From: a virus
Lineage: Duplodnaviria > Caudoviricetes
Virus record (IMG/VR): IMGVR_UViG_3300032030_000038
Coordinates: 1 to 64,000 of that record
Reading direction: 5' to 3' (one strand)
DNA: 64,000 nt
The position numbers and the translations under genes are program-made. This document shows positions 1 to 64,000 of this stretch, one piece after another. Within the stretch, counting starts at the first letter, position 1. Every line of letters begins with the position of its first letter. Under the pieces are notes generated by a model, which was not told where the DNA came from, made no database searches, and worked only from the letters and a program-made list of their open reading frames with translations.

Positions 1-1
1 T

Positions 2-109
2 CAAACAACTAATACAGCCCCCGATTATATCAAGAACAAGCCTTCCATCCCGACAATTAGTCTTGAAAACTTTAATAATACTGATTGGGATTATGTATTT
101 ACCATATAA
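2..109 (+). CDS. C-terminal fragment of a probable tail fibre protein (5' end outside window)
   Basis: Frame 2 reads QTTNTAPDYIKNKPSIP...VFTI*; DYIKNKP is a common phage tail-fibre motif; followed by other tail genes. Confidence 0.6.
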   Translation, partial: QTTNTAPDYIKNKPSIPTISLENFNNTDWDYVFTI

Positions 110-119
110 TTAAAATTAT

Positions 120-509
120 ATGAACTACGATATAAAGTTATATTTAAAAGAACATCTGCATGAATTTTACGAAAGATTACCAAAATGTGAGTTCGGAACA
201 ACTTCATATTGGGATAGTAGGGTTGGTTATATTCCAAAACAAGGATCTATAATAGTTTACACAGACTATTTGTCAGAAATTATAGATGGTACTACAATAA
301 ATTATCCTAATATAAAAATTGGGAGTGGTAACGGTTATGTACAAGATTTGGCATTTATAAACGAGAAAGAGTATCAACTGTTAATTGAACACATTAATAA
401 TAGCGGAATTCATGTAACTCCTGAAGATAAGAATTTTTGGAATAATAAACTTAACGTTAATGATAATCAAGAAACAATAGGTGAAACTTTAATTTTTAAT
501 AGAAGCTAA
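120..509 (+). CDS. tail fibre-associated protein
   Basis: IKIGSG and HINNSGIHVTPEDKNFWNNK motifs typical of phage fibre segments; tail-gene context. Confidence 0.55.
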   Translation: MNYDIKLYLKEHLHEFYERLPKCEFGTTSYWDSRVGYIPKQGSIIVYTDYLSEIIDGTTINYPNIKIGSGNGYVQDLAFINEKEYQLLIEHINNSGIHVTPEDKNFWNNKLNVNDNQETIGETLIFNRS

Positions 510-522
510 ATTTTAAATAAAG

Positions 523-1716
523 ATGGCAGATATAAGTAAAATTAAATTACCAAGTGGTAATGTATATAATATAAAAGATGCAGTAGCTCGTGAAGCGATT
601 GCTGGTGGTGTTTCCTTTATTATTGCATGGAATGGCTCTTCCACTCCTGCTGTAGCAAATATACCTGCTGGTGTAACAGTTGTATATAATAACACAACTT
701 ATACTGGAACCTTATCCCCTGCTTCTGCTCAAGCTGGGGCATTTTATCTGGTTAAGTCATCAACTCAAGCAGGTACACTTGATATTTATGATGAGTATTC
801 TGTAATAAAACCGTCAAGCACCTCCTCTTCTTGGTTTTGGGAAAAGATTGGTGATACACAAGTCGATATATCCAGTTTGGGTGAATTGGCCTATAAAGAC
901 AATGTAACTCTCAATAAAGGTGCAGGTGATGTTGTTTTAGGTGAGGGGACTACTTTTACAAATGGAACCTCAGCTGTTTCCTTTGCCGAACATACCAAAG
1001 ATGACGTATTGGGTGTTGATGCTACGTTTACAACAACTGTAACTCCTACAACAACAAATATAAAGGCTACGGCATCCGGTGCTGCTGTTGGTGCTGACGG
1101 AACTGCAAAAGCAATTACGGGTTTTGGTGCTCACACTACTGATACATTTGTGAAATCTGTCTCGGCAGAAACAAATAAAAAGCTTGTTACTACCACAATT
1201 CCTAATGTTACTGGTAATACCAGTGTTACTGCAAACAAATCCACTTGGACTTTTACAATGGGCTCTAATACAGATGCAGAGACATTAATAATTGGTGGCG
1301 GTAACGGTTCTGATGTGACTGCAACCAACACAACTCTCGGTACAGCTATTACCGCAGCAACTGGTGCAACTGACGCAAATGGTACTGGTGACGCAATAGT
1401 TACTGGAGTTACTATTGGACAATCAGCAGCTGCAATAACAGCTTTGGGTAACCCTATCACGTACGATTGTCTTACTGGTGTCAGGGTAACAGCACAACCT
1501 ACTGTTATTTTAGCTACTGGAGCAACTGCTGGAACAGGTGTTATTTCTGTTGCTACAGGTATAACATCTGCGATAACACAAGTTTCTGATAAGGACACTG
1601 TTAATGCTATAACAGCACTTGGTGCTGGAACAGCAGCAGCTCAAACCATAACTGTTGGGGCGAATGATAAAGTTACTGTTGCTAAACATAATGATTTAAG
1701 TATAACTATATCTTAA
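523..1716 (+). CDS. Thr/Ala/Gly-rich tail fibre protein
   Basis: N-terminal KIKLPSG..YNIKD..AR; repeated AIT(G/A)(F/L)G units; beta-rich low-complexity composition. Confidence 0.7.
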   Translation: MADISKIKLPSGNVYNIKDAVAREAIAGGVSFIIAWNGSSTPAVANIPAGVTVVYNNTTYTGTLSPASAQAGAFYLVKSSTQAGTLDIYDEYSVIKPSSTSSSWFWEKIGDTQVDISSLGELAYKDNVTLNKGAGDVVLGEGTTFTNGTSAVSFAEHTKDDVLGVDATFTTTVTPTTTNIKATASGAAVGADGTAKAITGFGAHTTDTFVKSVSAETNKKLVTTTIPNVTGNTSVTANKSTWTFTMGSNTDAETLIIGGGNGSDVTATNTTLGTAITAATGATDANGTGDAIVTGVTIGQSAAAITALGNPITYDCLTGVRVTAQPTVILATGATAGTGVISVATGITSAITQVSDKDTVNAITALGAGTAAAQTITVGANDKVTVAKHNDLSITIS

Positions 1717-1722
1717 TTTGAT

Positions 1723-3825
1723 ATGTCAGTTAAAAAAATAAAACTACCTGATGGCTCTGTTGTAGATATTAACGACAGCAGAATACATATATACCGTACT
1801 TTAACTGGTACAGCAGCAGACACTGTTTCTCCATATAGTCATACAAAGTGGGATGTAACAGATAGCACAATTACCGAATATGTTGACGGTATGGTTGTGT
1901 GCCTTAAAGTCCCGGTTGCTGGTAATGGTATTTATGGAACTGGTTTGCAAATCAATGATCTTGGTTACAAGCCTGTTGTATATAATGTAAACTCTATGAT
2001 ATCAACACGTTATAGTGTTGGTTCAATTGTTTGGTGTGTTTACAATGCAACACAAACAGCTTCATTGTATATCAACTCAACTTCTGCTGTAACGGTTACC
2101 GGTTGTTGGCAGGTGATGGACTATGACACAAGCACCAGGGAGGCATATGCGGTAATAGACTACTATTTCAGACCATACGCCGGAGCGGAACCCATATACC
2201 GCTACAAGTTGTGCGCGATGGGCGTTGACAACAGGATGGTGCCAATCACGGTGACAAACCAGACATCAGAAACACTTGTTGACAAAGCACCCACGCAGGT
2301 CGGATTCCGCCCTCACAAGATTTGGCTGTACAACACTACTGGAACTGTCAATGCCGGAGCGGTTTTTGCCGCTCAGAAATTGTATTCCGTGTGCTATTCG
2401 CCAACCGGCTGTCTTTACAATTTCAACACGGACGTGCCGACTTACAGGCTGATATTCCTCCGTGGCAAGTACAACAAGAAGACCGACCTGTTCACTCTGC
2501 GCAAAGACGCGGGATCGCCCTGCACCTCATATTACGCTGTCGTGCCTATGGACACGGCGAACATCACATTGTCGGACTACTTTTCCGCCGATGACTGGTA
2601 CATACTCGTAGGTTGCACATATTCAACGGCAAACTACCTGAGTGTGTTCGACAACAACCCGATGTTCTACTTTGACGGGACAAACCTCGTACAAGGGCAG
2701 ACGGCTCTTAACCCGACAAAGGTCAGCGAACTTGACGACATGGCGATATTGTCGCCTTCGGACGGGCAAGCACTTGTTTATAACGATACTTCAGGCAAGT
2801 GGGTGAATAGTGATATCACTACAGAAGTGCTTATGTGTACGCTGACTGCCTCTGGAACATCAGACCCCGACACGGGAGAATGGACTATGTCGTACTCTTG
2901 TGATAAGACTGATGCCGAAATTTATGCTGCTTATGTAGCAAATAAGAGTGTGCTATTAAAAGTTGTTGGCGAAGATCATAGTTGGGATACAAATGCCCCA
3001 GAAACATATACAATATACAGACTTGCGCTCGCACAATCTTCAACTGGTGGAAATAATGAACCTTGGTATTTTTTCTCATTTCAAAATAGTACATCATCTC
3101 TTTATGAAACCATAAAGATAGTATCGCCAACAGCACTGCCATCATTCGTTTATTTACTACATATTGATAGGGTATCGGGAGACCTTTCAAATACAACATT
3201 ATCATCTGTTACGCCAGGTTGGTATTTCTCTTCTGATAGCATCAGAAAACCTCAAAATGCAACAATCGGAAACCTTGCAGAGATACGCGCCAATGGAGTG
3301 TATGATGACAGCGGTATTTCAAAAACAAGTGTAAGCACAGCCGTCACCAACTCCCACACACACTCAAACAAGACCGTTCTCGATTATATACCAGCCTCAT
3401 TAGGAACGGCAGGACAAGTACTTAAAGTGAACAGCGGTGCAACAGGACTTGAGTTCGGTACGGTAAGTGGAGGTCTTTCCGACCACGACTTTACACACAC
3501 CGCAAACACCACGATTAGCAGCAGTACCACAACTGTCACATTTGCCGCCAATACCCGTGGTACTGCAATGCTCACAATCTCAGCCGACCTCGGTCTTACA
3601 ATTGCTTGCAACAATGGTAGCGACAACTATATATGGGTGAAGAATACTGGTAGTTCTGATGTTGATATAACTATATCGGCAGTAACTCAAAACAGTACAA
3701 ATGTAAGCAATGTGTATATGCCTTCGGATGGCATTACCGTCCCAGCTGGAGGTTTGTGCGAATTAGGAATTATTGTTAATGTCGATGGAGCATTCATAAC
3801 ATCACGAAACGATTTAACATTATAA
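1723..3825 (+). CDS. mosaic tail fibre / receptor-binding protein
   Basis: Shares the KIKLPxG N-terminus with the upstream gene; contains ELDDM..SPSDGQALVYN..GKWVN, HTHSNKTVLD and GTAGQVLKVN fibre motifs. Confidence 0.7.
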   Translation: MSVKKIKLPDGSVVDINDSRIHIYRTLTGTAADTVSPYSHTKWDVTDSTITEYVDGMVVCLKVPVAGNGIYGTGLQINDLGYKPVVYNVNSMISTRYSVGSIVWCVYNATQTASLYINSTSAVTVTGCWQVMDYDTSTREAYAVIDYYFRPYAGAEPIYRYKLCAMGVDNRMVPITVTNQTSETLVDKAPTQVGFRPHKIWLYNTTGTVNAGAVFAAQKLYSVCYSPTGCLYNFNTDVPTYRLIFLRGKYNKKTDLFTLRKDAGSPCTSYYAVVPMDTANITLSDYFSADDWYILVGCTYSTANYLSVFDNNPMFYFDGTNLVQGQTALNPTKVSELDDMAILSPSDGQALVYNDTSGKWVNSDITTEVLMCTLTASGTSDPDTGEWTMSYSCDKTDAEIYAAYVANKSVLLKVVGEDHSWDTNAPETYTIYRLALAQSSTGGNNEPWYFFSFQNSTSSLYETIKIVSPTALPSFVYLLHIDRVSGDLSNTTLSSVTPGWYFSSDSIRKPQNATIGNLAEIRANGVYDDSGISKTSVSTAVTNSHTHSNKTVLDYIPASLGTAGQVLKVNSGATGLEFGTVSGGLSDHDFTHTANTTISSSTTTVTFAANTRGTAMLTISADLGLTIACNNGSDNYIWVKNTGSSDVDITISAVTQNSTNVSNVYMPSDGITVPAGGLCELGIIVNVDGAFITSRNDLTL

Positions 3826-3829
3826 TATT

Positions 3830-4333
3830 ATGGCTACAAGAGAAAATGAACAATATTATTATTTCAAAATGCGGCTTGGCAGTCCTTATGAAATAAAGGT
3901 TACTGCTGTTCATATCAATACAGTCATTAATCTTATTTATCGTGAGATGACTAATGAACAAAAAGAGTTCTATCTTGAACACCCTACTGCAAGTGTTATG
4001 GAAGTGTGGAACTGTCAATTAATTCCTCCGTATGTTCCACCTACGCCTGATGTACAGGAATATGCTTCTATGCGAGTTAAAGAACTTAAAGATGCTTGCT
4101 ATGCCTCAGTAAAAATCACTGACCTTGAATATGCAATGGCTGAAGATAAAGTGAATAATGTACTTGCTGATAGTTATTATTCTCTTGCGGAAGCAAATGC
4201 TATACTTGCTTTATTTCGTACACAGAGCAAGAAGGCGGTTACAGTTTATGACACGTACAAGACCAGGATAGAGGCTGCTGTAAGCGTGGAGAGCATTGAC
4301 TTGATTTATGAAGAAGCGATTAATAGTTTATAA
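3830..4333 (+). CDS. putative tail fibre assembly chaperone-like protein
   Basis: Directly follows the fibre gene; helical C-terminus (KELKDAC...RIEAAVSVESID) resembles fibre chaperones. Confidence 0.4.
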   Translation: MATRENEQYYYFKMRLGSPYEIKVTAVHINTVINLIYREMTNEQKEFYLEHPTASVMEVWNCQLIPPYVPPTPDVQEYASMRVKELKDACYASVKITDLEYAMAEDKVNNVLADSYYSLAEANAILALFRTQSKKAVTVYDTYKTRIEAAVSVESIDLIYEEAINSL

Positions 4334-4335
4334 TT

Positions 4336-4539
4336 ATGGATGTTAGAGTTGAAAAAAATTGCAATTTAGCCAACGTACCAATCCCAGATAAAAAAGAGAG
4401 TAAGGCGACCGTGTACGCCGTGATGCGTAGCGAGGGACACAGTGATGACCTTGTGACGTGCTTTTTCTCGCCGGATGATGCGGTTGAACACTGCAAAGGC
4501 AAATACAATTATTATGTGATTGACAGTAATGTGTTTTAG
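4336..4539 (+). CDS. hypothetical protein
   Basis: ORF tightly packed after the previous stop, AT-rich leader. Confidence 0.45.
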   Translation: MDVRVEKNCNLANVPIPDKKESKATVYAVMRSEGHSDDLVTCFFSPDDAVEHCKGKYNYYVIDSNVF

Positions 4540-4614
4540 TTATTCTCAAGGGGCTCACATTATCGGAGATTAATGACTATTTCAATATGATATAATATGA
4601 CTAATACGCATAAT

Positions 4615-4800
4615 ATGGAAGCAACGATACAACAACAGGACAATAGGATTTTCAATATTATGATGGCTATCGTGGCCGCGTTTCTCCTTCTATGCGCTGA
4701 GATGGCGTGGCACAATGCGGGCTACCGCACAACGGTCACCGAATCAGCTACAATGCAATGGACATCAGACACGAGCTGGGTGAAAGGAGGGTGGAAATGA
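4615..4800 (+). CDS. small membrane-anchored protein (alternative start 4597)
   Basis: Hydrophobic IMMAIVAAFLLLCA; ends KGGWK with ATGA overlap into the next gene. Confidence 0.5.
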   Translation: MEATIQQQDNRIFNIMMAIVAAFLLLCAEMAWHNAGYRTTVTESATMQWTSDTSWVKGGWK

Positions 4801-5456
4801 GACGAGAAAATGAAATAAAAAGCTCGATAGTGCTCCCTGAACCGTATGTTCATTGTCCATTTACATCTAATGCCACAGATTTGAAGGGCAACCTAACGTG
4901 GAGTATCAATACGGTAAGCACCTACGATGCCACACTCGGAGCAAGATTTGGCGGTAGCAACTATATGCGGGCCTACAACCAAATATCATTGCAAAGGTTA
5001 AAGACTATGTGCTACTATGTGCGTTTTGATGTGATTCCTACTGACGGAGTTTCATCAACGTGGCAAACACCACACTATATACGTTGTAACAATACTGCAG
5101 GTTTCAGGTATTACAGTTTCCTTCAGCATTTCAGTGTGGAAAATGCGGAGCTTACAAACTGTGCAATTATAAACAACTCATTCTCAGTTGAAAACAATGT
5201 GTTAACAACCCCTTTTGGATCAACACTAATCAACACTTGGTACAAGATAGTATTAAGGGTCAACGAGTCTAACAACAATGTCACCGTGTTTATTGATGAC
5301 TTGAAAAGAGACATAAATGCGATGGTCCCGTTGTCTTACTCCTGCGACATAAGACTTGGCTGCAACGATAACACCCAACGCTATCTGCGCGGCTATATTA
5401 AGGATTTCCGTATCTGGGATGTTGAACTCACTGATGAACAAATAGCACAATTATGA
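4797..5456 (+). CDS. LamG/concanavalin A-like lectin-domain protein (putative receptor-binding accessory)
   Basis: Start reassigned to ATG 4797 (ATGA overlap, AAAGGAGG 6 nt upstream); NTWYKIVL..VTVFID..IRLG..YLRGYIKDFRIWDVELTDEQIAQL is a typical LamG C-terminus. Confidence 0.7.
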   Translation: MRRENEIKSSIVLPEPYVHCPFTSNATDLKGNLTWSINTVSTYDATLGARFGGSNYMRAYNQISLQRLKTMCYYVRFDVIPTDGVSSTWQTPHYIRCNNTAGFRYYSFLQHFSVENAELTNCAIINNSFSVENNVLTTPFGSTLINTWYKIVLRVNESNNNVTVFIDDLKRDINAMVPLSYSCDIRLGCNDNTQRYLRGYIKDFRIWDVELTDEQIAQL

Positions 5457-5737
5457 GAAGACACCACGAAAAAAAAAAAACAGAATCACAGGAGTATTAC
5501 CTGTTTAGATACCCGCTCACTCAAGACGGGGTGAACCAAGGCAACCTTCCCGAATCGCAATATATAGGGAAATTAAGGAATTACGGAAGCACAACAATAA
5601 CGCCATCATTTAATGATAACCTTACTTTCGATTCTTATTATGGCAAGTTGGCACATAGGCATACAGGATGCACGGACAAACTTGTGTCACTTGTTGATTA
5701 CAACAATTTCAGCCTCAATAAGGAGTATGATGAGTAA
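5453..5737 (+). pseudogene. probably truncated paralogue of an MRR-starting tail accessory gene
   Basis: Begins MRRHHEK..YLFRYPL, similar in style to the upstream MRRENE..YVHCPF gene, but ends after 94 aa; contains an A12 tract. Confidence 0.35.
5469..5480 (+). repeat. poly-A homopolymer (12 nt) within the 5' end of an ORF
   Basis: acaccacg-A12-cagaatc read directly. Confidence 0.9.
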
Positions 5738-5770
5738 TTAAAGTAAATATAAATTTAAACATTTTAAATT

Positions 5771-5905
5771 ATGGGTACAAAAGCAAGACCGACAAAATCA
5801 ACACAAAGATCAACAACAAAACGCATACCAACCCGTCCTGCTTCAGGAATGTTTGGTGTAATTCCCCTTACAAAAGCAGGGTCCAGAAAGAAAACAAGAA
5901 AGTGA
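5771..5905 (+). CDS. small highly basic peptide (44 aa), absent from the ORF track
   Basis: MGTKARPTKSTQRSTTKRIPTRPASGMFGVIPLTKAGSRKKTRK*; AT-rich leader; TGA-T-ATG junction to the next gene. Confidence 0.65.
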   Translation: MGTKARPTKSTQRSTTKRIPTRPASGMFGVIPLTKAGSRKKTRK

Positions 5906-5906
5906 T

Positions 5907-6287
5907 ATGAAAGTAAATGATTTAAGGAAAGCTATAAGACTGTTACAAATATTTCCTTTTGTAATCTCAGCAGTCTTTCTTTTAGTTTATTTCTTATGTT
6001 TTATAGGGTATGACATTTCAATTGCGTTGTGTCCGATATTTGGTGTGTCGTTGTTTGCCTTATCAGTAATTACACTGGTTTCAAAAAGGTTGCATGTATC
6101 ATCCTGGTCAATGTTTTTCTACTACTTATTGATAGTTGTAACTTGTATAGATATAGTAGGTATGCTTGCTCCAATAGCAAATGCTATGATTGATGCTTCG
6201 GGTATTAACTTTATGTTACTTACCAGCGGTGGTTTCGGTTCATTTATAACTTATCTTCATGAGCGATTTACGAACATTTCTGCTTAA
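5907..6287 (+). CDS. integral membrane protein (3-4 predicted TM segments)
   Basis: Several long hydrophobic stretches (IFPFVISAVFLLVYFLCFIG; IALCPIFGVSLFALSVITLV; MFFYYLLIVVTCIDIVGML). Confidence 0.7.
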   Translation: MKVNDLRKAIRLLQIFPFVISAVFLLVYFLCFIGYDISIALCPIFGVSLFALSVITLVSKRLHVSSWSMFFYYLLIVVTCIDIVGMLAPIANAMIDASGINFMLLTSGGFGSFITYLHERFTNISA

Positions 6288-6552
6288 TGCATTTGACTTT
6301 CTTGAGTTTGGTTTTAGTTTGTACCGCAGAGGAGTCTGTGACAAACGAATCAAAAATAACTATCATTTGGATGAAACTTCCGAAATTCATGGTTATACCA
6401 AGAAAGAGGCGTCTACTTTGTTAGGGTTATCGGAAAGACAATTCGACAGACGTATTAAAAATGGTGAACTGCCTGCTGGTAAGAAAGTTAGAAATTATAC
6501 AACTTTGTTTTGGAATAAAGATCTTATAGATAAGATGTCTAGATTGAAGTAA
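6259..6552 (+). CDS. helix-turn-helix DNA-binding protein (excisionase/AlpA-like winged HTH)
   Basis: YTKKEASTLLGLSERQFDRRIKNGELPAG...LFWNKDLID pattern. Confidence 0.75.
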   Translation: MSDLRTFLLNAFDFLEFGFSLYRRGVCDKRIKNNYHLDETSEIHGYTKKEASTLLGLSERQFDRRIKNGELPAGKKVRNYTTLFWNKDLIDKMSRLK

Positions 6553-6586
6553 CTCATAATTATTTGGTTTTTAGTTTGTTATTATG

Positions 6587-6621
6587 AAGCGATGACTGTA
6601 ATTTGCAGCCATCGCTTTTTT
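6587..6621 (+). terminator. intrinsic terminator-like hairpin after the HTH gene
   Basis: AAGCGATG(6587-6594)...CATCGCTT(6610-6617) with further inner pairing, followed by a T-run. Confidence 0.65.
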
Positions 6622-6633
6622 ATTATACCTTTG
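6602..6633 (+). promoter_or_regulatory. Bacteroidota sigma-A type promoter (-33 TTTG, -7 TAnnTTTG)
   Basis: TTTG 6602-6605, 20-nt spacer, TACCTTTG 6626-6633; about 50 nt upstream of ATG 6685. Confidence 0.75.
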
Positions 6634-6684
6634 CCATACAGAATTCTGGTAAACTATATTGATTAATTTTAAACTTTCAAAAAA

Positions 6685-7614
6685 ATGTCTGAAACAAAAA
6701 CTTATGTTTTTCCCGAAAATGGTGGCTCCGATAACGGTCTTATCGCTTTGTTAGCTCCGATGCTTCAGAACAGGGGTATCGATCCGTCTGTTCTTTATGC
6801 TTTGAATAACAACAACAATGGTGGTTTATTCGGTGGCAATGGTATGTGGGGTGGCCTTATCGCCCTGATAGTTATCGCCGGTCTGTTTGGCGGTAACGGT
6901 GGTTTCTTCGGAAACAACAATAACTCAAGTACTGAACGTGATATGATTATGAGTGCTATTCAAAGAAACGGCTCCGACCTTTCCCAGCTTGCTGCTTCCC
7001 TTAACACGACTACTTCCCAGGTGCAGAATGGTATAAACAATCTTGCCACTGCTATGGCTACTCTGAGTGGTCAAAACGGCCTTAGCGCACAGCAAATCAT
7101 TAACTCTATCCAGAGTGGCAACCAAGGTATAATCAGCCAGCTGGCAAGCTGTTGCTGCGATACCCGTAATGCTATCACCACCCAGGGTTATGAAAACCGT
7201 ATTGCCAATCTTGAACAAACCAATGTTCTCGGTAGCAAGATGGATATGAATACCAATGCTCTTGCTGCTCAGATTGCAGCCCAGACTACTGACATCAACA
7301 ATCATTTCTGTGCCCTTGAAACCCGTGAGCTGCAGAACAAGATTTCCGCTTTGCAAGATGCCAACACTGCTCTGAAGAGTCAGATTGACAATGCTGCCCA
7401 GACTGCTGCCATCCAGGCTTATCAGGCTCAAATGATCGCTCCTATCAATGCTGCTTTGTCTTCCATGCAGAATGAGCTTACCACTATCAAGGGTCAGCTC
7501 CCTGCCACTGTGACTGTTCCCAGCAACCAAGGTGTGTATCTTCCTGCCGGTGTGGCTTATGCTTCTGGCTTGTATGGTTATGGTTATGGTTACAATAACT
7601 CTCTTTGGGGATAG
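6685..7614 (+). CDS. Gly/Asn-rich TM + coiled-coil protein with a CCC motif (function unknown)
   Basis: GLFGGNGMWGGLIALIVIAGLFGG hydrophobic segment, Q/N-rich heptads, SCCCDTR, Tyr/Gly-rich tail; codon use richer in G/C than the flanks. Confidence 0.85.
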   Translation: MSETKTYVFPENGGSDNGLIALLAPMLQNRGIDPSVLYALNNNNNGGLFGGNGMWGGLIALIVIAGLFGGNGGFFGNNNNSSTERDMIMSAIQRNGSDLSQLAASLNTTTSQVQNGINNLATAMATLSGQNGLSAQQIINSIQSGNQGIISQLASCCCDTRNAITTQGYENRIANLEQTNVLGSKMDMNTNALAAQIAAQTTDINNHFCALETRELQNKISALQDANTALKSQIDNAAQTAAIQAYQAQMIAPINAALSSMQNELTTIKGQLPATVTVPSNQGVYLPAGVAYASGLYGYGYGYNNSLWG

Positions 7615-7623
7615 GAGGTGACT

Positions 7624-7977
7624 ATGATTAATCCTAATTATGTCTCACCTCTTATCTATGCCAACAGACGTGGCATCCCACGTTTTGCATCTGACAGCCT
7701 GGCTGTGAATACTGCAGATGTTACTTATTCCTTCAACGGTTTTCCAAGGAACACCAATAACTTCTGCGGGGTGATAGCTTTCAAGCTTTCCCAAAGCCTT
7801 GAAGGTGCTGCGGCAACTCTTCCTGTGATATTCAATCTTGGAGGCAATAATGTGAATCTCACGTACCTTGATGATGTGAATGTCACTGCAGGTGATCTCG
7901 GTGGAACAGGTACTTACCTTGTGTTCCTGGATTGTCAGAGCAATACGTTACAGTTATTAACAGGTTATTCAGCTTAA
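7624..7977 (+). CDS. small beta-rich protein (function unknown)
   Basis: ATG 7624 preceded by AGGAGGTG; alternating hydrophobic pattern. Confidence 0.75.
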   Translation: MINPNYVSPLIYANRRGIPRFASDSLAVNTADVTYSFNGFPRNTNNFCGVIAFKLSQSLEGAAATLPVIFNLGGNNVNLTYLDDVNVTAGDLGGTGTYLVFLDCQSNTLQLLTGYSA

Positions 7978-7988
7978 TTTTATAAACA

Positions 7989-8489
7989 ATGTTCAGTGGT
8001 TTAAGAATAAACAGTCCCTTTTACATCCTTGAGACAAAGGACAGAGTCAAATTGGCAAACGGGTATGTCACCTGGGTGAGCAACCCGTACCCTATGTTCA
8101 AGCAATACTCTGGCTCAAACAATATGTATGACCAAGTTGTTGATATAAAGGTTTGTGTCGATGGCAATGAAGTTGAGTTCAAGCAACTCCCGTCAAATCT
8201 GTCAATAGTGAATTTCGGCAATGACGGTGTGATTGTGTCGGATAGCAAGGAATCTATGCTTAATGAAGTCACCAGTATTCGTGAGAATAGCAAGTTGCAA
8301 CTTGAAAAGACGAAGTACTATGAAGAAACTTACGCTACTTGTGATGAACTTGTGCGCGAGTTGGATCCCAAATCTGCAAAGGAATATGAGTATGATACCA
8401 AGATATCAAAACTTGAAGAAAAGGTTATTGGTATAGAATCTAACATCACTGATATAAAAATCATGCTTAAGGAGGCATTAAACAAATAA
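7989..8489 (+). CDS. hypothetical protein, beta-rich N-terminus plus C-terminal coiled coil
   Basis: MFSGLRINSPFYIL...VDIKV; KISKLEEKVIGIESNITDIKIMLKE heptads. Confidence 0.75.
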   Translation: MFSGLRINSPFYILETKDRVKLANGYVTWVSNPYPMFKQYSGSNNMYDQVVDIKVCVDGNEVEFKQLPSNLSIVNFGNDGVIVSDSKESMLNEVTSIRENSKLQLEKTKYYEETYATCDELVRELDPKSAKEYEYDTKISKLEEKVIGIESNITDIKIMLKEALNK

Positions 8490-8490
8490 T

Positions 8491-8706
8491 ATGACTATGA
8501 TTGAAATTTCTGAAGGCAAATATGACAAGATGTCTTCCCTTGTTGAAGAGATACTTTCCGCAGGTGGCAAGCTCATGAGCTGCATTGAAGGTCTTGGCGA
8601 AGCTTCTTATGGTGAGCGTAATCGCAGAGGCTATCGTGACGATCGTGAGGAAGATGATTACCGCAGCGGTATGCGTGGTGGAATGCGTAGATATCCTAAC
8701 TACTAA
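8491..8706 (+). CDS. small protein with an Arg/Gly/Asp-rich disordered tail
   Basis: YGERNRRGYRDDREEDDYRSGMRGGMRRYPNY; TAA-T-ATG junction. Confidence 0.7.
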   Translation: MTMIEISEGKYDKMSSLVEEILSAGGKLMSCIEGLGEASYGERNRRGYRDDREEDDYRSGMRGGMRRYPNY

Positions 8707-8709
8707 ACT

Positions 8710-9129
8710 ATGAAGACATCATTATACACTTGGGAAAAGTTTCCTGAAGACATGACCAATTACCTTAAAAACTATGGTATGCACTTTTCAAAGAAGATGT
8801 ATGAGTTTGCTGCCAAAAGAATGTATAAGGTAAACAAGCAAAACGGTTCAAAAGAAAAGCCGCCAGTCTATACAAAGGAACAGGTCGAGAATACATTGAA
8901 GCGATACAACATAACACTTGAGAACAATGTTCTGTATGATGCTGCCTATGTAATGTCAATGGCTGTGGCCGACTTCTTTCATTCCTCGCTTGTAAACGAG
9001 CAGCAACTCGCACAGTTTGTGAAGGACTACATTGATGATGTTGACCAGCCAGACGGATTTGTTTTCAACAGATTCTATGGTGATTGCATACTCAGTGGTG
9101 AGCCTATCGATTGGTCGGATATGTTATGA
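8710..9129 (+). CDS. hypothetical helical protein
   Basis: YLKNYGMHFSKKMYEFA...YDAAYVMSM..DFF..S...DYIDDVD..DG; operon packing. Confidence 0.75.
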   Translation: MKTSLYTWEKFPEDMTNYLKNYGMHFSKKMYEFAAKRMYKVNKQNGSKEKPPVYTKEQVENTLKRYNITLENNVLYDAAYVMSMAVADFFHSSLVNEQQLAQFVKDYIDDVDQPDGFVFNRFYGDCILSGEPIDWSDML

Positions 9130-9518
9130 TATCACAGGATTTGATTTTAGAGGGCTATAATTGGCATATTAAGGCGTTTTACAATTTTACATGTGATTAT
9201 ACATCTGACGTTGTAAACACTCTTTACAGGGCAAATTTATCCTCTAGACTCATTTCAAAGATAACTCCTCATCTACTGTCTTGCAAACCAAATACTGGAT
9301 TGACGTGCAGTAATACGAATGAAAACGAGAGTGTCCTGGTAATTTCAATAGCAACCTCTCCTAAAGAATTCTTGAATACATTATCCCACGAAAATCAACA
9401 TCTTGTAGGGCATATCGCAAGTAAATTCGGATTACTGCACGGCAGCGAGGAGCTGGGTTATCTTACTGGTGAATTGTTTTCCAAACAATACTATTACATA
9501 AAAGAATTTATTATATAA
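9126..9518 (+). CDS. putative zincin-like metallopeptidase (HExxH)
   Basis: LSHENQHLVGHI plus downstream EELGYLTG; ATGA overlap start at 9126. Confidence 0.6.
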   Translation: MISQDLILEGYNWHIKAFYNFTCDYTSDVVNTLYRANLSSRLISKITPHLLSCKPNTGLTCSNTNENESVLVISIATSPKEFLNTLSHENQHLVGHIASKFGLLHGSEELGYLTGELFSKQYYYIKEFII

Positions 9519-9557
9519 TTAACAATGTTTGCTTAAATGCTTCATTGGGTTATATTT

Positions 9558-9585
9558 ACGGGACTTGTAATGAGTCCCGTTTTTT
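9558..9585 (+). terminator. intrinsic terminator closing the accessory operon
   Basis: ACGGGACTT-gtaat-GAGTCCCGT followed by a T-run. Confidence 0.85.
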
Positions 9586-9697
9586 ATTTATAGATATTTC
9601 CTCATTTAAAATATTATTTTAATATTTCATAAATACTAATTTACTTTTTTTAAATAATTATTTAAATTAATTTATGGAAATTAAAAATAATTATTAG

Positions 9698-9705
9698 TAT
9701 ATTTG
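9698..9705 (+). promoter_or_regulatory. Bacteroidota -7 promoter element for the tail operon
   Basis: TATATTTG in an AT-rich intergenic region, 31 nt before ATG 9737; no clear -33 TTTG. Confidence 0.6.
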
Positions 9706-9736
9706 CATCAATTATTATAATAATTTATTATCAAAT

Positions 9737-10459
9737 ATGAGTACATTCAGAGAAGTGGTCTATATGATAATGGACCAGAATAAACTTAGTAGTGATGATT
9801 CTTTTATGGAACCATCACATATTGTATTTATGCTCTCCAAAATAAGAGCTTATTTTCTTAAAGAAAAATACAGTAAGCAAAAATCCCAAGTAGCCCCTTC
9901 CAATTTCCAAACTATAAAACTGTGTTTACAGCCTGTAAACGATGCTTTGGGATGTGAATCTGCCGCCATATTGAGGAGTGACAAGAAGGTTCCCAACCTT
10001 TTATTACTGAATAATTATGAAGGGCTTGTTCAGGTCACTCCAAAAATTGGCGCTCCTATTGTTGTATCGTATGTCAATTACAATAGGTTTATGAGTGTCG
10101 GTCATGACAAGTGGCAGCGTAATACTGTATATGCTTCAATAGGACCTGATTCTTATTTGTATATTAAGTCCAATAATCCCGATATTCTTAATCTTTCGTT
10201 CATAATGATGTCCGCTGTTTTCGAAGATATCGACCTCGCAAACGAGCTCGTCAGTGATGATGATTGTGATGAGAACTGTGATCCTATGGATAATAATTTC
10301 CCTCTTGAAGAAGGACTTATCACACCCGTGATTACAATGGTGGCCCAACAGGTCTACCAAGACGCTATCAAACCTGCTGACGAGATCAATAATGCAGCTG
10401 ACGATATGAGTAATATTCACAATTATGTTTCCCGTATTACAAAAGAAAAGTATAAATAA
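9737..10459 (+). CDS. crAss-like tail ring protein
   Basis: MSTFREVVYMI.D..K..SDDS N-terminus, YLY/AVFED/FPLEE motifs; position upstream of tail-tube and muzzle genes as in Crassvirales. Confidence 0.7.
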   Translation: MSTFREVVYMIMDQNKLSSDDSFMEPSHIVFMLSKIRAYFLKEKYSKQKSQVAPSNFQTIKLCLQPVNDALGCESAAILRSDKKVPNLLLLNNYEGLVQVTPKIGAPIVVSYVNYNRFMSVGHDKWQRNTVYASIGPDSYLYIKSNNPDILNLSFIMMSAVFEDIDLANELVSDDDCDENCDPMDNNFPLEEGLITPVITMVAQQVYQDAIKPADEINNAADDMSNIHNYVSRITKEKYK

Positions 10460-10968
10460 TGAGTTTTGCTGAGGATATAAAAAAAGTGCACGGACCAAGG
10501 TTTCATAAGTTTACGAGGTCATATGGCCTCCGTGATTATTATAATTACTATAAAAAGACTCACTCTACAAAACTGTCAAGCAAGGAGTACAGTGCCATTG
10601 TACGGGACATTTTTTCCTCGCTTATTGAAAAAGAGCTTTTAAATATGTTACCGATATGCCTTCCTTATAAAATGGGGTATATAGAGGTTAACATATTAAA
10701 GCCAAAAGTTGTATCAACTAATGGTGAATATAGATATATTGCTCCCGTTGACTGGAAGAAAACCCTTGCTCTTTGGGAAAAAGACGAGGAGGCCCACAAT
10801 AATAAAACCCTTGTTTATACAAATGCAATAAAGACCTCGGTTATAAACTATGTAAAGGAAGCTGCTAGTTTTAAAAACCAATTATATTTTTACATGCAAC
10901 CCGCTAGAAAATTAAAGGAGCATGTTCATGATATTTTATTCAATAGTAATTTATTTAATATACAATAA
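10459..10968 (+). CDS. crAss-type IHF/HU-like DNA-binding protein
   Basis: LPYKMGYIEV and PVDWKKT motifs; conserved position between ring and tail-tube genes. Confidence 0.6.
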   Translation: MSFAEDIKKVHGPRFHKFTRSYGLRDYYNYYKKTHSTKLSSKEYSAIVRDIFSSLIEKELLNMLPICLPYKMGYIEVNILKPKVVSTNGEYRYIAPVDWKKTLALWEKDEEAHNNKTLVYTNAIKTSVINYVKEAASFKNQLYFYMQPARKLKEHVHDILFNSNLFNIQ

Positions 10969-11777
10969 TGGCAGAACAATATATAACATTACATGTTGTA
11001 CACGACAGGGTTGCCCAACACCCCTTGATGACATCAATTCCGTTTGATGCCATTTTGCGTTATACAATAGATTTTATGAGAATTTTAGGCGTTCCCCGTA
11101 TATATGTTGAAAAGGTTGTAAAAGAAAAATCTGATGACAAGGGCCGTATAAAACTCCCATGTGATTATATAGATCTTATTCAAATGAGAGGTCCTCACGG
11201 AGCATATCGCTACTCCTCTGACACTTTTCACATGGCTTATGAAAAAGGGTTGGAATGCCATCAACAAAAACAAAGTGACGGTGGGGAAACCCAGCTTGTT
11301 AATATCCATCGTGAGAATGATGAGTTTGTAAGCAATACCACGGCAATAGTTGAAAGACATACACATCCTCATTGCTATGGTAACAATGGCGATACGTTTA
11401 TCATTCAAAACGGGTACATTTATATCACAAGAAAACATGAGCCTGTTGAAATTTCTTACCACGCAATTCTCACAGACTCTGAAGGACTTCCGATGGTTCC
11501 TGATAACAGCAAATTCTTGCGTGCTCTTGTAGCCTATATAAAACAAGAGTATTTTACAATATTATATGATACAGGCATTATTAATGACAAGGTATTCAAC
11601 CAGGCACAGCAAGATTATGCATGGGCTGTGGGTGCTTGTGAGACTGAATTCCAAAAACTTGATTTGTCTCGTGCAGAATCGTTCTTTAATTCCTTGAACT
11701 CTATGATTCAACATAATAACCAGTTCAATCACAGCTTCAGGGCAAACAATGTAAAAACCGAATTAAGAGGAGTTTAA
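10968..11777 (+). CDS. tail tubular / ring protein (P22 gp4-like)
   Basis: KLPCDY..L.Q, FIIQNGYI, ISYHAI.TD.EGLPMVPD, QQDYAWAVG motifs; upstream of the muzzle gene. Confidence 0.75.
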   Translation: MAEQYITLHVVHDRVAQHPLMTSIPFDAILRYTIDFMRILGVPRIYVEKVVKEKSDDKGRIKLPCDYIDLIQMRGPHGAYRYSSDTFHMAYEKGLECHQQKQSDGGETQLVNIHRENDEFVSNTTAIVERHTHPHCYGNNGDTFIIQNGYIYITRKHEPVEISYHAILTDSEGLPMVPDNSKFLRALVAYIKQEYFTILYDTGIINDKVFNQAQQDYAWAVGACETEFQKLDLSRAESFFNSLNSMIQHNNQFNHSFRANNVKTELRGV

Positions 11778-11778
11778 T

Positions 11779-14700
11779 ATGGCACTATATAACGAAACAT
11801 ACGCTATACACGGTATGCAACAGGATAACTCTCCCAAACTGCCGTCAAACGAATATTCATTTGAGAATTTTAATATAAGATTCTCAACAGAAGGTCCTAA
11901 TTCAAAAATAGTCATAAAGCCTGAAATGGGTAATTCCCAGGTCAGGCTAAGATTTTTTGATAACCTTGATTATATTTATGAGGGAACTAACAAACCTCCC
12001 ACAATAGATTCCTTTCCTTTTGTTATAATAGGGGCTTGTGTTGTTGACAGGTATATAGTTATCTTCGGCAAGGAAGATTCCCAAAGAGGACGTGATTACA
12101 TTGTAAGACTTGAAAAAGCTTACGAAGCCAATGGTATTGTTTATTTCAATTGTGTATATCTTTTTGATGGTTCAATTGATTTGAATTTCAAATTTACAAA
12201 CAATATAGAAACACATCCTTATGTTGAAACCGAGCTTCAAAAGAAAGTGTATTTTTGTGACGGTGAAAACTTCATAAGATGTATAAATGTAGTAAATCCA
12301 CAATGTATAAACAACCTTGGCTTGCTTAACATAGGAAGACATCTTGCACTTAATGAGAGACTTACAGTAACAAAGAAGCCTGGTGTCTTTGGCTCACTCC
12401 CTGGAGGGAAACTTCAAATCGCCTTTTCTTATGGTACGGACTTGGAGTCAATGACAAGTATAATTGATTACTCCGCACTTTATGATTGTGTATTTGAAAA
12501 CGCTGGTATTGCCCCGGATGCTGATCCAGAGCGCTCCTTTGCAGACCATACCTTTGAAGTCCGGATTGACAATTTGGATCCTTCGTTTGAATGGATATTC
12601 ATCTATATAATTCATAGAACGACGCTTGATGCTACTCCTGTGATTTATGTTAAGAATATTCATATTGAATCCGATTCGGTTGTTTACACTATAAACCTTG
12701 GCGATTCTGATATATATCAAAGCAATAAGACAATTGCAGAGTTACTTGACTTCAACTCGATTATACCGCTTACAATGCAACCCTATGAAAACAGGATGTT
12801 TGCCGGTAATATCAAAATCATAAATGATATGCTTCCTCATTTTAGCGAGGAGGATATTCGTGGCTCTTTCTACTTGAAAACTGTAGGTCACGAATATCTC
12901 AGGAATCATACCTATAATTACAATCCAAGTGACAATGTATTCGCAGGGTCCTCCTATGATAACAAAGGCTTTAGAAAAGGCAATTGGTATAAGTTTGGTA
13001 TTATCGGTCAATATGAGCACGGCGATTGGACCGATGTAATGTCGTTGACTACAAGACAGTGTGATACACATAGTCTTACAGAACTTGATTTGGCCAATCC
13101 CTCTGAGGTAATCATTAAGAATGTCAAATTCGGTGTCGGCTTTACCGCTCATGCAATTGACAAACTTCTTTATTTAAAGAGCATTGGTGTAAAAAAGATA
13201 AAACCCGTTTGTGTTTATCCTACTGATTCCGAGAAGACAATTATTTCCCAAGGGGTTATTAATCCTACAGTTTACAGGGGTAAAAACAGAAGGACTCTTA
13301 ATGGCAACTCTCCGTTTGCTCAGCCCTCTTGGTTCTTCAGACCTATAAAGTTTTTTGAAGATTTCTATGGAGACCATTCTCCTTATACTATGAGAAATAT
13401 CAATGACTTGAGATATTCAAAAAACTTTCTTGAGTTCAAAGAAAACTACTCAGGCCCTGACGGTGATGGTTCTCAAAATTCAATGGAGTGGTTCCGTCAG
13501 TTGTATCTTCATAATGATGTAACTGCTCTTTTCAGCAACCCAGAGTACACAAACAAACTTTCTCCTTACTGTAATTGGAATGAAAACTTCCGTGAGTTCC
13601 GTCATGGTATGAGTTTACCCACAAAAGACCGTATCAATGCTGAGTGTGAGTTCAGTGAAATATCGGGTCTTGATTATGCTTATTCCGATGAAATTGAACG
13701 TAATTTTCTTAAGATAGGGGATTACTGTATTTCAAAGACAAGTGCTCTTGGAAAAGACAGTGGTGAGGTTTTTCTGGACAACGAGGCTTTTAATATAAAT
13801 AATTATAATTATTGGCAAAGAGATGGGGATGGCCTCCTTACGACAGCCCGTCCTTCAATTATCTGCAATGGGTATGACAACATGGTTTTTGTCGATTCTT
13901 CTATATGTACGTTCAATTCTCCTGAGATAGATTATTATCTTATAGGAGGTCTCGGCAGTTCCAATATTAATATATCTTCCCCTGAATATACAATGCATCT
14001 CTGTGGTAAGGCGGAGATTAACGGTAGTTTGTCCGGCATAAGAATTGCCCCTACAAACACTATTGACAACGCCCAGAACTCATCTGATGTCGAATATTGG
14101 GCTGGTGCTGAGACTGTGCAAGGCACTTGCATAACAGAGACAAGGTTGTTCAATGTTCCCGGAGTAAAGGAACTTCTTTTCAGACGTAACAGTATTGGTA
14201 ATACAAAATCACCTTTCTGCTATACAGCCGGACCGTTCTGGTTTGACAAACTTCTTGTCCTTGGATTTACAGGCAAGGAAGGTGAAAGCAGGATAAATGA
14301 TACGCCATATAGTGATCCCGTGACTTATACTGTGTATCCTGAAAACAATGCCACTTCTGGCCATATGGTGGGTGCATTTTCAGCAAATCTTTTTGCTGGA
14401 AGACATGCTGTCGGATTTTTACTTGGTTTTGATCCTATTTCGTTTGACACTACTCTTGCCTTGTTACTTTGTTTTTCAATTAATTGGGCATCTCATAGAA
14501 GGGTTAAAAGATCTACATTCCAATCCATATCACAAATGGTACAGACCTATTATGGTGAGTTGTGCCATAGATATGATGCCGATGAGGACAATGTAAAGAA
14601 GGACACTCTTATTACAAGTGGCAAGATATTTTTTGGAAAATACAGTAATCTCAGTGCCAATAGAGACGACTTGAAAAATATATGCCCTCTTATATACACC

Positions 14701-17700
14701 GAAGCAAGTGATCTTGGTAATAATTATAATGCTTTTGGTGATTTGTATAATGCTGACTTTTCACAGCTATTAGGAGGAGATTATACAAGCGGCAAGGCTC
14801 TTGCCGAGCGTATTACGGCTTTTGCCAATCTTGGTATCTCACTTGAAACATTTGTAGACAATAGTTATTTTAATTTAAATTATCTTAATGTCTTTACAAA
14901 CAGTGCAAATGTAAATGGTGAGTACTGGAAGAATTTCTTTGCTCTTAGTGACCCGATAGAAAACCATTGGAATAGTGGTAGTAGAAAGTTCGATGATACC
15001 TATGCAGACGATCTTTCTACAAAGAATATATCAGGTGGAGGCAATCTGTGTTATTTCTATGGATGGTGGTCCCGTCCAAGATCAACTGAAACCGATCCTT
15101 CTTTTAACAATAGTCAGTACTGGGATGATCCTATCGGTGGCAGAGCGGACTTCTGGAATTATGTAAGTCCTGCAGATTTAATCAATGCCAGAGAGGTTAA
15201 ACAGAGACATCTTGTTACAATGACGTATCCTTATACGCTTCCTTCAAGTGTCACTGTGCATTCTTTGAATAGAAAGTACAGAGGATTAACTCCGTCTGTA
15301 TACGGAAGTCATTACTATGGACAGTTCTCAACTGACTTCCCGAATGCTTTGTTTGATCCTTATTATGCACATGTTGTATATCCAATAATGCATACTAATG
15401 CAAACATACCATTCTGCGGTACATCAACACCTTATGAAACTGCTGCTGACTCAAGACCTATATATAACTATACATCGTCCGTGTTGTATAGCAATACAAC
15501 AAGTTATTTCAAAGGAGATATTTCCTTTGATACTGAAAATCATTTTATAAATGAAGACTTCGAATATATAACAATACCCTACCTCGGAGATAATTATTCA
15601 TTGCAGAAGTACGGTACTGATAAAAATGATCTTATCAAGTATGATACGGTTTCGCTTACCGCTGCTACAAAGTGGTACAGAGGCTGGAGAAATGTGTTGA
15701 GTGATGGTAACGAAGGTGAGCTTTCGATGGTTTCCAAAGGGTGGAATGAGGAGAATTATGAATTCTCTATTTTTGGTAATCTTGTGTTCAGCGGTTACCT
15801 TCCCCAGTTGTTTACTAAAAGTGGTCATGTCACTTTCGGCAATAACGAACGTGATTTCATGGACAATGAGAAATATTATACTGCAGTCTCCGGATTTAGA
15901 AAAGGCATAAGTGGGCTTCCGCAAATCTGTCAGTTTGATTATATATCAAGTCCTCATATTGTTTTTTGCGATAATTCTGTCAAAACTATAAAAACTATTC
16001 TTCCTAGCAGAGCTATTACTACTGGTAATAAGTACTCCTTTGATTTTTATTATAAAGATTTTGTAACTAACTCTACTATAAGAGACAGTTTTATAAGAAG
16101 GTCCTCTTTTCATATAAATTACTACCAACAGGATCTTTCAAATTGTGACACTCTTTTCTACACAAGTCAGTATAGCACACAGGCACTTGCTCAGTATGAT
16201 ATAGGTAATACATTTAGAATCAGATATTTAAGATGGTACTTCCCTGGATTGTCTTGGTCATGCGCAAATTATATTTATCCTCATACTGGTAATTGGGTTC
16301 CCATTACCAAAGAAAAATTACCAGACCCACAAATAGGTCATACTATTTTTGAGGATAATATTACGGACTATCCTTATTGGATGCGTAAAAATTCTACAAG
16401 CGATCTTAATCAAATACGCACGAGCTATTATTCAATCAGCGGTTTAAAAGACTCGTATCATCTATTCCTGGCTGATTATGTCAATAAGGCATATGAAAAC
16501 ACTTCTCCTTATACAGAGAATGTGGAGTTTTATTCTTGGAGACCCTGTGGCGAGTCTGTACTGATTGATGATATTATAAATGCATTACGTCCTTCCGGCA
16601 ATGCAACCGTTTCACAAAGTCAAGAAAAACCAGTAGCAACCACCTTACCCGTGCTGCATTATCTTGAAGGTGACACTTATACTACCAGATATAACTGCCT
16701 TAAGACGGTGTTGCCTGGTGATCCCGTTGATTTACAGGTTAAAAATGGCATCAGTGAATGTGCTTCTCTTTATATAGAGACTTATATCAATCTTGACGGT
16801 AGATACAATAATCACGAGGCTTTGTACAATGACGCTGATTTTTCATATATAATGAATGGTACGGTTGAACAGGTTAGTAAAATCAATCCTGTATACTCGC
16901 AGCCTAACAACATTTTCAGTTATTTTGAAAAGAATGAAAACTATGAGTCTACAAGAATTGAGCACTTCCCTACATTAATTCAATGGTCACCAATAAAGGT
17001 TACTGGCTCAAGTTTTGATTCTTTCGGAACCTTCCCGTCATCCAATGCTTTCTATGCAGATGGAACCCAAGGAATGATTTCAAAACTTATAACCGCACCT
17101 TCCAATAGAGTGCTTTGTTTCCAAGAACATGGCATTTCATTACTTGATATTAATCCCCAGGCTTTACTTTCAACAGAAGCCTCTGTGATTGAAATCAATG
17201 CTTCAAGTTCATCTGTACTTACAAGATCAGCCTATCTCGACAGAACCTATGGTTGTCAGGACAAATGGACTGTTACCAATGCAGTTGACGGTGTTTATTT
17301 TATGGACAATCAAAAGAAAATCATTGGTAAGGTTGGTGGAGATCAAGTCAATCATGTATCGGCTTTGCTTGGCTTTGAATCATGGTCAAAGGATAATCTA
17401 AGTCTTGCCAACAGTGTCTGGGAGGCTGGTAGTTATGTATCTTCAATACCAATGTCAGACAATTCAAAAGAACGTACGGGATTTGTATCTTATTATGACC
17501 CGTATTACTCTGACTTGTATTTTATAAACAAAGATGTATGTCTATCACTCAATCTTCCATTAGGTTGCTTCACTTCATTTTATTCGTACAATAATGTACC
17601 TTACATTGTAAACAGTTCTGACGGCTCTTATTCATTTATTGTATCGAATGCAACTAACAAATCTACATGGATGTTCCGTCAATACTATACACAAGATCAT

Positions 17701-18111
17701 ACATTCTATTTCAAGAAGAAGGGATATTATATTGACATACTCGCCAATCCTTATCCTTTATATGACAAAGTGTATAACTTCATCAGTTACGATAACGAGT
17801 GCTATGATACAAACGGTACATTCTTACGGGCTAATGGGTATAATAAACTTACTGTAACAAATTACCGTCAAACTGGCGTACTTAGTTTCAACAGAACAAA
17901 CACAAGGATAAAATTCAGGACTTGGAGAACCGAGTTCCCTCGTGAGGTCGGTAGTAAGATGAATCGTATCCGTGGTACTTGGTGCAGGGTTAAGTTTGAA
18001 CATACCGATTCTGGACTTATTGATGGTACTAACAACTTGCATAACTTCTCGATAAACTATTCAATCCTCGAACAGCCTTTGGTTGCATCTGCTGATGAGA
18101 ATGACAAATAG
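11779..18111 (+). CDS. muzzle / tail stabilisation (nozzle, P22 gp10-like) protein, 2110 aa
   Basis: GMQQDNS..NIRF N-terminus, YFCDGEN, EGDTY, YGCQDKW, KFRTWR...RIRGTW C-terminus typical of crAss muzzle proteins. Confidence 0.8.
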   Translation: MALYNETYAIHGMQQDNSPKLPSNEYSFENFNIRFSTEGPNSKIVIKPEMGNSQVRLRFFDNLDYIYEGTNKPPTIDSFPFVIIGACVVDRYIVIFGKEDSQRGRDYIVRLEKAYEANGIVYFNCVYLFDGSIDLNFKFTNNIETHPYVETELQKKVYFCDGENFIRCINVVNPQCINNLGLLNIGRHLALNERLTVTKKPGVFGSLPGGKLQIAFSYGTDLESMTSIIDYSALYDCVFENAGIAPDADPERSFADHTFEVRIDNLDPSFEWIFIYIIHRTTLDATPVIYVKNIHIESDSVVYTINLGDSDIYQSNKTIAELLDFNSIIPLTMQPYENRMFAGNIKIINDMLPHFSEEDIRGSFYLKTVGHEYLRNHTYNYNPSDNVFAGSSYDNKGFRKGNWYKFGIIGQYEHGDWTDVMSLTTRQCDTHSLTELDLANPSEVIIKNVKFGVGFTAHAIDKLLYLKSIGVKKIKPVCVYPTDSEKTIISQGVINPTVYRGKNRRTLNGNSPFAQPSWFFRPIKFFEDFYGDHSPYTMRNINDLRYSKNFLEFKENYSGPDGDGSQNSMEWFRQLYLHNDVTALFSNPEYTNKLSPYCNWNENFREFRHGMSLPTKDRINAECEFSEISGLDYAYSDEIERNFLKIGDYCISKTSALGKDSGEVFLDNEAFNINNYNYWQRDGDGLLTTARPSIICNGYDNMVFVDSSICTFNSPEIDYYLIGGLGSSNINISSPEYTMHLCGKAEINGSLSGIRIAPTNTIDNAQNSSDVEYWAGAETVQGTCITETRLFNVPGVKELLFRRNSIGNTKSPFCYTAGPFWFDKLLVLGFTGKEGESRINDTPYSDPVTYTVYPENNATSGHMVGAFSANLFAGRHAVGFLLGFDPISFDTTLALLLCFSINWASHRRVKRSTFQSISQMVQTYYGELCHRYDADEDNVKKDTLITSGKIFFGKYSNLSANRDDLKNICPLIYTEASDLGNNYNAFGDLYNADFSQLLGGDYTSGKALAERITAFANLGISLETFVDNSYFNLNYLNVFTNSANVNGEYWKNFFALSDPIENHWNSGSRKFDDTYADDLSTKNISGGGNLCYFYGWWSRPRSTETDPSFNNSQYWDDPIGGRADFWNYVSPADLINAREVKQRHLVTMTYPYTLPSSVTVHSLNRKYRGLTPSVYGSHYYGQFSTDFPNALFDPYYAHVVYPIMHTNANIPFCGTSTPYETAADSRPIYNYTSSVLYSNTTSYFKGDISFDTENHFINEDFEYITIPYLGDNYSLQKYGTDKNDLIKYDTVSLTAATKWYRGWRNVLSDGNEGELSMVSKGWNEENYEFSIFGNLVFSGYLPQLFTKSGHVTFGNNERDFMDNEKYYTAVSGFRKGISGLPQICQFDYISSPHIVFCDNSVKTIKTILPSRAITTGNKYSFDFYYKDFVTNSTIRDSFIRRSSFHINYYQQDLSNCDTLFYTSQYSTQALAQYDIGNTFRIRYLRWYFPGLSWSCANYIYPHTGNWVPITKEKLPDPQIGHTIFEDNITDYPYWMRKNSTSDLNQIRTSYYSISGLKDSYHLFLADYVNKAYENTSPYTENVEFYSWRPCGESVLIDDIINALRPSGNATVSQSQEKPVATTLPVLHYLEGDTYTTRYNCLKTVLPGDPVDLQVKNGISECASLYIETYINLDGRYNNHEALYNDADFSYIMNGTVEQVSKINPVYSQPNNIFSYFEKNENYESTRIEHFPTLIQWSPIKVTGSSFDSFGTFPSSNAFYADGTQGMISKLITAPSNRVLCFQEHGISLLDINPQALLSTEASVIEINASSSSVLTRSAYLDRTYGCQDKWTVTNAVDGVYFMDNQKKIIGKVGGDQVNHVSALLGFESWSKDNLSLANSVWEAGSYVSSIPMSDNSKERTGFVSYYDPYYSDLYFINKDVCLSLNLPLGCFTSFYSYNNVPYIVNSSDGSYSFIVSNATNKSTWMFRQYYTQDHTFYFKKKGYYIDILANPYPLYDKVYNFISYDNECYDTNGTFLRANGYNKLTVTNYRQTGVLSFNRTNTRIKFRTWRTEFPREVGSKMNRIRGTWCRVKFEHTDSGLIDGTNNLHNFSINYSILEQPLVASADENDK

Positions 18112-18192
18112 TTAAAAATACTGAAATTTTTTATATTTATTTTTATATTATATATCTAATTATTAAATTTACAATAATTATTTTAGAAAAAC

Positions 18193-20631
18193 ATGAGTAA
18201 CTATTCTTTTCCAATGGACTTTAATCTTCCAAGATATGATCTTGAGGATGGTGTAGTGCAATATAATGAGGTTGGATCTGGTACTGGGATTGGACCAAAT
18301 GCAAACTGGAATTTGTACAATCTTTCAAAAAAAGCCAGCAGTCTTGCCAATTCGTCCGAAGAAGAAGATTCCGGTAGCAATTCCAATTTTAATATAGGAA
18401 AACTTGTAAAGGGTATTACTGGCGCTGCAGCCACTATAGGTAAATGGACTGGTGATCTTGCTGAGGCCAATAGATCCCAAGTTGATTTATCTGGTATGAA
18501 CTACAATACTATGTCGCTTAATACACCTTACGATATAGCTAATGCTCATACCCATATGTATGACACTAATTCAATAAATGCACCCAAGGCCGGCAAACAA
18601 GCTCTCAATATATTCACAAAAATGAACGAAGGAGCTGCTGCTGGCTCCCAAATCAATATGCCTTGGGGTACGATAGCAGGAGCTGCCGCTGGGCTTACTA
18701 CAGGTATAGGCCAAGCATTTATGCAAAACGCAACATATCGCAACGATGTTGCAAAAGGCAATTATGCAAATTTTCTAGCCGCCCCAATTGCAAATCGTAT
18801 GGTAGCCCAAGGTATTAACAGACTTTTTACGATGAGCGGTATTTCAGACAGGTTTAACAGATTCGAACAAGGAGGAACTATGAATTCACAATATTCAAAT
18901 CAAGAACTATACAACACAAATAATAATTTAATTGACTCCGGAGGTATCCACGAACAAAATCCTTATGGTGGTGTTCAGCTTGGTACTGACGGAGATGGTA
19001 CACCTAATTTAGTTGAAGAGGGTGAGGTTGTTTATACTGACCTCGATTCTAACGAAAAACGTGTTTTTTCAAATAGAATAACACCTGACCCCGAGTTATT
19101 TGCAAAACATAATTTGAACAACAATCTCGTTACTGAATCTTATGCTCTTTCAGCAAAAAAGATTATTGACATGTTTGAAGGTCGCAATGATCCTTTCAGC
19201 AACAAAACAAAAAACTTACTGCTTAACAGACTTTTCGAAGCCCAAGAGGAGCAAAAGATAAACGAGGTTGCTGCTGCTAATGGTATGACTCCTGAAGAGT
19301 ATATTGCTTTAGTACAGGAACAACAGGCTCAAGTACAAGCAGCCCAACAGCAAGCGGCTATGCAGCAACAAGCACAGCAGATGCCTCTTCAGAATGAAAT
19401 GGGTATGCAAATGCAACAGCAAGATCCTTATGGGAATTATGGTGCACTTGGCGGTGCTTTGGAATATGGTCCTGAAGTTTATTATGATCCCTTGTTGGGA
19501 TATGATAGTTACTTACTGCAACGCAGCAGGGTTAACACAAGACCTGTTAGAACGTATGCAGTAGGTGGTTCACCTGCTTTTGGTAGAAACAATATAAGTG
19601 ATCTTGAAGATAATTTTAAAAAATGGTGGGATAAAAGTGATCAAAATATTATTAATGATTATGTCAATTCTTTTAATACCAAGTATGGTACACAATATAC
19701 TCCCGATGAGTTTTATAGACTTAGCACAGATAGTAAATGGGGTAGAATACACGAATATAATGATACCAATCCTTGGCCTTTTGTTTATGATAATCCAAAT
19801 ATCAAATCAACTCCTACTAGAACATCCATGACCCTGCCTACTGCCAGTAATGAAACTCCAATTACTGCAGATTCCACCAATCCTCAGACTGAAAATACAA
19901 ATAGTAACTGGGATCGTGTAAGAAATGCTCTTGGTATTATGAATCCTTTGAGATTTGCTGGAGCCGCAGATGCTTTTGCTTCTTGGGTTAGCCCTGAAAA
20001 ACTGGATACATGGTACTCTGATTTCCTTCGTGGTGAGTACAATCCAATACCTTACACAGGTCCTATTGGCAGACATCAAGTATTCCAACCTGTTGATGCT
20101 TATCGTAATCTCGGTGTAATGCAGTCTGCTCGTGCTGCGGCAATCTCAAGAAACAATGAGTACTCCCCGAACAGCCGATTGAACACTGCAGCCAATATGG
20201 CTGTCGACCGTGCGTTCAACAATCAGTTTGGCGATATGTATGCACACGAAACTCAGCAGAACTTTGACAGACTCAATAATGTCACTGCTTACAATAATCA
20301 GCTCGACCAGTTCAATGACGAGAGGCTCCGTGCAATCCATCAGTACAATACCCAACACAGGGCTAATACTGTTGGTCAGGCTGCAATGGTCCATGAAGCC
20401 TCTAAAGATGCCCGTAAAGCCGCGATTGATCAGGCAAGGGATACTTATATCAAGAATCTTCAAAACATTGGTCAGGAACTTTCTTACAGGTCTTATGTCG
20501 ATTCTAACCCGAGTCTTGCTTATGACTCATTCAATTCTTACAAAACTGCTTTTGATTATGATCGTTGGCTTAGAAGAAACGACCTTGAAGATTCTCCTGA
20601 GAATTGGGATTTATTTATGAAATCAAGATAA
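18193..20631 (+). CDS. virion cargo (ejection) protein, C1-like
   Basis: Glycine-zipper PWGTIAGAAAGLTTGIG, GGIHEQNPYGGV..LVEEGE motif, Gln-rich linker, no Cys; follows the muzzle gene. Confidence 0.7.
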   Translation: MSNYSFPMDFNLPRYDLEDGVVQYNEVGSGTGIGPNANWNLYNLSKKASSLANSSEEEDSGSNSNFNIGKLVKGITGAAATIGKWTGDLAEANRSQVDLSGMNYNTMSLNTPYDIANAHTHMYDTNSINAPKAGKQALNIFTKMNEGAAAGSQINMPWGTIAGAAAGLTTGIGQAFMQNATYRNDVAKGNYANFLAAPIANRMVAQGINRLFTMSGISDRFNRFEQGGTMNSQYSNQELYNTNNNLIDSGGIHEQNPYGGVQLGTDGDGTPNLVEEGEVVYTDLDSNEKRVFSNRITPDPELFAKHNLNNNLVTESYALSAKKIIDMFEGRNDPFSNKTKNLLLNRLFEAQEEQKINEVAAANGMTPEEYIALVQEQQAQVQAAQQQAAMQQQAQQMPLQNEMGMQMQQQDPYGNYGALGGALEYGPEVYYDPLLGYDSYLLQRSRVNTRPVRTYAVGGSPAFGRNNISDLEDNFKKWWDKSDQNIINDYVNSFNTKYGTQYTPDEFYRLSTDSKWGRIHEYNDTNPWPFVYDNPNIKSTPTRTSMTLPTASNETPITADSTNPQTENTNSNWDRVRNALGIMNPLRFAGAADAFASWVSPEKLDTWYSDFLRGEYNPIPYTGPIGRHQVFQPVDAYRNLGVMQSARAAAISRNNEYSPNSRLNTAANMAVDRAFNNQFGDMYAHETQQNFDRLNNVTAYNNQLDQFNDERLRAIHQYNTQHRANTVGQAAMVHEASKDARKAAIDQARDTYIKNLQNIGQELSYRSYVDSNPSLAYDSFNSYKTAFDYDRWLRRNDLEDSPENWDLFMKSR

Positions 20632-20638
20632 CTTTATT

Positions 20639-22390
20639 ATGGCAAGATATTATATGGCAAACACGGTTTTCCAACCGTATACATACGAACAACTTTATAC
20701 AACTGCTAAAGAACTTACAGCAGCTCATAACGAACAAGAGTCAAAATTGGGTGCTCTTGACACTGCTGCTGCAGGTGTTGAACCCTATCTTGATCCAGAG
20801 GCCCATCCTGAAGACAAAGCTATGTATGACGCTATTAAAGGCTATCGTAACGGTCTTAATGATATTACATACCACCTTGCTTCAAGAGGTCTTAGTGGTC
20901 ATGTTTACAATAATGTAATGTCACTTGCTTCTGATTACGCAAATAAAGTAAAACCTGTTGAAGGTGCTGTTGAGAATTACAAGAAAGCTCATGATATGCG
21001 TGTTGGCATACTTGCACAAAATCCCGATTATATCCCAAGATATTCCTGGGACAGAGTTTCTGTAAGTGAGAATCTCAACGGAGTTTCACAGAGAGCCATT
21101 GAAGGTTTCAAAGGCACACAATATATGAATGACATTACAACTACACTCCAAAAACTTTTTAATGATTTCGGCCTTACAAAACGTAAAGATATTCGTATAT
21201 TCGGTCAGCAGGTATTTGATATGATCAGTAATGGAATGCCTGCTGAAACAGCTCTTATGTGGTTTGCAGACCAAACTCAATTATCTCCTGAAGACAGAGC
21301 AAAATTGATGTTAGGTCTGGATACTGTCAATCAAAGATATGATATCAACGGCTTACAGAATTCAAATCCAGCAGTCATGGGTGAACTTGCAGGATATCAA
21401 AAACAAGGTATTATAAATGCAATCGGTACTCATGAATTAAAGACTTATGAGAATCTGTGGGATAAAGTTGCCGCTAATGTTTCTCAGGCCAGAAGAATAA
21501 AGGCTTTGGAAGAAGTACAAAATAATAATATCACTCCTTATCCCGGAAGTGCTATTTACAGACCTTCAAACATTGTTCAAGAAAAAGTGCTTGACTTGAC
21601 TGAAACAGAGATAGCTCAATGGCCTACTTCTTACGATGTAAAAAGTACGGTTGCTCCAAATAAAATAGGTGGTGTTTTTGCAAATAGAATGAAACAACGT
21701 CTTGGTAAGAAATACCAACATTTGCTTAATAAATCTCCTCAAGAAATATATTCTGCAAATTTGACAGGAAGAGCCAAGTTCAGTGCTGATGAGCAAAAGG
21801 CATATTCCAATGCCTACAAGGACGTGCTTTATGAAAAGTCGTTTCTTCTTCATGATGATCCTATCAGAAGAACTCTTACAAATAGCCAAACTATTAATGC
21901 TTTCATTGCTAATAATAAAAATAACTTAATTAAAATTACAGACGAGGGAACATTATCGAATGAAGTACTTGGCGATGATTCCAATTTTTCGAACTCCGGA
22001 TTAGATGCAATGGGTGTTTCTTTCATACCATCAACTTATAATGTCTATCCAAATATTAAAAACAAGGAGGACTATGTATTCATAACGCTTTCTGACAACG
22101 GTACATTAAAAGATTACGCTATTGATAAAAGATATATTGTTGGCAGAGTTAATGAAAACAGTGAAGCTGCTTCTTTAGAGAAGCAAATTGCTCTTTTTAA
22201 GATGTATAATAGTTCTGAAGTACAAAAAAATATTTTAAATAATTACAGTCTGTTTAGTGAAGCATATTTCAAAGGAGAGGATCGTAATTACGAAGATGAT
22301 ATAAATATGCGTTATGTAAATGCCATAGAAACAGCTTATATAGGAAGTTCAGAAGAGACTAAAAATACACCTCCAAAAAATAAAAACTAA
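20639..22390 (+). CDS. virion cargo protein, C2-like
   Basis: FQPYTYEQ N-terminus; helical, no Cys; position in the cargo block. Confidence 0.6.
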   Translation: MARYYMANTVFQPYTYEQLYTTAKELTAAHNEQESKLGALDTAAAGVEPYLDPEAHPEDKAMYDAIKGYRNGLNDITYHLASRGLSGHVYNNVMSLASDYANKVKPVEGAVENYKKAHDMRVGILAQNPDYIPRYSWDRVSVSENLNGVSQRAIEGFKGTQYMNDITTTLQKLFNDFGLTKRKDIRIFGQQVFDMISNGMPAETALMWFADQTQLSPEDRAKLMLGLDTVNQRYDINGLQNSNPAVMGELAGYQKQGIINAIGTHELKTYENLWDKVAANVSQARRIKALEEVQNNNITPYPGSAIYRPSNIVQEKVLDLTETEIAQWPTSYDVKSTVAPNKIGGVFANRMKQRLGKKYQHLLNKSPQEIYSANLTGRAKFSADEQKAYSNAYKDVLYEKSFLLHDDPIRRTLTNSQTINAFIANNKNNLIKITDEGTLSNEVLGDDSNFSNSGLDAMGVSFIPSTYNVYPNIKNKEDYVFITLSDNGTLKDYAIDKRYIVGRVNENSEAASLEKQIALFKMYNSSEVQKNILNNYSLFSEAYFKGEDRNYEDDINMRYVNAIETAYIGSSEETKNTPPKNKN

Positions 22391-22396
22391 TAATTT

Positions 22397-25300
22397 ATGG
22401 GAACAGCATTACAAACTACAGAGGAGATGAGGGGAATGTCTTCAGTCCCTTCTGCTCAAGAGTTACAAAGTTTATATAATTATCAAAAATATTTATCTAA
22501 TAATTTAAAATTAGAAAATAATAATATAAATTTTTACAGATCACAAAGATTAAGTAATTATACCCCTGATGATATAAGAAGAGGTGAAATCCAAGAGGGA
22601 TTTGGCTCATCAAAATATGATTATAGAATTCCAGATATCGCCATGGCATATGGCGATTTAACTGATTTTAGAGCAGCCCAACAAGGACCTTTTCTTGAAG
22701 CGCTTGCTTCTCTCGGGCAATTTGGGACTAGAGCTGTGGGAACAGTTGCAGAAGGTGTTTCTTTACCATTTGGAATGCTCATAGGTGGTATCAAACACGC
22801 TGTTGACTATCTTGAAAATGACCCTACAAGACCTGAAGAGGAAAAGCATAATTTTCTATATGACATTATATTTAATCCTATTTCTCAGGGAATAAACAAA
22901 GCACAGGATGCTCTTATCGAAAGTATGCCTTTTTATAAAACTACTGAGGAACTTAACAATAGCTGGTGGACAAATGTTGTTCATCACCCCTTCACCTGGT
23001 TTTTTGCAGATGCCCTGCCTAGTATGGGATTTACTGTTGGAGCAATGGTTGGTGGTAAAATTCACGGGAACATGGTTGATTCGCTCCTTGGAAAGGCATT
23101 AGGCAAAAAGGAAATTATTAAGAGAGCAGCTAATTTAGGTGTTGCTCTTGAAGAGATACCAGATGAAAAAATACCAGAACTTATTACGGCTCTTAAAAAC
23201 AATAACGCCGCTCAGAAACTTGATATAATAAATAAGTATCTCAAAAATGAAAGAGTAAAAAATTCAATAAGTAATTGGGCCGGTATTTTGAATGCTTCTG
23301 CAACAGAGGCAACGGTTGAAGGATACAACACTCGTAAAGAATATATCGATGAGGTTCTTCCAAAAGCTTATGATTATATGAAGTCCGAATATTTTCAAAA
23401 CCAACTTCATGATAATTTTCAAAATGATAATGAGGGTTTTGAAGATTTTGAAGACTACCGTGCTGAAAAAGAACGTGAGATTATTCAAAATATAGTAAAG
23501 ACCGCTGATAACATTGGTCTTACTACTTATGGTGCTAACGTTGCATTCCTTACTGCTCACAACAAATTCTTTTGGGATTCCTTCTTCAATCCAAAGTTCT
23601 TGCTTAAAAACTCTGTCCGTGATTATACAAAACTTTTTAAAGTGACTGGTAAAGATGGTCTTGTTACCGATGTTGCTTTGAAGAATAGTTTTTGGATGGA
23701 CCACCCAAGACTTGGAAGAGCTGCTTTCGCAGCAAAAAACGGCCTTGCCGAGGCTTTCGAGGAAATGTCACAAGGCTTGTTTTCTGAGTCTTCGAAGGAA
23801 GGCTATGGCAGTAAAATGAACGATATGTTTTTCAGTGATTACCAAGCTTTGCTTGACCCAAGATATTCTCAAGAAAAAACTGGTTTTTGGAGAGCAGTTG
23901 GCAAGGGTTTTCAAGAAACCTATCTTAATCCTGAAAGATGGGAAGAAGGTATGATTGGTTTTCTCACTGGTTTATTGGGATTGCCTACTGTAGGTATGCA
24001 TCAGAAAGGATCCAGACAGGGTAAGAAAGGTATTACTGGCTGGACTTTTGGTGGTGCAGAAGAGTGGAAGGCCTATCAGGACAGATATAAGCAAGCCGAA
24101 AAACTCGCAAAACAATTCAGGTCAAACGAAGGTAATGAAAGAGATGCTTATATGTCTGTAAAAGATTACCTTACTGGCGAGGAGTCTAGTGAAATGCGCA
24201 AACTTAATGCACTTGGCAAGAGCCCGATGGATATGCTTCGTACAGGTGTTGTGCTTAATGCAATCAGAGATGTTGCTTTAAATGACCAAAGTTCAGATGC
24301 TCCCAATGAAAATAACTTTATTCAATTGCTTGAGTGGAAAAACAAAGTTATGTCTGGTATCTTAATGGGCTATGATACTTATGTGCAAATGGGTATATCA
24401 GATTATTTTGACAATTGGTTGAATTTTTTGCAAAATATAGACAAGACTCAAAATGCTAAAAAATCACAGGAGTTTATTGAGGAACTTATAAATTCAAAGG
24501 TAATTTCAAGTATAGTGTCATCTGATAATCAATCCCTTCTTCAAAATTATAATGCTCACAATAGGGATAAGTTATTAAAAAGAATAGCAAAAAATGCAAG
24601 TGATATAAAAAAATTACTTGATCTTTACAGTGATGTTGAGGCTAATGCTTATGATGTTCTTGTAAACAATTTCAAGGGTGATCCTGAAGCGTATTGGAAA
24701 ATCAAAAGCTTGCTTATCGGTTTGACAAAAGCAAAATTCTCTGAAGAATCTATTTTTTCTGACCCCCTACCTAGTTTACTAAATAAAGAATCTTTTTATA
24801 ATCTCAAAGGTTTCAATAAGTTATATGATATAGCCGATAAAGGTGATAAGAATGCAATACGGGATTCCATACTTGAAGTTGAAAATTCATATAAAGAACT
24901 GCTTCCTGAAGGTACTGATTTCAAAGATCTTAAAGAAAAGTTTGATGAGTATGTTTTTGATATTATCACTTCTGATAAACTTCAAGAGCATATTTATAAA
25001 ATAACAAATCCCACTGCATTTAATCAAGAAGCTGAAAAGGCTGCTAAAAAGACTGAAGACGCAGTTAATGAGCGTACGGTTAAATCCAAAGGTAATGAGA
25101 TAGTAAGTGCATTGCAAAAAGCCCCAAGTATGGAATCTGATAGTGAAGTTATTAGATTACTTTTTGAAATGGGCGGTAAAGGAAGCGAGTTTAATCCTGA
25201 AATAATAAAATCATTTCCTGAAGATGATGAGGGTATTAAAAATAAGTTTGGAATAGCAAGCAATCATTTAAAGAAACTTATAAGAGAGGCTAAAAAATAT

Positions 25301-28117
25301 ATTAATTTGCTTACAGATGTAAAACAGTTAATAGAAGACCCGAATACTCCCGCCGAAGAACTTACTGCTTTAACCGGTGAGGGCGGCATTAGAGAGATGC
25401 TCAGTGAGAATGGGGAATTTACAAACATTCATAAAAAATATGCAAATTTATTTGATAGATACTATACATTATATACCTTGTCGAACAGCTCAGTAGAATT
25501 GGACTCGGAACAGCAAGCAATGCTTAATGTATTAGGAAAGCTGTGGCAATCTCAAGAGTTGATAAAATATTTTGAAGAGAATACTGTTCAGCAAAAAATA
25601 AACAGCCCTTATTCATTTTTTACTTATGAAAATAAGCCAAAAAAAGAGCAATCTGAAACTAAAGAAAATATAAGTTTGGAATCATTTTCAGAAAAAAGTA
25701 AAACCATTGATAGTATTTTTGATAAGAATGAAGAAAGTCTTAGTAAAAAATGGAATTTAGATGCTTATTATCTAAAATGTGTATATTCAGATGCAGAAGA
25801 AACATTAAAAATAAGAATAGAGACTGAGGCAGAGACAGGAGGGCTAAAATGGGTTGGTTCTGCTAATTTAACTAAAAACAATACTTGGGATTTTAAATTC
25901 TCAAAAAGTATAAAAGAAGACGATGCGGTTGTATCTAATTTTAAACAATTCTGCAAAGAAATATTATTTTTATATAACAATACCATAAAAAACAACCAAC
26001 CACAGTCGTCAGCACAACAGGGAATTCCTGTCAATCAAGAACAGCCACAGCAATTCCAGCAAAAATTAATCAAAGTATATGATGACTCTGACAATGTAAT
26101 CAAAGGAGTGACTATTCAGCCTGAGTATATCGATGTTTTGAAACACCTTGCAAAAGATACACCCAACGTAGATGAGGCACGGAGAATAGTCGAAGAAGTT
26201 TTCCCAGATAAAAACAGGGTTGATTCTGTTATTAGATTCTTAAGTTCATTACTTGTTAAGACAGAAAATTCTGAAGACAATAAACAATTTCATATTGTTA
26301 TTGGTAATAAGTTAAATGCTACAAACTTGAAGTATAATGTCTTAAAGTTTGAAAAAGATGCTGTTATCAATAATGTTACAATTGATGATAAGATATTTGA
26401 TATTAAGATAACAAGTGTCGATGACAAAGGAAATATTACAGGTATAGAAACTGCGAGTGGTGAGCCTAAATCTTTCAGAGGAAAAGAATATACTGTACGT
26501 TATAGCGATGGACAGTACTTTGCACCCTCTATAGACAACTACAAACCGGAACCAAAAGATTTTGAAAACTCTGAAGAGGGAAGTCAGTTCCCTGTAACAC
26601 AAGCTGACTATGAGGACGAGAACAAACAACCGGCTAAATATAAATCTACAAAGATTACTGATAACTCGGCTAAAGTAAAACAAAATAAACCATTATATGA
26701 TTATATAAGAAATATACTTGAAGAGAATGATTCTTATATGTCAATGGTAAGACGTGATACAAATGAAGTATTTGAAAATAATGTTGATTCCACTTTATAT
26801 TTTGACTATGTAGATCCAAATAATAACAGCGGTATTGATGGTATAAAAGATCTAATTGGTATTTGGTCATCAAATGATCCTGCAAGTCGTAAACTTTTAG
26901 GCATCATTGATTCTGTATCTGATGCTCATATATTAAAACAAATAAAAGAAAGTGATAAATCACTTACTGACATCACTGGTAAAATAACAAAAATAATAAC
27001 TAGTAAAGCAAATGTTCTTCTTGAACAAGATGGTAAGAAAAATTCTCTTGATAAACTTGATCCAGATAATGATTGTTTATATGTTATCAAAGGTGATTCT
27101 TCATTTTATTCTAATAAATCAAGCAGATCTGATAAGATTATAGCTTCTTCTGAATTGGAAGACTTACTCGGTTCTAAAGTTGACGATCTGCAATCAGGTC
27201 GTGTTTATATATTTACTCCTACAAGAGTTACATATAGGACTAGCACAGGGGAAGAAAAGATAAGACATTATACAAAGGCAAACGCTTCTGTGGAAATGGA
27301 TGGATTATCCTCCGTAGGTATTGATTTGATTCCATCATCGATTGTTGAAGGGACCAAAGAATTCGCACAGAAATATCTTGAAGGAAAAGTAAGTCCTGGT
27401 TCTGAAGATTTACATAACGTAAGTAATTTGTTTTATTCTACTCAGAAAAACTTTAATATAAGGATATCAGAAGGTGAGCAGGGCCAGCCTTTATTAGTAG
27501 CCTCGGTACAAGAAAACGATTCTGATAAAACTTTTTATAAGCCAATTGATACAACTTCTGTTGATACAATATCAAATAATATAATTCAAGCCGCTATAGA
27601 TGCCAATGTTGTTTTACCATACAGGCCAAGCGAGTTGTTTATTGAAAACAACAAACGATTCAATGAATTAAAACCTTATCTCTTTACTACAAAGGCCTTT
27701 GTTGGCGAAAGTAACATTTACTTTAAGTATGCTCTTAATAAAGACAAAGAACAACAAACTGAACCTGTTGAGAGCTCTGGAAACTACACAAAACCAGCCG
27801 AAGAAGTCGAGCTTAAGGGTGAAGATACCGCTCCTACAGAAGCTCCTAAAACTTCAAATGATTCTATAGATGCTATATTTAACAGAGCTGTTCCTGGTTT
27901 AAGTAATATAGCAATAAAACAACTTATAATAGGTGATATTAAATCAGAAAAACAAAAGATTGATAGTTCAAGAAAAAAATTACTTATAACTTCTATAAGA
28001 AATATTGATAATATGTTAAGTCAGAATGATGCTATCGAGATTGTAAAAAACATTGAAAAAGAATTAAAAGCCGAATTAATTACAGAAGACGATACTAAAA
28101 ACGCAGTTGAGTGCTAA
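22397..28117 (+). CDS. giant virion cargo protein (1906 aa)
   Basis: Gly-rich hydrophobic segments, EATVEG and EAFEEMSQ motifs typical of ejected crAss proteins; directly precedes the vRNAP. Confidence 0.7.
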   Translation: MGTALQTTEEMRGMSSVPSAQELQSLYNYQKYLSNNLKLENNNINFYRSQRLSNYTPDDIRRGEIQEGFGSSKYDYRIPDIAMAYGDLTDFRAAQQGPFLEALASLGQFGTRAVGTVAEGVSLPFGMLIGGIKHAVDYLENDPTRPEEEKHNFLYDIIFNPISQGINKAQDALIESMPFYKTTEELNNSWWTNVVHHPFTWFFADALPSMGFTVGAMVGGKIHGNMVDSLLGKALGKKEIIKRAANLGVALEEIPDEKIPELITALKNNNAAQKLDIINKYLKNERVKNSISNWAGILNASATEATVEGYNTRKEYIDEVLPKAYDYMKSEYFQNQLHDNFQNDNEGFEDFEDYRAEKEREIIQNIVKTADNIGLTTYGANVAFLTAHNKFFWDSFFNPKFLLKNSVRDYTKLFKVTGKDGLVTDVALKNSFWMDHPRLGRAAFAAKNGLAEAFEEMSQGLFSESSKEGYGSKMNDMFFSDYQALLDPRYSQEKTGFWRAVGKGFQETYLNPERWEEGMIGFLTGLLGLPTVGMHQKGSRQGKKGITGWTFGGAEEWKAYQDRYKQAEKLAKQFRSNEGNERDAYMSVKDYLTGEESSEMRKLNALGKSPMDMLRTGVVLNAIRDVALNDQSSDAPNENNFIQLLEWKNKVMSGILMGYDTYVQMGISDYFDNWLNFLQNIDKTQNAKKSQEFIEELINSKVISSIVSSDNQSLLQNYNAHNRDKLLKRIAKNASDIKKLLDLYSDVEANAYDVLVNNFKGDPEAYWKIKSLLIGLTKAKFSEESIFSDPLPSLLNKESFYNLKGFNKLYDIADKGDKNAIRDSILEVENSYKELLPEGTDFKDLKEKFDEYVFDIITSDKLQEHIYKITNPTAFNQEAEKAAKKTEDAVNERTVKSKGNEIVSALQKAPSMESDSEVIRLLFEMGGKGSEFNPEIIKSFPEDDEGIKNKFGIASNHLKKLIREAKKYINLLTDVKQLIEDPNTPAEELTALTGEGGIREMLSENGEFTNIHKKYANLFDRYYTLYTLSNSSVELDSEQQAMLNVLGKLWQSQELIKYFEENTVQQKINSPYSFFTYENKPKKEQSETKENISLESFSEKSKTIDSIFDKNEESLSKKWNLDAYYLKCVYSDAEETLKIRIETEAETGGLKWVGSANLTKNNTWDFKFSKSIKEDDAVVSNFKQFCKEILFLYNNTIKNNQPQSSAQQGIPVNQEQPQQFQQKLIKVYDDSDNVIKGVTIQPEYIDVLKHLAKDTPNVDEARRIVEEVFPDKNRVDSVIRFLSSLLVKTENSEDNKQFHIVIGNKLNATNLKYNVLKFEKDAVINNVTIDDKIFDIKITSVDDKGNITGIETASGEPKSFRGKEYTVRYSDGQYFAPSIDNYKPEPKDFENSEEGSQFPVTQADYEDENKQPAKYKSTKITDNSAKVKQNKPLYDYIRNILEENDSYMSMVRRDTNEVFENNVDSTLYFDYVDPNNNSGIDGIKDLIGIWSSNDPASRKLLGIIDSVSDAHILKQIKESDKSLTDITGKITKIITSKANVLLEQDGKKNSLDKLDPDNDCLYVIKGDSSFYSNKSSRSDKIIASSELEDLLGSKVDDLQSGRVYIFTPTRVTYRTSTGEEKIRHYTKANASVEMDGLSSVGIDLIPSSIVEGTKEFAQKYLEGKVSPGSEDLHNVSNLFYSTQKNFNIRISEGEQGQPLLVASVQENDSDKTFYKPIDTTSVDTISNNIIQAAIDANVVLPYRPSELFIENNKRFNELKPYLFTTKAFVGESNIYFKYALNKDKEQQTEPVESSGNYTKPAEEVELKGEDTAPTEAPKTSNDSIDAIFNRAVPGLSNIAIKQLIIGDIKSEKQKIDSSRKKLLITSIRNIDNMLSQNDAIEIVKNIEKELKAELITEDDTKNAVEC

Positions 28118-28135
28118 ATAAAAGAATATATAAAT

Positions 28136-31100
28136 ATGAGTAAATTAAATTGTTTAAATAAAAGCGTTCCTGTCATTCAGGATTTTATTAGATATTTTGG
28201 AGATGAAAATGCTTTAAGAATCAGTAATAGATGCAAACAAATTACTGGAAATGATAGCTATGATTTATTTTTATCAAACGAATTTAAAGACTCAGTCGAA
28301 GCATTCGGCGCAACTGAGACTTTTAGACGTATCAACGAAGCTTTCCATAATGACAGACTTAACAAGTTCTTTAATTTATCCTCTTTTGCAGGTATAGAAG
28401 ACGATACCACTCTTATTGAAATGCAAGAGACAAGATCTAAAGCTAATGATGCTCAAAATAACGAAACACTCTATGTAACAAGGAATGATGAGCTTCAAAA
28501 CATGCTTAATGAGGAGTGGCAAAAGTTTTCAAAAGAGAATGAGCTTGAAAAACTTGAGTTTAATGGCGTCAAAGAAGTCTATATGACTGAAAAATGGCTT
28601 AATGAAAAGAAAGTAACACTTACTGATTATAATGTTATAAAACAAGCTATAACTGATATTATAAGCAGTGATATATCATCCTTTTTATATAATTTCGACG
28701 CTTGGGCATTTATTCATAATTTTGAAGAGGATACTCCTGCATACAAGAGAATGCTTGAGATTTCCAGGAATCGTGATATAAAGAAATTTTTGTCAATAAG
28801 TACCTGTACTTTCAAAGATTTGTTTTATAATGCAATTGAAGATTTAAAATTACAATCACTTGTAAATGCTAATAAAAGTAAAGCGTATATTTATGATATA
28901 TTAGCTGACGATTCTTATGAAAGAGATTCTATTGTAGCACTGTTACAAAGTCAGGTGAGAAATAAAATAAATGATATTTATGATATAAAAGTAAAAAACA
29001 ACAGTGTTGCTTCTATAACTCTTGACCAGCTTAATTTAGAAGATGATATTGATATATTTGATTCTAAAAACGACATAGAGGAAGTAGATAAGGGTGATGT
29101 TGATGAGGCTACAAATGAAGAAGAAAAGCCATCTGAAGAATTCGATGTCATAGGTACTATGTTGTCTTTGAAAGATGATTTGAATTGGGATAGAGCAAAA
29201 AATGACAAACAACTTATTATCCAATTATTCAGTGGCATTCCTAACAAAATGAAAAATGATATAAGTCCTTATGGTGAAGTGCATTATTATAGTCCTTGGA
29301 ATATATTCAACCAACTTGCAAAAGAATGCCATGATTGTACTGACAGTGATGATTTAAAAAACAAATTAAAAAGTTTGTCAAACTATCCTTATACAAAAGA
29401 TATTCTTGAAAGAATTGAAAGTTCAAACAAGTTTGCAACTCTTGCTTGGAAAACATTAAGAGGACAGTATAGAATATTCTTTGATGTTGAGGTTGGTGAT
29501 AATGATATATATGGTCTTAAATTTCCAAACTTTCAATTTAATGGTATGTTTTATAAATATGCAATTACAGATTATGTTGAAAGAAAAAAAGATTCTGGAG
29601 AACAGACTATATTCAATGTAGATAATAAAGTAATTTCATATAATTCAAATTACAGATCAAAGGAGCTTGAGCCTTTATTTAAAAGTATTAAAAATCAATA
29701 TAATATAATATCCTCGACACCTTCGCTTAAAACGTCTGGGCATTCTTTTTCAGCTTCCGAAAAGGCAAAGTTTATAGCAAATATAAGAGCGGAACTCTCA
29801 AAACCTATAAGGGAATTAAATAATCATTCCTTTATGGATGCATTTAAAACATTAATAAACAGATTAGGTTGTCAACAACTTGGATTTGATATAACTGATA
29901 CTGAATTACTTGGTATTTTCACAAGCTTTACGTGTAATTATGACTCATATGGAAATGAGTATTATACATATCTCCCTATTTTTACTCAAACAGATGGATT
30001 AAGAGACCAAATAGAAAATGCTTTAAATGCAACAGGTGTTTCTGAACTGCCTAATATGTTTGATTTCATAGGAACTGTAATGGATACCCAAAATTCATTT
30101 GTATTAAGTGAAAAGGCACATGTAAATTTAGTGTCTTACTTCTATCGTGGTAAAGACGGTTATTATAGCTTTAGCTATCAAGACAAACTATCAAGACGCT
30201 TTACTTGGTTGACTTCACTAACCAATGGTGAATACATCAACTGGTATGAACAGCAGTATGAAAATGATAATTATTTTAAAGCATACCACGATGCAAATGA
30301 ATTGGTTTTTGAAGATGAAAATAAAAGAGGTGTTCCTGTGAGTAATCACTCTGTTCTTTATAAATTATATAAAGATGCAAAAGCTGGTAAAAAAAGTGCT
30401 AAGTTAATTCCTTCTGATAAAGACAATATACAAAATTTTCAACATTTAAATTTTGCTGTACAAGATGGAAAAAAATTTAGTGAACTTTCCAAATATGATA
30501 TAATTATTAACAAACTGGCAGCTTATATAAACAATTCAAGGGATACAATAAAAGACGATAGAAGTCTTTATACTAGTTATGCACTATCTGATAAAAGCAG
30601 ACAAGTTGCTTTTGTAAATTATAGAGACAATAGACCCAGTCTATGTTTAAAATCACTTGCTGCAAAATCAATGATGGAGATTATGCGTATGGTGAATATA
30701 TATAATTCCATAGTGCAGAATAAAAAAGATAATAAATTACGCAAACAGCGTGGAGAGGAGCCTCTTGAATTAACAAATGAACCAAGATTTTCTGCTGAAA
30801 TAAATGAAGTTAATGGTAAATATTTAATTAACTTTAATAATAATGGGGGAATAAGATTTGCGTATCTTCCCGCACTTAATGAATATCTTTATGAAATAAA
30901 CAATGTAGTTGGAGTTGATGAAAACGGTGAAGCAAAACTAAATCACACGCATAATTATACTAGCGTTCAACTTAAATTTATAAGTAATCTCTATAGGTTA
31001 ATATACGATGAAACTGTTAATAAAGAAGAAGAATTCAAAAATGTTTGTAATACATTTATTAAAGTAGATAGTAATAAAGATAATATTATTGCACTTACTC

Positions 31101-34100
31101 TTAATTCCGAAGCAGCATCATTAAAGAAAACCCTTCTCGAATTCCCTTCTTTACTTGATAAATTAGGATTTGTATTTGATAAACAATCTAATGAATATAA
31201 ACTTACTGGTATCAATGAACACCATCCTTTATATAAGACAAATTTAGATGCTTTAATTAATCAGTTTGTATACAATTCAGACGCTTCTCTTGCTGAACAA
31301 ACATTTATTTTCCATAATGATATTGTAAGATACGGTTCTGCAAAAGCATTTAGCAAGCGTGCAAATGAGCTTATAAGTAATGGTCAAGAGATTGACAAGA
31401 CTGCAAGGGATATTAATGGTGAGTTATATGATAACAGGACTAACATAACACAGGGTAAGAAAGTAGAAATTACATGGGCTAATGTAAAATCAAAAAAATT
31501 CATTCAAAATCCTGAATTTTATAATAGTATAGCCAATATAATGACTACTCAAGGCAATGCAAGTAATAGACCAAAAGAAGTAGAAGCCAATAAAAAGGAA
31601 ATTTTAAATTCAACTATTGAAGCAGCCGATGGTCAGTCAATAATATCAATTGCTTATAAAAAAAGATATTTAGGTCAGCTTGGAAAATTGAGTTATTCCG
31701 AAGAAAAAATCTATAATGAACTTATAGATATTTATGATAAAGCAAGTAATTTTATTGAACAAGGAAGATTTGACTTGCTTGATAAATTAAAAGAAAGAAT
31801 AAATAACTTATATAAACAAGAATATAAAACAAATTTTATATCAGGTTCTATAAAACAATTTTCTTCAACAGTCGTCAACAATCCTGCTACAAAAAGAAGT
31901 ACAGCCACTGAGTATAAAAACTCAGAAGTATGCCTTGATGATTTGAAAACCCTTCTTGAAACAAAGAACTACTTCATGATTCGTTTAATGGCTCATATGA
32001 ATCGTAATGGTATAGACTGTATCAATGATGAAACAACCGTTAAAGAAGGGATTAGAAAAGTATTTAATCCGTCTTTTGATAACTTCTTCGAAGAATTTGA
32101 TGCAATCATGGCTGATAAAAACAATATTGATCTGGATTTAGTTACTCTTATGCCAATGGAAGATGTCGCTCTTGTTCAAGAAACTCCCGCTCATGCAATG
32201 GATAGAGAGGATATTTTCGGTACTCAAATAACACGATTAATCCCGGCTACAATTGACAGAAGTGGTAATACTGAATATTACTTATATAAATTTGGCAAAG
32301 ATGAACAAGAAGCTATTTCCGGGGACGATTTGTATAAAAAAATTCAGTCGGTTCTTAATATTAAAATCAAAAACAATATTGACAAGGTTTTTGATAAATT
32401 CGGAATTTCAAATGAAATATATAATAAGATTGAAAAAAATGAGCCACTTACAGAAGAAGAAAAAACAAGGTTAAATAGAAAATTATCTGATATATTAAAA
32501 ACAAACAGTAAGTTTTCAGATACGGATTATAGATTTTTTGTCGACCCAGTAACTGGTAAATTTGCGTATCCTATAAATGAATTTACAAGTGCTACCGAAT
32601 TATCAAAAACAATTGCATCTGTTATTAAAAATGACATTATAGCAAATAATGTAAAGGGTGGGCAACTCGTCCAAGTTACTAATGCTCTTAATGAACTGTT
32701 TTATCGTTTAAAGAATGGCGAATCTAAAGATTCTCCAGAAGTTAGAAAATTACTTGATGAGTCTTTAGAGTGTAAGATTGAATATTATCCTGACGGTTCT
32801 TTAAAAGAAGTTTATATGGAAGCCGAGATACCTTTTATGTATAAAGATGCAATAAATGAATATATTGACAAAGATGGTAATATTGATATGAATAAAGTTC
32901 CAGAGGAATTAAAACATGGTATTTTTTATAGAATTCCTACAGAAGGACTTTGTTCAATCTTCCATATTAAAGTAAAAAGATTCACTTATGGAATGGCCGA
33001 CCATGTAAAACTTCCTGTTGAAATTACCAAACTCGCTGGTCTTGACTTTGATATTGATAAATTATTTACCTTTATTGCAGCCATGAAAAAAAATAAAGAA
33101 GGTAAATTAGAATATGTAAAGCCAGACTTAAATGATTTGGAAAGTAATAAAACAAGCGAGCAAGCTAACAATGCTTTATTTGAGTTGATGCTTACTGCAT
33201 TAAACAGTCCCACAGGTGTTAATGGCTATAATGAATTTGGAGGATATGAGCCATTAAAGTATAAAGGACTTGCAATATTTTTAGCAATTGAAGAAGCAAC
33301 AAAAACCAATAAAGATATAAAGCAGTGTTATGATAACGCTATGAAACTCTCCAATAAACAAATTGAAGATTTATTTTCAAATTATAATAAAACGCAATCA
33401 CCTTGTTCTGTTATAACTAATATCAATATTCAGGAGTCAAACTTTGAAAGTAAAGATATGCTTGGCAAGTCTGCAAATGGAAATGCTCTAGCAGCAGAAT
33501 TATCTCAGCTTAATGTCCACCTTAATACTTCAATGTTTGGTCAAGGAGTCAAGATAGGTTCTTCAGAAATAATTAAAACTACATCTACAAAGTTTGCACC
33601 AAAAAATACCGTAAATAATACCAATTCGTGTCAAAATATTATAAGACAACCACTTGCTGCATCAGCTGATGTTGGCAAAGAAGCATTTTTAAATCTTATT
33701 GGATTTAATAATTTTTCAATTGGTATTTGGTCTAGTTTAATGAATCTTGGCTGTGAGCTTGAAGATGCTTTATTATTTATGCAACACCCAATAGTAAGAT
33801 ATTTGTCAGATAAATATAAGCAAATGAATTTTAAAAATGAATTTGGTGCAAGACCTTTGAATGTACTTACTAAAAATTCAATATTAGCCTCAAACAGCAA
33901 AAGTTCAGATTATGATGAATTATTTTTAGGCAGAGGTAATAAAAGAATTGAAATATCAACTGATTCTCTTATAAATAGCTTAACACAATCTTATGATGAG
34001 TTCTGCAACTATCATCCAAATACAGCAATTGATATTGAAAAACTTATCTATTTCTTACTTAAGAATAATCAAGAAGTTGTAACTTTATCCCCATTTCTTA

Positions 34101-35350
34101 AAATGGATTCAAAATCTAATATATCATGGAATTCAACATTTGGATTATTGGCAACCATAATGAATTTTGAGCAGTTTGCCAAAGATGTTGAAGCTCCTGA
34201 GGTTATAACCACATTCTCAAAAGAAATACTTGATGTTTTTGGTTATAAAAAAAGAAATACAGAAAATACAATTCCGAGACTTGCAACAATTTATAACGAA
34301 ATACCTGTACTTGTAACTACTATATTACATAATCAAAATCAACATATTTTTGAAAAACTTAATGAAGTAGCCTCAAATGTTGTTGATCAAACAGGTGCTC
34401 ATCTTAATGAATCTGACGTAAAGGATATCTATAATTTATATAATTATGCAATGCTCTCCCTGGAGAATAATTTTTTAAATAAATATTTTAAGAATATAAA
34501 TCTTGAAAAAAGAGGTGAATTATTAAAATCCATCATAGCAGACAAGGATACTTTTATTAATAAATATCCGGATAATGCTTTTATAAAAAACATTGATATT
34601 GATAAAATAACATCATCAACTCTGGAAAAATATAAAAACCAATTAAAAGGTATAAACTCAAATAAAACACAAATAGATCCTACAAAATTAAGTAAATCTA
34701 ATGAAGATGATATAAGAACTGATCTTATTAAATTATTGCTTAGCGATGATGAAGAAATAAAAGAATTTATAAATAAAATATTTATTATATCAATTATGCA
34801 AAGTGGATTTAATAAATATACATCAAAAAGCCCTTTGAGATATTTTAATGAGATTGCACTTGCAAACGTTCTTGATAAAGATTATATAAGATATTTTTCT
34901 AATAATACATATGATGAAATGAAATTGGATTCTAAGTTTTCATTAAATGATTTATTAGTATCACAAGATATAAATGTAAATTCATTAAAACTTACCGAAT
35001 ATATAATAAGATCGCTACCTAATTTAATAAAATCAAAATCATCTGCAAAAGAAGGAAAGTATTATAAAAATAAAGACGGTGCTATATTCAAACCAATTTT
35101 ACAAGGAGAAGACAGTGTTATTTACCAGCAAGTAAGTAAACTTAGTGTTCTTGGTGTTTTATTAGAAGCATTTAGTAATATTGCATATAATATAACAGAT
35201 GCAAGTGAGTTTAGTGAAAATACAAAAAGAACTAAAGAAATTCAAGAGCCTGTTGGAAGTGGCTTGAAAAATACCACTTTTGAGACATGGCATGATACTA
35301 ATAATATACAAAAAAATGACCAAACAAAGCAAGCTTGTAACAATAAATAA
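28136..35350 (+). CDS. virion-associated DNA-dependent RNA polymerase (Crassvirales type, phi14:2 gp66-like)
   Basis: Catalytic GLDFDIDK (DFDID at 33044-33058), upstream YRIPT and ADGQ motifs; 2404 aa. Confidence 0.88.
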   Translation: MSKLNCLNKSVPVIQDFIRYFGDENALRISNRCKQITGNDSYDLFLSNEFKDSVEAFGATETFRRINEAFHNDRLNKFFNLSSFAGIEDDTTLIEMQETRSKANDAQNNETLYVTRNDELQNMLNEEWQKFSKENELEKLEFNGVKEVYMTEKWLNEKKVTLTDYNVIKQAITDIISSDISSFLYNFDAWAFIHNFEEDTPAYKRMLEISRNRDIKKFLSISTCTFKDLFYNAIEDLKLQSLVNANKSKAYIYDILADDSYERDSIVALLQSQVRNKINDIYDIKVKNNSVASITLDQLNLEDDIDIFDSKNDIEEVDKGDVDEATNEEEKPSEEFDVIGTMLSLKDDLNWDRAKNDKQLIIQLFSGIPNKMKNDISPYGEVHYYSPWNIFNQLAKECHDCTDSDDLKNKLKSLSNYPYTKDILERIESSNKFATLAWKTLRGQYRIFFDVEVGDNDIYGLKFPNFQFNGMFYKYAITDYVERKKDSGEQTIFNVDNKVISYNSNYRSKELEPLFKSIKNQYNIISSTPSLKTSGHSFSASEKAKFIANIRAELSKPIRELNNHSFMDAFKTLINRLGCQQLGFDITDTELLGIFTSFTCNYDSYGNEYYTYLPIFTQTDGLRDQIENALNATGVSELPNMFDFIGTVMDTQNSFVLSEKAHVNLVSYFYRGKDGYYSFSYQDKLSRRFTWLTSLTNGEYINWYEQQYENDNYFKAYHDANELVFEDENKRGVPVSNHSVLYKLYKDAKAGKKSAKLIPSDKDNIQNFQHLNFAVQDGKKFSELSKYDIIINKLAAYINNSRDTIKDDRSLYTSYALSDKSRQVAFVNYRDNRPSLCLKSLAAKSMMEIMRMVNIYNSIVQNKKDNKLRKQRGEEPLELTNEPRFSAEINEVNGKYLINFNNNGGIRFAYLPALNEYLYEINNVVGVDENGEAKLNHTHNYTSVQLKFISNLYRLIYDETVNKEEEFKNVCNTFIKVDSNKDNIIALTLNSEAASLKKTLLEFPSLLDKLGFVFDKQSNEYKLTGINEHHPLYKTNLDALINQFVYNSDASLAEQTFIFHNDIVRYGSAKAFSKRANELISNGQEIDKTARDINGELYDNRTNITQGKKVEITWANVKSKKFIQNPEFYNSIANIMTTQGNASNRPKEVEANKKEILNSTIEAADGQSIISIAYKKRYLGQLGKLSYSEEKIYNELIDIYDKASNFIEQGRFDLLDKLKERINNLYKQEYKTNFISGSIKQFSSTVVNNPATKRSTATEYKNSEVCLDDLKTLLETKNYFMIRLMAHMNRNGIDCINDETTVKEGIRKVFNPSFDNFFEEFDAIMADKNNIDLDLVTLMPMEDVALVQETPAHAMDREDIFGTQITRLIPATIDRSGNTEYYLYKFGKDEQEAISGDDLYKKIQSVLNIKIKNNIDKVFDKFGISNEIYNKIEKNEPLTEEEKTRLNRKLSDILKTNSKFSDTDYRFFVDPVTGKFAYPINEFTSATELSKTIASVIKNDIIANNVKGGQLVQVTNALNELFYRLKNGESKDSPEVRKLLDESLECKIEYYPDGSLKEVYMEAEIPFMYKDAINEYIDKDGNIDMNKVPEELKHGIFYRIPTEGLCSIFHIKVKRFTYGMADHVKLPVEITKLAGLDFDIDKLFTFIAAMKKNKEGKLEYVKPDLNDLESNKTSEQANNALFELMLTALNSPTGVNGYNEFGGYEPLKYKGLAIFLAIEEATKTNKDIKQCYDNAMKLSNKQIEDLFSNYNKTQSPCSVITNINIQESNFESKDMLGKSANGNALAAELSQLNVHLNTSMFGQGVKIGSSEIIKTTSTKFAPKNTVNNTNSCQNIIRQPLAASADVGKEAFLNLIGFNNFSIGIWSSLMNLGCELEDALLFMQHPIVRYLSDKYKQMNFKNEFGARPLNVLTKNSILASNSKSSDYDELFLGRGNKRIEISTDSLINSLTQSYDEFCNYHPNTAIDIEKLIYFLLKNNQEVVTLSPFLKMDSKSNISWNSTFGLLATIMNFEQFAKDVEAPEVITTFSKEILDVFGYKKRNTENTIPRLATIYNEIPVLVTTILHNQNQHIFEKLNEVASNVVDQTGAHLNESDVKDIYNLYNYAMLSLENNFLNKYFKNINLEKRGELLKSIIADKDTFINKYPDNAFIKNIDIDKITSSTLEKYKNQLKGINSNKTQIDPTKLSKSNEDDIRTDLIKLLLSDDEEIKEFINKIFIISIMQSGFNKYTSKSPLRYFNEIALANVLDKDYIRYFSNNTYDEMKLDSKFSLNDLLVSQDINVNSLKLTEYIIRSLPNLIKSKSSAKEGKYYKNKDGAIFKPILQGEDSVIYQQVSKLSVLGVLLEAFSNIAYNITDASEFSENTKRTKEIQEPVGSGLKNTTFETWHDTNNIQKNDQTKQACNNK

Positions 35351-35358
35351 TATTAAGT

Positions 35359-38300
35359 ATGGCAAATAAACATAGTTGTTTAATTCATCCAACAACAAAA
35401 TCTGGGCAGCCCAGTAAATTATTTTCAAATTTAAGAAAAGAATTTGATTATGAACAATCCTGGAAAATCTGGAATGCAGCCGTATCTCCAGAGTACAAAC
35501 GGGACTTTGGTTCTACTACTATCTATGATGAATTCGGAGAACCTGAATTACAATCTTTATTTGATAATTTAGATATAGTATCAGACAGCCCTATTAATAC
35601 TGAAAAGTATGAAAAAGAGCTTAATACAAATCTTCCTGAAGATAATTTATCTATAATGAAACGTGTTGTTGATTTTAATGAAAAACACAATACGGTAAAG
35701 GCAAAAATTAGTAGCTTTAATTTAATTTCAGAAGAAGGTAATAGTGCACATATTACTGTTGAAATTGCTGACAGTGAAAAAAGAAACATTGCAAAAGCAT
35801 TAAAAATAAACACTGCAATCTATGAAAAAATAAATAAGTACCTAAATAACTTAGGTATGTCAATTGATTTTTTTGGGGGTGAGTTTTTCAATGGTGAAAA
35901 GGCGCTAATGGATCCACAATCTGGTATTACGAATGCAAAAGGTTTTATAAATGTTATAAAATTATCGAATGATCAAGAGGCACTTGGAAAGTTACCGGAA
36001 GAATTAGGACACTTCTTAATTGAATGTAATACAAACAATTCTACTGTGACAAGGGCTCTAAATATATTAAGTCAAGATGAAAAACTTATAAAAGAAATTT
36101 TAGGAAATGATTATGAAGATGTATTAGATTATTACATTGGGCAAAATCGTCCTGATGCGATTGTTAAAGAAGCTCTAGGACGGCTTTTAATAAAATCTAT
36201 CAATAAAGATATCGATTTGATGATAGAAGGTCAAAATAGACCGTTTTTAACCCGTATAAAAGGCTATCTTGATAAAATATGGAGTTCAATAAAAAAGCTC
36301 TTTAAAAGGAGAGATAAAAATAATACAAATCCTATACAAGAACTTGAAGATTCATTACAACCTATACTCCATACGTTTTCAACCAGTGAGAGTAAAAGAA
36401 ATGAAATTAAACAACGTTTTCATGAATATGGCGAGCAAATGGCTCATGTCAACACTTTACTCCAAGACTATAATGATTTATTTTCAAAAGGAGGTGTTGT
36501 TGATGAGATAAGAAACACAATTGCAAGAGAAAATAATTATTATAGTAAAGTTTACAAAGACATTGAAAAGCTTAAAGAGGAGATAAAAACAACTTCGGAA
36601 GCTTTCAAAATGTTTATTCAAAGTCGTGAGAACAGCGTAAAGAATGAAACAGAGGCTTATGATACTACTAAAGACATTGGTAATCTTGCGAGTATCGGGT
36701 TTTATTCAGAACAGGAAATTCTCGACCTGCGCAATATACATCATTTTTGTAAATATATCGATAAAATACAAAAATTAATTAATAACCAATTGGAGTTTCT
36801 TAAAGACGTACAAATTAAAAGCACTTCGTATGAGGAAATACTTTCCAGTTCCACACAAATAAATACAATAAAATCGTTTATTGAAACACAAGAACCTATT
36901 ATAAATGATTTACTCAATTTTTCAGAAGCAATAGTTGATAATAAAATCGATGATACTCTTAAAGATGAAGCTTTTCAGGAAGCAGCTAAAAAATTAAGAA
37001 GTGTTGTATCGGAAGATCATCAATTATTAACAAGCCTCAAGAGTGAACTTCTTTCAGCAATGAGCATTGTAACTGATCAATTTTGGGAAAATTCAGTCGA
37101 TCAAGAAACTCTTGATAATATTATTCCAAAACACATACAACAAAGAGAGAACCTTGTTGACAATGCGAAAAAAATTGATTATATTCTTAGTTTCTCAATG
37201 AGGGATATAAGTGGTGTAGCAAGATTATTTACTGCTTATTATGCTCAAAAAGATCCTCTTATTAATTTAGTAAACAATACTCTTCGTAAACAGGAAGAAG
37301 AAGCTCGTATTGCCTCTCAGCTATTTATAAAAGAGATTGCCGAGATTACACAAGAATATATTGACGAAACTGGCAGTAAGGACACTTCATTTATTTATGA
37401 AAATGATGAAAATGGAAAGCCAACACACTTTCTAAAAACTACCGAGGGTGTTTCTATACCAAAATGGCGTGCTATTAAAAAGGAAGTGTGGAAACAAATA
37501 AGTGAAGATGATACACTTACTAAAAAGCAAAAACACGAAAAATGGATTGCTTTTGTAAATAATTCTACTCAAGAAAAACGTATAGAAAACTATATATATG
37601 ATGCTTCCACAAACACATTTGTACAAACTATTCTACCACAATCTATAAGAATACCTACAACAAATGTTAGTATTGAACCCCGTGCAAAAGAATGGATTAC
37701 AAATGATTTTTCAAAACTTAATGAAGCACAACAAAGATTCCTTATAAAGTATCTTGAAGCAAAAAATAAACTTGAATCGATGCTTCCATCAACTATACGT
37801 CTTAAACGTGAAGGACTTTACTATCGTGCTGTACAAAGAGTTGTCGCTTCTGCTGGTGAAGCTATTTTAAATAATAAGAATGGTTTTTTTGAACAAGTAG
37901 GCGGGTTAATGAAAAACTCTCTGTATGCTCTTGATGAAGATGATATTGTCAACACTGAAGATATTGAGGATGAATTTGATTTGGATAATCCTTTAACAGA
38001 AGATAGACCTGACAATATAGGAGAAGAATCATTTTTAAGGGCAATTACAAGAAAAGGTAAAAAATTTAAAAATAAATTGCTTAATGCAATTCATCGTTGG
38101 CTTTATCCTGATACAGACCCAGTAAGTGATACTCCCGATCCTAATGACCCAAAAGGAAGTTCAAGAATTATTACAAGAAAAACCTCATCTGAATTTAACC
38201 AACGTAGAAAAGTACCTGTTTATTTTACTCGTTTATTAAGCCCGGAAAGACTCTCAAGTCTTTCAACAGATGCTTCCGGTTCTCTCATTGAATATACAAT

Positions 38301-39906
38301 GGCTTGTTTCAGATTTAAAGCAATGAATGATGTTGCTGATATTATGGAACTTACTTACGAACGTGCCAAGTATCGTAGATTACAGAAAACAAAATATGGT
38401 TTTAAAAACATACTTCATATGATTGATCCAAATAATCCTGAAACATCATTAGATCAAGCAATTACTAATGATGCAGCGAGTAGTAATATGCTACAATCAT
38501 TAAGGCAACTACTTGACACAAAACTATATAGTGAATACAATATGGATGCTCGTGGTGAAGCTGGATCGTTCTCGCCAGAAAAAACCACACAAACAATACT
38601 AAGACTTACAGCATTCTCTATGCTTGGTTATAATGTATTTTCAGGTATTAATAATATAGTGGTTGGTAAATACCAGACAATGATTGAGGCTATTGGTAAG
38701 GGTAATTTTGACAAGTCTGATTGGGCTTGGGCTGAAAAGGAATATCATAAATTACTTCCTGAATATGTAAAAGAACTCGGTAAACCTCATAAAACAAGTA
38801 AATTGGCATTACTTGATGAATTATTTAACGCTACTATGGAATGGAAAGAAACTCTTGAAGGCACAAAATATTATTCAAACAATGCTCTTCGTACTCTTTC
38901 AAAGTTTAATTCCGGGATGTTTATGAATATGGGTGAAATGAATCTTAAATTAGTTACTTTGCTTGCCAAGCTTCATAATTATAAAATGAAAGATTCAGGA
39001 GGTAACGAAACAAATCTTTATGAGTCTCTTCAGTTTGATTATAAGTACAATAAAAACGGTGATAAAATTTCAGGCAGAATATCAATTAAAAATGGTTACA
39101 CAAAACCTGACGGTACTAAATTCACAATGACAAGAAAAAACGGTTATCAGCAAAGTGACCTTTATGATTTTTGTCTTAAAATGAATGTGATGAATCATCG
39201 TATGCATGGTATTTATAACCGTGAAGATCAAATTGAGGCATTACGCCACTGGTGGGGTAAGCTTCTCTTATTGTTCAGACGGTTTATCGTGCCCACTGTT
39301 GAGAATCGTTATATGGGCTCTCGTTATAATGTCGACACCAAACAATGGGAAGAAGGATTTTATGTTACAGGGCTTAAAGCAATTACCAAAATCATTATGA
39401 ATGAGGCTGGTCTTGCTTATGGTCAAGGCAGAATAAAAGGAGCATTAAATGATTTTAATGATTTTCAAAAAGCAAATCTTAAAAAATTTATTGGAGAATT
39501 TGTAACACTGCTTGCTTTAATGTTATTATTAGCCTTTGCAGTCCCTGATTATAAAGATGAGGACAGGTTTGTACTTCGTGCAGTTAACTATCATATCAGA
39601 CGTCTTATTCAAGAAATTGAATTTTACCAACCATGGAATATCAATTCAATATATGATATTCTTCAAAGTCCTAGTGCAACTCTTGGCTTGTTAACAAGAT
39701 ATTTTGAGGTACTTGGCTCTATTCCTAATTTAAACGAGCGATATAAAGCAGGTCCTAATAAGGGAAAACTTAAAATAGGTGTCAAAGCAATGAATGCCTT
39801 GCCTCTTTACCCACAAATTCGTGACGTAATTAAGTTTGCTGAAGACGATGGTAGATTTAGAATATTTGAACCAGTAATGTTTGAATCTTTAAAAAACGAA
39901 GAATAA
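35359..39906 (+). CDS. giant virion cargo protein with a degenerate zincin-like motif
   Basis: PEELGHFLIE...KEALGRLL; HGIYN..D and EEGFY motifs; C-terminal hydrophobic FVTLLALMLLLAFAV. Confidence 0.7.
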   Translation: MANKHSCLIHPTTKSGQPSKLFSNLRKEFDYEQSWKIWNAAVSPEYKRDFGSTTIYDEFGEPELQSLFDNLDIVSDSPINTEKYEKELNTNLPEDNLSIMKRVVDFNEKHNTVKAKISSFNLISEEGNSAHITVEIADSEKRNIAKALKINTAIYEKINKYLNNLGMSIDFFGGEFFNGEKALMDPQSGITNAKGFINVIKLSNDQEALGKLPEELGHFLIECNTNNSTVTRALNILSQDEKLIKEILGNDYEDVLDYYIGQNRPDAIVKEALGRLLIKSINKDIDLMIEGQNRPFLTRIKGYLDKIWSSIKKLFKRRDKNNTNPIQELEDSLQPILHTFSTSESKRNEIKQRFHEYGEQMAHVNTLLQDYNDLFSKGGVVDEIRNTIARENNYYSKVYKDIEKLKEEIKTTSEAFKMFIQSRENSVKNETEAYDTTKDIGNLASIGFYSEQEILDLRNIHHFCKYIDKIQKLINNQLEFLKDVQIKSTSYEEILSSSTQINTIKSFIETQEPIINDLLNFSEAIVDNKIDDTLKDEAFQEAAKKLRSVVSEDHQLLTSLKSELLSAMSIVTDQFWENSVDQETLDNIIPKHIQQRENLVDNAKKIDYILSFSMRDISGVARLFTAYYAQKDPLINLVNNTLRKQEEEARIASQLFIKEIAEITQEYIDETGSKDTSFIYENDENGKPTHFLKTTEGVSIPKWRAIKKEVWKQISEDDTLTKKQKHEKWIAFVNNSTQEKRIENYIYDASTNTFVQTILPQSIRIPTTNVSIEPRAKEWITNDFSKLNEAQQRFLIKYLEAKNKLESMLPSTIRLKREGLYYRAVQRVVASAGEAILNNKNGFFEQVGGLMKNSLYALDEDDIVNTEDIEDEFDLDNPLTEDRPDNIGEESFLRAITRKGKKFKNKLLNAIHRWLYPDTDPVSDTPDPNDPKGSSRIITRKTSSEFNQRRKVPVYFTRLLSPERLSSLSTDASGSLIEYTMACFRFKAMNDVADIMELTYERAKYRRLQKTKYGFKNILHMIDPNNPETSLDQAITNDAASSNMLQSLRQLLDTKLYSEYNMDARGEAGSFSPEKTTQTILRLTAFSMLGYNVFSGINNIVVGKYQTMIEAIGKGNFDKSDWAWAEKEYHKLLPEYVKELGKPHKTSKLALLDELFNATMEWKETLEGTKYYSNNALRTLSKFNSGMFMNMGEMNLKLVTLLAKLHNYKMKDSGGNETNLYESLQFDYKYNKNGDKISGRISIKNGYTKPDGTKFTMTRKNGYQQSDLYDFCLKMNVMNHRMHGIYNREDQIEALRHWWGKLLLLFRRFIVPTVENRYMGSRYNVDTKQWEEGFYVTGLKAITKIIMNEAGLAYGQGRIKGALNDFNDFQKANLKKFIGEFVTLLALMLLLAFAVPDYKDEDRFVLRAVNYHIRRLIQEIEFYQPWNINSIYDILQSPSATLGLLTRYFEVLGSIPNLNERYKAGPNKGKLKIGVKAMNALPLYPQIRDVIKFAEDDGRFRIFEPVMFESLKNEE

Positions 39907-39914
39907 AAAAAAAT

Positions 39915-39942
39915 AAAGGGCGGTCATTTTAACCGCCCTTTT
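39915..39942. terminator. bidirectional intrinsic terminator at the convergence of the two gene blocks
   Basis: AAAGGGCGGT-catttta-ACCGCCCTTT with an A-run on the left and a T-run on the right. Confidence 0.85.
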
Positions 39943-39953
39943 CCGTAACTTTA

Positions 39954-40412
39954 CTACTTAATTCGCAACTTAGAAATGTCAACCTGTCGTAATGCGCTTA
40001 GCACAATCGACATTAGATTGCAATAACAGTCTGCAAACTTTGCAAATTCAGACTGAACTTCTTCTTCGTTGCACAAATTAACCGCACAAGAATCGAACAG
40101 CTTGATAATAGGGTTATGAATAATGCAATTGGTAATTGCATCTAACATTTCTTCTTTATTAAGAGTATCAGGAATAAGCTTCTTGGACAAAGCCTCTATA
40201 ACAATAAACTCACCAAGATTTAATTCATGGGGTTTCTTTAATACCTCTTCAGTAAAAATCTTCTTCTTACACTTACAATCAGAAGTTTTTTCTTCTGTAT
40301 TACAATCATCAGAATCAAAAATCAAATCGAGCAAATCTTCAATAACCTTGATTGCTTCCTGTCCTCTTTTAGTGCTTAAAATTTCTTCTAAATTTATTTC
40401 TTTTTTAATCAT
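39954..40412 (-). CDS. hypothetical protein
   Basis: 152-aa ORF with its own upstream promoter. Confidence 0.65.
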   Translation of the reverse strand: MIKKEINLEEILSTKRGQEAIKVIEDLLDLIFDSDDCNTEEKTSDCKCKKKIFTEEVLKKPHELNLGEFIVIEALSKKLIPDTLNKEEMLDAITNCIIHNPIIKLFDSCAVNLCNEEEVQSEFAKFADCYCNLMSIVLSALRQVDISKLRIK

Positions 40413-40460
40413 TTTATTTTATTTATGTTAATACTAATTATTAGTTCTAATTAAACGATA

Positions 40461-40491
40461 CAAAGATACATCGTTTTTCTAATATATCAAA
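40461..40491 (-). promoter_or_regulatory. Bacteroidota sigma-A type promoter
   Basis: On the - strand: TTTG (40491-40488), 19-nt spacer, TATCTTTG (40468-40461); -7 box flanked by the AAACGAT/ATCGTTT inverted repeat. Confidence 0.7.
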
Positions 40492-40530
40492 ATAATAATT
40501 ATATTATTAACAATAATTAAGGAAGAAAAT

Positions 40531-40959
40531 TTACATTGGTTTATATACTGTTTTTCCTTTAATTTTTTCAGCCCGTAATATTTGTTTTCTATTGTTTTTC
40601 TCTTTCAAGGAAACATGAACCCATAATGGTTGGTTCAAATCTCCAAATTCCCAAATCATCTGGTCGAATTCAAAATTATTTTTTATAAGTTGAAAGAGAA
40701 AACTATTATTGTAACATTTCAAATCAGCGGCTGCACCGTTGTTTGCCATATGTTGTGAAGTTTTTGCACCTCCTACAGCTTTATTAACTTGTTCACTTCT
40801 GAAACAGGATGTTACAATAATAGGTTTTCCTAATTTTTCCCTTACCGGATCAAGAAGATGGTCCACGAGGTATTCAATATTTTTCTTTTGTTGATAATTA
40901 GGAATATTAGGTAAATTTTTAGATGACCTAGTCAACTCTTTCCAAGTAAAGTATTTCAT
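40531..40959 (-). CDS. peptidase M15 family (D-Ala-D-Ala/L-Ala-D-Glu peptidase fold), candidate endolysin
   Basis: SCFRS..VNKAVGGAKTSQH...AADL...WVHVS zinc motifs. Confidence 0.85.
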   Translation of the reverse strand: MKYFTWKELTRSSKNLPNIPNYQQKKNIEYLVDHLLDPVREKLGKPIIVTSCFRSEQVNKAVGGAKTSQHMANNGAAADLKCYNNSFLFQLIKNNFEFDQMIWEFGDLNQPLWVHVSLKEKNNRKQILRAEKIKGKTVYKPM

Positions 40960-40964
40960 TTTAT

Positions 40965-41654
40965 TTAATTTAAGTTTTTTATAATAAATTTATTATCTTC
41001 TATGACAAGATATTCTCTTGGCATTGTGTCGCAAAACCACACTTCATTTTGATTTGCCAATGTATTCATCATAGTATGCCCCACAACTTGCTTGAACCCA
41101 TCTATTTTATCTTTTAACAATGAAGCAGGTCTTACCCAAATCGGGGAACTATACACTGTATCTCCATATTCTGAAAAAGAATCACCATATGTAAAGTTTA
41201 ATGCTTTTGGTGATAAATCTTTATAATTTATAAATTGTAATTTATTTGGATTATCGGATTCAAACCAATACCTCATCCAAGTTTTTGTAATACCTGCATG
41301 TGTAAAAAGAATATCATCTTCTCTATGTAGTATTTTAATTGTTTCATTTTCAAGACAATCTTTAACTGCTAAATTAGCCCATCTGAAAGTATCATTACTC
41401 CACCCACTATATCTTTCACCGAAGGATACATAATGCCAGTCATGATTACCGAGTAATAAAATGCATTTGTCTCCTTGTTCCTCTTTAAATTTAAGTATTT
41501 CGTAAAAGTTTTCTTTTATCTTTTTCTTAGAAGTGTTAAATCCATCCAAGTAATCTCCTAAAAAGATAATTTTATCAAACTCATTATTTTCTCTGGCTAA
41601 AAGTCTTTTCCAAGAATCATGTCCATGTACGTCTCCAATAACAATTATTTTCAT
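40965..41654 (-). CDS. calcineurin-like metallophosphoesterase
   Basis: GDVHG, GDYLD, GNHD, HAG and GHT motifs. Confidence 0.9.
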   Translation of the reverse strand: MKIIVIGDVHGHDSWKRLLARENNEFDKIIFLGDYLDGFNTSKKKIKENFYEILKFKEEQGDKCILLLGNHDWHYVSFGERYSGWSNDTFRWANLAVKDCLENETIKILHREDDILFTHAGITKTWMRYWFESDNPNKLQFINYKDLSPKALNFTYGDSFSEYGDTVYSSPIWVRPASLLKDKIDGFKQVVGHTMMNTLANQNEVWFCDTMPREYLVIEDNKFIIKNLN

Positions 41655-41833
41655 ATAGGTTTTATTATATCAGGGTGATCAATTAATTCAAAACAATCCA
41701 ATTTATAAGGTTCTTTATAACACTTGACGAATTGATACTTACGTTCAACCGCTTCTTTCCATGCCAATGCTCTAAAGCATTTGTCTCTTTTTTTGCACAT
41801 ATCTGTGCTACAATGAGTTATATCATGATTCAT
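41651..41833 (-). CDS. small Cys-rich hypothetical protein
   Basis: DITHC...C.KRDKC.R pattern; overlapping junction with the next gene. Confidence 0.6.
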   Translation of the reverse strand: MNHDITHCSTDMCKKRDKCFRALAWKEAVERKYQFVKCYKEPYKLDCFELIDHPDIIKPI

Positions 41834-41844
41834 ATTATTTTATT

Positions 41845-42117
41845 TTAATTAATATCAAAAGCCTCATCATTAAAAAAGATATCTTCAAAATTAATCTGCC
41901 GCTTCCTGTTTTCAGCTACTAAATTATTGTATTCTTTTATAGCAGAAGCAATCATAGCAGGGAAAGATGACTGTAATCTCCATTGACCATTATCAATGAC
42001 ATAATTAACAATCTCATCGTTTGTCATAATTTTTACTTTATCTCCTTTCATAGTATCTTTTGAATTAAAATATTCATTAAACAATTGGTTTTCAAATTCT
42101 ATATCTGCTGTACTCAT
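41845..42117 (-). CDS. hypothetical protein
   Basis: ORF directly downstream of a promoter/hairpin. Confidence 0.6.
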   Translation of the reverse strand: MSTADIEFENQLFNEYFNSKDTMKGDKVKIMTNDEIVNYVIDNGQWRLQSSFPAMIASAIKEYNNLVAENRKRQINFEDIFFNDEAFDIN

Positions 42118-42127
42118 ATTATTAAAT

Positions 42128-42177
42128 AAAACCTATTGCAAATATACAAAAAAAATTTGTAAAATGCAATAGGTTTT
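42128..42177 (-). promoter_or_regulatory. 13-bp inverted repeat (terminator-like hairpin) overlapping a TAnnTTTG promoter
   Basis: AAAACCTATTGCA (42128-42140) / TGCAATAGGTTTT (42165-42177); - strand TATATTTG at 42146-42139. Confidence 0.7.
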
Positions 42178-42197
42178 TTCTTAAAAATTATTAAAAA

Positions 42198-42653
42198 TCA
42201 ATCTAAAGAATATATAAGCTCATACTTTCCTTTATCCTCCGAATAATCATTATTGTCTTCAAAAGCACTGTATGCAAAATTAAATAAGCTTTTATAATAT
42301 TTCAAATTTTCAATTTCTTTTTTACTCTCATTATTTGAACTAACATAATCGTTTATTTCATCACTTATTACATTATAAAGCTCTTGACTTGATTTTTCAA
42401 TTCTTTTTTCAAGTATAGCTATATGTTCATTATTATTTTTTATATAATTCTCCCAATTTTTTATTTCCTCATCATAAAAATTACACACATCATCATATAA
42501 TTGTTTTGTAAAGGGGGCATAAAAATCTTCTTTATTAGCAGTATAAGGCACAACTTCATACAATTCCCTTGCTGGAGTTGTAGGCAACCAAAACAAAGAA
42601 ATCTTTTCCTTTGTTTTCTTATTTCTTAAATAAACAATCAAATAACTTGACAT
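42198..42653 (-). CDS. hypothetical coiled-coil protein
   Basis: 151-aa ORF in the helicase operon. Confidence 0.6.
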   Translation of the reverse strand: MSSYLIVYLRNKKTKEKISLFWLPTTPARELYEVVPYTANKEDFYAPFTKQLYDDVCNFYDEEIKNWENYIKNNNEHIAILEKRIEKSSQELYNVISDEINDYVSSNNESKKEIENLKYYKSLFNFAYSAFEDNNDYSEDKGKYELIYSLD

Positions 42654-42654
42654 A

Positions 42655-43791
42655 TTATTTCTTTTTAAATAAATTAATTATCTTAACAAACATAAGGTTC
42701 AACATTTGAACTTTTTGATAGTATCTCTCTATCCGTTCGTCAGTAGGCAACGGAAGTTCTTCAAAATAATTACTTTGACCAAGAAAATATAATGGACAAA
42801 TGCAATTGGATTCTCCCCCACGATTAATAACAACTTCAAGAAATCTCAAATGATCCTTCATTTTCTTCACATCATATCCAAGATATTCTGGTATTTCGTG
42901 TCTATAAGGACTAAATAAACCAAGCATAACATTACAATCTCTCGCAGTAAGTTTTGATTCAGCCAAGCCATTCATAGTAGGTCTTAATTTATTTGATTTT
43001 ATTCTGTCAAGACTTTCCATATCACTTGCTTGCTGCTGGATTACCACAGGAGTTATATTATACCTGTTTCTTAATTTAACCAAATAGGTACTTGAAAGTA
43101 AATCTATACATTGTTTTATAGTCATTCCCTTTTCGGGTGACAAAAGACTTACATGGTCTATTATAGGTATAAAATAAAGCTTGTCATCATTTGGTACATA
43201 ATAATCAAACGCTTTTATTATATCTTTATCACCAGTTATATTATTTACTATTTCCTGATCTTTATAATATACTGTACCATTTTTTAAACAATAGTCCTTA
43301 ATAACGCTATAAATGCCCGTAGGATGACGAACTGTTTGAAAGTCGACACATTCTTCATAATATTCCAAAATGCCTCTGTAAGGCTCTGTTTCGAGCTTTT
43401 GAAGTATCTCATCATCCACTGGTTTGTTTTCTTGTATAGATTGTAATTCTTCAGGAGTTATTATTATCTTATCAAATACATATAAAAGATAAGACATAAA
43501 TCTTAATGTTACATCTTCTGGTGTTTCTTCAAGAGCAAAATAAAATATTTTTAAATGAACTTTATCTCTATAATAATATGAGTATAATAATGGATTATAT
43601 AAAAACATATAGTTGGCAATCATTGATTTACCAACTTTTGTCGATGCGGATACCAAATAATAACGCCCTTGCTGAATTCCAGGATATTTATTTGCAAATC
43701 TTTTAAAAGGAGAGGGAATGCAATTAATGTTCCCATTAATCACATTCTCTCTTTGTTTATGCAGTCTATTCAGTAAGCGCTGAACTATCAT
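42655..43791 (-). CDS. dnaB: DnaB-like replicative helicase
   Basis: Walker A ASTKVGKS, FALEE, IIDHVSLL, QQ and NRGG motifs. Confidence 0.85.
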   Translation of the reverse strand: MIVQRLLNRLHKQRENVINGNINCIPSPFKRFANKYPGIQQGRYYLVSASTKVGKSMIANYMFLYNPLLYSYYYRDKVHLKIFYFALEETPEDVTLRFMSYLLYVFDKIIITPEELQSIQENKPVDDEILQKLETEPYRGILEYYEECVDFQTVRHPTGIYSVIKDYCLKNGTVYYKDQEIVNNITGDKDIIKAFDYYVPNDDKLYFIPIIDHVSLLSPEKGMTIKQCIDLLSSTYLVKLRNRYNITPVVIQQQASDMESLDRIKSNKLRPTMNGLAESKLTARDCNVMLGLFSPYRHEIPEYLGYDVKKMKDHLRFLEVVINRGGESNCICPLYFLGQSNYFEELPLPTDERIERYYQKVQMLNLMFVKIINLFKKK

Positions 43792-43796
43792 AATTT

Positions 43797-44474
43797 TTAA
43801 TTATAATATTCATCCATTGCGTTTACAACAAGAATCAAATCATTGGGAATAAAATCCTCTTCAAACATACCCATTGGGGATTTACATACATATTCGCACC
43901 CATTATCTTTAAATGTATGAGTATAAAACCCATAAGTAGGAACCCCATCTTCATTATATTGGGGCTTACAAAACAGTACAATATTACACAATGCTTCAGG
44001 AGCAAACCCTTCCTTTACAAACCTACCGACAAGTTTGATTTCCTTCCTTACAATTTCACCATTGGAAACAACATCTTGCGAGTGCATCATTAAGAACACC
44101 TTCTTCTCAATTGGAAGATTAACAGCTGTCTGTAGAATCTGCTGAAAATGCTGAGCCATTACAGTAAACTTTTTATAACCGACTTCATCTGCTTTTGCAA
44201 AATTCTCTTGTGCCATGGAAAAGAACAAATCATCAATAATTATGTTCTTTATATGTTCTTGCTGACCCAGATAATTAAGTCCTTTTATAATCTTACTATA
44301 ATCATTTACAGCAAAGAAATTCTTATTTTCAGTATTATACAATTTTGCACTACCTTTAAACGGAGGAACTTTACCTAAAACTGAAATGATTGCTGTTTCT
44401 TCAGGGTTTAAATTTTTAATTGAAGTGGATTTACCGGAGCCACTTTCACCGAGAATAATTGCTATATTTGCCAT
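43797..44474 (-). CDS. P-loop AAA-family ATPase (Sak4-like recombination/annealing protein)
   Basis: GESGSGKST Walker A, IIIDD Walker B, MMH and KSPMGMF motifs. Confidence 0.75.
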   Translation of the reverse strand: MANIAIILGESGSGKSTSIKNLNPEETAIISVLGKVPPFKGSAKLYNTENKNFFAVNDYSKIIKGLNYLGQQEHIKNIIIDDLFFSMAQENFAKADEVGYKKFTVMAQHFQQILQTAVNLPIEKKVFLMMHSQDVVSNGEIVRKEIKLVGRFVKEGFAPEALCNIVLFCKPQYNEDGVPTYGFYTHTFKDNGCEYVCKSPMGMFEEDFIPNDLILVVNAMDEYYN

Positions 44475-44482
44475 ATTTGATT

Positions 44483-44701
44483 TTAGTTATTAGTTAATAA
44501 ATTTATTTTTCTATTAATATACCACACTGCTTTTTGTAAATCTTCTACAATTTTTGCAGGGTCTTTTTTACCAGCTCTTGAAATATACTTTACAGCATTC
44601 CCAAGATGATAATCCAATTTTTGATCTTCAATAAAATCAATTACCTCTATATTACCACTTGTATAATGTGAAGGGTGGTTTACATTGTCATTTTGTTCCA
44701 T
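44483..44701 (-). CDS. DUF3310 / T7 gp1.7-like nucleotide kinase domain protein
   Basis: DNVNHPSHY..G.IEVID...GNAVKYISRAGKK...EDLQKAVWY; likely start MEQN at 44701. Confidence 0.8.
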   Translation of the reverse strand: MEQNDNVNHPSHYTSGNIEVIDFIEDQKLDYHLGNAVKYISRAGKKDPAKIVEDLQKAVWYINRKINLLTNN

Positions 44702-44882
44702 ATGTTCCAATAAGCATAGTTTCATTAGGTTGTATTTCCAAGGAATCAAAAAACTGATTTCTATACTCCTCAGAATTTAAAAAATCAATATATTCGGCTG
44801 CATCGATAGCTTCTCCCGCTGACTCAGCAGTTACTTCAGCATCAAAATAACCTGTATAGTACACTCTTACTTTATAAGTCAT
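44688..44882 (-). CDS. hypothetical protein
   Basis: YKVRVYY..EVTAESAGEA pattern common in small phage proteins. Confidence 0.55.
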   Translation of the reverse strand: MTYKVRVYYTGYFDAEVTAESAGEAIDAAEYIDFLNSEEYRNQFFDSLEIQPNETMLIGTYGTK

Positions 44883-45096
44883 TATAAACTAATTTAAAGT
44901 TTTTATCAGATGCAATATCATTTACAAATATATTATTGTTTTTTGTTTGTGTATTATACCAATTTATACCATTTTGATTTGAATATGCTATAACCCAATC
45001 ATTAATGTTATAATTTGGTAAATTTATATTTTTAATGTATATATCATTATAATATAATTTATAATTCGCCATATTAGTGAATCCAAAAATTTCCAA
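44872..45096 (-). CDS. hypothetical protein
   Basis: ORF overlapping the neighbouring gene ends. Confidence 0.4.
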   Translation of the reverse strand: MEIFGFTNMANYKLYYNDIYIKNINLPNYNINDWVIAYSNQNGINWYNTQTKNNNIFVNDIASDKNFKLVYNDL

Positions 45097-47059
45097 CTTC
45101 AGGAGTTGCTTCTAGTGGTATTATCGGACAATAATTTTCTGAAGCCTTCTCCATACATTTTCTTAAAATATCTGGAACCATTGTAAATTCTTCCGGGTAT
45201 TCCACAAGAATCTCATCGTGAACAGCTCCAACAATTAATACTTTATTCCATAATTTATGCATTCTAATCCATCTGAAAAACCAAATTATGGCAAGCTTTG
45301 TTATTTCACTTGAGCAACCCTGAATAGGATAATTTTGCGATAGTCTTTGAATTGTATTATTTATTTTATTATACTCTCTTAAAGCATCTCTGTCATATGA
45401 ATTTTGTATATCAATTAAAAGGTTTTTAAAATGTTCGTAATTATTTATCCAAAATTTCCTACCAGTAATTGGTGAAATCAGAACATAACCATGTTGCTTT
45501 GTGTACCTTCCTACTTTTTCAAAATAATCTTTTAATCCTGAAAACGCTGTCATATATTGATTATAAATACGTTCACCTTCTTCAAGAGCCAAGCCTACAT
45601 TTTTTGAAATTGTAAATCCCGTACCACCATAAGCAACTGCAAACTCTACACTTTTGGCTATTTGCCTGAGATTCTTGAACTTGGCTTTTACATCCTCAAT
45701 AGGAGTATCACCTATTTCATTTGGAAAAGTCAATTTTGCAACATAAGAATGCAAGTCTCCCAAACCTTTTTGATAAAACTCAATAAGTTTTGGTTCCTTT
45801 GAGAAGTTAACAAGAACAACCGACTCTTGTCCATTATAGTCACAACTTACAAACTTATTATTCGGCTTTGCTATAAATGTTTCCCTAAATGCCGCTGTAG
45901 CAGGTATGTTCTGTAAATTTGGTTTAGAACTACTTAATCTCGAAGTACTTACTAACTGAGTATAATCACAGTGAATTCTACCAGTAGTTTTATTTACATA
46001 CTTTAAAAAATCTTTGCCATAAGTCGACGCTAATTTTCGGTATTCACTATACTCCAAGAATAATGGTATTAAATCACATTTGTCTTCCTGTGGTTTAAGA
46101 ACCTTTTCATTAATACTTATATTACCATCAGCATCAACAGTATTTACACCAAGTTCTTTGAACAATTGTAATAACTGAGACTGACTGTCCCAATTAATAA
46201 GTACTTTATAATTGTTATCAGATGAAAACAAATCAAGTTGCAAATCTTGATACTTTGTCAAGTTTTTATCATAAATATATTTATTTAATTTGTTTAAACA
46301 ATCATCACATTTTGCTTTATTAAATTCATACAATTTATTCCACTTATCAACATCTATTCCCAAACCACAAAATTCAATATAAGCAAGGGGCCCAAGGAAT
46401 TCATTTTCCAAATTAACTGCTTTTATACAACCGTCTTTTTCAGCTAATTCCTTTTGCTTTGAATATACAGGTAACAAGTACTCAACATCTTTTGCTGAAT
46501 ACTGCAAAAATATCTCTGAAAGATAATCATTAAAATTTTCTCTTACAGATTTATTAAGTCTATTACCAGTATAAACAAAAACAAGGGACATCAAAGAATA
46601 CCAACCTAAATTCGCTTTATGCAATAATTTTTTTCTTTCAATATCAGAACCGTCTTTTCCTAAAAACTTTATGTAAATATCTTTTAACCGCTCTTCATTA
46701 AGCCCATTATATAATACATACTCTGCAAGAAGTATATCCCATAAATTTCTTGGAAAAATATTGTTTTTATAAAAAAATTGCAAATCAAACTTTAAATTGG
46801 CTCCTACCTTTACAACATTTTCAGACTCCAAAATACCCTTATAATTTGTTATATCAGTAGAAACACAATCTATTATAAGCTGATCCTCGATTGTTCCGAA
46901 TTGTAATAAGGTTATTTTATCAGAATGACAATCCAAACCAAGAGTTTCAGTATCTATACCGACTATATTACCCATTTTATCAAGCAATTCAATTGACTTT
47001 TGAACACTGATTATTTTAAACAAATTTCCTTTATAATCTTTAGATACTATATATTTCAT
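45074..47059 (-). CDS. polA: family A DNA polymerase with 3'-5' exonuclease
   Basis: Exo I DTETLG, NLKFD; RLSSSKPNLQNIP; motif A CDYNGQE; motif B RQIAKSVEFAVAYG; NYPIQG; motif C VHDE. Confidence 0.95.
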   Translation of the reverse strand: MKYIVSKDYKGNLFKIISVQKSIELLDKMGNIVGIDTETLGLDCHSDKITLLQFGTIEDQLIIDCVSTDITNYKGILESENVVKVGANLKFDLQFFYKNNIFPRNLWDILLAEYVLYNGLNEERLKDIYIKFLGKDGSDIERKKLLHKANLGWYSLMSLVFVYTGNRLNKSVRENFNDYLSEIFLQYSAKDVEYLLPVYSKQKELAEKDGCIKAVNLENEFLGPLAYIEFCGLGIDVDKWNKLYEFNKAKCDDCLNKLNKYIYDKNLTKYQDLQLDLFSSDNNYKVLINWDSQSQLLQLFKELGVNTVDADGNISINEKVLKPQEDKCDLIPLFLEYSEYRKLASTYGKDFLKYVNKTTGRIHCDYTQLVSTSRLSSSKPNLQNIPATAAFRETFIAKPNNKFVSCDYNGQESVVLVNFSKEPKLIEFYQKGLGDLHSYVAKLTFPNEIGDTPIEDVKAKFKNLRQIAKSVEFAVAYGGTGFTISKNVGLALEEGERIYNQYMTAFSGLKDYFEKVGRYTKQHGYVLISPITGRKFWINNYEHFKNLLIDIQNSYDRDALREYNKINNTIQRLSQNYPIQGCSSEITKLAIIWFFRWIRMHKLWNKVLIVGAVHDEILVEYPEEFTMVPDILRKCMEKASENYCPIIPLEATPEVGNFWIH

Positions 47060-47487
47060 AGAACTATTTTCTTGGTTTTGTAATTTATTACAGCATTGTT
47101 TTCCAATAAAAAAGAATTACCTAATATACCACATACATTTTTATTATATTCATATTGTGATTTTAAAAATTCTATTTGGTTTGAAAAATCGCATACTATA
47201 AATGAAGAATTATACGAATTATTATTCAAATCAAATTCCAAATCAACAGTAGATGTGGAAACAAATTCTGAGTTTGGTATTAATACTGTATTATTATCAT
47301 CTTTTATCTTGTTAGTCTGCAAATTGTATTTTACATAAGTCTTGTCTATAAAATTAGAAGTTGCTCCCGTATCAACAATAAAAGATACATCATTTGAATT
47401 TATTTTTGTGTCTACAATAAGCAGATTACAAGAATCAAGGCTGCTCTTTACAGAGCAACCCTGATTTCTTAATAACTGTAGACACAT
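47056..47487 (-). CDS. retropepsin-like aspartic protease
   Basis: FIVDTGATSNFI catalytic motif and GILGNSFL; likely start MCLQ at 47487. Confidence 0.8.
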   Translation of the reverse strand: MCLQLLRNQGCSVKSSLDSCNLLIVDTKINSNDVSFIVDTGATSNFIDKTYVKYNLQTNKIKDDNNTVLIPNSEFVSTSTVDLEFDLNNNSYNSSFIVCDFSNQIEFLKSQYEYNKNVCGILGNSFLLENNAVINYKTKKIVL

Positions 47488-47488
47488 A

Positions 47489-47668
47489 TTAATAGATATC
47501 GGGATCAAGATATTCGTCAATCATTCTATCTATTACCTCGTCTGGAAGTTCCGGATTGAGATGTTCCTCAATCATTTTATCCGCAATTTCATCGGGTAAT
47601 TCAGGATTAAGATGTCTTTCAATCATTTCATCAATAAGATTTCCATTAGTTAATTCTTCTTCTTTCAT
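47489..47668 (-). CDS. acidic 59-aa peptide with 17-aa tandem repeats, absent from the ORF track
   Basis: MKEEELTNGNLI-DEMIERHLNPELPDEIA-DKMIEEHLNPELPDEVI-DRMIDEYLDPDIY*; repeat cores differ at synonymous sites. Confidence 0.8.
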   Translation of the reverse strand: MKEEELTNGNLIDEMIERHLNPELPDEIADKMIEEHLNPELPDEVIDRMIDEYLDPDIY

Positions 47669-47697
47669 GTTAATTTGTTTTAAGTTAGTAAAATAAT

Positions 47698-48213
47698 TTA
47701 ATTTTTGTTAACAACTTTCCAATATTCATCATGGATTTTTTCTCCATCAATATTTCCCCATTTACAAGGCTTAATACATTTATAAAAACAAACATCTGAC
47801 AGAAGTTCACCCACTACATCTGGAAATTCTTTGCAAGTAATCTGAACTGCTTTATTCAGCTTTTTGGCTTGCCACTTGTTTACCAGCTTTACCAATCCAA
47901 TACTCCTATTAAAATCAGATAATCCAACTCTACGCCATCCAAACTGAGTCTTCTTGATAGGAATTAAATAATAATCAATTTTCCATATTAACAGTTCAAA
48001 CCAACTTTCTCCACGAAATAGTTTATAACCAAAAAGAATAGTGGATATTTCTCCATTCCACATTCGAAAATAATCATCCCTGTAAGTACCGTACTTCTCT
48101 TTACCATACACCCCGCACTTTGCCCATTTTCTGATACGATACTCAAGAATGTCAATGGCATTATATAATTGATTACCATACTTTTTAAACCATTCGTCTC
48201 CCCATATATGCAT
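47698..48213 (-). CDS. hypothetical Trp-rich protein
   Basis: MHIWGDEWF..., GKEKYGTYR; 171 aa. Confidence 0.65.
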   Translation of the reverse strand: MHIWGDEWFKKYGNQLYNAIDILEYRIRKWAKCGVYGKEKYGTYRDDYFRMWNGEISTILFGYKLFRGESWFELLIWKIDYYLIPIKKTQFGWRRVGLSDFNRSIGLVKLVNKWQAKKLNKAVQITCKEFPDVVGELLSDVCFYKCIKPCKWGNIDGEKIHDEYWKVVNKN

Positions 48214-48221
48214 AATATTTT

Positions 48222-48461
48222 TTATTTAGTTTCATAATTAATAATTTCATTGCATATTCTTTTTAACATTAAATATAAATTAATAACCATTTTTGTAGCA
48301 TGTCCATATTCTTGTGTCTCTCCTGTAATTATTTCAACAGCTATAAAACTAAGTTCAACACATATAATAGCAATATATGCTATTATAACAAATGGGAAAA
48401 TAAAAGCAATAACAAGAAGCATTAATAAAATTGCTTCAATATATTTAATCATTTTTTTCAT
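48222..48461 (-). CDS. small membrane protein
   Basis: Hydrophobic stretch of about 35 residues. Confidence 0.6.
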   Translation of the reverse strand: MKKMIKYIEAILLMLLVIAFIFPFVIIAYIAIICVELSFIAVEIITGETQEYGHATKMVINLYLMLKRICNEIINYETK

Positions 48462-48462
48462 T

Positions 48463-48711
48463 TCAAATACATTCTAGAATTTCTTCTTTTACAGAACAAT
48501 CAGAAATGAAATTCCCATCTTCATCGTATACATCAAATCCCCCAATATCATCAGGGAAAATCCCAATTTCATCCTCATAATAATAAGGATGTACTATCAA
48601 ATCTGATTTACCATCATTAACTTTTAGAATAAAATCCTCGCCTACTTCAGGAGAATAATTATCAAATTCTTCCAAAGTAACTATTCTATAATATTTATTA
48701 TGATCTACCAT
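48463..48711 (-). CDS. acidic hypothetical protein
   Basis: 82-aa ORF rich in D/E, tightly packed. Confidence 0.55.
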   Translation of the reverse strand: MVDHNKYYRIVTLEEFDNYSPEVGEDFILKVNDGKSDLIVHPYYYEDEIGIFPDDIGGFDVYDEDGNFISDCSVKEEILECI

Positions 48712-48716
48712 TTTAA

Positions 48717-50945
48717 TTACTTTTTACAAATCATTAGATTACAAACAGAATAACCACAATTTGTACATTCCTTGCACCCACCATGTTTTATAAGTTTTTC
48801 ACCACATTCAGGACACACAGCATAACTTGTGTCATCACTGTCATCATAATACTTATTAAGTACACGACAAATAGCAGAAGTGAATGATGAAATTACAGGA
48901 TTGACTTTCTTAGCAGTTTTTATGATGAAATTTATATCAGCATGATGCCTTAACAACATTGAAATATACAAAGTAGTTGCTCTTTCTTCAATATTACCAT
49001 AATAATCATTGAGATTATCAATAGTATATGAATAAGATGAGCTTACAAATTTAAACAGTCCCTTCTTTATCTTGATAGTACTGCCTGTTGATTCAACAAT
49101 ATCAGTCCTATCTTCAGGGATTTTAAATGCAAATACTTCATATGGCTTCTTGTCCAATTCACCAACAACAACAGCAAATTTTTCACCGTTAACTGTGATT
49201 TTATATAAAGTTGAATTGATTACCTTTGGACGTTTCTTCACTTTTAAAGGTTGTTTTTGCTCTTCTTTATTTACAAACAACACAGGATCCCTGCTACCAT
49301 CCCTGTAAATAGTAATTCCCTTCAAACCTCTACTCCATGCATATAAATACAATTGCTCGACTTCATCAATTGTTGTTTCTTTAGGAAGATTCGTAGTGGA
49401 ACTTATGGCAGTATCAACATATTCCTGAGCAATTGCTTGAATATCGACACGAAGTTTCCAAGGAATATCATTTGCTGTAACGAAATAATAAGGCAAGGAA
49501 TCGACAGTATCTTCAGGATGTAATTTCAAATAATATTCAACAATCTCAGGATAAACAGTATATACAGATTCTTTACCATCAATAGATACTGTTTTTCTTT
49601 GATATTGTAATGCAAACAAGGGCTCTATACCCATTGTGGATGCACCAATCAGATTACTTATTGAGCCTGTAGGAGCAATAGTAAGCATCGAACAGTTCCT
49701 GAGATACTTTACAGGCTTCTCTGAATATTCTTCTCCAAAAGAGTGATTTACAATATCAGTAAGACCATAATTATTGGCAGCCTTGAATTTAGCAAAACAT
49801 CCATATTTCTTACCAAAGAATTGATTCAATTTAAAACATTCTTTAAATAAGAATTTCATAATTTCTTTAGTAAGCTCTTTTGATTTGTCACTACCATAAG
49901 GTGTTTGGAACATTATAAACACTTCGGCAAGACCCGTAATACCAATGCCTATATTGCGCCAATTTTCAGCAGCTTCACGCTGTTCTTTCAATGCATGCTT
50001 TTCCATACCTTCGTCAATAACATCATTCATTGCCTTGTAAATGTAAGGCAAGTCTTCTGCAAGCTCTGAATAATTGAATTTTACATCATTTGTAAAGGGA
50101 TTCTGTACATACTTTGCAAGATTGATTGCTGACAAATTACATGCACCGTTTTTAATCAAAGGCTGCTCACCACAAGGATTAACACATTCTATTGTATAAT
50201 CTTTGTCATATTGATTAAGATTATATGTATTTATTGTGTCCATGAATAATACACCAGGTTCAGCACATTCCCATGCATATTTGCACAATAATTTAAACAA
50301 CCTTATAGGTACAATAGTATATTCAATAACAGAATTTTCATACTTACGAGAACAATGCATTTCAATTTCTTCATTGTCTGTATAATATTTCTGCACAGCA
50401 TACATGAATTCATCACTGATTTCCAAAGATAAATTTGCATTATTTATCCTGTTCAAATCAGTCTTGATTTTCATGAATGTCTCTGCTTCCTTGTGTGTAA
50501 TATCCAATGACATAAGCAAAGCACCTCTTCGTCCACCTCCTTGCGAAATACTGCCTGTAATCTTGTCAAACATCTCCATGAATGGTACAATACCATCGGA
50601 TTGATATCTGTTCGCTACAGACGTTCCTATGGGCCTTATAAGGGACAAAGACACACCCTGTCCTCCTTGTGCCTTAAAAGTAAGAGCAATATTTTTGCAA
50701 GTATCCATAATTTCACTCAAAGAATCACCTACTCTACCACTAGTATAACAATTACTAAGACTACCAATCAATCCTCTATTTGATAAAGTACGTCCACCAA
50801 AAATAAATTTTTTCTCTCTAATAAGTCTTTCAATGTACTTATCGCCACCAGAGACCCGGACGAACCAGTCGTCCAGGGTCTCATTGTTATGGCGATATTT
50901 AGATTCCCAAATGCGTTTAGCTAAATCAGAATTTAAATATTCCAT
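48717..50945 (-). CDS. nrdJ: class II (adenosylcobalamin-dependent) ribonucleotide reductase
   Basis: SNCY, NPCGEQ, TIAPTGS, ISSTTN, KGITIYRDGSR; C-terminal CPEC...CTNC; no NrdB nearby. Confidence 0.85.
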   Translation of the reverse strand: MEYLNSDLAKRIWESKYRHNNETLDDWFVRVSGGDKYIERLIREKKFIFGGRTLSNRGLIGSLSNCYTSGRVGDSLSEIMDTCKNIALTFKAQGGQGVSLSLIRPIGTSVANRYQSDGIVPFMEMFDKITGSISQGGGRRGALLMSLDITHKEAETFMKIKTDLNRINNANLSLEISDEFMYAVQKYYTDNEEIEMHCSRKYENSVIEYTIVPIRLFKLLCKYAWECAEPGVLFMDTINTYNLNQYDKDYTIECVNPCGEQPLIKNGACNLSAINLAKYVQNPFTNDVKFNYSELAEDLPYIYKAMNDVIDEGMEKHALKEQREAAENWRNIGIGITGLAEVFIMFQTPYGSDKSKELTKEIMKFLFKECFKLNQFFGKKYGCFAKFKAANNYGLTDIVNHSFGEEYSEKPVKYLRNCSMLTIAPTGSISNLIGASTMGIEPLFALQYQRKTVSIDGKESVYTVYPEIVEYYLKLHPEDTVDSLPYYFVTANDIPWKLRVDIQAIAQEYVDTAISSTTNLPKETTIDEVEQLYLYAWSRGLKGITIYRDGSRDPVLFVNKEEQKQPLKVKKRPKVINSTLYKITVNGEKFAVVVGELDKKPYEVFAFKIPEDRTDIVESTGSTIKIKKGLFKFVSSSYSYTIDNLNDYYGNIEERATTLYISMLLRHHADINFIIKTAKKVNPVISSFTSAICRVLNKYYDDSDDTSYAVCPECGEKLIKHGGCKECTNCGYSVCNLMICKK

Positions 50946-51988
50946 TAATCAATAATATTTATGTAAGTAATTTGGTTAGTATTTTGCTTTGAATAAATGT
51001 CGTTTATAATATTTTCAGGATAATTAAACTCTCTGTTTGTTCTGTGCCATTCGATTTTATTGATTATTTCAATATATTTAGGAACAGAAGCTCCTTTCTT
51101 TGAAATAACAAGATTTCCTTCCTCATTATATTTTATAGGAAAGTTAAAAATCATTGGTACAGAATTTTGAGCGCTTACTACAAGAAATTTAAAATCATCA
51201 ATTTCCCATAAACCACAATCATCACAGTTACTTATACACCACTTTAAAACATCCTGATACATTTCAGCTTGTCTATAATATCTGAATTTGTAAAATGAAT
51301 TTTCAACCCATTCACTTTCAGGAGATTGTGTGACTTTTAAATCAAATGGTATTATTTTATGATTTTTTTCATCAACAAGAATCATGTCATGCAATGTTCT
51401 TACATTGCCTTTTGTCATCCTAACTTGATAAAAAGCCTTGAAATTTGTAAATAACTTTTTAGTAAGTTCACCTGTCTTTAAAATATTTACAATATTTACA
51501 GCCTGATTATAATCATCAGCTGTTATTGATATTTTTGAACTATTACATTGAAACTTTTTAAACGATTCGAAAAGATTATATACTTTTTGAAGTACTGTAT
51601 CGTCTTTAAAAGAAGCATATATTTTATTCAATCTGCATATAGACAATATAAAATTGTCACTTTCTTCCGAACGGTTTGAGAAATAAACAGGTAATCCGGA
51701 GTCAAATAGATTTTCATTAAAGATATTGTATAATTCCATCTGCTTTTCTGAAAGCATATCATCAGAATTACAAATATAAAATTCACTGTTAAAAATTTCC
51801 GGAGTAAACAACAAACAATCAACCAAAGAACCGAAATTCATTGCTTTTGTTGCTTTACACTCAATAAGTAATCCTTTAGGACCATATTTTTCAAAATTTA
51901 CAACATCAGAATGTCCAATTCTGCTATCTGCAAAATAATCTTCTTTATTCCACTTTGAGTTTTTTCTTAACAAATCAATTACATTCAT
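50945..51988 (-). CDS. PD-(D/E)XK exonuclease (RecB/RecE-like)
   Basis: FGSLVD, D..DLKVT and YYRQAEMY motifs. Confidence 0.75.
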   Translation of the reverse strand: MNVIDLLRKNSKWNKEDYFADSRIGHSDVVNFEKYGPKGLLIECKATKAMNFGSLVDCLLFTPEIFNSEFYICNSDDMLSEKQMELYNIFNENLFDSGLPVYFSNRSEESDNFILSICRLNKIYASFKDDTVLQKVYNLFESFKKFQCNSSKISITADDYNQAVNIVNILKTGELTKKLFTNFKAFYQVRMTKGNVRTLHDMILVDEKNHKIIPFDLKVTQSPESEWVENSFYKFRYYRQAEMYQDVLKWCISNCDDCGLWEIDDFKFLVVSAQNSVPMIFNFPIKYNEEGNLVISKKGASVPKYIEIINKIEWHRTNREFNYPENIINDIYSKQNTNQITYINIID

Positions 51989-52000
51989 AAACCTACAATT

Positions 52001-52210
52001 TTAATAATATATTTCATCTTCATCTTCCACCAGATCATCTGAAATACCACTTAATTCAAAAGATAAATCTGCAGTTTTTTTCAACAAATCATCAATAATG
52101 AATTCAATGTCTTCATACTGACCATTTTTGAGCAAAGATAATAAATTTTTCTCTAACTCAGGTTTTAAATTGAGTTTTTTAATTTTTTTTGCAATTTGAA
52201 CTAGTGACAT
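52001..52210 (-). CDS. hypothetical protein with an acidic C-terminus
   Basis: Ends DDLVEDEDEIYY. Confidence 0.6.
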   Translation of the reverse strand: MSLVQIAKKIKKLNLKPELEKNLLSLLKNGQYEDIEFIIDDLLKKTADLSFELSGISDDLVEDEDEIYY

Positions 52211-52213
52211 ACT

Positions 52214-52675
52214 TCATAGATTATCAGTTAATATCATATTTACACATTCCTTAACTTGTTTTTGATTATGTGGTTCCATAAAAACTATATTTTTATCAAC
52301 CTTTTTTGATAACACATCTTGACAATATTTAAGGAACATTTTTTTCTTTAGAGGATAGGAATCATTTGGTTTCCCTTTTGTTTCTATAAAAATCCAATTG
52401 TTTTTATACTTTACCATAAAATCAGGGGTATATGTAATATCCCTGATTTTATTGCAGTAATGTAAAAGATTATAACCAGAACCCCTCTTCTTCGGTGTTA
52501 TTATTTTAACACGGTCTGGAATAAATCCAGATAAAAGAGTGACTTTTATTGGTTCATATTTAGGAGATAGTCCAACTTCTTTCAATTGTTGATAACAATA
52601 TCCTTCAAGTTTTGATTTGAATTTTATGTTATCAATAACAATCGATTGCGCATTTTTTACCTTTTTATTACTCAT
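52214..52675 (-). CDS. T7 endonuclease I-like Holliday junction resolvase
   Basis: FKSKLE, YTPDF and FIETKG motifs. Confidence 0.8.
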   Translation of the reverse strand: MSNKKVKNAQSIVIDNIKFKSKLEGYCYQQLKEVGLSPKYEPIKVTLLSGFIPDRVKIITPKKRGSGYNLLHYCNKIRDITYTPDFMVKYKNNWIFIETKGKPNDSYPLKKKMFLKYCQDVLSKKVDKNIVFMEPHNQKQVKECVNMILTDNL

Positions 52676-52678
52676 AGG

Positions 52679-54007
52679 CTACTTTATAAATTTTGATATA
52701 CAAATCAAATCATCCAGACCTGATTCAGCACCTATATAATCATGTAATAATTCCTGTTTTTGCTTTAGAGTTTCCAAGTCTCTCAATGCTCTGAACATAG
52801 AACACCTTTTTACATGAGGTGCTTCATAACAATAAGCAACATCAATCACATCATAAAGAGAGTCACCCATATCACTATATAAAGCCGTATTCAATTCCGT
52901 ATAGAAATTTTCAATTGGCAAATCTTTTAATCTACAATAAATAGATTCCGCTATTTTAATCATTCCTGTCAGAATGTACAACCAAATAGTTATTTTATTA
53001 AAATTTCTGGTCGGACTTAAAAAGCGAAATTCAACAGTTTTATGTTTCTTATAAAACAAAAGATTTATAAAATTGACCCAATGATATCTTGATGATACAT
53101 TCCACTTTCTCGTTCTTGAAGAATCATTTGGATGATTGGCTGTCAAATCAATCTTTGAGATATCATTTTCATTTATATAGAAATCTTCATTACTGATATA
53201 GTAATTATACATTTCAGATATATTTGAAAAATCCAAAAGTTTTTTACAATAATCCTTTTTACTCTTTTTGAATTTTGAAGTATTAAATGCATACTTTGGA
53301 ATGACAGAAACAATTGCATCTTCAAATTTTTTACATACCTTATATAATGTAAATATGAATCTTATATCATTAGGCACTTTTCCAAAATGAATATGCAACG
53401 AACATTCTTTATCAAAACTTGTATACTTTTTAAGCAATTTCAATTGATTTTTCAGAATACTCAAACCATAAGTCTTCCCTAATACAATAGATGAATATTC
53501 AAATCCTGAAATTGACCCATCTCTTAAAGGAATAAGTCCGTACTTATAGCATAAATGTTCTGGAATCATACCACTGCTCGTTTCAAACTCAAAACCAAAA
53601 GAATATTTCAATAGTGATTGAAGCTTATCATTAATCTCCCTGTCCTTTTCAGTATAAAGATTGAATCTTGTTAATAAATTATTGCAAGAATATTCCAAAT
53701 TAAAAGTTTTGTATTGACAACGACCTCTTTCTTTTAAACATCTATAAACTACAAGGGATTTATTATTTACATCTCCATATATATAAAAATAAACACCATT
53801 GTTTTTATTATAAAACAAATTTTCTTTATATTTTATTGATGTAATATCAGTCATCATATCTGCTATAAAGTGTTCAGGCGTTTCTTTATTACTTGAAACA
53901 TAAAAAATTTGCATATACCCTATCTTATTATAAGCTACATCCACTCTTTTAGCTTCATATTCATTTGTATTTATCAATAAATCCTCATTAAGCAATAATA
54001 CTCTCAT
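52679..54007 (-). CDS. putative amidoligase (glutamine synthetase/glutamate-cysteine ligase fold)
   Basis: FGFEFET, RDGSI.GFEY, CSLHIH, RYHWVN and TVEFR motifs. Confidence 0.8.
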   Translation of the reverse strand: MRVLLLNEDLLINTNEYEAKRVDVAYNKIGYMQIFYVSSNKETPEHFIADMMTDITSIKYKENLFYNKNNGVYFYIYGDVNNKSLVVYRCLKERGRCQYKTFNLEYSCNNLLTRFNLYTEKDREINDKLQSLLKYSFGFEFETSSGMIPEHLCYKYGLIPLRDGSISGFEYSSIVLGKTYGLSILKNQLKLLKKYTSFDKECSLHIHFGKVPNDIRFIFTLYKVCKKFEDAIVSVIPKYAFNTSKFKKSKKDYCKKLLDFSNISEMYNYYISNEDFYINENDISKIDLTANHPNDSSRTRKWNVSSRYHWVNFINLLFYKKHKTVEFRFLSPTRNFNKITIWLYILTGMIKIAESIYCRLKDLPIENFYTELNTALYSDMGDSLYDVIDVAYCYEAPHVKRCSMFRALRDLETLKQKQELLHDYIGAESGLDDLICISKFIK

Positions 54008-55607
54008 ATACTTTATTAATTAATGTTTGTAATTTCATTTTATCATAAATATCATAATTATTCAAATACTTTGCAAATGAATCTTTATAAAATTCCTTTG
54101 CCAATTCTATACTAAACTGCTTCTTAACATCCTTGGTGGATAGCATACCGTTTTTTATATACGATTTAATAAAAGAGTCCGGGGATTGCAAAGGCATTAT
54201 GAATTTATAATTATTTATCACTTTGTTTTTTGCTGATATAAAAGTGCTTGTTTTAGTATCGAAGTAAGGCATAGTATTAAAATAATTACTTTTTCCAGAC
54301 ATAGTATCAAGAATATCATAAGGATAACAATCATAATATTCACTAATTAAATCAAGAGCCACGAGTATTTTAGGATGATATAATAAGTTTCCATTTACGA
54401 AAGCATAAAAATTCTTTACTGAAAAATTATTATTTTGATTTATCTTAAGTCCTGATTTTGACAAACTGTATATACCATCGGCAGGTAAATCCCCATCCAT
54501 ATAAATACATCCGTCAAAATAAACTCTATCACAATCAAGTGTTGTATCATCGGGAGAATGTGTCTTTTTTAAATATTGAATAGCTTCCAAAGTACACATA
54601 TTACTAAGTTCATTAGGAACTTTTACTGGCAACTCATCTAAAAACAAACTAGGGTGTGACTCAACTAATTCGTTTGAAGACTCTTTATTTGTTTCTACCG
54701 TTTTGTTAGTAGTACTTACAGTACCCCAATCATAATCATCAATATCATAATCATTATAATAAGGATAAGAAGGATTGTATACTAAAGGGAGTTCAGGATC
54801 TTTTTTAGTGCTATTATAAGTGCTAGTATAAGTACTTGAAGTAGAAATTTCAATTTGTACAAGATTAGAACGATCATACTCTTGAACTTTATATAATTGA
54901 TATCCTTCTATCATATAAAGGGTATTCGTTTCAATAGAAACAAATCCTTTATTATTCAAATATACATTATTATACCTTTCAAGATGTTCTTTTAAAGAAC
55001 TGAACCAATAACCATTAGTATCTTTTAACAAAAACAGAGGTCTTTCTTCATCAGTATTTGAAGTTTTGTACTTTTTTGACGCTCCTTTAAAAATATGAAC
55101 TACAGGTTTTCTTTCTTTATTTTGCCTGTAATCAACTGTAACAAAAGCGCCAGTACCTGTATATTCCGAGAGTACATCATACCCACAAAAATATATTATA
55201 TAAGCCATTACTTGACTATCAGTATACCCCTCTGCATTAGTAAGATACTTATCACGCAAATCTTCATAATTAGAAATGGTTCCATTATGAATCAATACAA
55301 AATCAACCTCATCGTTATCATTTGTAATAACTACAGGCTGAGCATTTTCCAATGAAGTTACACCTATAGATGTTTTTCTGTCATGACCAATTATAATATG
55401 GGCTTTTTTAGTTTTATTAAACAACTTGCTTGTTTTATAAAAACTATCAAATTTTTTCTTGTCATCAACCCCATATTCCACATTACCATCTATAAACAAT
55501 CCGCATGAATCTCCTCCTCTAGTGTCATTATGTATTCCTAAATTACAAAGCAGTAATTTATTAAATTCAGTTCTTTCTTTTCCTATAAATCCAAATAAAC
55601 CACACAT
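53988..55607 (-). CDS. class II (Ntn) glutamine amidotransferase with a long C-terminal extension
   Basis: MCGLFG N-terminal nucleophile, RGGDSCG, GHDR, HNGTISN, TDSQ. Confidence 0.88.
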   Translation of the reverse strand: MCGLFGFIGKERTEFNKLLLCNLGIHNDTRGGDSCGLFIDGNVEYGVDDKKKFDSFYKTSKLFNKTKKAHIIIGHDRKTSIGVTSLENAQPVVITNDNDEVDFVLIHNGTISNYEDLRDKYLTNAEGYTDSQVMAYIIYFCGYDVLSEYTGTGAFVTVDYRQNKERKPVVHIFKGASKKYKTSNTDEERPLFLLKDTNGYWFSSLKEHLERYNNVYLNNKGFVSIETNTLYMIEGYQLYKVQEYDRSNLVQIEISTSSTYTSTYNSTKKDPELPLVYNPSYPYYNDYDIDDYDWGTVSTTNKTVETNKESSNELVESHPSLFLDELPVKVPNELSNMCTLEAIQYLKKTHSPDDTTLDCDRVYFDGCIYMDGDLPADGIYSLSKSGLKINQNNNFSVKNFYAFVNGNLLYHPKILVALDLISEYYDCYPYDILDTMSGKSNYFNTMPYFDTKTSTFISAKNKVINNYKFIMPLQSPDSFIKSYIKNGMLSTKDVKKQFSIELAKEFYKDSFAKYLNNYDIYDKMKLQTLINKVYESIIA

Positions 55608-55609
55608 AT

Positions 55610-56407
55610 TTATATTAAATTAAATTCATTGATTAATTCTATTGCTTGTTTAGCATTTGATTTATTAATTATACTCACTATTTTTTGGTAAGGTGGCAGT
55701 TGTTTTCCTTTTAAAAATGCTTCAATTGCAAGACGTACTCTTTTTTGTACCCATCTTACAGTTTTTTCATCTTGAAGAAAAGCTCCGGATAACACTCTCC
55801 ACTCCACTCCCCAACGTTGAAATCTGAAACAACCAGCCTTTCCATACAATGTCCGTCTGTTTTTATCCTTATCTAATATAATGGAAGGAATGCCTACATA
55901 AGCATCAAGATATTTTATAATCTCAAGACTTGTTTCAATCATAGGATTATCATACCCTATATGAATATGAAAACCACTACTTCTAAAATTAGGAGCAATT
56001 AATTCAGGTTTTTTATTTTGCTTTTGATTATATGCATTATAATCAGGATCACAACCAAATAAACAAGCCTGTTCATTATTAAGATATTTTTCAGGGATGA
56101 ATTGACTTGCCGAGGGTTTTAATATTAGATGAGATTGTTCTTTTTCAAGATATTCATTAATATAGTTCTTCATAGACAGAATATCAACAATGAAATCATC
56201 GTTTTCAAATAATTTACTTGCAGGAATATTGAATTCTGCAAGAACATTATCAGTTTGCATTGCAAATCCCTCACCTAATTCATCGACTTGATACGGAATT
56301 TCTTTTGTTCCGGGGATATAACCTATTGCTGAAGCAAATTCATTTTCTTCAGTATTGAATACAAAACATTCGGGATCGGCTCCTATTGTTATATTTTTAA
56401 TTTGCAT
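55610..56407 (-). CDS. phiEco32-like COOH-NH2 ligase (GS-like fold)
   Basis: TIGADPE, DNVLAEFNI, GCDPD, RSSGFHIHIG, RRTLYGKAG, GVEWRVLS. Confidence 0.88.
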   Translation of the reverse strand: MQIKNITIGADPECFVFNTEENEFASAIGYIPGTKEIPYQVDELGEGFAMQTDNVLAEFNIPASKLFENDDFIVDILSMKNYINEYLEKEQSHLILKPSASQFIPEKYLNNEQACLFGCDPDYNAYNQKQNKKPELIAPNFRSSGFHIHIGYDNPMIETSLEIIKYLDAYVGIPSIILDKDKNRRTLYGKAGCFRFQRWGVEWRVLSGAFLQDEKTVRWVQKRVRLAIEAFLKGKQLPPYQKIVSIINKSNAKQAIELINEFNLI

Positions 56408-57002
56408 AGTAGTTAATTATATTATTTATTATTTTTATAAATTTATCATCATTATTCATCCATTCAGGATGTCCCTGAATAGCAAGCATCTTTGTTTTTG
56501 GATACCAAATTACTTCTGGCTCGTAAGGAGGGTTCTCAAGACCGTCTGAATAATAATGATCACTTCTTGACTCGGTAGACCAAGCCAATACATCATAATT
56601 TTCATTAGGTAGATTAAACGGATAACACATTTGATGATGACATGAAGTAACCATACAAGTATCACCGTTTTTAAATGTTATTTCATGCTCTCCAAAATGT
56701 CCTGTAACATCTTGAATAAGTTTACCTCCGTTATAAGCGGTAATCATTTGAGCACCTCTGCAAATGCCAATAATAAATTTATTTTCTTCATGGGCTTTAC
56801 CGAGTAAAGTCCATTGAATATAATCCAAATGTTGGTTTATTCCCCTTGTTGCCACATTTTTACTATTATATAAACTCGGGGAAATATCAGCACCACCCGG
56901 TAAAATTACAAAACTTGAATCATTGAATTCATTACTTCTTACAGTATCCTTTATAAAACTGTATCTATTACTTGAAAAATAATACTTCATTATTCTATGC
57001 AA
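56397..57002 (-). CDS. class I glutamine amidotransferase / peptidase C26-like gamma-glutamyl hydrolase
   Basis: PGGADISP, GICRGAQ, HHQ and QGHPE triad motifs. Confidence 0.88.
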   Translation of the reverse strand: MHRIMKYYFSSNRYSFIKDTVRSNEFNDSSFVILPGGADISPSLYNSKNVATRGINQHLDYIQWTLLGKAHEENKFIIGICRGAQMITAYNGGKLIQDVTGHFGEHEITFKNGDTCMVTSCHHQMCYPFNLPNENYDVLAWSTESRSDHYYSDGLENPPYEPEVIWYPKTKMLAIQGHPEWMNNDDKFIKIINNIINYYAN

Positions 57003-57847
57003 TTTGAATCCTTATATTCTTTTAATTTTTTATTAATATAATAACTTAAATAATGTACATAAGCATCAAAAACTTTTTCATAAGAATCATATTTATCAAA
57101 TTTATTTTCAATATTTCGTTTTATAGATCTGTTTAATTGAATATCAGTTAGTCTGTCAACTGAAAAAAGATTCCTATTTATACTATTACAAAATATATGA
57201 TAATTCATTCGTTCTAAAATTTCATTAAGACAATTCGGGTCAAAACGATGATGGGAATCAAAACAAATTCTTCTGGGATCATTATTTAAAAATAAATCAT
57301 CACCCATACTCCACATATACATATTATCAATAAGAAAAACCAACTCAAGTAAACTTAAATTATATTTGTTTGATTTCCAAATATTATAAGCAATTTTTAA
57401 TGTTACAGACAATAAAAATCTGTAAAATCTTCTACACATATTTAATATAAGTAGAATTTGTGGTCTGGTTGCTTCAGTAAATATTAAATATAATTTAATA
57501 AAGTCATCGTGTTCTTCTATTGAATAATCCATAAAAGGAAAATTCAATTTTAAATAATTAAGAATTTCAGTTATTTCATCTATAGAAAAATTTAGTTTAT
57601 TATCTTTATAATATGTTGCGTTATAACCTTCATTATCGATTTGAAAATTTTTATAAATCTTTAAAATTACTGTGCCACTGTTTTTATTAAAAGGTAAAAA
57701 TCCACGTCCTCTCATCAATGCTCCAAAGCATATATAACCATTTTCCGGAACTTCAAATTCTACTGATGAATAAATATTAGCAGCACTCCAAGTCAAAAAT
57801 TTTATTTTATTATTTGTATTTCCAATTTTAATATTATTAGTTCTCAT
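56990..57847 (-). CDS. hypothetical protein embedded in the ligase operon
   Basis: 285-aa ORF overlapping both the ATP-grasp and class I GATase genes. Confidence 0.7.
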   Translation of the reverse strand: MRTNNIKIGNTNNKIKFLTWSAANIYSSVEFEVPENGYICFGALMRGRGFLPFNKNSGTVILKIYKNFQIDNEGYNATYYKDNKLNFSIDEITEILNYLKLNFPFMDYSIEEHDDFIKLYLIFTEATRPQILLILNMCRRFYRFLLSVTLKIAYNIWKSNKYNLSLLELVFLIDNMYMWSMGDDLFLNNDPRRICFDSHHRFDPNCLNEILERMNYHIFCNSINRNLFSVDRLTDIQLNRSIKRNIENKFDKYDSYEKVFDAYVHYLSYYINKKLKEYKDSNCIE

Positions 57848-58610
57848 TGCTTACAATTTTTTTTAATTCGTTAATATATTTAGGAGCACTTTCCTCACCA
57901 AGTGCAGGTGCTGAATTGGTTTCAAGAATAATAAAATCAGGATGTTCTTGTTTATTACTTTGAACTTTTACATCAACACAACCTATTTCCAAACCTACAG
58001 CAGCAATTGCCTTCTGGCATTCAGCTACAATCTCATCCCAATTTACAGGCTTGTCAAACATTTCATTATCTTCTCTAATCCACACAGTATTTATATGATG
58101 TCTATGCCATCTTTCAGTTGCATCGTTTTTGAGCATCTTTCTATTAGCATGAAAACACCCGAATTTATCGACATGCAATCTATATTCACGAACGTATTTA
58201 TGATATTTTTCAATAATATAATTATTAAGATTGCTATTATGTGAGTTAATAAATTCAGTCATTTCTTCAGCATTTTGTATATAATATATACCTTTGCCTT
58301 TTGAAGAATGAATATGTTTAATAATCAAAGGATAATTCTCATTGAATTCATCCGTGTTATCAAATGTCCACCACTGTGCAGTTTTAACATTGTGTTTATC
58401 AAATGCACGTTTCATAAGATATTTGTCATTTGAGGTTTTACACGCTTCTACCGTGTTGATTTCCCTTATTAATTCGGGATGTTTACAATGTTTAAACACT
58501 TCATTTGTCGGAGTAAAACTGCCTAATCTATATACAGTAGGCCTGGTTACTTCAATTTGGTTTCTTAATAAATTTGCCGAATGATTACGGCTTCTTACTT
58601 TTAAAAACAT
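57837..58610 (-). CDS. ATP-grasp ligase (RimK/YheCD-like)
   Basis: DKYLMK, PLIIK, HSSKGKG, IIEKY, EYRLHV, GCVDV, LETNSAP. Confidence 0.88.
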   Translation of the reverse strand: MFLKVRSRNHSANLLRNQIEVTRPTVYRLGSFTPTNEVFKHCKHPELIREINTVEACKTSNDKYLMKRAFDKHNVKTAQWWTFDNTDEFNENYPLIIKHIHSSKGKGIYYIQNAEEMTEFINSHNSNLNNYIIEKYHKYVREYRLHVDKFGCFHANRKMLKNDATERWHRHHINTVWIREDNEMFDKPVNWDEIVAECQKAIAAVGLEIGCVDVKVQSNKQEHPDFIILETNSAPALGEESAPKYINELKKIVSNEN

Positions 58611-58614
58611 AGTT

Positions 58615-59577
58615 TTAATTAAATAAGTTATTAAAATATTCTATAAATTTTTTTCTTTTATAAGTTTTAAAAAAGTCACTTGGATCTTTTACACCGAGCG
58701 TATTATCTATTTCTGTATAAACTAAATCATATTTCTTGGAAAGTTCCTTGCCAAATTTTTTACCTGTTTCATCATTATCAAGCAATACATAAACAGTTTT
58801 GAATCTTTCTTTTATTTGATTTATAATCTTGTCTTTTGGAAAGTAAGTCTCACCTTGAAGACAAGTTGCCGGAATACCTATATTGGCCCACAAACACAAA
58901 GCATCCTTTCTTGATGAGGTTATAATAAGTTTATTTCCAGAGGCTGGTAACTGACGCCATAAATCCCACACAGACTTATCATGGCTGCTCATCCATTTGC
59001 ATCTTTTACTATAAGGTTGATAAATTTTAAATGTTGTTTTGTTGTCTTTGAATTCCGCATATGCATAAGCATACTTTTCAGCAGGTATATCCAATTCATT
59101 ATTGTCTTTGTTTATAAAAATGTCTTTTATAGGATATATATTACCAAAAACAAGCCATTCTTTTGAAATACCATACTTATTCCAAAATTCAAAGTCATAA
59201 TCTTGCCAGTCTCTTATTGAAATATTTATACCAATATTATTATTGTTTCTTTTAATTGGTCTTGTAACTTTTATTGTTTTACCAGGCTTGAAATTAAATT
59301 CCTGACCTATTTTCAATAAAACTGTATTATAGTCACAATTGAATTTTTTTTTGAGAAGTCCATAAATATCCCAACATTCCTGTGTGGCAAAATCTTTGAA
59401 CAATAATTTACCAGACTTATTATAAAATATTGAAAATGAAGGATTTTTATCTTTTCTAAAAGGTGAATTTATTACACATGGAATATGATTTATATTACCA
59501 AAAAAGTGAGTGAAGATTTCTTCTTCACTCACTTTAATGTCATCAATACTGGCTATTGGTTTAGAAAGGGAGATCAT
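58615..59577 (-). CDS. dnaG: DNA primase (crAss-type DnaG/TOPRIM)
   Basis: SPFRKDKNPSF, FKDFA, KIYQP, ITSSRKD, LDND, KDPSD. Confidence 0.85.
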   Translation of the reverse strand: MISLSKPIASIDDIKVSEEEIFTHFFGNINHIPCVINSPFRKDKNPSFSIFYNKSGKLLFKDFATQECWDIYGLLKKKFNCDYNTVLLKIGQEFNFKPGKTIKVTRPIKRNNNNIGINISIRDWQDYDFEFWNKYGISKEWLVFGNIYPIKDIFINKDNNELDIPAEKYAYAYAEFKDNKTTFKIYQPYSKRCKWMSSHDKSVWDLWRQLPASGNKLIITSSRKDALCLWANIGIPATCLQGETYFPKDKIINQIKERFKTVYVLLDNDETGKKFGKELSKKYDLVYTEIDNTLGVKDPSDFFKTYKRKKFIEYFNNLFN

Positions 59578-60481
59578 TCAAGTCACTCAAATCATTACTG
59601 CTTGTTTCAGGAATTGTATCAGGAATAGGAGAATCGTTGGGAGTAACTACAGACTTTTCAGGAATATATTCATGAATAATCATAGCACTATATTCAACGT
59701 TTGCCATACCACCAGATTTCTTGTAATCTTCAATGTTCTTCTTATAGAAATTGGTGTATCCGTTGTTATTATTACGCATAAAATCTCTGGAAAAGATTGT
59801 TTGATATCTTCTTCCCTCAGAAGTGGTTTGCACACCAAACAACACCTTGATTTTATACACAACATTTTCCTTTGTTTCCTTTTCCTTTGCAGCTACAATC
59901 AATCCTTTGATTTCCTCCAACTTTCCAGACATAATATCTTCCCAATTAAGCTGAATGTCACAATTTTCTGCATCATTCACAGGAACAAATGTCTGTGCAT
60001 TGTTGTCCCATCTTGTTCTGTCCTCAATACCAGCCCAATATTTGATAAACTTTGTAAGTTCAACTTCTCCACGCTTTGCAGGACGATAATCTCCAAACAT
60101 CTTTGTCTTTGGAGGCAATGCTTTTGTCTGATACTGTTCTTTTGTTACCCAAGAAGATTCACCAAAATTGTCGATAACTTGAAACTTTGTTTTGTCTCTG
60201 TTTACATTAACTTCATTGGTACAGAAGAAATTAACATTCGAAATAATATCCACTTTATTATCATTATCAGTGGTTTGAACATAAATGGTAACTCTTGTTT
60301 GATTGACTTTCTTTCCATCAACTTCAATTTGAGTCTTATAAACAGGCTCATCATTTACATTAATACCAATTTCAGCAAGTTGCGCCTTATTGGGGTTTAC
60401 ACACAAGACTTTTACAGGAGCGAATCCAACATAGCGTTTGAATGATTGAGTTTCTTCTACTTGTTTACCTAATTTAATCAT
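59561..60481 (-). CDS. putative single-stranded DNA-binding protein
   Basis: RYVG...VNP N-terminus, acidic DLPF C-terminus, adjacent to primase. Confidence 0.6.
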   Translation of the reverse strand: MIKLGKQVEETQSFKRYVGFAPVKVLCVNPNKAQLAEIGINVNDEPVYKTQIEVDGKKVNQTRVTIYVQTTDNDNKVDIISNVNFFCTNEVNVNRDKTKFQVIDNFGESSWVTKEQYQTKALPPKTKMFGDYRPAKRGEVELTKFIKYWAGIEDRTRWDNNAQTFVPVNDAENCDIQLNWEDIMSGKLEEIKGLIVAAKEKETKENVVYKIKVLFGVQTTSEGRRYQTIFSRDFMRNNNNGYTNFYKKNIEDYKKSGGMANVEYSAMIIHEYIPEKSVVTPNDSPIPDTIPETSSNDLSDLNDLPF

Positions 60482-60602
60482 AGTTAATTTATTTTAAGTT
60501 AATATAATATATAATTCTAATCAAAAATATTTTTTACATGTAAATTTTCTACATTAAAATTGTTTCAAGAATTGTTTGTTTCATATTATTTATAATTTGC
60601 TA

Positions 60603-61160
60603 TTATTGTAAATTGTCAACCCACGCATTGCTTAATTCATTCGCATTTTCTTTGTTTTCCATGAAATCGAGTAATGCTGAATTAAATTCTGACATACCAT
60701 TTTTTACAGTATTTTTGAAAATAAAATATTTACATATTTGCATATAAGTATAATCACCATTAAAAGATTGTATATATCTTTTGGTAGCATCTAAAACCTC
60801 ATCAAAATTAAGTTGTATATTTAATTTTATTTGAAGTTTGTCAAGCCTTTGAACAATTTCAGCATGACTCCCTCGCCATGAATGATTTGTACCTGGTTTT
60901 AAACCAAGCGGAAACTGACTCTGAATAGCCTCTGCTATATTATTTATATTATTTTTTATCGGTTTAGGGGTCATATCTACCATTGACAAGATAACTTCTT
61001 GTACTTCAAGATTTTTAAAAGTTCCATCAGGATTTATATCTTCCGAAAACTTATTTAGAAAGTCTTGATAAGAAGCACATCTGGCAAGATTGTATAAATA
61101 ATTAAAATCAGTGTCTGTAATATCAGAACCAAAAATGCTTAAAAATTCTTGTTTAGTCAT
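60603..61160 (-). CDS. crAss replication-associated protein (possible initiator/helicase loader)
   Basis: FP.G.KPG...WRG and ATKRYI..F...YTYMQ..KYFI.K motifs; replication context. Confidence 0.5.
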   Translation of the reverse strand: MTKQEFLSIFGSDITDTDFNYLYNLARCASYQDFLNKFSEDINPDGTFKNLEVQEVILSMVDMTPKPIKNNINNIAEAIQSQFPLGLKPGTNHSWRGSHAEIVQRLDKLQIKLNIQLNFDEVLDATKRYIQSFNGDYTYMQICKYFIFKNTVKNGMSEFNSALLDFMENKENANELSNAWVDNLQ

Positions 61161-61162
61161 AT

Positions 61163-61543
61163 TTACTTTACAAAATAATATTTTATATCACGAATTCCTT
61201 TATACTCAAGCCAATTTTGAATATGTTCAAAATTTTCATATAATTTCGATGGAATATTGTCAATTATATAAATATAAGAACCATCCTCCAATTTAACTCT
61301 TGTATAAAATGCAGGATAGCCTTCATAACGCTCTACCTCTTTAAAGACTTCATCAGACACTCCATATGTTTCCACATAAACAGGATTTGTTTTTGTATCC
61401 TTTAAAAGTGCTGGAAACTCTCCAAAATCAACCATTTTGTAAGGAAGGTCAATAACTCCTTTACGAATTAATTTCGAATCTTTAAGAATGTGATGAGCAT
61501 GAGCTCCCTCTAATAAAGAGCCGTAAGTTGTGATTTTTTCCAT
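61163..61543 (-). CDS. gamma-glutamylcyclotransferase (GGCT/AIG2-like)
   Basis: YGSLLEG, FPAL, VETY and EGYP..YTR motifs. Confidence 0.85.
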   Translation of the reverse strand: MEKITTYGSLLEGAHAHHILKDSKLIRKGVIDLPYKMVDFGEFPALLKDTKTNPVYVETYGVSDEVFKEVERYEGYPAFYTRVKLEDGSYIYIIDNIPSKLYENFEHIQNWLEYKGIRDIKYYFVK

Positions 61544-61545
61544 AC

Positions 61546-61746
61546 TTAAACTTCACTTGAATTAGACATTAAATTATCATATACTTCCTGATTTAAATCA
61601 AGAAGTAAAATTTGTTTAGCCAAGGTTCGTATTTGATTAATATTTGTAATATTATTAGGGAATGCCCCGTCAAATACAAACCACTCTGTTCTTAATTGGT
61701 CCATTAGGAATTTGAAATGTTGGACTTTTTTTGGTAATTCTTCCAT
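61546..61746 (-). CDS. hypothetical protein
   Basis: 66-aa ORF with an AT-rich leader. Confidence 0.5.
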   Translation of the reverse strand: MEELPKKVQHFKFLMDQLRTEWFVFDGAFPNNITNINQIRTLAKQILLLDLNQEVYDNLMSNSSEV

Positions 61747-61799
61747 TGTTAACTTATTTTTATTGATTATTAGTCTCTTATTCTTCTTTTCTGTTCATA

Positions 61800-61994
61800 T
61801 CAGCCAAGTTTCAGAATATCATCAATAGCATCATCAGGAGTGTAGAATAGATTGTCCGTCTTGAGGAACGGGTCAAAGCCACTCATGCCAAAGCATCGTC
61901 CTGTGTACACGATACCTTCCCATAGGTACCCAAGGTGACCGTCATCATCGGTGACAACTGAATGCGCAGTGAAAAAGTATTCTTGTTGTTTCAT
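61800..61994 (-). CDS. hypothetical protein (GC-rich cassette)
   Basis: Starts within the 18-bp repeat. Confidence 0.6.
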   Translation of the reverse strand: MKQQEYFFTAHSVVTDDDGHLGYLWEGIVYTGRCFGMSGFDPFLKTDNLFYTPDDAIDDILKLG

Positions 61995-62006
61995 ATCACT
62001 CGCAAA

Positions 62007-62429
62007 TTATTCTTCAGTTTCCGGTTTGCCCAACTTGTAATGACACACGATCTTCTTGGTGAGTCCAGCATAGTATACTGGGATCCCGTTCTCATCGACA
62101 TACTTCTTGAGCGCGTTCAGCACATTGGTGAAGCTTTCTGTCCATCCTATAGAGAATGATGTCTCAAAGCCATAGAAGTTTCGTGGCAGTTTTTCGGCAA
62201 TTTCCTTTCCTTCTCTTAAAAACCAGTGCCCGTCGTCTTCTCCGATAAAGTATAGCTGGTCTACTATACATACTACAGCGCCGCAGCCCCAAAGAGAAAT
62301 TGCAATATTGTCGTTGTATCTGACAACTCCTGGCTTAGCACCATTGAATATGCTGTAGTCATCAGAGTCTTGGTTATAGTGATTGTTCAGCCAGCTCACG
62401 ATTGATTCGAGTTCAGTTTTATCGTTCAT
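62007..62429 (-). CDS. hypothetical protein (GC-rich cassette)
   Basis: ATG 62429 lies within the 18-bp repeat; 140 aa. Confidence 0.65.
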   Translation of the reverse strand: MNDKTELESIVSWLNNHYNQDSDDYSIFNGAKPGVVRYNDNIAISLWGCGAVVCIVDQLYFIGEDDGHWFLREGKEIAEKLPRNFYGFETSFSIGWTESFTNVLNALKKYVDENGIPVYYAGLTKKIVCHYKLGKPETEE

Positions 62430-62454
62430 ATTACTCACAAATTCATTTCAGATA

Positions 62455-62586
62455 TTAAATACCATTCATCCTACGGTATTCTTTCCAAGTCATTTTCCTG
62501 CAAACTATATAATGTATATAAGCAATCTTTTCCTGCAATTCCTGAAATGATAAGCTGCGTTTGGTCTTTTTAGTCTCTTTTTTCAT
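62455..62586 (-). CDS. small basic protein (43 aa), absent from the ORF track
   Basis: MKKETKKTKRSLSFQELQEKIAYIHYIVCRKMTWKEYRRMNGI*; fills the gap, AT-rich leader. Confidence 0.5.
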   Translation of the reverse strand: MKKETKKTKRSLSFQELQEKIAYIHYIVCRKMTWKEYRRMNGI

Positions 62587-62606
62587 AAATTTTATTTACT
62601 ACATCT

Positions 62607-62816
62607 TTATCTCTCTATTTCTATCTCTCTATTTTTCAAATATTGAATTATCACATCCTTGATATCTACATCTTGAGATGTGAGTTTCTTCTTGTATGAC
62701 TCGACCAAGTTCTTGTAGTACTTCGCATCGCTCCCCCAAAAACTCCATCCCAGAAGCACGCTCAGTCCGATGCAACCGAGCATCGCTAAAATTATTACAA
62801 TGAATCCGTCTATCAT
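62607..62816 (-). CDS. small membrane protein
   Basis: FIVIILAMLGCIGLSVLLGW TM segment; ATG lies within the 18-bp repeat. Confidence 0.6.
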   Translation of the reverse strand: MIDGFIVIILAMLGCIGLSVLLGWSFWGSDAKYYKNLVESYKKKLTSQDVDIKDVIIQYLKNREIEIER

Positions 62817-62817
62817 A

Positions 62818-63519
62818 TCACTCACAAATTATAAGTTCTTTAGCATACGGAAGACTCTCGATCCAAGCACAGAACTCGCCCCAGTCTTCTTTGAGTTTGT
62901 GGTTCTTGCGCTGTTTGTAGATGGTGGCAAGCTGTTCGTAGTTAGTAGAGCAGTGCACCCAGAGCTCAGCGCCCATCGGGCAGTTGGAGATGATGCGCAT
63001 GTACAGGTCATAGAGCACATCGTCGGAAGTGTTCAGACTGAGCGAGTTTTGCGCATCTCGTTCGCTGAAGTATTGCTCGAGTAACACATAATAGTCTTTC
63101 CTCAGATCGATAAACACATCGAACTGGTCTAGGTTCACGAACATCAGATTGTACAGTTGTATCATGCTGTTCATCAGCTTGATCTCAGTCACAGAAACAT
63201 ACCGGTTGCAGCATTTCGAGAAGTCCATCTTAGTTATGCAGTGCATCATTGATGTGCTGCTCACATATTGGAGAAAGTGATAGCGCTGGACCTGCTTTGT
63301 GAAGTACTGCGGGTACTTCAGATCAAAGGTGACCAGGATACCTGTTCTGAAATTTGTATGACCTGTACCACCACCAAGAGATGCAAGATGCTTACATCTC
63401 ACTACTGCTTTTATAACATTTTCATTCACAACTTCTTGAGGCTCGACAAGCATAGCATTTCCAGAAGCAACCATTGCTTCTTCAAGATTATAAACATGTG
63501 TGTTTTTAATTTCTACCAT
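62818..63519 (-). CDS. divergent ThyX-like (flavin-dependent thymidylate synthase fold) protein
   Basis: GHTNF..GI.V.FD, QVQRYH..VSSTSMMH, PMG, TNY..L..IY.QR..HKL.E.W..FC..I..LP pattern; canonical RHR-x7-S absent. Confidence 0.55.
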   Translation of the reverse strand: MVEIKNTHVYNLEEAMVASGNAMLVEPQEVVNENVIKAVVRCKHLASLGGGTGHTNFRTGILVTFDLKYPQYFTKQVQRYHFLQYVSSTSMMHCITKMDFSKCCNRYVSVTEIKLMNSMIQLYNLMFVNLDQFDVFIDLRKDYYVLLEQYFSERDAQNSLSLNTSDDVLYDLYMRIISNCPMGAELWVHCSTNYEQLATIYKQRKNHKLKEDWGEFCAWIESLPYAKELIICE

Positions 63520-63561
63520 ATCCAAAATATATTACTATGTTTTTTGATTGTTTTTTCATAT

Positions 63562-63996
63562 CTATTCAATTCTTTTATTGATAACACGCATATGTAGAAC
63601 ACTGAAATCACCATTCACAAACAACGAACCATATTTAAATGAATTTGTTATGTCTTGTCCAATATCAATATGATTATAAAAGTCTTTGCAAACAGGTATT
63701 TCGAACTCAACGGCATTTATTTCATTCTTTACATGTTCCCATATATCAAGTGTATATGTGCCCTGCTTAATTTTAAATTTCACAATATACGTTGGATCTT
63801 TGCCCTTAACCAAGGCATTTCGTTCATTAGTCAATGTAGTAATTTCAGCATTTAACTCAGAAATTGTATTTTCAAGTGATTGCTTCTGAGTATATAATGT
63901 ATTGTATTCTTTTTGCAATTGCATCTTTTCTTGAATGCTGTTACAAGAAATAAACAAACACATTGTGAAAAATAATATTAATTTTTTTATTTTCAT
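63562..63996 (-). CDS. lipoprotein with a coiled coil
   Basis: MKIKKLILFFTMCLFISC signal peptide/lipobox, followed by heptads. Confidence 0.7.
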   Translation of the reverse strand: MKIKKLILFFTMCLFISCNSIQEKMQLQKEYNTLYTQKQSLENTISELNAEITTLTNERNALVKGKDPTYIVKFKIKQGTYTLDIWEHVKNEINAVEFEIPVCKDFYNHIDIGQDITNSFKYGSLFVNGDFSVLHMRVINKRIE

Positions 63997-64000
63997 AATA

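Follow-up and report, generated by a model that had tools for sequence, protein, structure and literature searches.

Phage morons and superinfection-exclusion genes, such as HK97 gp15, P22 SieA and T4 Imm, have a promoter and a terminator of their own, are patchily distributed among close relatives, stand last in late regions and are led by a membrane protein. These features are shared, the membrane protein being a predicted one, by the gene cluster described here, found in a window of 64,000 nucleotides (IMG/VR record IMGVR_UViG_3300032030_000038, positions 1 to 64,000). However, the known morons and exclusion genes come as one or two genes rather than the seven conserved here and have no sequence or fold similarity to the unit, for which exclusion is a putative function. 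Defence systems of the Zorya type, with a membrane-anchored long helical protein (ZorA) whose coiled-coil tail signals to soluble effectors, resemble the unit in logic only, with its membrane-anchored long helical protein and soluble partners; it has no MotA/MotB-like domain, nuclease or ATPase, and the PADLOC match to ZorA (E 0.03) covers only the coiled coil. The composition of the cassette is new in that it matches no known system, and the novelty concerns this composition. We conclude that the cluster constitutes an accessory operon of Bacteroidales-infecting phages, self-contained and horizontally mobile and outside the core virion, replication and lysis machinery. Its accessory status follows from the finding that no gene matches a characterised family, together with the existence of a cultured relative that does without the unit.

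The conserved unit consists of a gene for an HTH protein of about 97 aa followed by six genes, here called A to F (Table 1). All nine ORFs of the initial annotation were found again, as were its promoter and terminator. The intergenic gaps within the unit are 3, 11, 1 and 3 nt, and the stop codon of E overlaps the likely start of F as ATGA (9126-9129), so that the tight coupling proposed for the operon is real. Three upstream genes had been grouped with the block, and they fared differently: the HTH gene is conserved, the 126-aa multi-TM gene is a companion of the unit in certain crAss-like lineages only (L010 and L011 have homologues directly before their HTH gene), and the 44-aa ORF, without homologue among 106 loci, never travels with it. 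No significant family match was obtained for the 126-aa protein. The GC content described as elevated is indeed higher between 6800 and 7800 (0.46-0.47) than in the flanks (0.33-0.41), but this is only modestly unusual because it reaches 0.52 at 2200-2800 of the window. As to the location between tail-fibre and ring genes, the ring side holds, since the ORF of 240 aa that follows the unit is homologous (38% identity) to crAss001 gp40, which we take to be a ring protein; for the supposed tail-fibre genes upstream, a PHROG search gave no match. A further observation, absent from the initial annotation, is that endolysin and holin genes are frequent neighbours of the unit.

Table 1. Positions in the window of the genes and signals of the locus.
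Feature	Position	Strand	Description and basis
Basic ORF, 44 aa	5771..5905	+	ORF only; no family match; membership in unit not supported
126-aa protein, ~4 hydrophobic segments	5907..6287	+	Possible holin-like membrane protein
HTH protein, 97 aa	6259..6552	+	Excisionase/HTH_17-like; weak matches to HTH_17, phrog_66 and TIGR01764
Hairpin and T-run after HTH gene	6587..6625	+	Loop holds the -33 TTTG; read from sequence
Bacteroides-type promoter, TTTG-N20-TACCTTTG	6602..6633	+	Fits the Bacteroides -33/-7 consensus
A, 309 aa	6685..7614	+	phrog_16490 at 1e-41; alignment A3; hydropathy
B, 119 aa	7618..7977	+	All-beta, tail-fibre-bead-like fold
C, 166 aa	7989..8489	+	N-terminal SH3/KOW-like barrel and two long helices (87-165, ~80-residue helical region)
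D, 71 aa	8491..8706	+	Short N-terminal helix-like part, mixed-charge R/G/E/D/Y tail
E, 139 aa	8710..9129	+	DUF7841, Pfam PF25223 at 1e-24
F, ~130 aa	9126..9518 (ORF opens at TTG 9111)	+	Minimal zincin-like metallopeptidase, HExxH; phrog_1365; alignment A2
Intrinsic terminator	9558..9585	+	10-bp stem (hairpin 9558-9580), 5 GC pairs, T-run

Searches of Pfam, PHROG, NCBIfam and PADLOC with all nine proteins returned only PHROGs of unknown function, DUF7841 and weak HTH or coiled-coil matches; in PADLOC-DB 2.0 the best of these (E 7e-4, to mad1) covered 34 residues of the HTH protein. Neither these databases nor the PDB sequences gave a match that assigns a function. No protein of the unit matched a known virion, replication, lysis or defence family, in agreement with the claim that the block holds no core virion, replication or lysis gene. 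Our literature searches on the unit, DUF7841, the carrier phages C3_41T2LP and PD691P3, and crAss-like phages combined with PolyVal yielded no paper, nor did they yield a virion proteome of a cultured carrier.

Hundreds of Bacteroidales phages of the gut, crAss-like phages among them, carry the operon with its order kept. In most of the 106 loci that we fetched the order is A-B-C-(D)-E-F, at a divergence that reaches 20-50% identity, and this fixed co-occurrence across many unrelated phages bears out the expected conservation of gene order. Carriers include several crAss-like families, non-crAss phages of Bacteroides and Parabacteroides, and prophage-like regions of Paraprevotella isolates. 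Among them are cultured ones, namely Bacteroides phage C3_41T2LP, Parabacteroides phage PD691P3 and its relatives, and the prophage-like regions of Paraprevotella clara and P. xylaniphila. The location of the unit differs between the window, cr4_1, cr116_1 and C3_41T2LP, and the unit shows presence/absence polymorphism between close relatives: gp30 is directly followed by gp31 in crAss001, while cr116_1 has the HTH gene and the cassette at the same junction. With a whole unit in cr116_1 and nothing at this place in crAss001, the unit must be dispensable for virion formation and lysis. The differing sites, the absence from close relatives and the unit's own HTH gene, promoter and terminator all speak for the regulated, horizontally moving system that had been suggested. 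No near-identical DNA was found among GenBank phages, and no close relatives of the window were found in IMG/VR via the gp40-like gene. We also considered a microvirus or satellite origin for contigs of 5 kb, and rejected it because these are short linear fragments that carry only the cassette.

Bacteroides promoters are of the -33/-7 type, and matches to this pattern alone are not enriched in the window (7 against 6 expected). What sustains the proposed host-type promoter is its fit to the consensus together with a -7 box, TAnnTTTG, which at least 13 of 23 diverse loci have at a conserved distance of about 50-75 nt 5′ of the start of A. From a host-type promoter it does not follow that the unit is expressed outside the late programme. 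The hairpin around the -33 element was not picked up by a simple terminator scan. At the 3′ end, the proposed terminator was found as a hairpin with a T-run, and comparable hairpins follow F in at least seven other lineages, including L002, L006, L010, L011, L093 and L097. The HTH protein is presumed to be the regulator of the operon; such an ORF lies 5′ of A in nearly all loci and is of two different types, HTH_17 in crAss-like loci and DnaA_C-like in prophage-like loci.

Protein A is the only one of A to F with a hydrophobic segment. It consists of a conserved N-terminal motif, a Gly/Phe-rich hydrophobic segment (approximately residues 50-80), a long helical region that gives weak matches of the coiled-coil type, and a Gly/Tyr-rich C-terminal end. 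In the helical region, Q152 and the CCC motif C156-C158 are invariant in the alignment. By hydropathy, this segment has a short core of 10-17 residues, and there is no charge bias on either side that would indicate the topology of A. No longer fused forms of A were found, and its profile gave nothing significant against the PDB; matches to chains of HA2, a class I viral fusion protein (E 0.086-0.75), were set aside as driven by composition. A 'spanin' family is reported to be TAG-recoded in crAss-like phages (bioRxiv 10.1101/2021.08.26.457843). We found no link between this family and A, and reading TAG as Q in L006 did not restore the N-terminus of A.

Could A nevertheless act in lysis? A resembles spanins (lambda Rz/Rz1 and the unimolecular T1 gp11) in its hydrophobic N-terminal segment, a putative anchor, in its long helical region and conserved cysteines, and in its frequent holin or endolysin neighbours. 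On such a reading, which we consider unlikely as a whole, A would be a spanin-like single-chain fusogen, timed or licensed by soluble partners, with an N-terminal inner-membrane anchor, a periplasm-spanning helical hairpin cross-linked by cysteines, and an aromatic/Gly-rich C-terminal end engaging the outer membrane. The layout of A matches this description, and lysis genes are typically mosaic and mobile. The unit adjoins an endolysin or holin gene in approximately one third of the loci, from at least six lineages; it lies just 3′ of such genes in cr4_1, cr116_1, L005, L010, L091-L094, L097 and L102, and just 5′ of holin and endolysin in PD691P3. The window has a single multi-TM holin candidate in its late region, two genes 5′ of A and directly before the HTH gene. 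However, the endolysin homologue of the window is 31 kb away (40531-40959), and no annotated lysis gene adjoins the unit in C3_41T2LP. The sequences and alignments show no signal peptide or lipobox at the starts of A to F, and, unlike spanins, the unit has no outer-membrane lipoprotein partner, is dispensable in the crAss001 lineage and brings five additional soluble, cytoplasmic-looking partners, which a lysis role leaves unexplained. Genes annotated 'lysis regulatory protein' are kept in crAss001, which has no unit, and one such gene in cr116_1, while PD691P3 has a separate gene for a TM and coiled-coil protein after its endolysin. A homologue of A also occurs in a virus that its record annotates as infecting Methanomassiliicoccales, which are not known to have an outer membrane.

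B raises a different possibility, as its beta-sandwich resembles a tail-fibre bead. The bead of Pa193 gp47 (PDB 9b45, a chain that is a fitted AlphaFold model) has no sequence similarity to B, and B stands alone: its homologues, of about 110 aa and in 336 clusters at 50% identity, are almost never part of a longer protein. The match of a giant Big_13 adhesin to the B profile was a low-complexity repeat match only. In the ESM Atlas, B and C matched only their own unnamed viral clusters. An accessory virion appendage would make A the coiled-coil shaft and B the bead or tip of a dispensable fibre, with C, D and E as assembly factors and F as a maturation protease. We regard this as improbable. 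Besides the free-standing B, it has against it that the N-terminal region of A is conserved over crAss-like phages, the siphovirus C3_41T2LP and prophage-like contigs despite their different attachment sites, that fibres do not usually contain a strongly hydrophobic segment, and that structural genes do not usually come with an HTH gene, a promoter and a terminator of their own. In C3_41T2LP, moreover, the unit is encoded on the strand of the early genes, after genes for recombination.

An ORF equivalent to D lies between C and E in most loci, and a D-like tail is fused to DUF7841 in cr4_1 gp15 and PD691P3. E is the best conserved member of the unit, with an invariant acidic cluster (D109, D110 and D112; alignment A1). 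It scores 87.2 bits against PF25223 (gathering cut-off 25.2), a family without known function; DUF7841 is present in all 103 E homologues, and more than 527 IMG/VR stretches encode relatives of E. E is fused to F in one lineage (P0254), and two further fused forms were set aside as probable artefacts. PDB profile searches with E and F gave nothing significant. In F, residues H93, E94, H97, E113 and Y117 are invariant in 18 diverse members, and E113 would, judging from the alignment, supply the third zinc ligand of a zincin beside the HExxH motif. The glutamate 16 residues after the second histidine, the HExxH motif and the HTH gene in the same operon region are shared with minimal zincins (MPTase-PolyVal, SprT-like, ImmA/IrrE Peptidase_M78 and CapP). 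In contrast to these, F has about 130 aa without a sensor domain, and the HTH protein is of another type. No curated threshold of a Pfam zincin family was reached; one of the 18 members per family gave a sub-threshold match (MPTase E 9e-4, SprT 0.019, Peptidase_M78 0.01), and the window's own F gave none.

The bracketing of the operon by an HTH gene and a zincin is suggestive of a module that works in the cytoplasm, in regulation or counter-defence. A switch like ImmR/ImmA or CapH/CapP would then be made up of the HTH protein and F, and host factors would be sequestered in an assembly or condensate built from the Gly/Tyr/Arg-rich low-complexity stretches of A and D. The sticker-like G/F/Y/R segments of A and D, the E-F fusion and a second small HExxH ORF 5′ of A in cr116_1 are in line with this proposal, which we nonetheless hold to be very improbable: F stays below the Peptidase_M78 and MPTase thresholds, the HTH proteins are excisionase-like or DnaA_C-like and not of the Xre type, and F is missing in cr4_1 and PD691P3, where A and C remain.

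The unit probably acts at the host envelope. Our preferred explanation, with a probability of roughly 35%, is a self-regulated, membrane-anchored complex at the envelope that serves superinfection exclusion, defence or lysis modulation. In such an envelope complex, A would be anchored in the inner membrane through its Gly/Phe-rich segment and would oligomerise via the long helical region, where the invariant CCC may be a metal or disulfide site. B and the barrel and helical arm of C would be soluble structural partners, and D, E and F may constitute a proteolytic submodule, as suggested by the D-E and E-F fusions, all under the putative control of the HTH protein. In the infected or lysogenic cell, the complex might block or sense a second phage, or adjust envelope integrity around lysis; this specific function is a guess. 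As to exclusion or defence, PADLOC gave coiled-coil noise only. The fold of B points to tail fibres and finds no explanation in a complex confined to the cell, and the frequent proximity to endolysin and holin genes is no less compatible with a role in lysis.

Tentatively, and with more doubt than confidence, one may picture a hitherto undescribed machine specific to Bacteroidales phages, in which a membrane-anchored, cysteine-clamped coiled-coil A carries fibre-like and protease-bearing partners and either excludes or senses incoming phages or replaces spanins in the fusion of the two membranes. If true, this would be a new multi-component envelope system of crAss-like phages, which rank among the most abundant human gut phages. 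CrAss-like and Salyersviridae-type phages have been reported to be ubiquitous there, and little is understood of their persistence with their hosts, of how competitors are excluded and of the lysis of Bacteroidales cells. As cultured carriers exist, the function of the unit is directly testable. The unit, with its seven genes, takes up about 3% of a crAss-like genome and is common to phages of one host order that are unrelated, temperate as well as virulent. This sharing, together with the strict gene order at 20-50% identity and the lack of characterised homologues, suggests a strong, host-order-specific selective benefit.

Neighbourhood comparison by tblastn and jackhmmer covered 106 loci that had been retrieved with E (DUF7841) and A as queries, and in the great majority of them the genes co-occur in the fixed order A-B-C-(D)-E-F, in keeping with the multi-component system that the initial annotation had proposed. 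The unit proteins share only 21–60% pairwise identity with those of the window, so the gene order is kept by selection and not by recent common descent; judged by this arrangement, the unit is more than a chance neighbourhood. Since a ~97-aa HTH ORF lies immediately 5' of A almost everywhere, the conserved unit comprises seven genes, although two unrelated kinds of HTH ORF occur: crAss-like loci have an HTH_17/excisionase-like one and prophage-like loci a DnaA_C-like one. The initial annotation had counted three upstream genes as part of the system. The HTH gene belongs there, the 126-aa multi-TM gene is linked to the unit in some crAss-like lineages only (L010, L011), and the 44-aa peptide, with no homologue in any of the 106 loci by tblastn or jackhmmer, does not.

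Among the carriers are crAss-like phages from several families (cr116_1 of the Steigviridae; cr4_1 of the Suoliviridae, with the rearranged order E-A-B-C; cr271-273, cr1_1, cr52_1 and others), a cultured siphovirus of 74 kb (Bacteroides phage C3_41T2LP), cultured Parabacteroides phages in which the unit is reduced to A, C and a D-E fusion, dozens of IMG/VR contigs of 33–70 kb, and prophage-like regions of Paraprevotella clara YIT 11840 and P. xylaniphila YIT 11841 as well as of MAGs assigned to Bacteroides, Prevotella and Alistipes. Relatives of E are encoded in >527 IMG/VR stretches, and a search of 1.84 billion representatives with the B profile gave 336 clusters (50% identity). Individual loci vary. 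In C3_41T2LP (L003), the DnaA_C-like regulator is separated from the operon by an inserted gene (5976–6596) that carries the annotation DNA endonuclease I-HmuI. In cr116_1 (L002), whose lineage has no detectable E, the HTH gene and A are separated by a second small HExxH ORF (6504–6851, 115 aa), whose similarity to F is confined to the motif region (hhalign probability 35%). On three IMG/VR contigs of 95–167 kb (L006-L008, ~5000–7840), A, E and F are fragmented when translated with table 11; decoding TAG as Gln did not restore the N-terminus of A, and other recoding or frameshifts may be involved.

All nine ORFs that had been described between 5771 and 9585 were found, on the + strand. The window comes from a crAss-like phage; its gp40-like ORF is followed by a 2110-aa ORF at the position of crAss001 gp44. 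The gaps among the six downstream genes are 1–11 nt, and the stop of E overlaps the probable start of F, which agrees with the tight coupling described earlier. The promoter and terminator ascribed to the block are also present. The promoter pattern alone is not enriched (7 matches in the window vs 6 expected), but among 23 diverse related loci at least 13 have a TAnnTTTG box ~50 to 75 nt 5' of the start of A, and strong hairpin/T-run sites are found 3' of F in at least seven lineages; because these positions repeat across loci, the boundaries of the unit have real support. The elevated GC content held up less well: A and B reach 0.46–0.47 against 0.33–0.41 around them, but this is a weak signal because another stretch of the window reaches 0.52.

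Features of the unit and its surroundings in the window
Feature	Position	Strand	Remark
44-aa basic ORF	5771-5905	+	
126-aa multi-TM ORF	5907-6287	+	
HTH gene	6259-6552	+	97 aa
Long hairpin with T-run	6587-6625	+	3' of HTH gene
Exact Bacteroides-type promoter, TTTG-N20-TACCTTTG	6602-6633	+	52 nt 5' of A start
A	6685-7614	+	phrog_16490, unknown function
B	7618-7977	+	tail-fibre-bead-like beta-sandwich
C	7989-8489	+	SH3/KOW-like barrel and helices
D	8491-8706	+	
E	8710-9129	+	DUF7841 (PF25223)
F	9126-9518	+	HExxH, zincin-like
E/F overlap	9126-9129	+	ATGA
Clean terminator	9558-9580 + T-run	+	3' of F
gp40-like ORF	9737-10459		38% identity to crAss001 gp40
Endolysin homologue	40531-40959	-	43% identity to cr4_1 endolysin

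That the unit is accessory is seen from crAss001 and cr116_1, two phages of one subfamily. The L,D-carboxypeptidase gp30 of crAss001 directly precedes gp31 and the major capsid gene, whereas in cr116_1 exactly this gp30/gp31 junction is occupied by the HTH gene, the small HExxH ORF and the cassette (~3.5 kb). As crAss001 is cultured yet lacks the unit, the latter is dispensable for virion building and lysis in that lineage. The insertion site varies among genomes: it is 5' of the gp40-like ring gene (window), 3' of the holin (cr4_1), 3' of the endolysin (cr116_1) or at the end of a recombination-gene operon (C3_41T2LP). Together with the unrelatedness of the carriers, this bears out the horizontal movement suggested previously, and genome comparison establishes the unit as modular and accessory. 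Separately, the 379-aa protein of cr116_1 that takes the position of crAss001 gp31 has its homologue near 87–88 kb in genome C1 (87269–88291), whereas the window has the gp40-like, gp43-position and gp44-position genes from 9.7 kb onwards; block 1723–9585, consisting of fibre-like genes and the cassette, is thus placed differently in the structural module than in crAss001.

Literature searches yielded no paper on DUF7841 or the cultured carriers, no component has a PADLOC model, and all PHROGs matched by the unit proteins are of 'unknown function'. A has a conserved N-terminus, an uncharged Gly/Phe/Asn-rich stretch of ~40 residues with a hydrophobic core of 10–17 residues, whose flanking charges give no decision on topology, then a long predicted helical region with conserved motifs and invariant Q152 and C156-C158, and a Gly/Tyr-rich tail that ends either in an aromatic residue plus Gly or in a hydrophobic residue. 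A lone A homologue without B-F (L109, 5878–6759) occurs in Caudoviricetes sp. vir215, a circular 37.7-kb virus annotated as infecting Methanomassiliicoccales (putative host), two small ORFs 3' of a reverse-transcriptase gene. On sequence reading, B-F have no signal peptide. The fold of B would suit an accessory fibre, but we consider this quite unlikely given that A has a hydrophobic segment, that its N-terminus is conserved among phages with different types of virion, and that the unit has a regulator of its own.

E is the best conserved member, with an invariant acidic cluster. D combines a short structured part with a mixed-charge R/G/E/D/Y tail, often ending in an Arg run, and F is by motif a minimal zincin (invariant HExxH, E113 and Y117), with no Pfam family at threshold and no PDB sequence match. 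A D-like tail is attached to DUF7841 in cr4_1 gp15 and PD691P3, and E and F are joined into a single protein of 275 aa in P0254, a cluster with 15 member sequences; these fusions tie D, E and F together. A 294-aa crAss-like protein named DUF7841-containing (BFVD A0A8S5LXP6) also matches the B fold. That the unit is a cytoplasmic switch or condensate, an idea whose sole basis is the pairing of HTH and zincin and the low-complexity composition, seems improbable.

An endolysin homologue lies 0.4–4.5 kb 5' on the same strand in about one third of loci (at least six independent lineages), and in PD691P3 holin and endolysin genes are directly 3' of the cassette. The same region is also where tail modules end distally and a classic site for morons, so location by itself favours none of the hypotheses. 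The one recognisable endolysin homologue of the window lies far from the unit, on the opposite strand, and adjoins a 229-aa ORF. No membrane protein stands beside it, so the holin must be elsewhere, and the 126-aa multi-TM ORF is a candidate. In Paraprevotella clara (L094), the interval between endolysin and HTH gene contains a gene with a Fic/DOC domain (Pfam 1e-17) and a 192-aa ORF (2285–3439), which fits a cargo or moron region. The layout of A and this neighbourhood could suggest a spanin-like fusogen, which we nevertheless regard as unlikely, since A has five soluble partners and no lipoprotein partner, crAss001 and cr116_1 both keep other 'lysis regulatory' genes, and an A homologue occurs in the virus annotated as infecting Methanomassiliicoccales.

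An accessory system fits best, because the unit has its own regulator, promoter and terminator, is patchily present among close relatives, has moved among unrelated phages of one host order and is dispensable in the crAss001 lineage. Beyond its modular and accessory nature, we infer the mechanism, to which we give a probability of roughly one in three: membrane-bound A would nucleate a self-regulated complex in which B and C are structural partners and D/E/F supply a proteolytic arm, and this complex may target the envelope of infected or lysogenic cells, leading to exclusion or sensing of other phages, or to modulation of lysis.

Follow-up and report, generated by a model that had tools for sequence, protein, structure and literature searches.

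A predicted phiEco32/LUZ24-type amidoligase module, with its accompanying orphan family, in the replication gene block of a crAss-like phage

What might a compact set of ligases and glutaminases be doing inside the replication gene block of a phage? The question is raised by the window, by which we mean the whole stretch of 64,000 nucleotides analysed here (positions 1 to 64,000 of IMG/VR record IMGVR_UViG_3300032030_000038). On its minus strand, between genes for a Toprim primase (phrog_12622, 3e-50) and a DUF1064/endonuclease I-like resolvase, lie six tightly packed genes at positions 52679–58610, and our ORF calls confirmed all six reading frames that an earlier, sequence-only reading had placed there. 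Starting from the primase, which is 4 nt from the first of them, the order is ATP-grasp ligase (AG), a 285-aa orphan, class I glutamine amidotransferase (class I GATase, G1), PF14395 COOH-NH2 ligase (CN), Ntn class II GATase (G2) and PF12224 amidoligase (AL). Within the cluster, neighbouring genes either overlap by 11–20 nt or are separated by gaps of 2–4 nt, and no terminator-like sites were seen on this strand when they were looked for. Hydropathy analysis found neither transmembrane segments nor signal peptides in any of the cluster proteins, all of which are predicted to be cytoplasmic.

The domain calls of the sequence-only reading proved correct, as judged from Pfam and PHROG matches and conserved catalytic residues. 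The ATP-grasp carboxylate-amine ligase (RimK/PurD-like, 257 aa, 57837..58610; PF02222 3e-07, phrog_2599 8.8e-29) contains the family-conserved residues K63, E142, R144, H146, K158, D213, E230 and N232, and its nearest solved sequence is the PurD-like, GAR-synthetase-like ATP-grasp protein 4dim (5e-06). The class I GATase, or Peptidase C26-type gamma-glutamyl hydrolase (56397..57002; Peptidase_C26 2.4e-13, GATase 2e-06, phrog_7218 6e-34), is 201 aa long when read from a TTG; the stop codon of the orphan gene and a likely class I GATase start codon form a TAATG overlap, and the true start is probably this ATG at 56990, which gives 197 aa. Its motifs GICRGAQ, HHQ and QGHPE correspond to a Cys-His-Glu triad, and across the family the GxCRGxQ nucleophile motif, the HHQ motif and the His and Glu of QGHPE are invariant. 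The phiEco32-type COOH-NH2 ligase (265 aa, 55610..56407; PF14395 7e-09, 35.7 bits, threshold 25; phrog_3815 6e-66) belongs to a glutamine synthetase (GS)-like fold family and has the conserved residues E13, E58, H147, H149, R184, R195, E202 and R204. The same fold is assigned to the Amidoligase_2 protein (442 aa, 52679..54007; PF12224 3e-05, 24.4 bits, threshold 22; phrog_2443 4e-16), with conserved E140, E142, D163, E170, H205, H207, E326 and R328. For neither PF14395 nor PF12224 could a solved structure, or an assayed relative, be detected by sequence search.

The amidoligase gene overlaps by 20 nt the gene for the class II (Ntn) GATase (539 aa, 53988..55607; GATase_6/7, GATase_6 7.8e-12), whose product starts with MCGLFG, has HNG and DSQ motifs and conserves C2, R30, N108-G109 and D130. 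This protein consists of a glutaminase domain (approximately residues 1–250), a low-complexity linker and a small conserved C-terminal module; its C-terminal half had no Pfam match, in the window copy or in eight relatives, and no usable Atlas match, and no synthase domain could be recognised. Both predicted glutaminases carry their active-site residues, namely Cys1 and an N-G oxyanion pair in the class II enzyme and Cys-His-Glu in the class I enzyme. The window copies of AG, G1, CN, G2 and AL match their families at all columns with 90% or higher conservation.

A seventh gene lies 2.5 kb upstream of the cluster on the same strand, three replication genes upstream, and encodes a gamma-glutamyl(amine) cyclotransferase (GGCT; AIG2/GGACT-like, 126 aa, 61163..61543; PF06094 3e-12, phrog_2520 3.5e-15). 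Its YG motif and E74 are conserved, and one non-catalytic conserved position deviates (T6, where the consensus is V). In phage phi14:2 and many other loci the GGCT gene sits directly between the primase and ATP-grasp genes, in phage TL it adjoins the ATP-grasp gene and in phiEco32 it is near it. The GGCT belongs to the module, whose seven-gene set is intact in this crAss-like phage.

Judged by its sequences, the cluster represents the phiEco32/LUZ24-type amidoligase module as carried by a crAss-like phage, within a replication gene block. The link to phiEco32 proposed in the sequence-only reading held: PF14395 is named in Pfam 'Phage phiEco32-like COOH.NH2 ligase-type 2', the clusters of phiEco32 (gp77-gp88) and phage TL (gp13-gp21) are comparable, and PMC10580990 cites Iyer et al. 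2009 for phiEco32-type clusters. The type found in phiEco32, LUZ24 (Bruynoghevirus) and PaP3 shares with the window a PF14395 ligase, a PF12224 amidoligase beside an Ntn GATase, an ATP-grasp ligase and a GGCT, encoded co-directionally beside a primase gene; in TL and phiEco32 the enzyme set adjoins primase/helicase genes. The order differs, being X-X-CN-x-AL-G2-AG-GGCT-primase in the podophages and primase-AG-orphan-G1-CN-G2-AL in the window. HMM searches found neither the C26 GATase nor the orphan family in phiEco32 and TL, and the core of the module therefore does not include them; the podophage clusters instead carry other unknown proteins, unrelated to the orphan.

Hundreds of cultured phages, as well as crAss-like reference genomes, already carry annotations for this module. 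Among Crassvirales (Steigviridae/Asinivirinae), the RefSeq records of crAss-like phage cr108_1 (NC_055878) and of Cellulophaga phage phi14:2 (NC_021806) list its genes in the order seen here, with a synteny that runs through primase, in some cases GGCT, ATP-grasp ligase, orphan-family protein(s), C26 GATase, COOH-NH2 ligase, Ntn GATase and amidoligase to repair and recombination genes, although neither the annotation nor the gene map of phi14:2 has a C26 GATase or orphan gene. Aligned over its full length (100%), the COOH-NH2 ligase shares 42% identity with its cr108_1 counterpart, and the PolA of the window has only ~36% identity to known Crassvirales. In both reference phages a UDG gene follows the amidoligase gene, whereas the window has none there, and cr108_1 has two tandem orphan paralogues where the window has a single orphan. 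The earlier reading knew of no identified product for such clusters, and our literature search brought up no experimentally identified one either.

Co-conservation of the genes, on which that reading had made its proposal depend, was assessed in 49 non-redundant complete IMG/VR loci. The COOH-NH2 ligase, the Ntn GATase and the amidoligase occur together in 49/49, and in each the latter two are adjacent, as they are in TL and phiEco32. A class I GATase is present in 44/49 loci, adjoining the COOH-NH2 ligase in 31, and ATP-grasp ligase and GGCT were detected in 39/49 and 19/49, respectively. This co-occurrence is far beyond chance.

The sequence-only reading had listed the orphan (56990..57847, minus strand) as an unknown 285-aa protein. 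It does lack any Pfam or PHROG match, yet it is a conserved member of the cluster, present in 22 of the 49 loci and adjoining the C26 GATase in all 22. Iterated profile searches found the family in 41/83 loci, in crAss-like and jumbo contigs, some with tandem paralogues, and in two loci (L041:7843-9351 and L036:7356-8891) it is fused to the C26 GATase with the motifs of both parts kept. Cys40 and Arg139 are invariant, Phe41 and Asn83 nearly so, and a set of 1.8 billion proteins yielded only seven representatives. The AF2 model (pLDDT 81, pTM 0.84) had no Foldseek match in the PDB at E<=0.001, its best VIA score (Z 6.3, McsB kinase domain, rmsd 4.6, 105 aa aligned) was within the noise range and its BFVD matches were two hypothetical proteins of cr108_1. 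An hmmsearch against the PDB reached a best E of 0.69, and hhalign against the other cluster families matched only the fusion proteins. The orphan belongs to a conserved, fast-evolving family specific to the cluster and is not an incidental insert. It is the newly described part of the module, the rest being of a known type.

Three known enzyme systems resemble parts of the cluster. In E. coli, the GS-fold gamma-glutamyl-putrescine synthetase PuuA and the Peptidase C26 gamma-glutamyl-GABA hydrolase PuuD form a ligase/hydrolase pair, similar to the GS-fold carboxylate-amine ligase that lies here beside a C26 class I GATase-like enzyme with a Cys-His-Glu triad and HHQ motif, although the cluster ligases are PF14395 and PF12224 proteins and not of the GlnA family. 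A full Puu-like gamma-glutamylation/deglutamylation pathway was considered and rejected, as no oxidoreductase of the PuuB/PuuC type lies in or beside the cluster and the oxidase and dehydrogenase steps are therefore missing. The enzymes of glutathione synthesis and the gamma-glutamyl cycle (a GCS2/YbdK-type ligase, the ATP-grasp GshB and GGCT) show the same combination of folds, and some annotators call the phage ATP-grasp protein 'glutathione synthase', but the phage cluster goes beyond them by two glutaminases and a further GS-like ligase, and its ATP-grasp is nearest to a PurD-like structure. Finally, MurT/GatD and the Ntn-type AsnB/LtsA are two-component systems in which a glutamine amidotransferase and a ligase amidate the stem peptide. 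They share with the cluster a glutaminase that lacks its own synthase domain and is encoded beside a predicted ATP-dependent carboxylate-activating enzyme, but the activating enzymes of the cluster have a GS-like fold, not that of Mur ligases or PP-loop proteins.

The reading that we prefer, with a probability of roughly 55%, is that the module is a cytoplasmic multi-enzyme pathway which forms amide bonds at the expense of ATP and glutamine, with two glutaminase-ligase pairs and an ATP-grasp step leading to an amidated or gamma-glutamyl product. The Ntn enzyme would hydrolyse glutamine and pass ammonia to the PF12224 amidoligase, which would activate a carboxylate with ATP, and together they would constitute a glutamine-dependent amidotransferase in two parts. 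The PF14395 ligase would be paired with the C26-type class I GATase, the latter serving as another source of ammonia or, like PuuD beside PuuA, as a gamma-glutamyl hydrolase, and the orphan, where present, would partner the C26 enzyme, perhaps as a subunit that sets specificity or acts as acceptor. The RimK/PurD-like ligase would add an amino-acid unit and the GGCT would trim or release a gamma-glutamyl group. Overall this would yield a peptide or conjugate of gamma-glutamyl type that is amidated, be it a small molecule or a tag attached to a macromolecule. This pathway is favoured by the intact catalytic residues, the overlapping or tightly spaced genes in shared order, the universal adjacency of the Ntn GATase and amidoligase genes, the C26-orphan fusions and the lack of a synthase domain in the Ntn GATase, given that glutaminase subunits normally require a synthase partner. 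It is also favoured by directed evolution of a Pseudomonas podophage, in which the evolved versions, after 15 and after 30 rounds, both had missense mutations in the genes for the amidoligase and the Ntn GATase (PMC11450229). The adjacency of genes is no proof of ammonia channelling, and the glutaminase-like enzymes could instead hydrolyse gamma-glutamyl amides. It also counts against the pathway that ATP-grasp and GGCT were detected in only part of the 49 loci and that the C26 GATase and orphan are absent from phiEco32 and TL.

Alternatively, the product could be a modified protein, in which case the module would attach Glu or a peptide tag to a protein of host or phage, or amidate it there, much as RimK modifies ribosomal protein S6 and PafA/Dop act in pupylation, and fast-evolving accessories, including the orphan, would choose the target. 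Pup ligases are among the GS-fold ligases, PHROG places the ATP-grasp protein with RimK-type S6 modifiers, and the enzymes are conserved while accessory proteins vary between lineages (the orphan in crAss-like and jumbo phages, unrelated unknowns in TL and phiEco32), a pattern that fits host-specific target recognition. Protein modification has also been suggested by Aravind-lab papers for related phage ligases (PMC4431377). However, neither a tag gene nor a target is evident, the RimK label is a PHROG family name only, set against the PurD-like nearest structure, and known systems need no two glutaminases, making this alternative rather unlikely in our view.

We find it harder still to believe that the module modifies cytoplasmic precursors of peptidoglycan or surface glycans, for example by stem-peptide amidation or amino-acid addition, resulting in a superinfection block or altered lysis. 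The pairs MurT/GatD and AsnB/LtsA are analogous, the predicted cytoplasmic location is that of precursor synthesis and the idea is attributed to Iyer et al. 2009, as cited in PMC10580990. Nevertheless, the module lies in replication blocks and not in lysis or envelope blocks, has no Mur-ligase or glycosyltransferase partners and is carried by phages whose hosts (Bacteroidota, Pseudomonadota, cyanobacteria and Planctomycetes) differ greatly in their envelopes.

DNA of phiEco32 and PaP3/LUZ24 is cut by ordinary restriction enzymes, which counts against a restriction-protecting hypermodification of phage DNA, nucleotides or RNA by attachment or amidation of an amino-acid side chain on a base. We regard this last possibility as very improbable, despite the constant proximity of primase, polymerase and nucleotide-metabolism genes (IMPDH/GMP-reductase-like genes adjoin the cluster in L031-L035), the amidoligase and amidotransferase genes that accompany thymidine-hypermodification genes in viromes (Lee et al. 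2021, PMC8989533) and the ATP-dependent amide ligase now known to decorate carboxymethyl-cytosine (PMC12783734), since CmoY is an asparagine-synthetase homologue, outside the families of the cluster, and the 99.4-kb genome has no detectable homologue of a ThyA-type hydroxymethylase (PF00303), ThyX (PF02511), TGT/DpdA (PF01702) or C5-methyltransferase (PF00145) to make a base handle, in searches that covered these four families (for Tet/JBP, PF12851, the controls themselves gave no signal).

Within the preferred amide-bond pathway, the orphan invites a more speculative proposal, which we consider rather unlikely. The Cys/Arg orphan may be a partner of the C26-type glutaminase that has not been described before, either an enzyme or an acceptor subunit, so that the modules of crAss-like and jumbo phages would run three glutamine- or gamma-glutamyl-dependent steps, leading to a new amidated gamma-glutamyl metabolite or tag in phage-host conflict. 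If this were true, such a metabolite or tag might, for instance, counter a defence system or act on host machinery.

The source virus record of the window is 99.4 kb long, with completeness judged at 98%, and the layout of the window is crAss-like: plus-strand giant ORFs of 1,500–2,400 aa come first, and from ~40 kb onwards the minus strand carries a replication block encoding an endolysin, a phosphoesterase, a helicase, Sak4, PolA, RNR, a PD-(D/E)XK exonuclease, a resolvase and a primase. GC skew changes sign at ~40 kb, the site of the coding-strand switch, and G+C content is 0.36–0.44 in the first 22 kb (1–22000) and 0.27–0.33 across most of the remainder (24000–62000). The window PolA shares only ~36% identity with those of IAS virus and crAss001, and the genome therefore represents a divergent crAss-like lineage.

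Six co-directional minus-strand ORFs run from the primase gene (58615–59577) to that of a DUF1064/endonuclease I-like resolvase (52214–52675), both on the minus strand, with coordinates exactly as in the sequence-only reading, whose observation of a six-gene cluster was confirmed as a whole. Five of the six were identified by Pfam and PHROGs, namely an ATP-grasp ligase (57837–58610), a Peptidase_C26/class I GATase (56397–57002), a PF14395 'phiEco32-like COOH.NH2 ligase' (55610–56407), a class II Ntn GATase with the N-terminus MCGLFG (53988–55607) and a PF12224 amidoligase (52679–54007). The 285-aa product of the sixth ORF (56990–57847), here called the orphan, had no Pfam or PHROGs match. Genes of the module are joined by 11–20 nt overlaps or 2–4 nt gaps. 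The C26 GATase ORF was called from a TTG at 57002, but the stop codon of the orphan shares a TAATG (56988–57002) with an ATG lying four codons into that ORF; as this is a typical translational-coupling junction, the enzyme probably starts at the ATG and has 197 aa. No terminator-like sites were found on the minus strand across 51.8–62 kb, the promoter scan, with 83 sites versus 69 expected, was uninformative, and hydropathy revealed no transmembrane segments or signal peptides in the module proteins. A gene for an AIG2/GGACT-type gamma-glutamyl(amine) cyclotransferase (GGCT) lies at 61163–61543, on the same strand as the module. In this genome, two genes (59561–60481 and 60603–61160) stand, besides that of the primase, between it and the rest of the module; they encode proteins of 306 aa and 185 aa without a Pfam/PHROG match, which recur beside the primase as conserved members of the replication block, the first in 20 related loci and the second in 31. 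A 235-aa ORF at 62818–63525 matches only phrog_6721, whose function is not known, and weakly UCH_1.

In family alignments from 83 loci, the window enzymes keep every column conserved at ≥90%, with the single exception of a non-catalytic position in GGCT (T6, consensus V). The residues kept include K63, E142, R144, D213 and E230-x-N232 in the ATP-grasp ligase, the motifs GxCRGxQ, HHQ and QGHPE in the C26 GATase, E13, E58, H147-x-H149, R184, R195, E202 and R204 in the PF14395 ligase, C2, R30, N108-G109 and D130 in the Ntn GATase, E140, E142, D163, E170, H205-x-H207, E326 and R328 in the PF12224 amidoligase, and YG and E74 in GGCT. Beyond ~residue 250, the Ntn GATase continues as a low-complexity linker and a small conserved module; this C-terminal part gave no Pfam or PDB-sequence match and no usable ESM Atlas match, for the window copy and eight relatives. 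The protein is therefore a glutaminase with no recognisable synthase domain of its own.

Among the multi-enzyme 'metabolic' cassettes that virulent phages carry, this module is one of the more widespread. A tblastn search with the PF14395 protein matched 316 cultured-phage records, all at ≤60% identity, including Pseudomonas LUZ24/PaP3/TL-like, Escherichia, Vibrio, Aeromonas and other phages, the top match being crAss-like phage cr108_1, and at least 208 stretches with the module were confirmed in IMG/VR. Bacterial genome collections gave only 8 matches, all MAG contigs that may be phage, and the PF14395 profile matched 0 of 14 control genomes, so that close PF14395 relatives appear to be essentially a phage family. 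We took 80 IMG/VR loci from the 208 confirmed stretches for comparison. Six-frame ORFs were searched with iterated HMMs to establish gene content, redundant loci were collapsed at 80% identity of the ligase, and the 49 non-redundant loci flanked by 6 kb or more on either side were counted. The possibility, raised in the sequence-only reading, that the module genes are not co-conserved does not hold, as the Ntn GATase and the PF12224 amidoligase occur in 49/49 loci together with the PF14395 ligase, the latter by construction of the sample. The C26 GATase is present in 44 loci, the ATP-grasp ligase in 39, the orphan family in 22 and GGCT in 19, and a primase gene lies on the same strand within 10 kb in 24. 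The Ntn GATase adjoins the amidoligase in all 49 loci, and the C26 GATase adjoins the PF14395 ligase in 31.

Several variations were seen among the related loci. In some non-crAss loci (L045, L046, L051, L052, L059 and L067), two Ntn-GATase-like genes flank the amidoligase, the second being much more divergent (L045:14758–16350, GATase_4 only 0.002). A group of contigs of ~104–149 kb (L031–L035) has a nucleotide-metabolism neighbour two genes upstream of the cluster, an IMPDH/GMP-reductase-like gene at ~6347–7423 (PF00478, 6e-35). A uracil-DNA glycosylase gene directly follows the amidoligase in 23 crAss-like-type loci (L001:10759–11397, L002:2785–3495 and 21 more); none lies between amidoligase and resolvase in the window.

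In the known crAss-like carriers cr108_1 and Cellulophaga phage phi14:2, the cluster is in synteny matching the window and is already annotated in RefSeq. The podophages phiEco32 (gp77–gp88) and TL (gp13–gp21) likewise have the ligase, amidoligase, Ntn GATase, ATP-grasp enzyme and GGCT beside primase/helicase; however, HMM searches found neither a C26 GATase nor an orphan in them, and other uncharacterised proteins are present instead. Among these, TL gp13/14/16 and phiEco32 gp85/87/88 have no Pfam match, and hhalign detected no relation of the other uncharacterised proteins of related clusters to any cluster family. For phage TL, RefSeq represents the Ntn GATase (9505–10606) by nothing more than two misc_features, 'similar to N-terminal...' and 'C-terminal part of gp19 of LUZ24', so that the gene as recorded for this isolate is split or frameshifted.

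The orphan belongs to a conserved, fast-evolving family. A word-index search returned close relatives only (66–90% identity), and of 1.84 billion representatives searched exhaustively with HMMER only 7 matched; a profile including these 7 detected same-position proteins in other loci, and after iteration the family comprised members in 41 of the 83 loci, with tandem paralogue pairs in some. Both 'hypothetical proteins' of the cr108_1 cluster are members, their homology being visible only by the iterated profile and by BFVD, since BLASTP of the orphan against gp029/gp030 gave no match; the BFVD fold search independently matched the orphan to proteins of cr108_1 and crAss-like ctelJ1 (E 6e-05 to 2e-04). 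Identity within the family is only 11–23%, with Cys40 and Arg139 invariant, Phe41 and Asn83 near-invariant and a His near position 200 common. Where present, the orphan gene adjoins that of the C26 GATase (22/22 loci), and two loci encode natural fusions of 502 and 511 aa (L041:7843–9351 and L036:7356–8891), in which a C26 domain with intact triad precedes an orphan-family domain retaining the C-F, N-x-C and R-Y motifs. Both loci additionally encode a stand-alone C26 GATase and a stand-alone orphan; a search for longer fusion forms found none. An AF2 model from close homologues was poor (pLDDT 53), and a second from a deeper alignment reached pLDDT 81 and pTM 0.84; in it, the N-terminal domain is alpha/beta and the C-terminal part helical. 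Foldseek of this model against the PDB gave nothing at E≤0.001, the ESM Atlas gave no usable match, and the orphan profile showed no relation to the other cluster families. The best VIA scores (Z 6.3 for the McsB kinase domain, ~6 for the GyrA tower) lie inside the tool's stated noise range, and a McsB/guanidino-kinase relation, having no profile support either, was dropped. We infer that the orphan evolves fast and works as a partner to the C26 enzyme, whether as a specificity/acceptor subunit or as an unrecognised enzyme.

The sequence-only reading had further proposed that three ligases and two glutaminases form a pathway making a gamma-glutamyl/amidated product, an interpretation that is partly supported. 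Its gene set is present, intact, co-conserved and adjacent, while chemistry and product are matters that we infer from the anatomy of the module, which suggests two glutaminase-ligase pairs and one ATP-grasp step. In the universal pair, a synthase-less Ntn glutaminase would be coupled in translation to the amidoligase, a GS-like enzyme that activates carboxylates with ATP, as expected of a two-part glutamine-dependent amidotransferase. The C26 GATase and the PF14395 ligase resemble a second two-part amidotransferase, or the PuuA/PuuD arrangement of a gamma-glutamyl ligase and a C26 hydrolase, and GGCT could be an alternative remover of the gamma-glutamyl group. The ATP-grasp enzyme, whose nearest solved sequences are PurD-like whereas its PHROG grouping is RimK, would attach an amino-acid unit.

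The literature found on these families in phages is limited to descriptions of genomes and computational studies, with no product, substrate or phenotype some fifteen years after the prediction; these papers repeat the suggestions of Iyer et al., and function is said to await exploration. The sole experimental hint found is the directed evolution of a Pseudomonas podophage (PMC11450229). The genes of its amidoligase and Ntn GATase had missense changes in the version evolved for 15 rounds and also in the one evolved for 30, at differing positions, which suggests that this pair matters for fitness of the phage on its host. As for the target, modification of DNA or nucleotides fits the genomic neighbourhood of the module and the associations that Lee et al. 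(PMC8989533) observed in viromes, but the genome has no homologue of a ThyA-type hydroxymethylase, ThyX, TGT/DpdA or a C5-methyltransferase; PF02511 (ThyX) and PF00303 (ThyA) had no match anywhere in the 99 kb, and a Tet/JBP search was uninformative, as control genomes gave no match. Tagging of proteins would also fit, in that the enzymes are conserved and the accessory proteins differ by lineage, although no tag or target was recognised. Modification of cell-wall precursors, a suggestion usually attributed, as in PMC10580990, to Iyer et al. 2009, agrees poorly with the constant placement of the module in replication blocks and with the range of envelopes spanned by the carriers' hosts. Archaeal-virus carriers were considered as a further argument against a cell-wall target and dropped: the paper that describes them also finds, in its 'Poseidoniales viruses', a gene for peptidoglycan lysis (muramoyl-alanine amidase-like), so that the archaeal host assignment seemed too uncertain to build on.

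The cluster is thus a divergent crAss-like copy of a module that computational studies have already described and that is widely annotated, and the window alone contributes little to the question of the product. Its modest new content, besides a divergent crAss-like carrier, is a fixed core of PF14395 ligase, Ntn GATase and amidoligase with universal adjacency of the last two, the recognition of the orphan as a conserved, previously unnoticed Cys/Arg family that accompanies the C26 glutaminase and is in some cases fused to it, and a genome in which the profiles of known base-modification entry enzymes (ThyA-type, ThyX, TGT/DpdA, C5-methyltransferase) found no member. Identification of the product would show what the enzymes of PF14395 and PF12224, both uncharacterised families, do, and could expose a new phage strategy, for instance one based on a metabolite, on protein tagging, or on modification of the wall or of nucleic acids.
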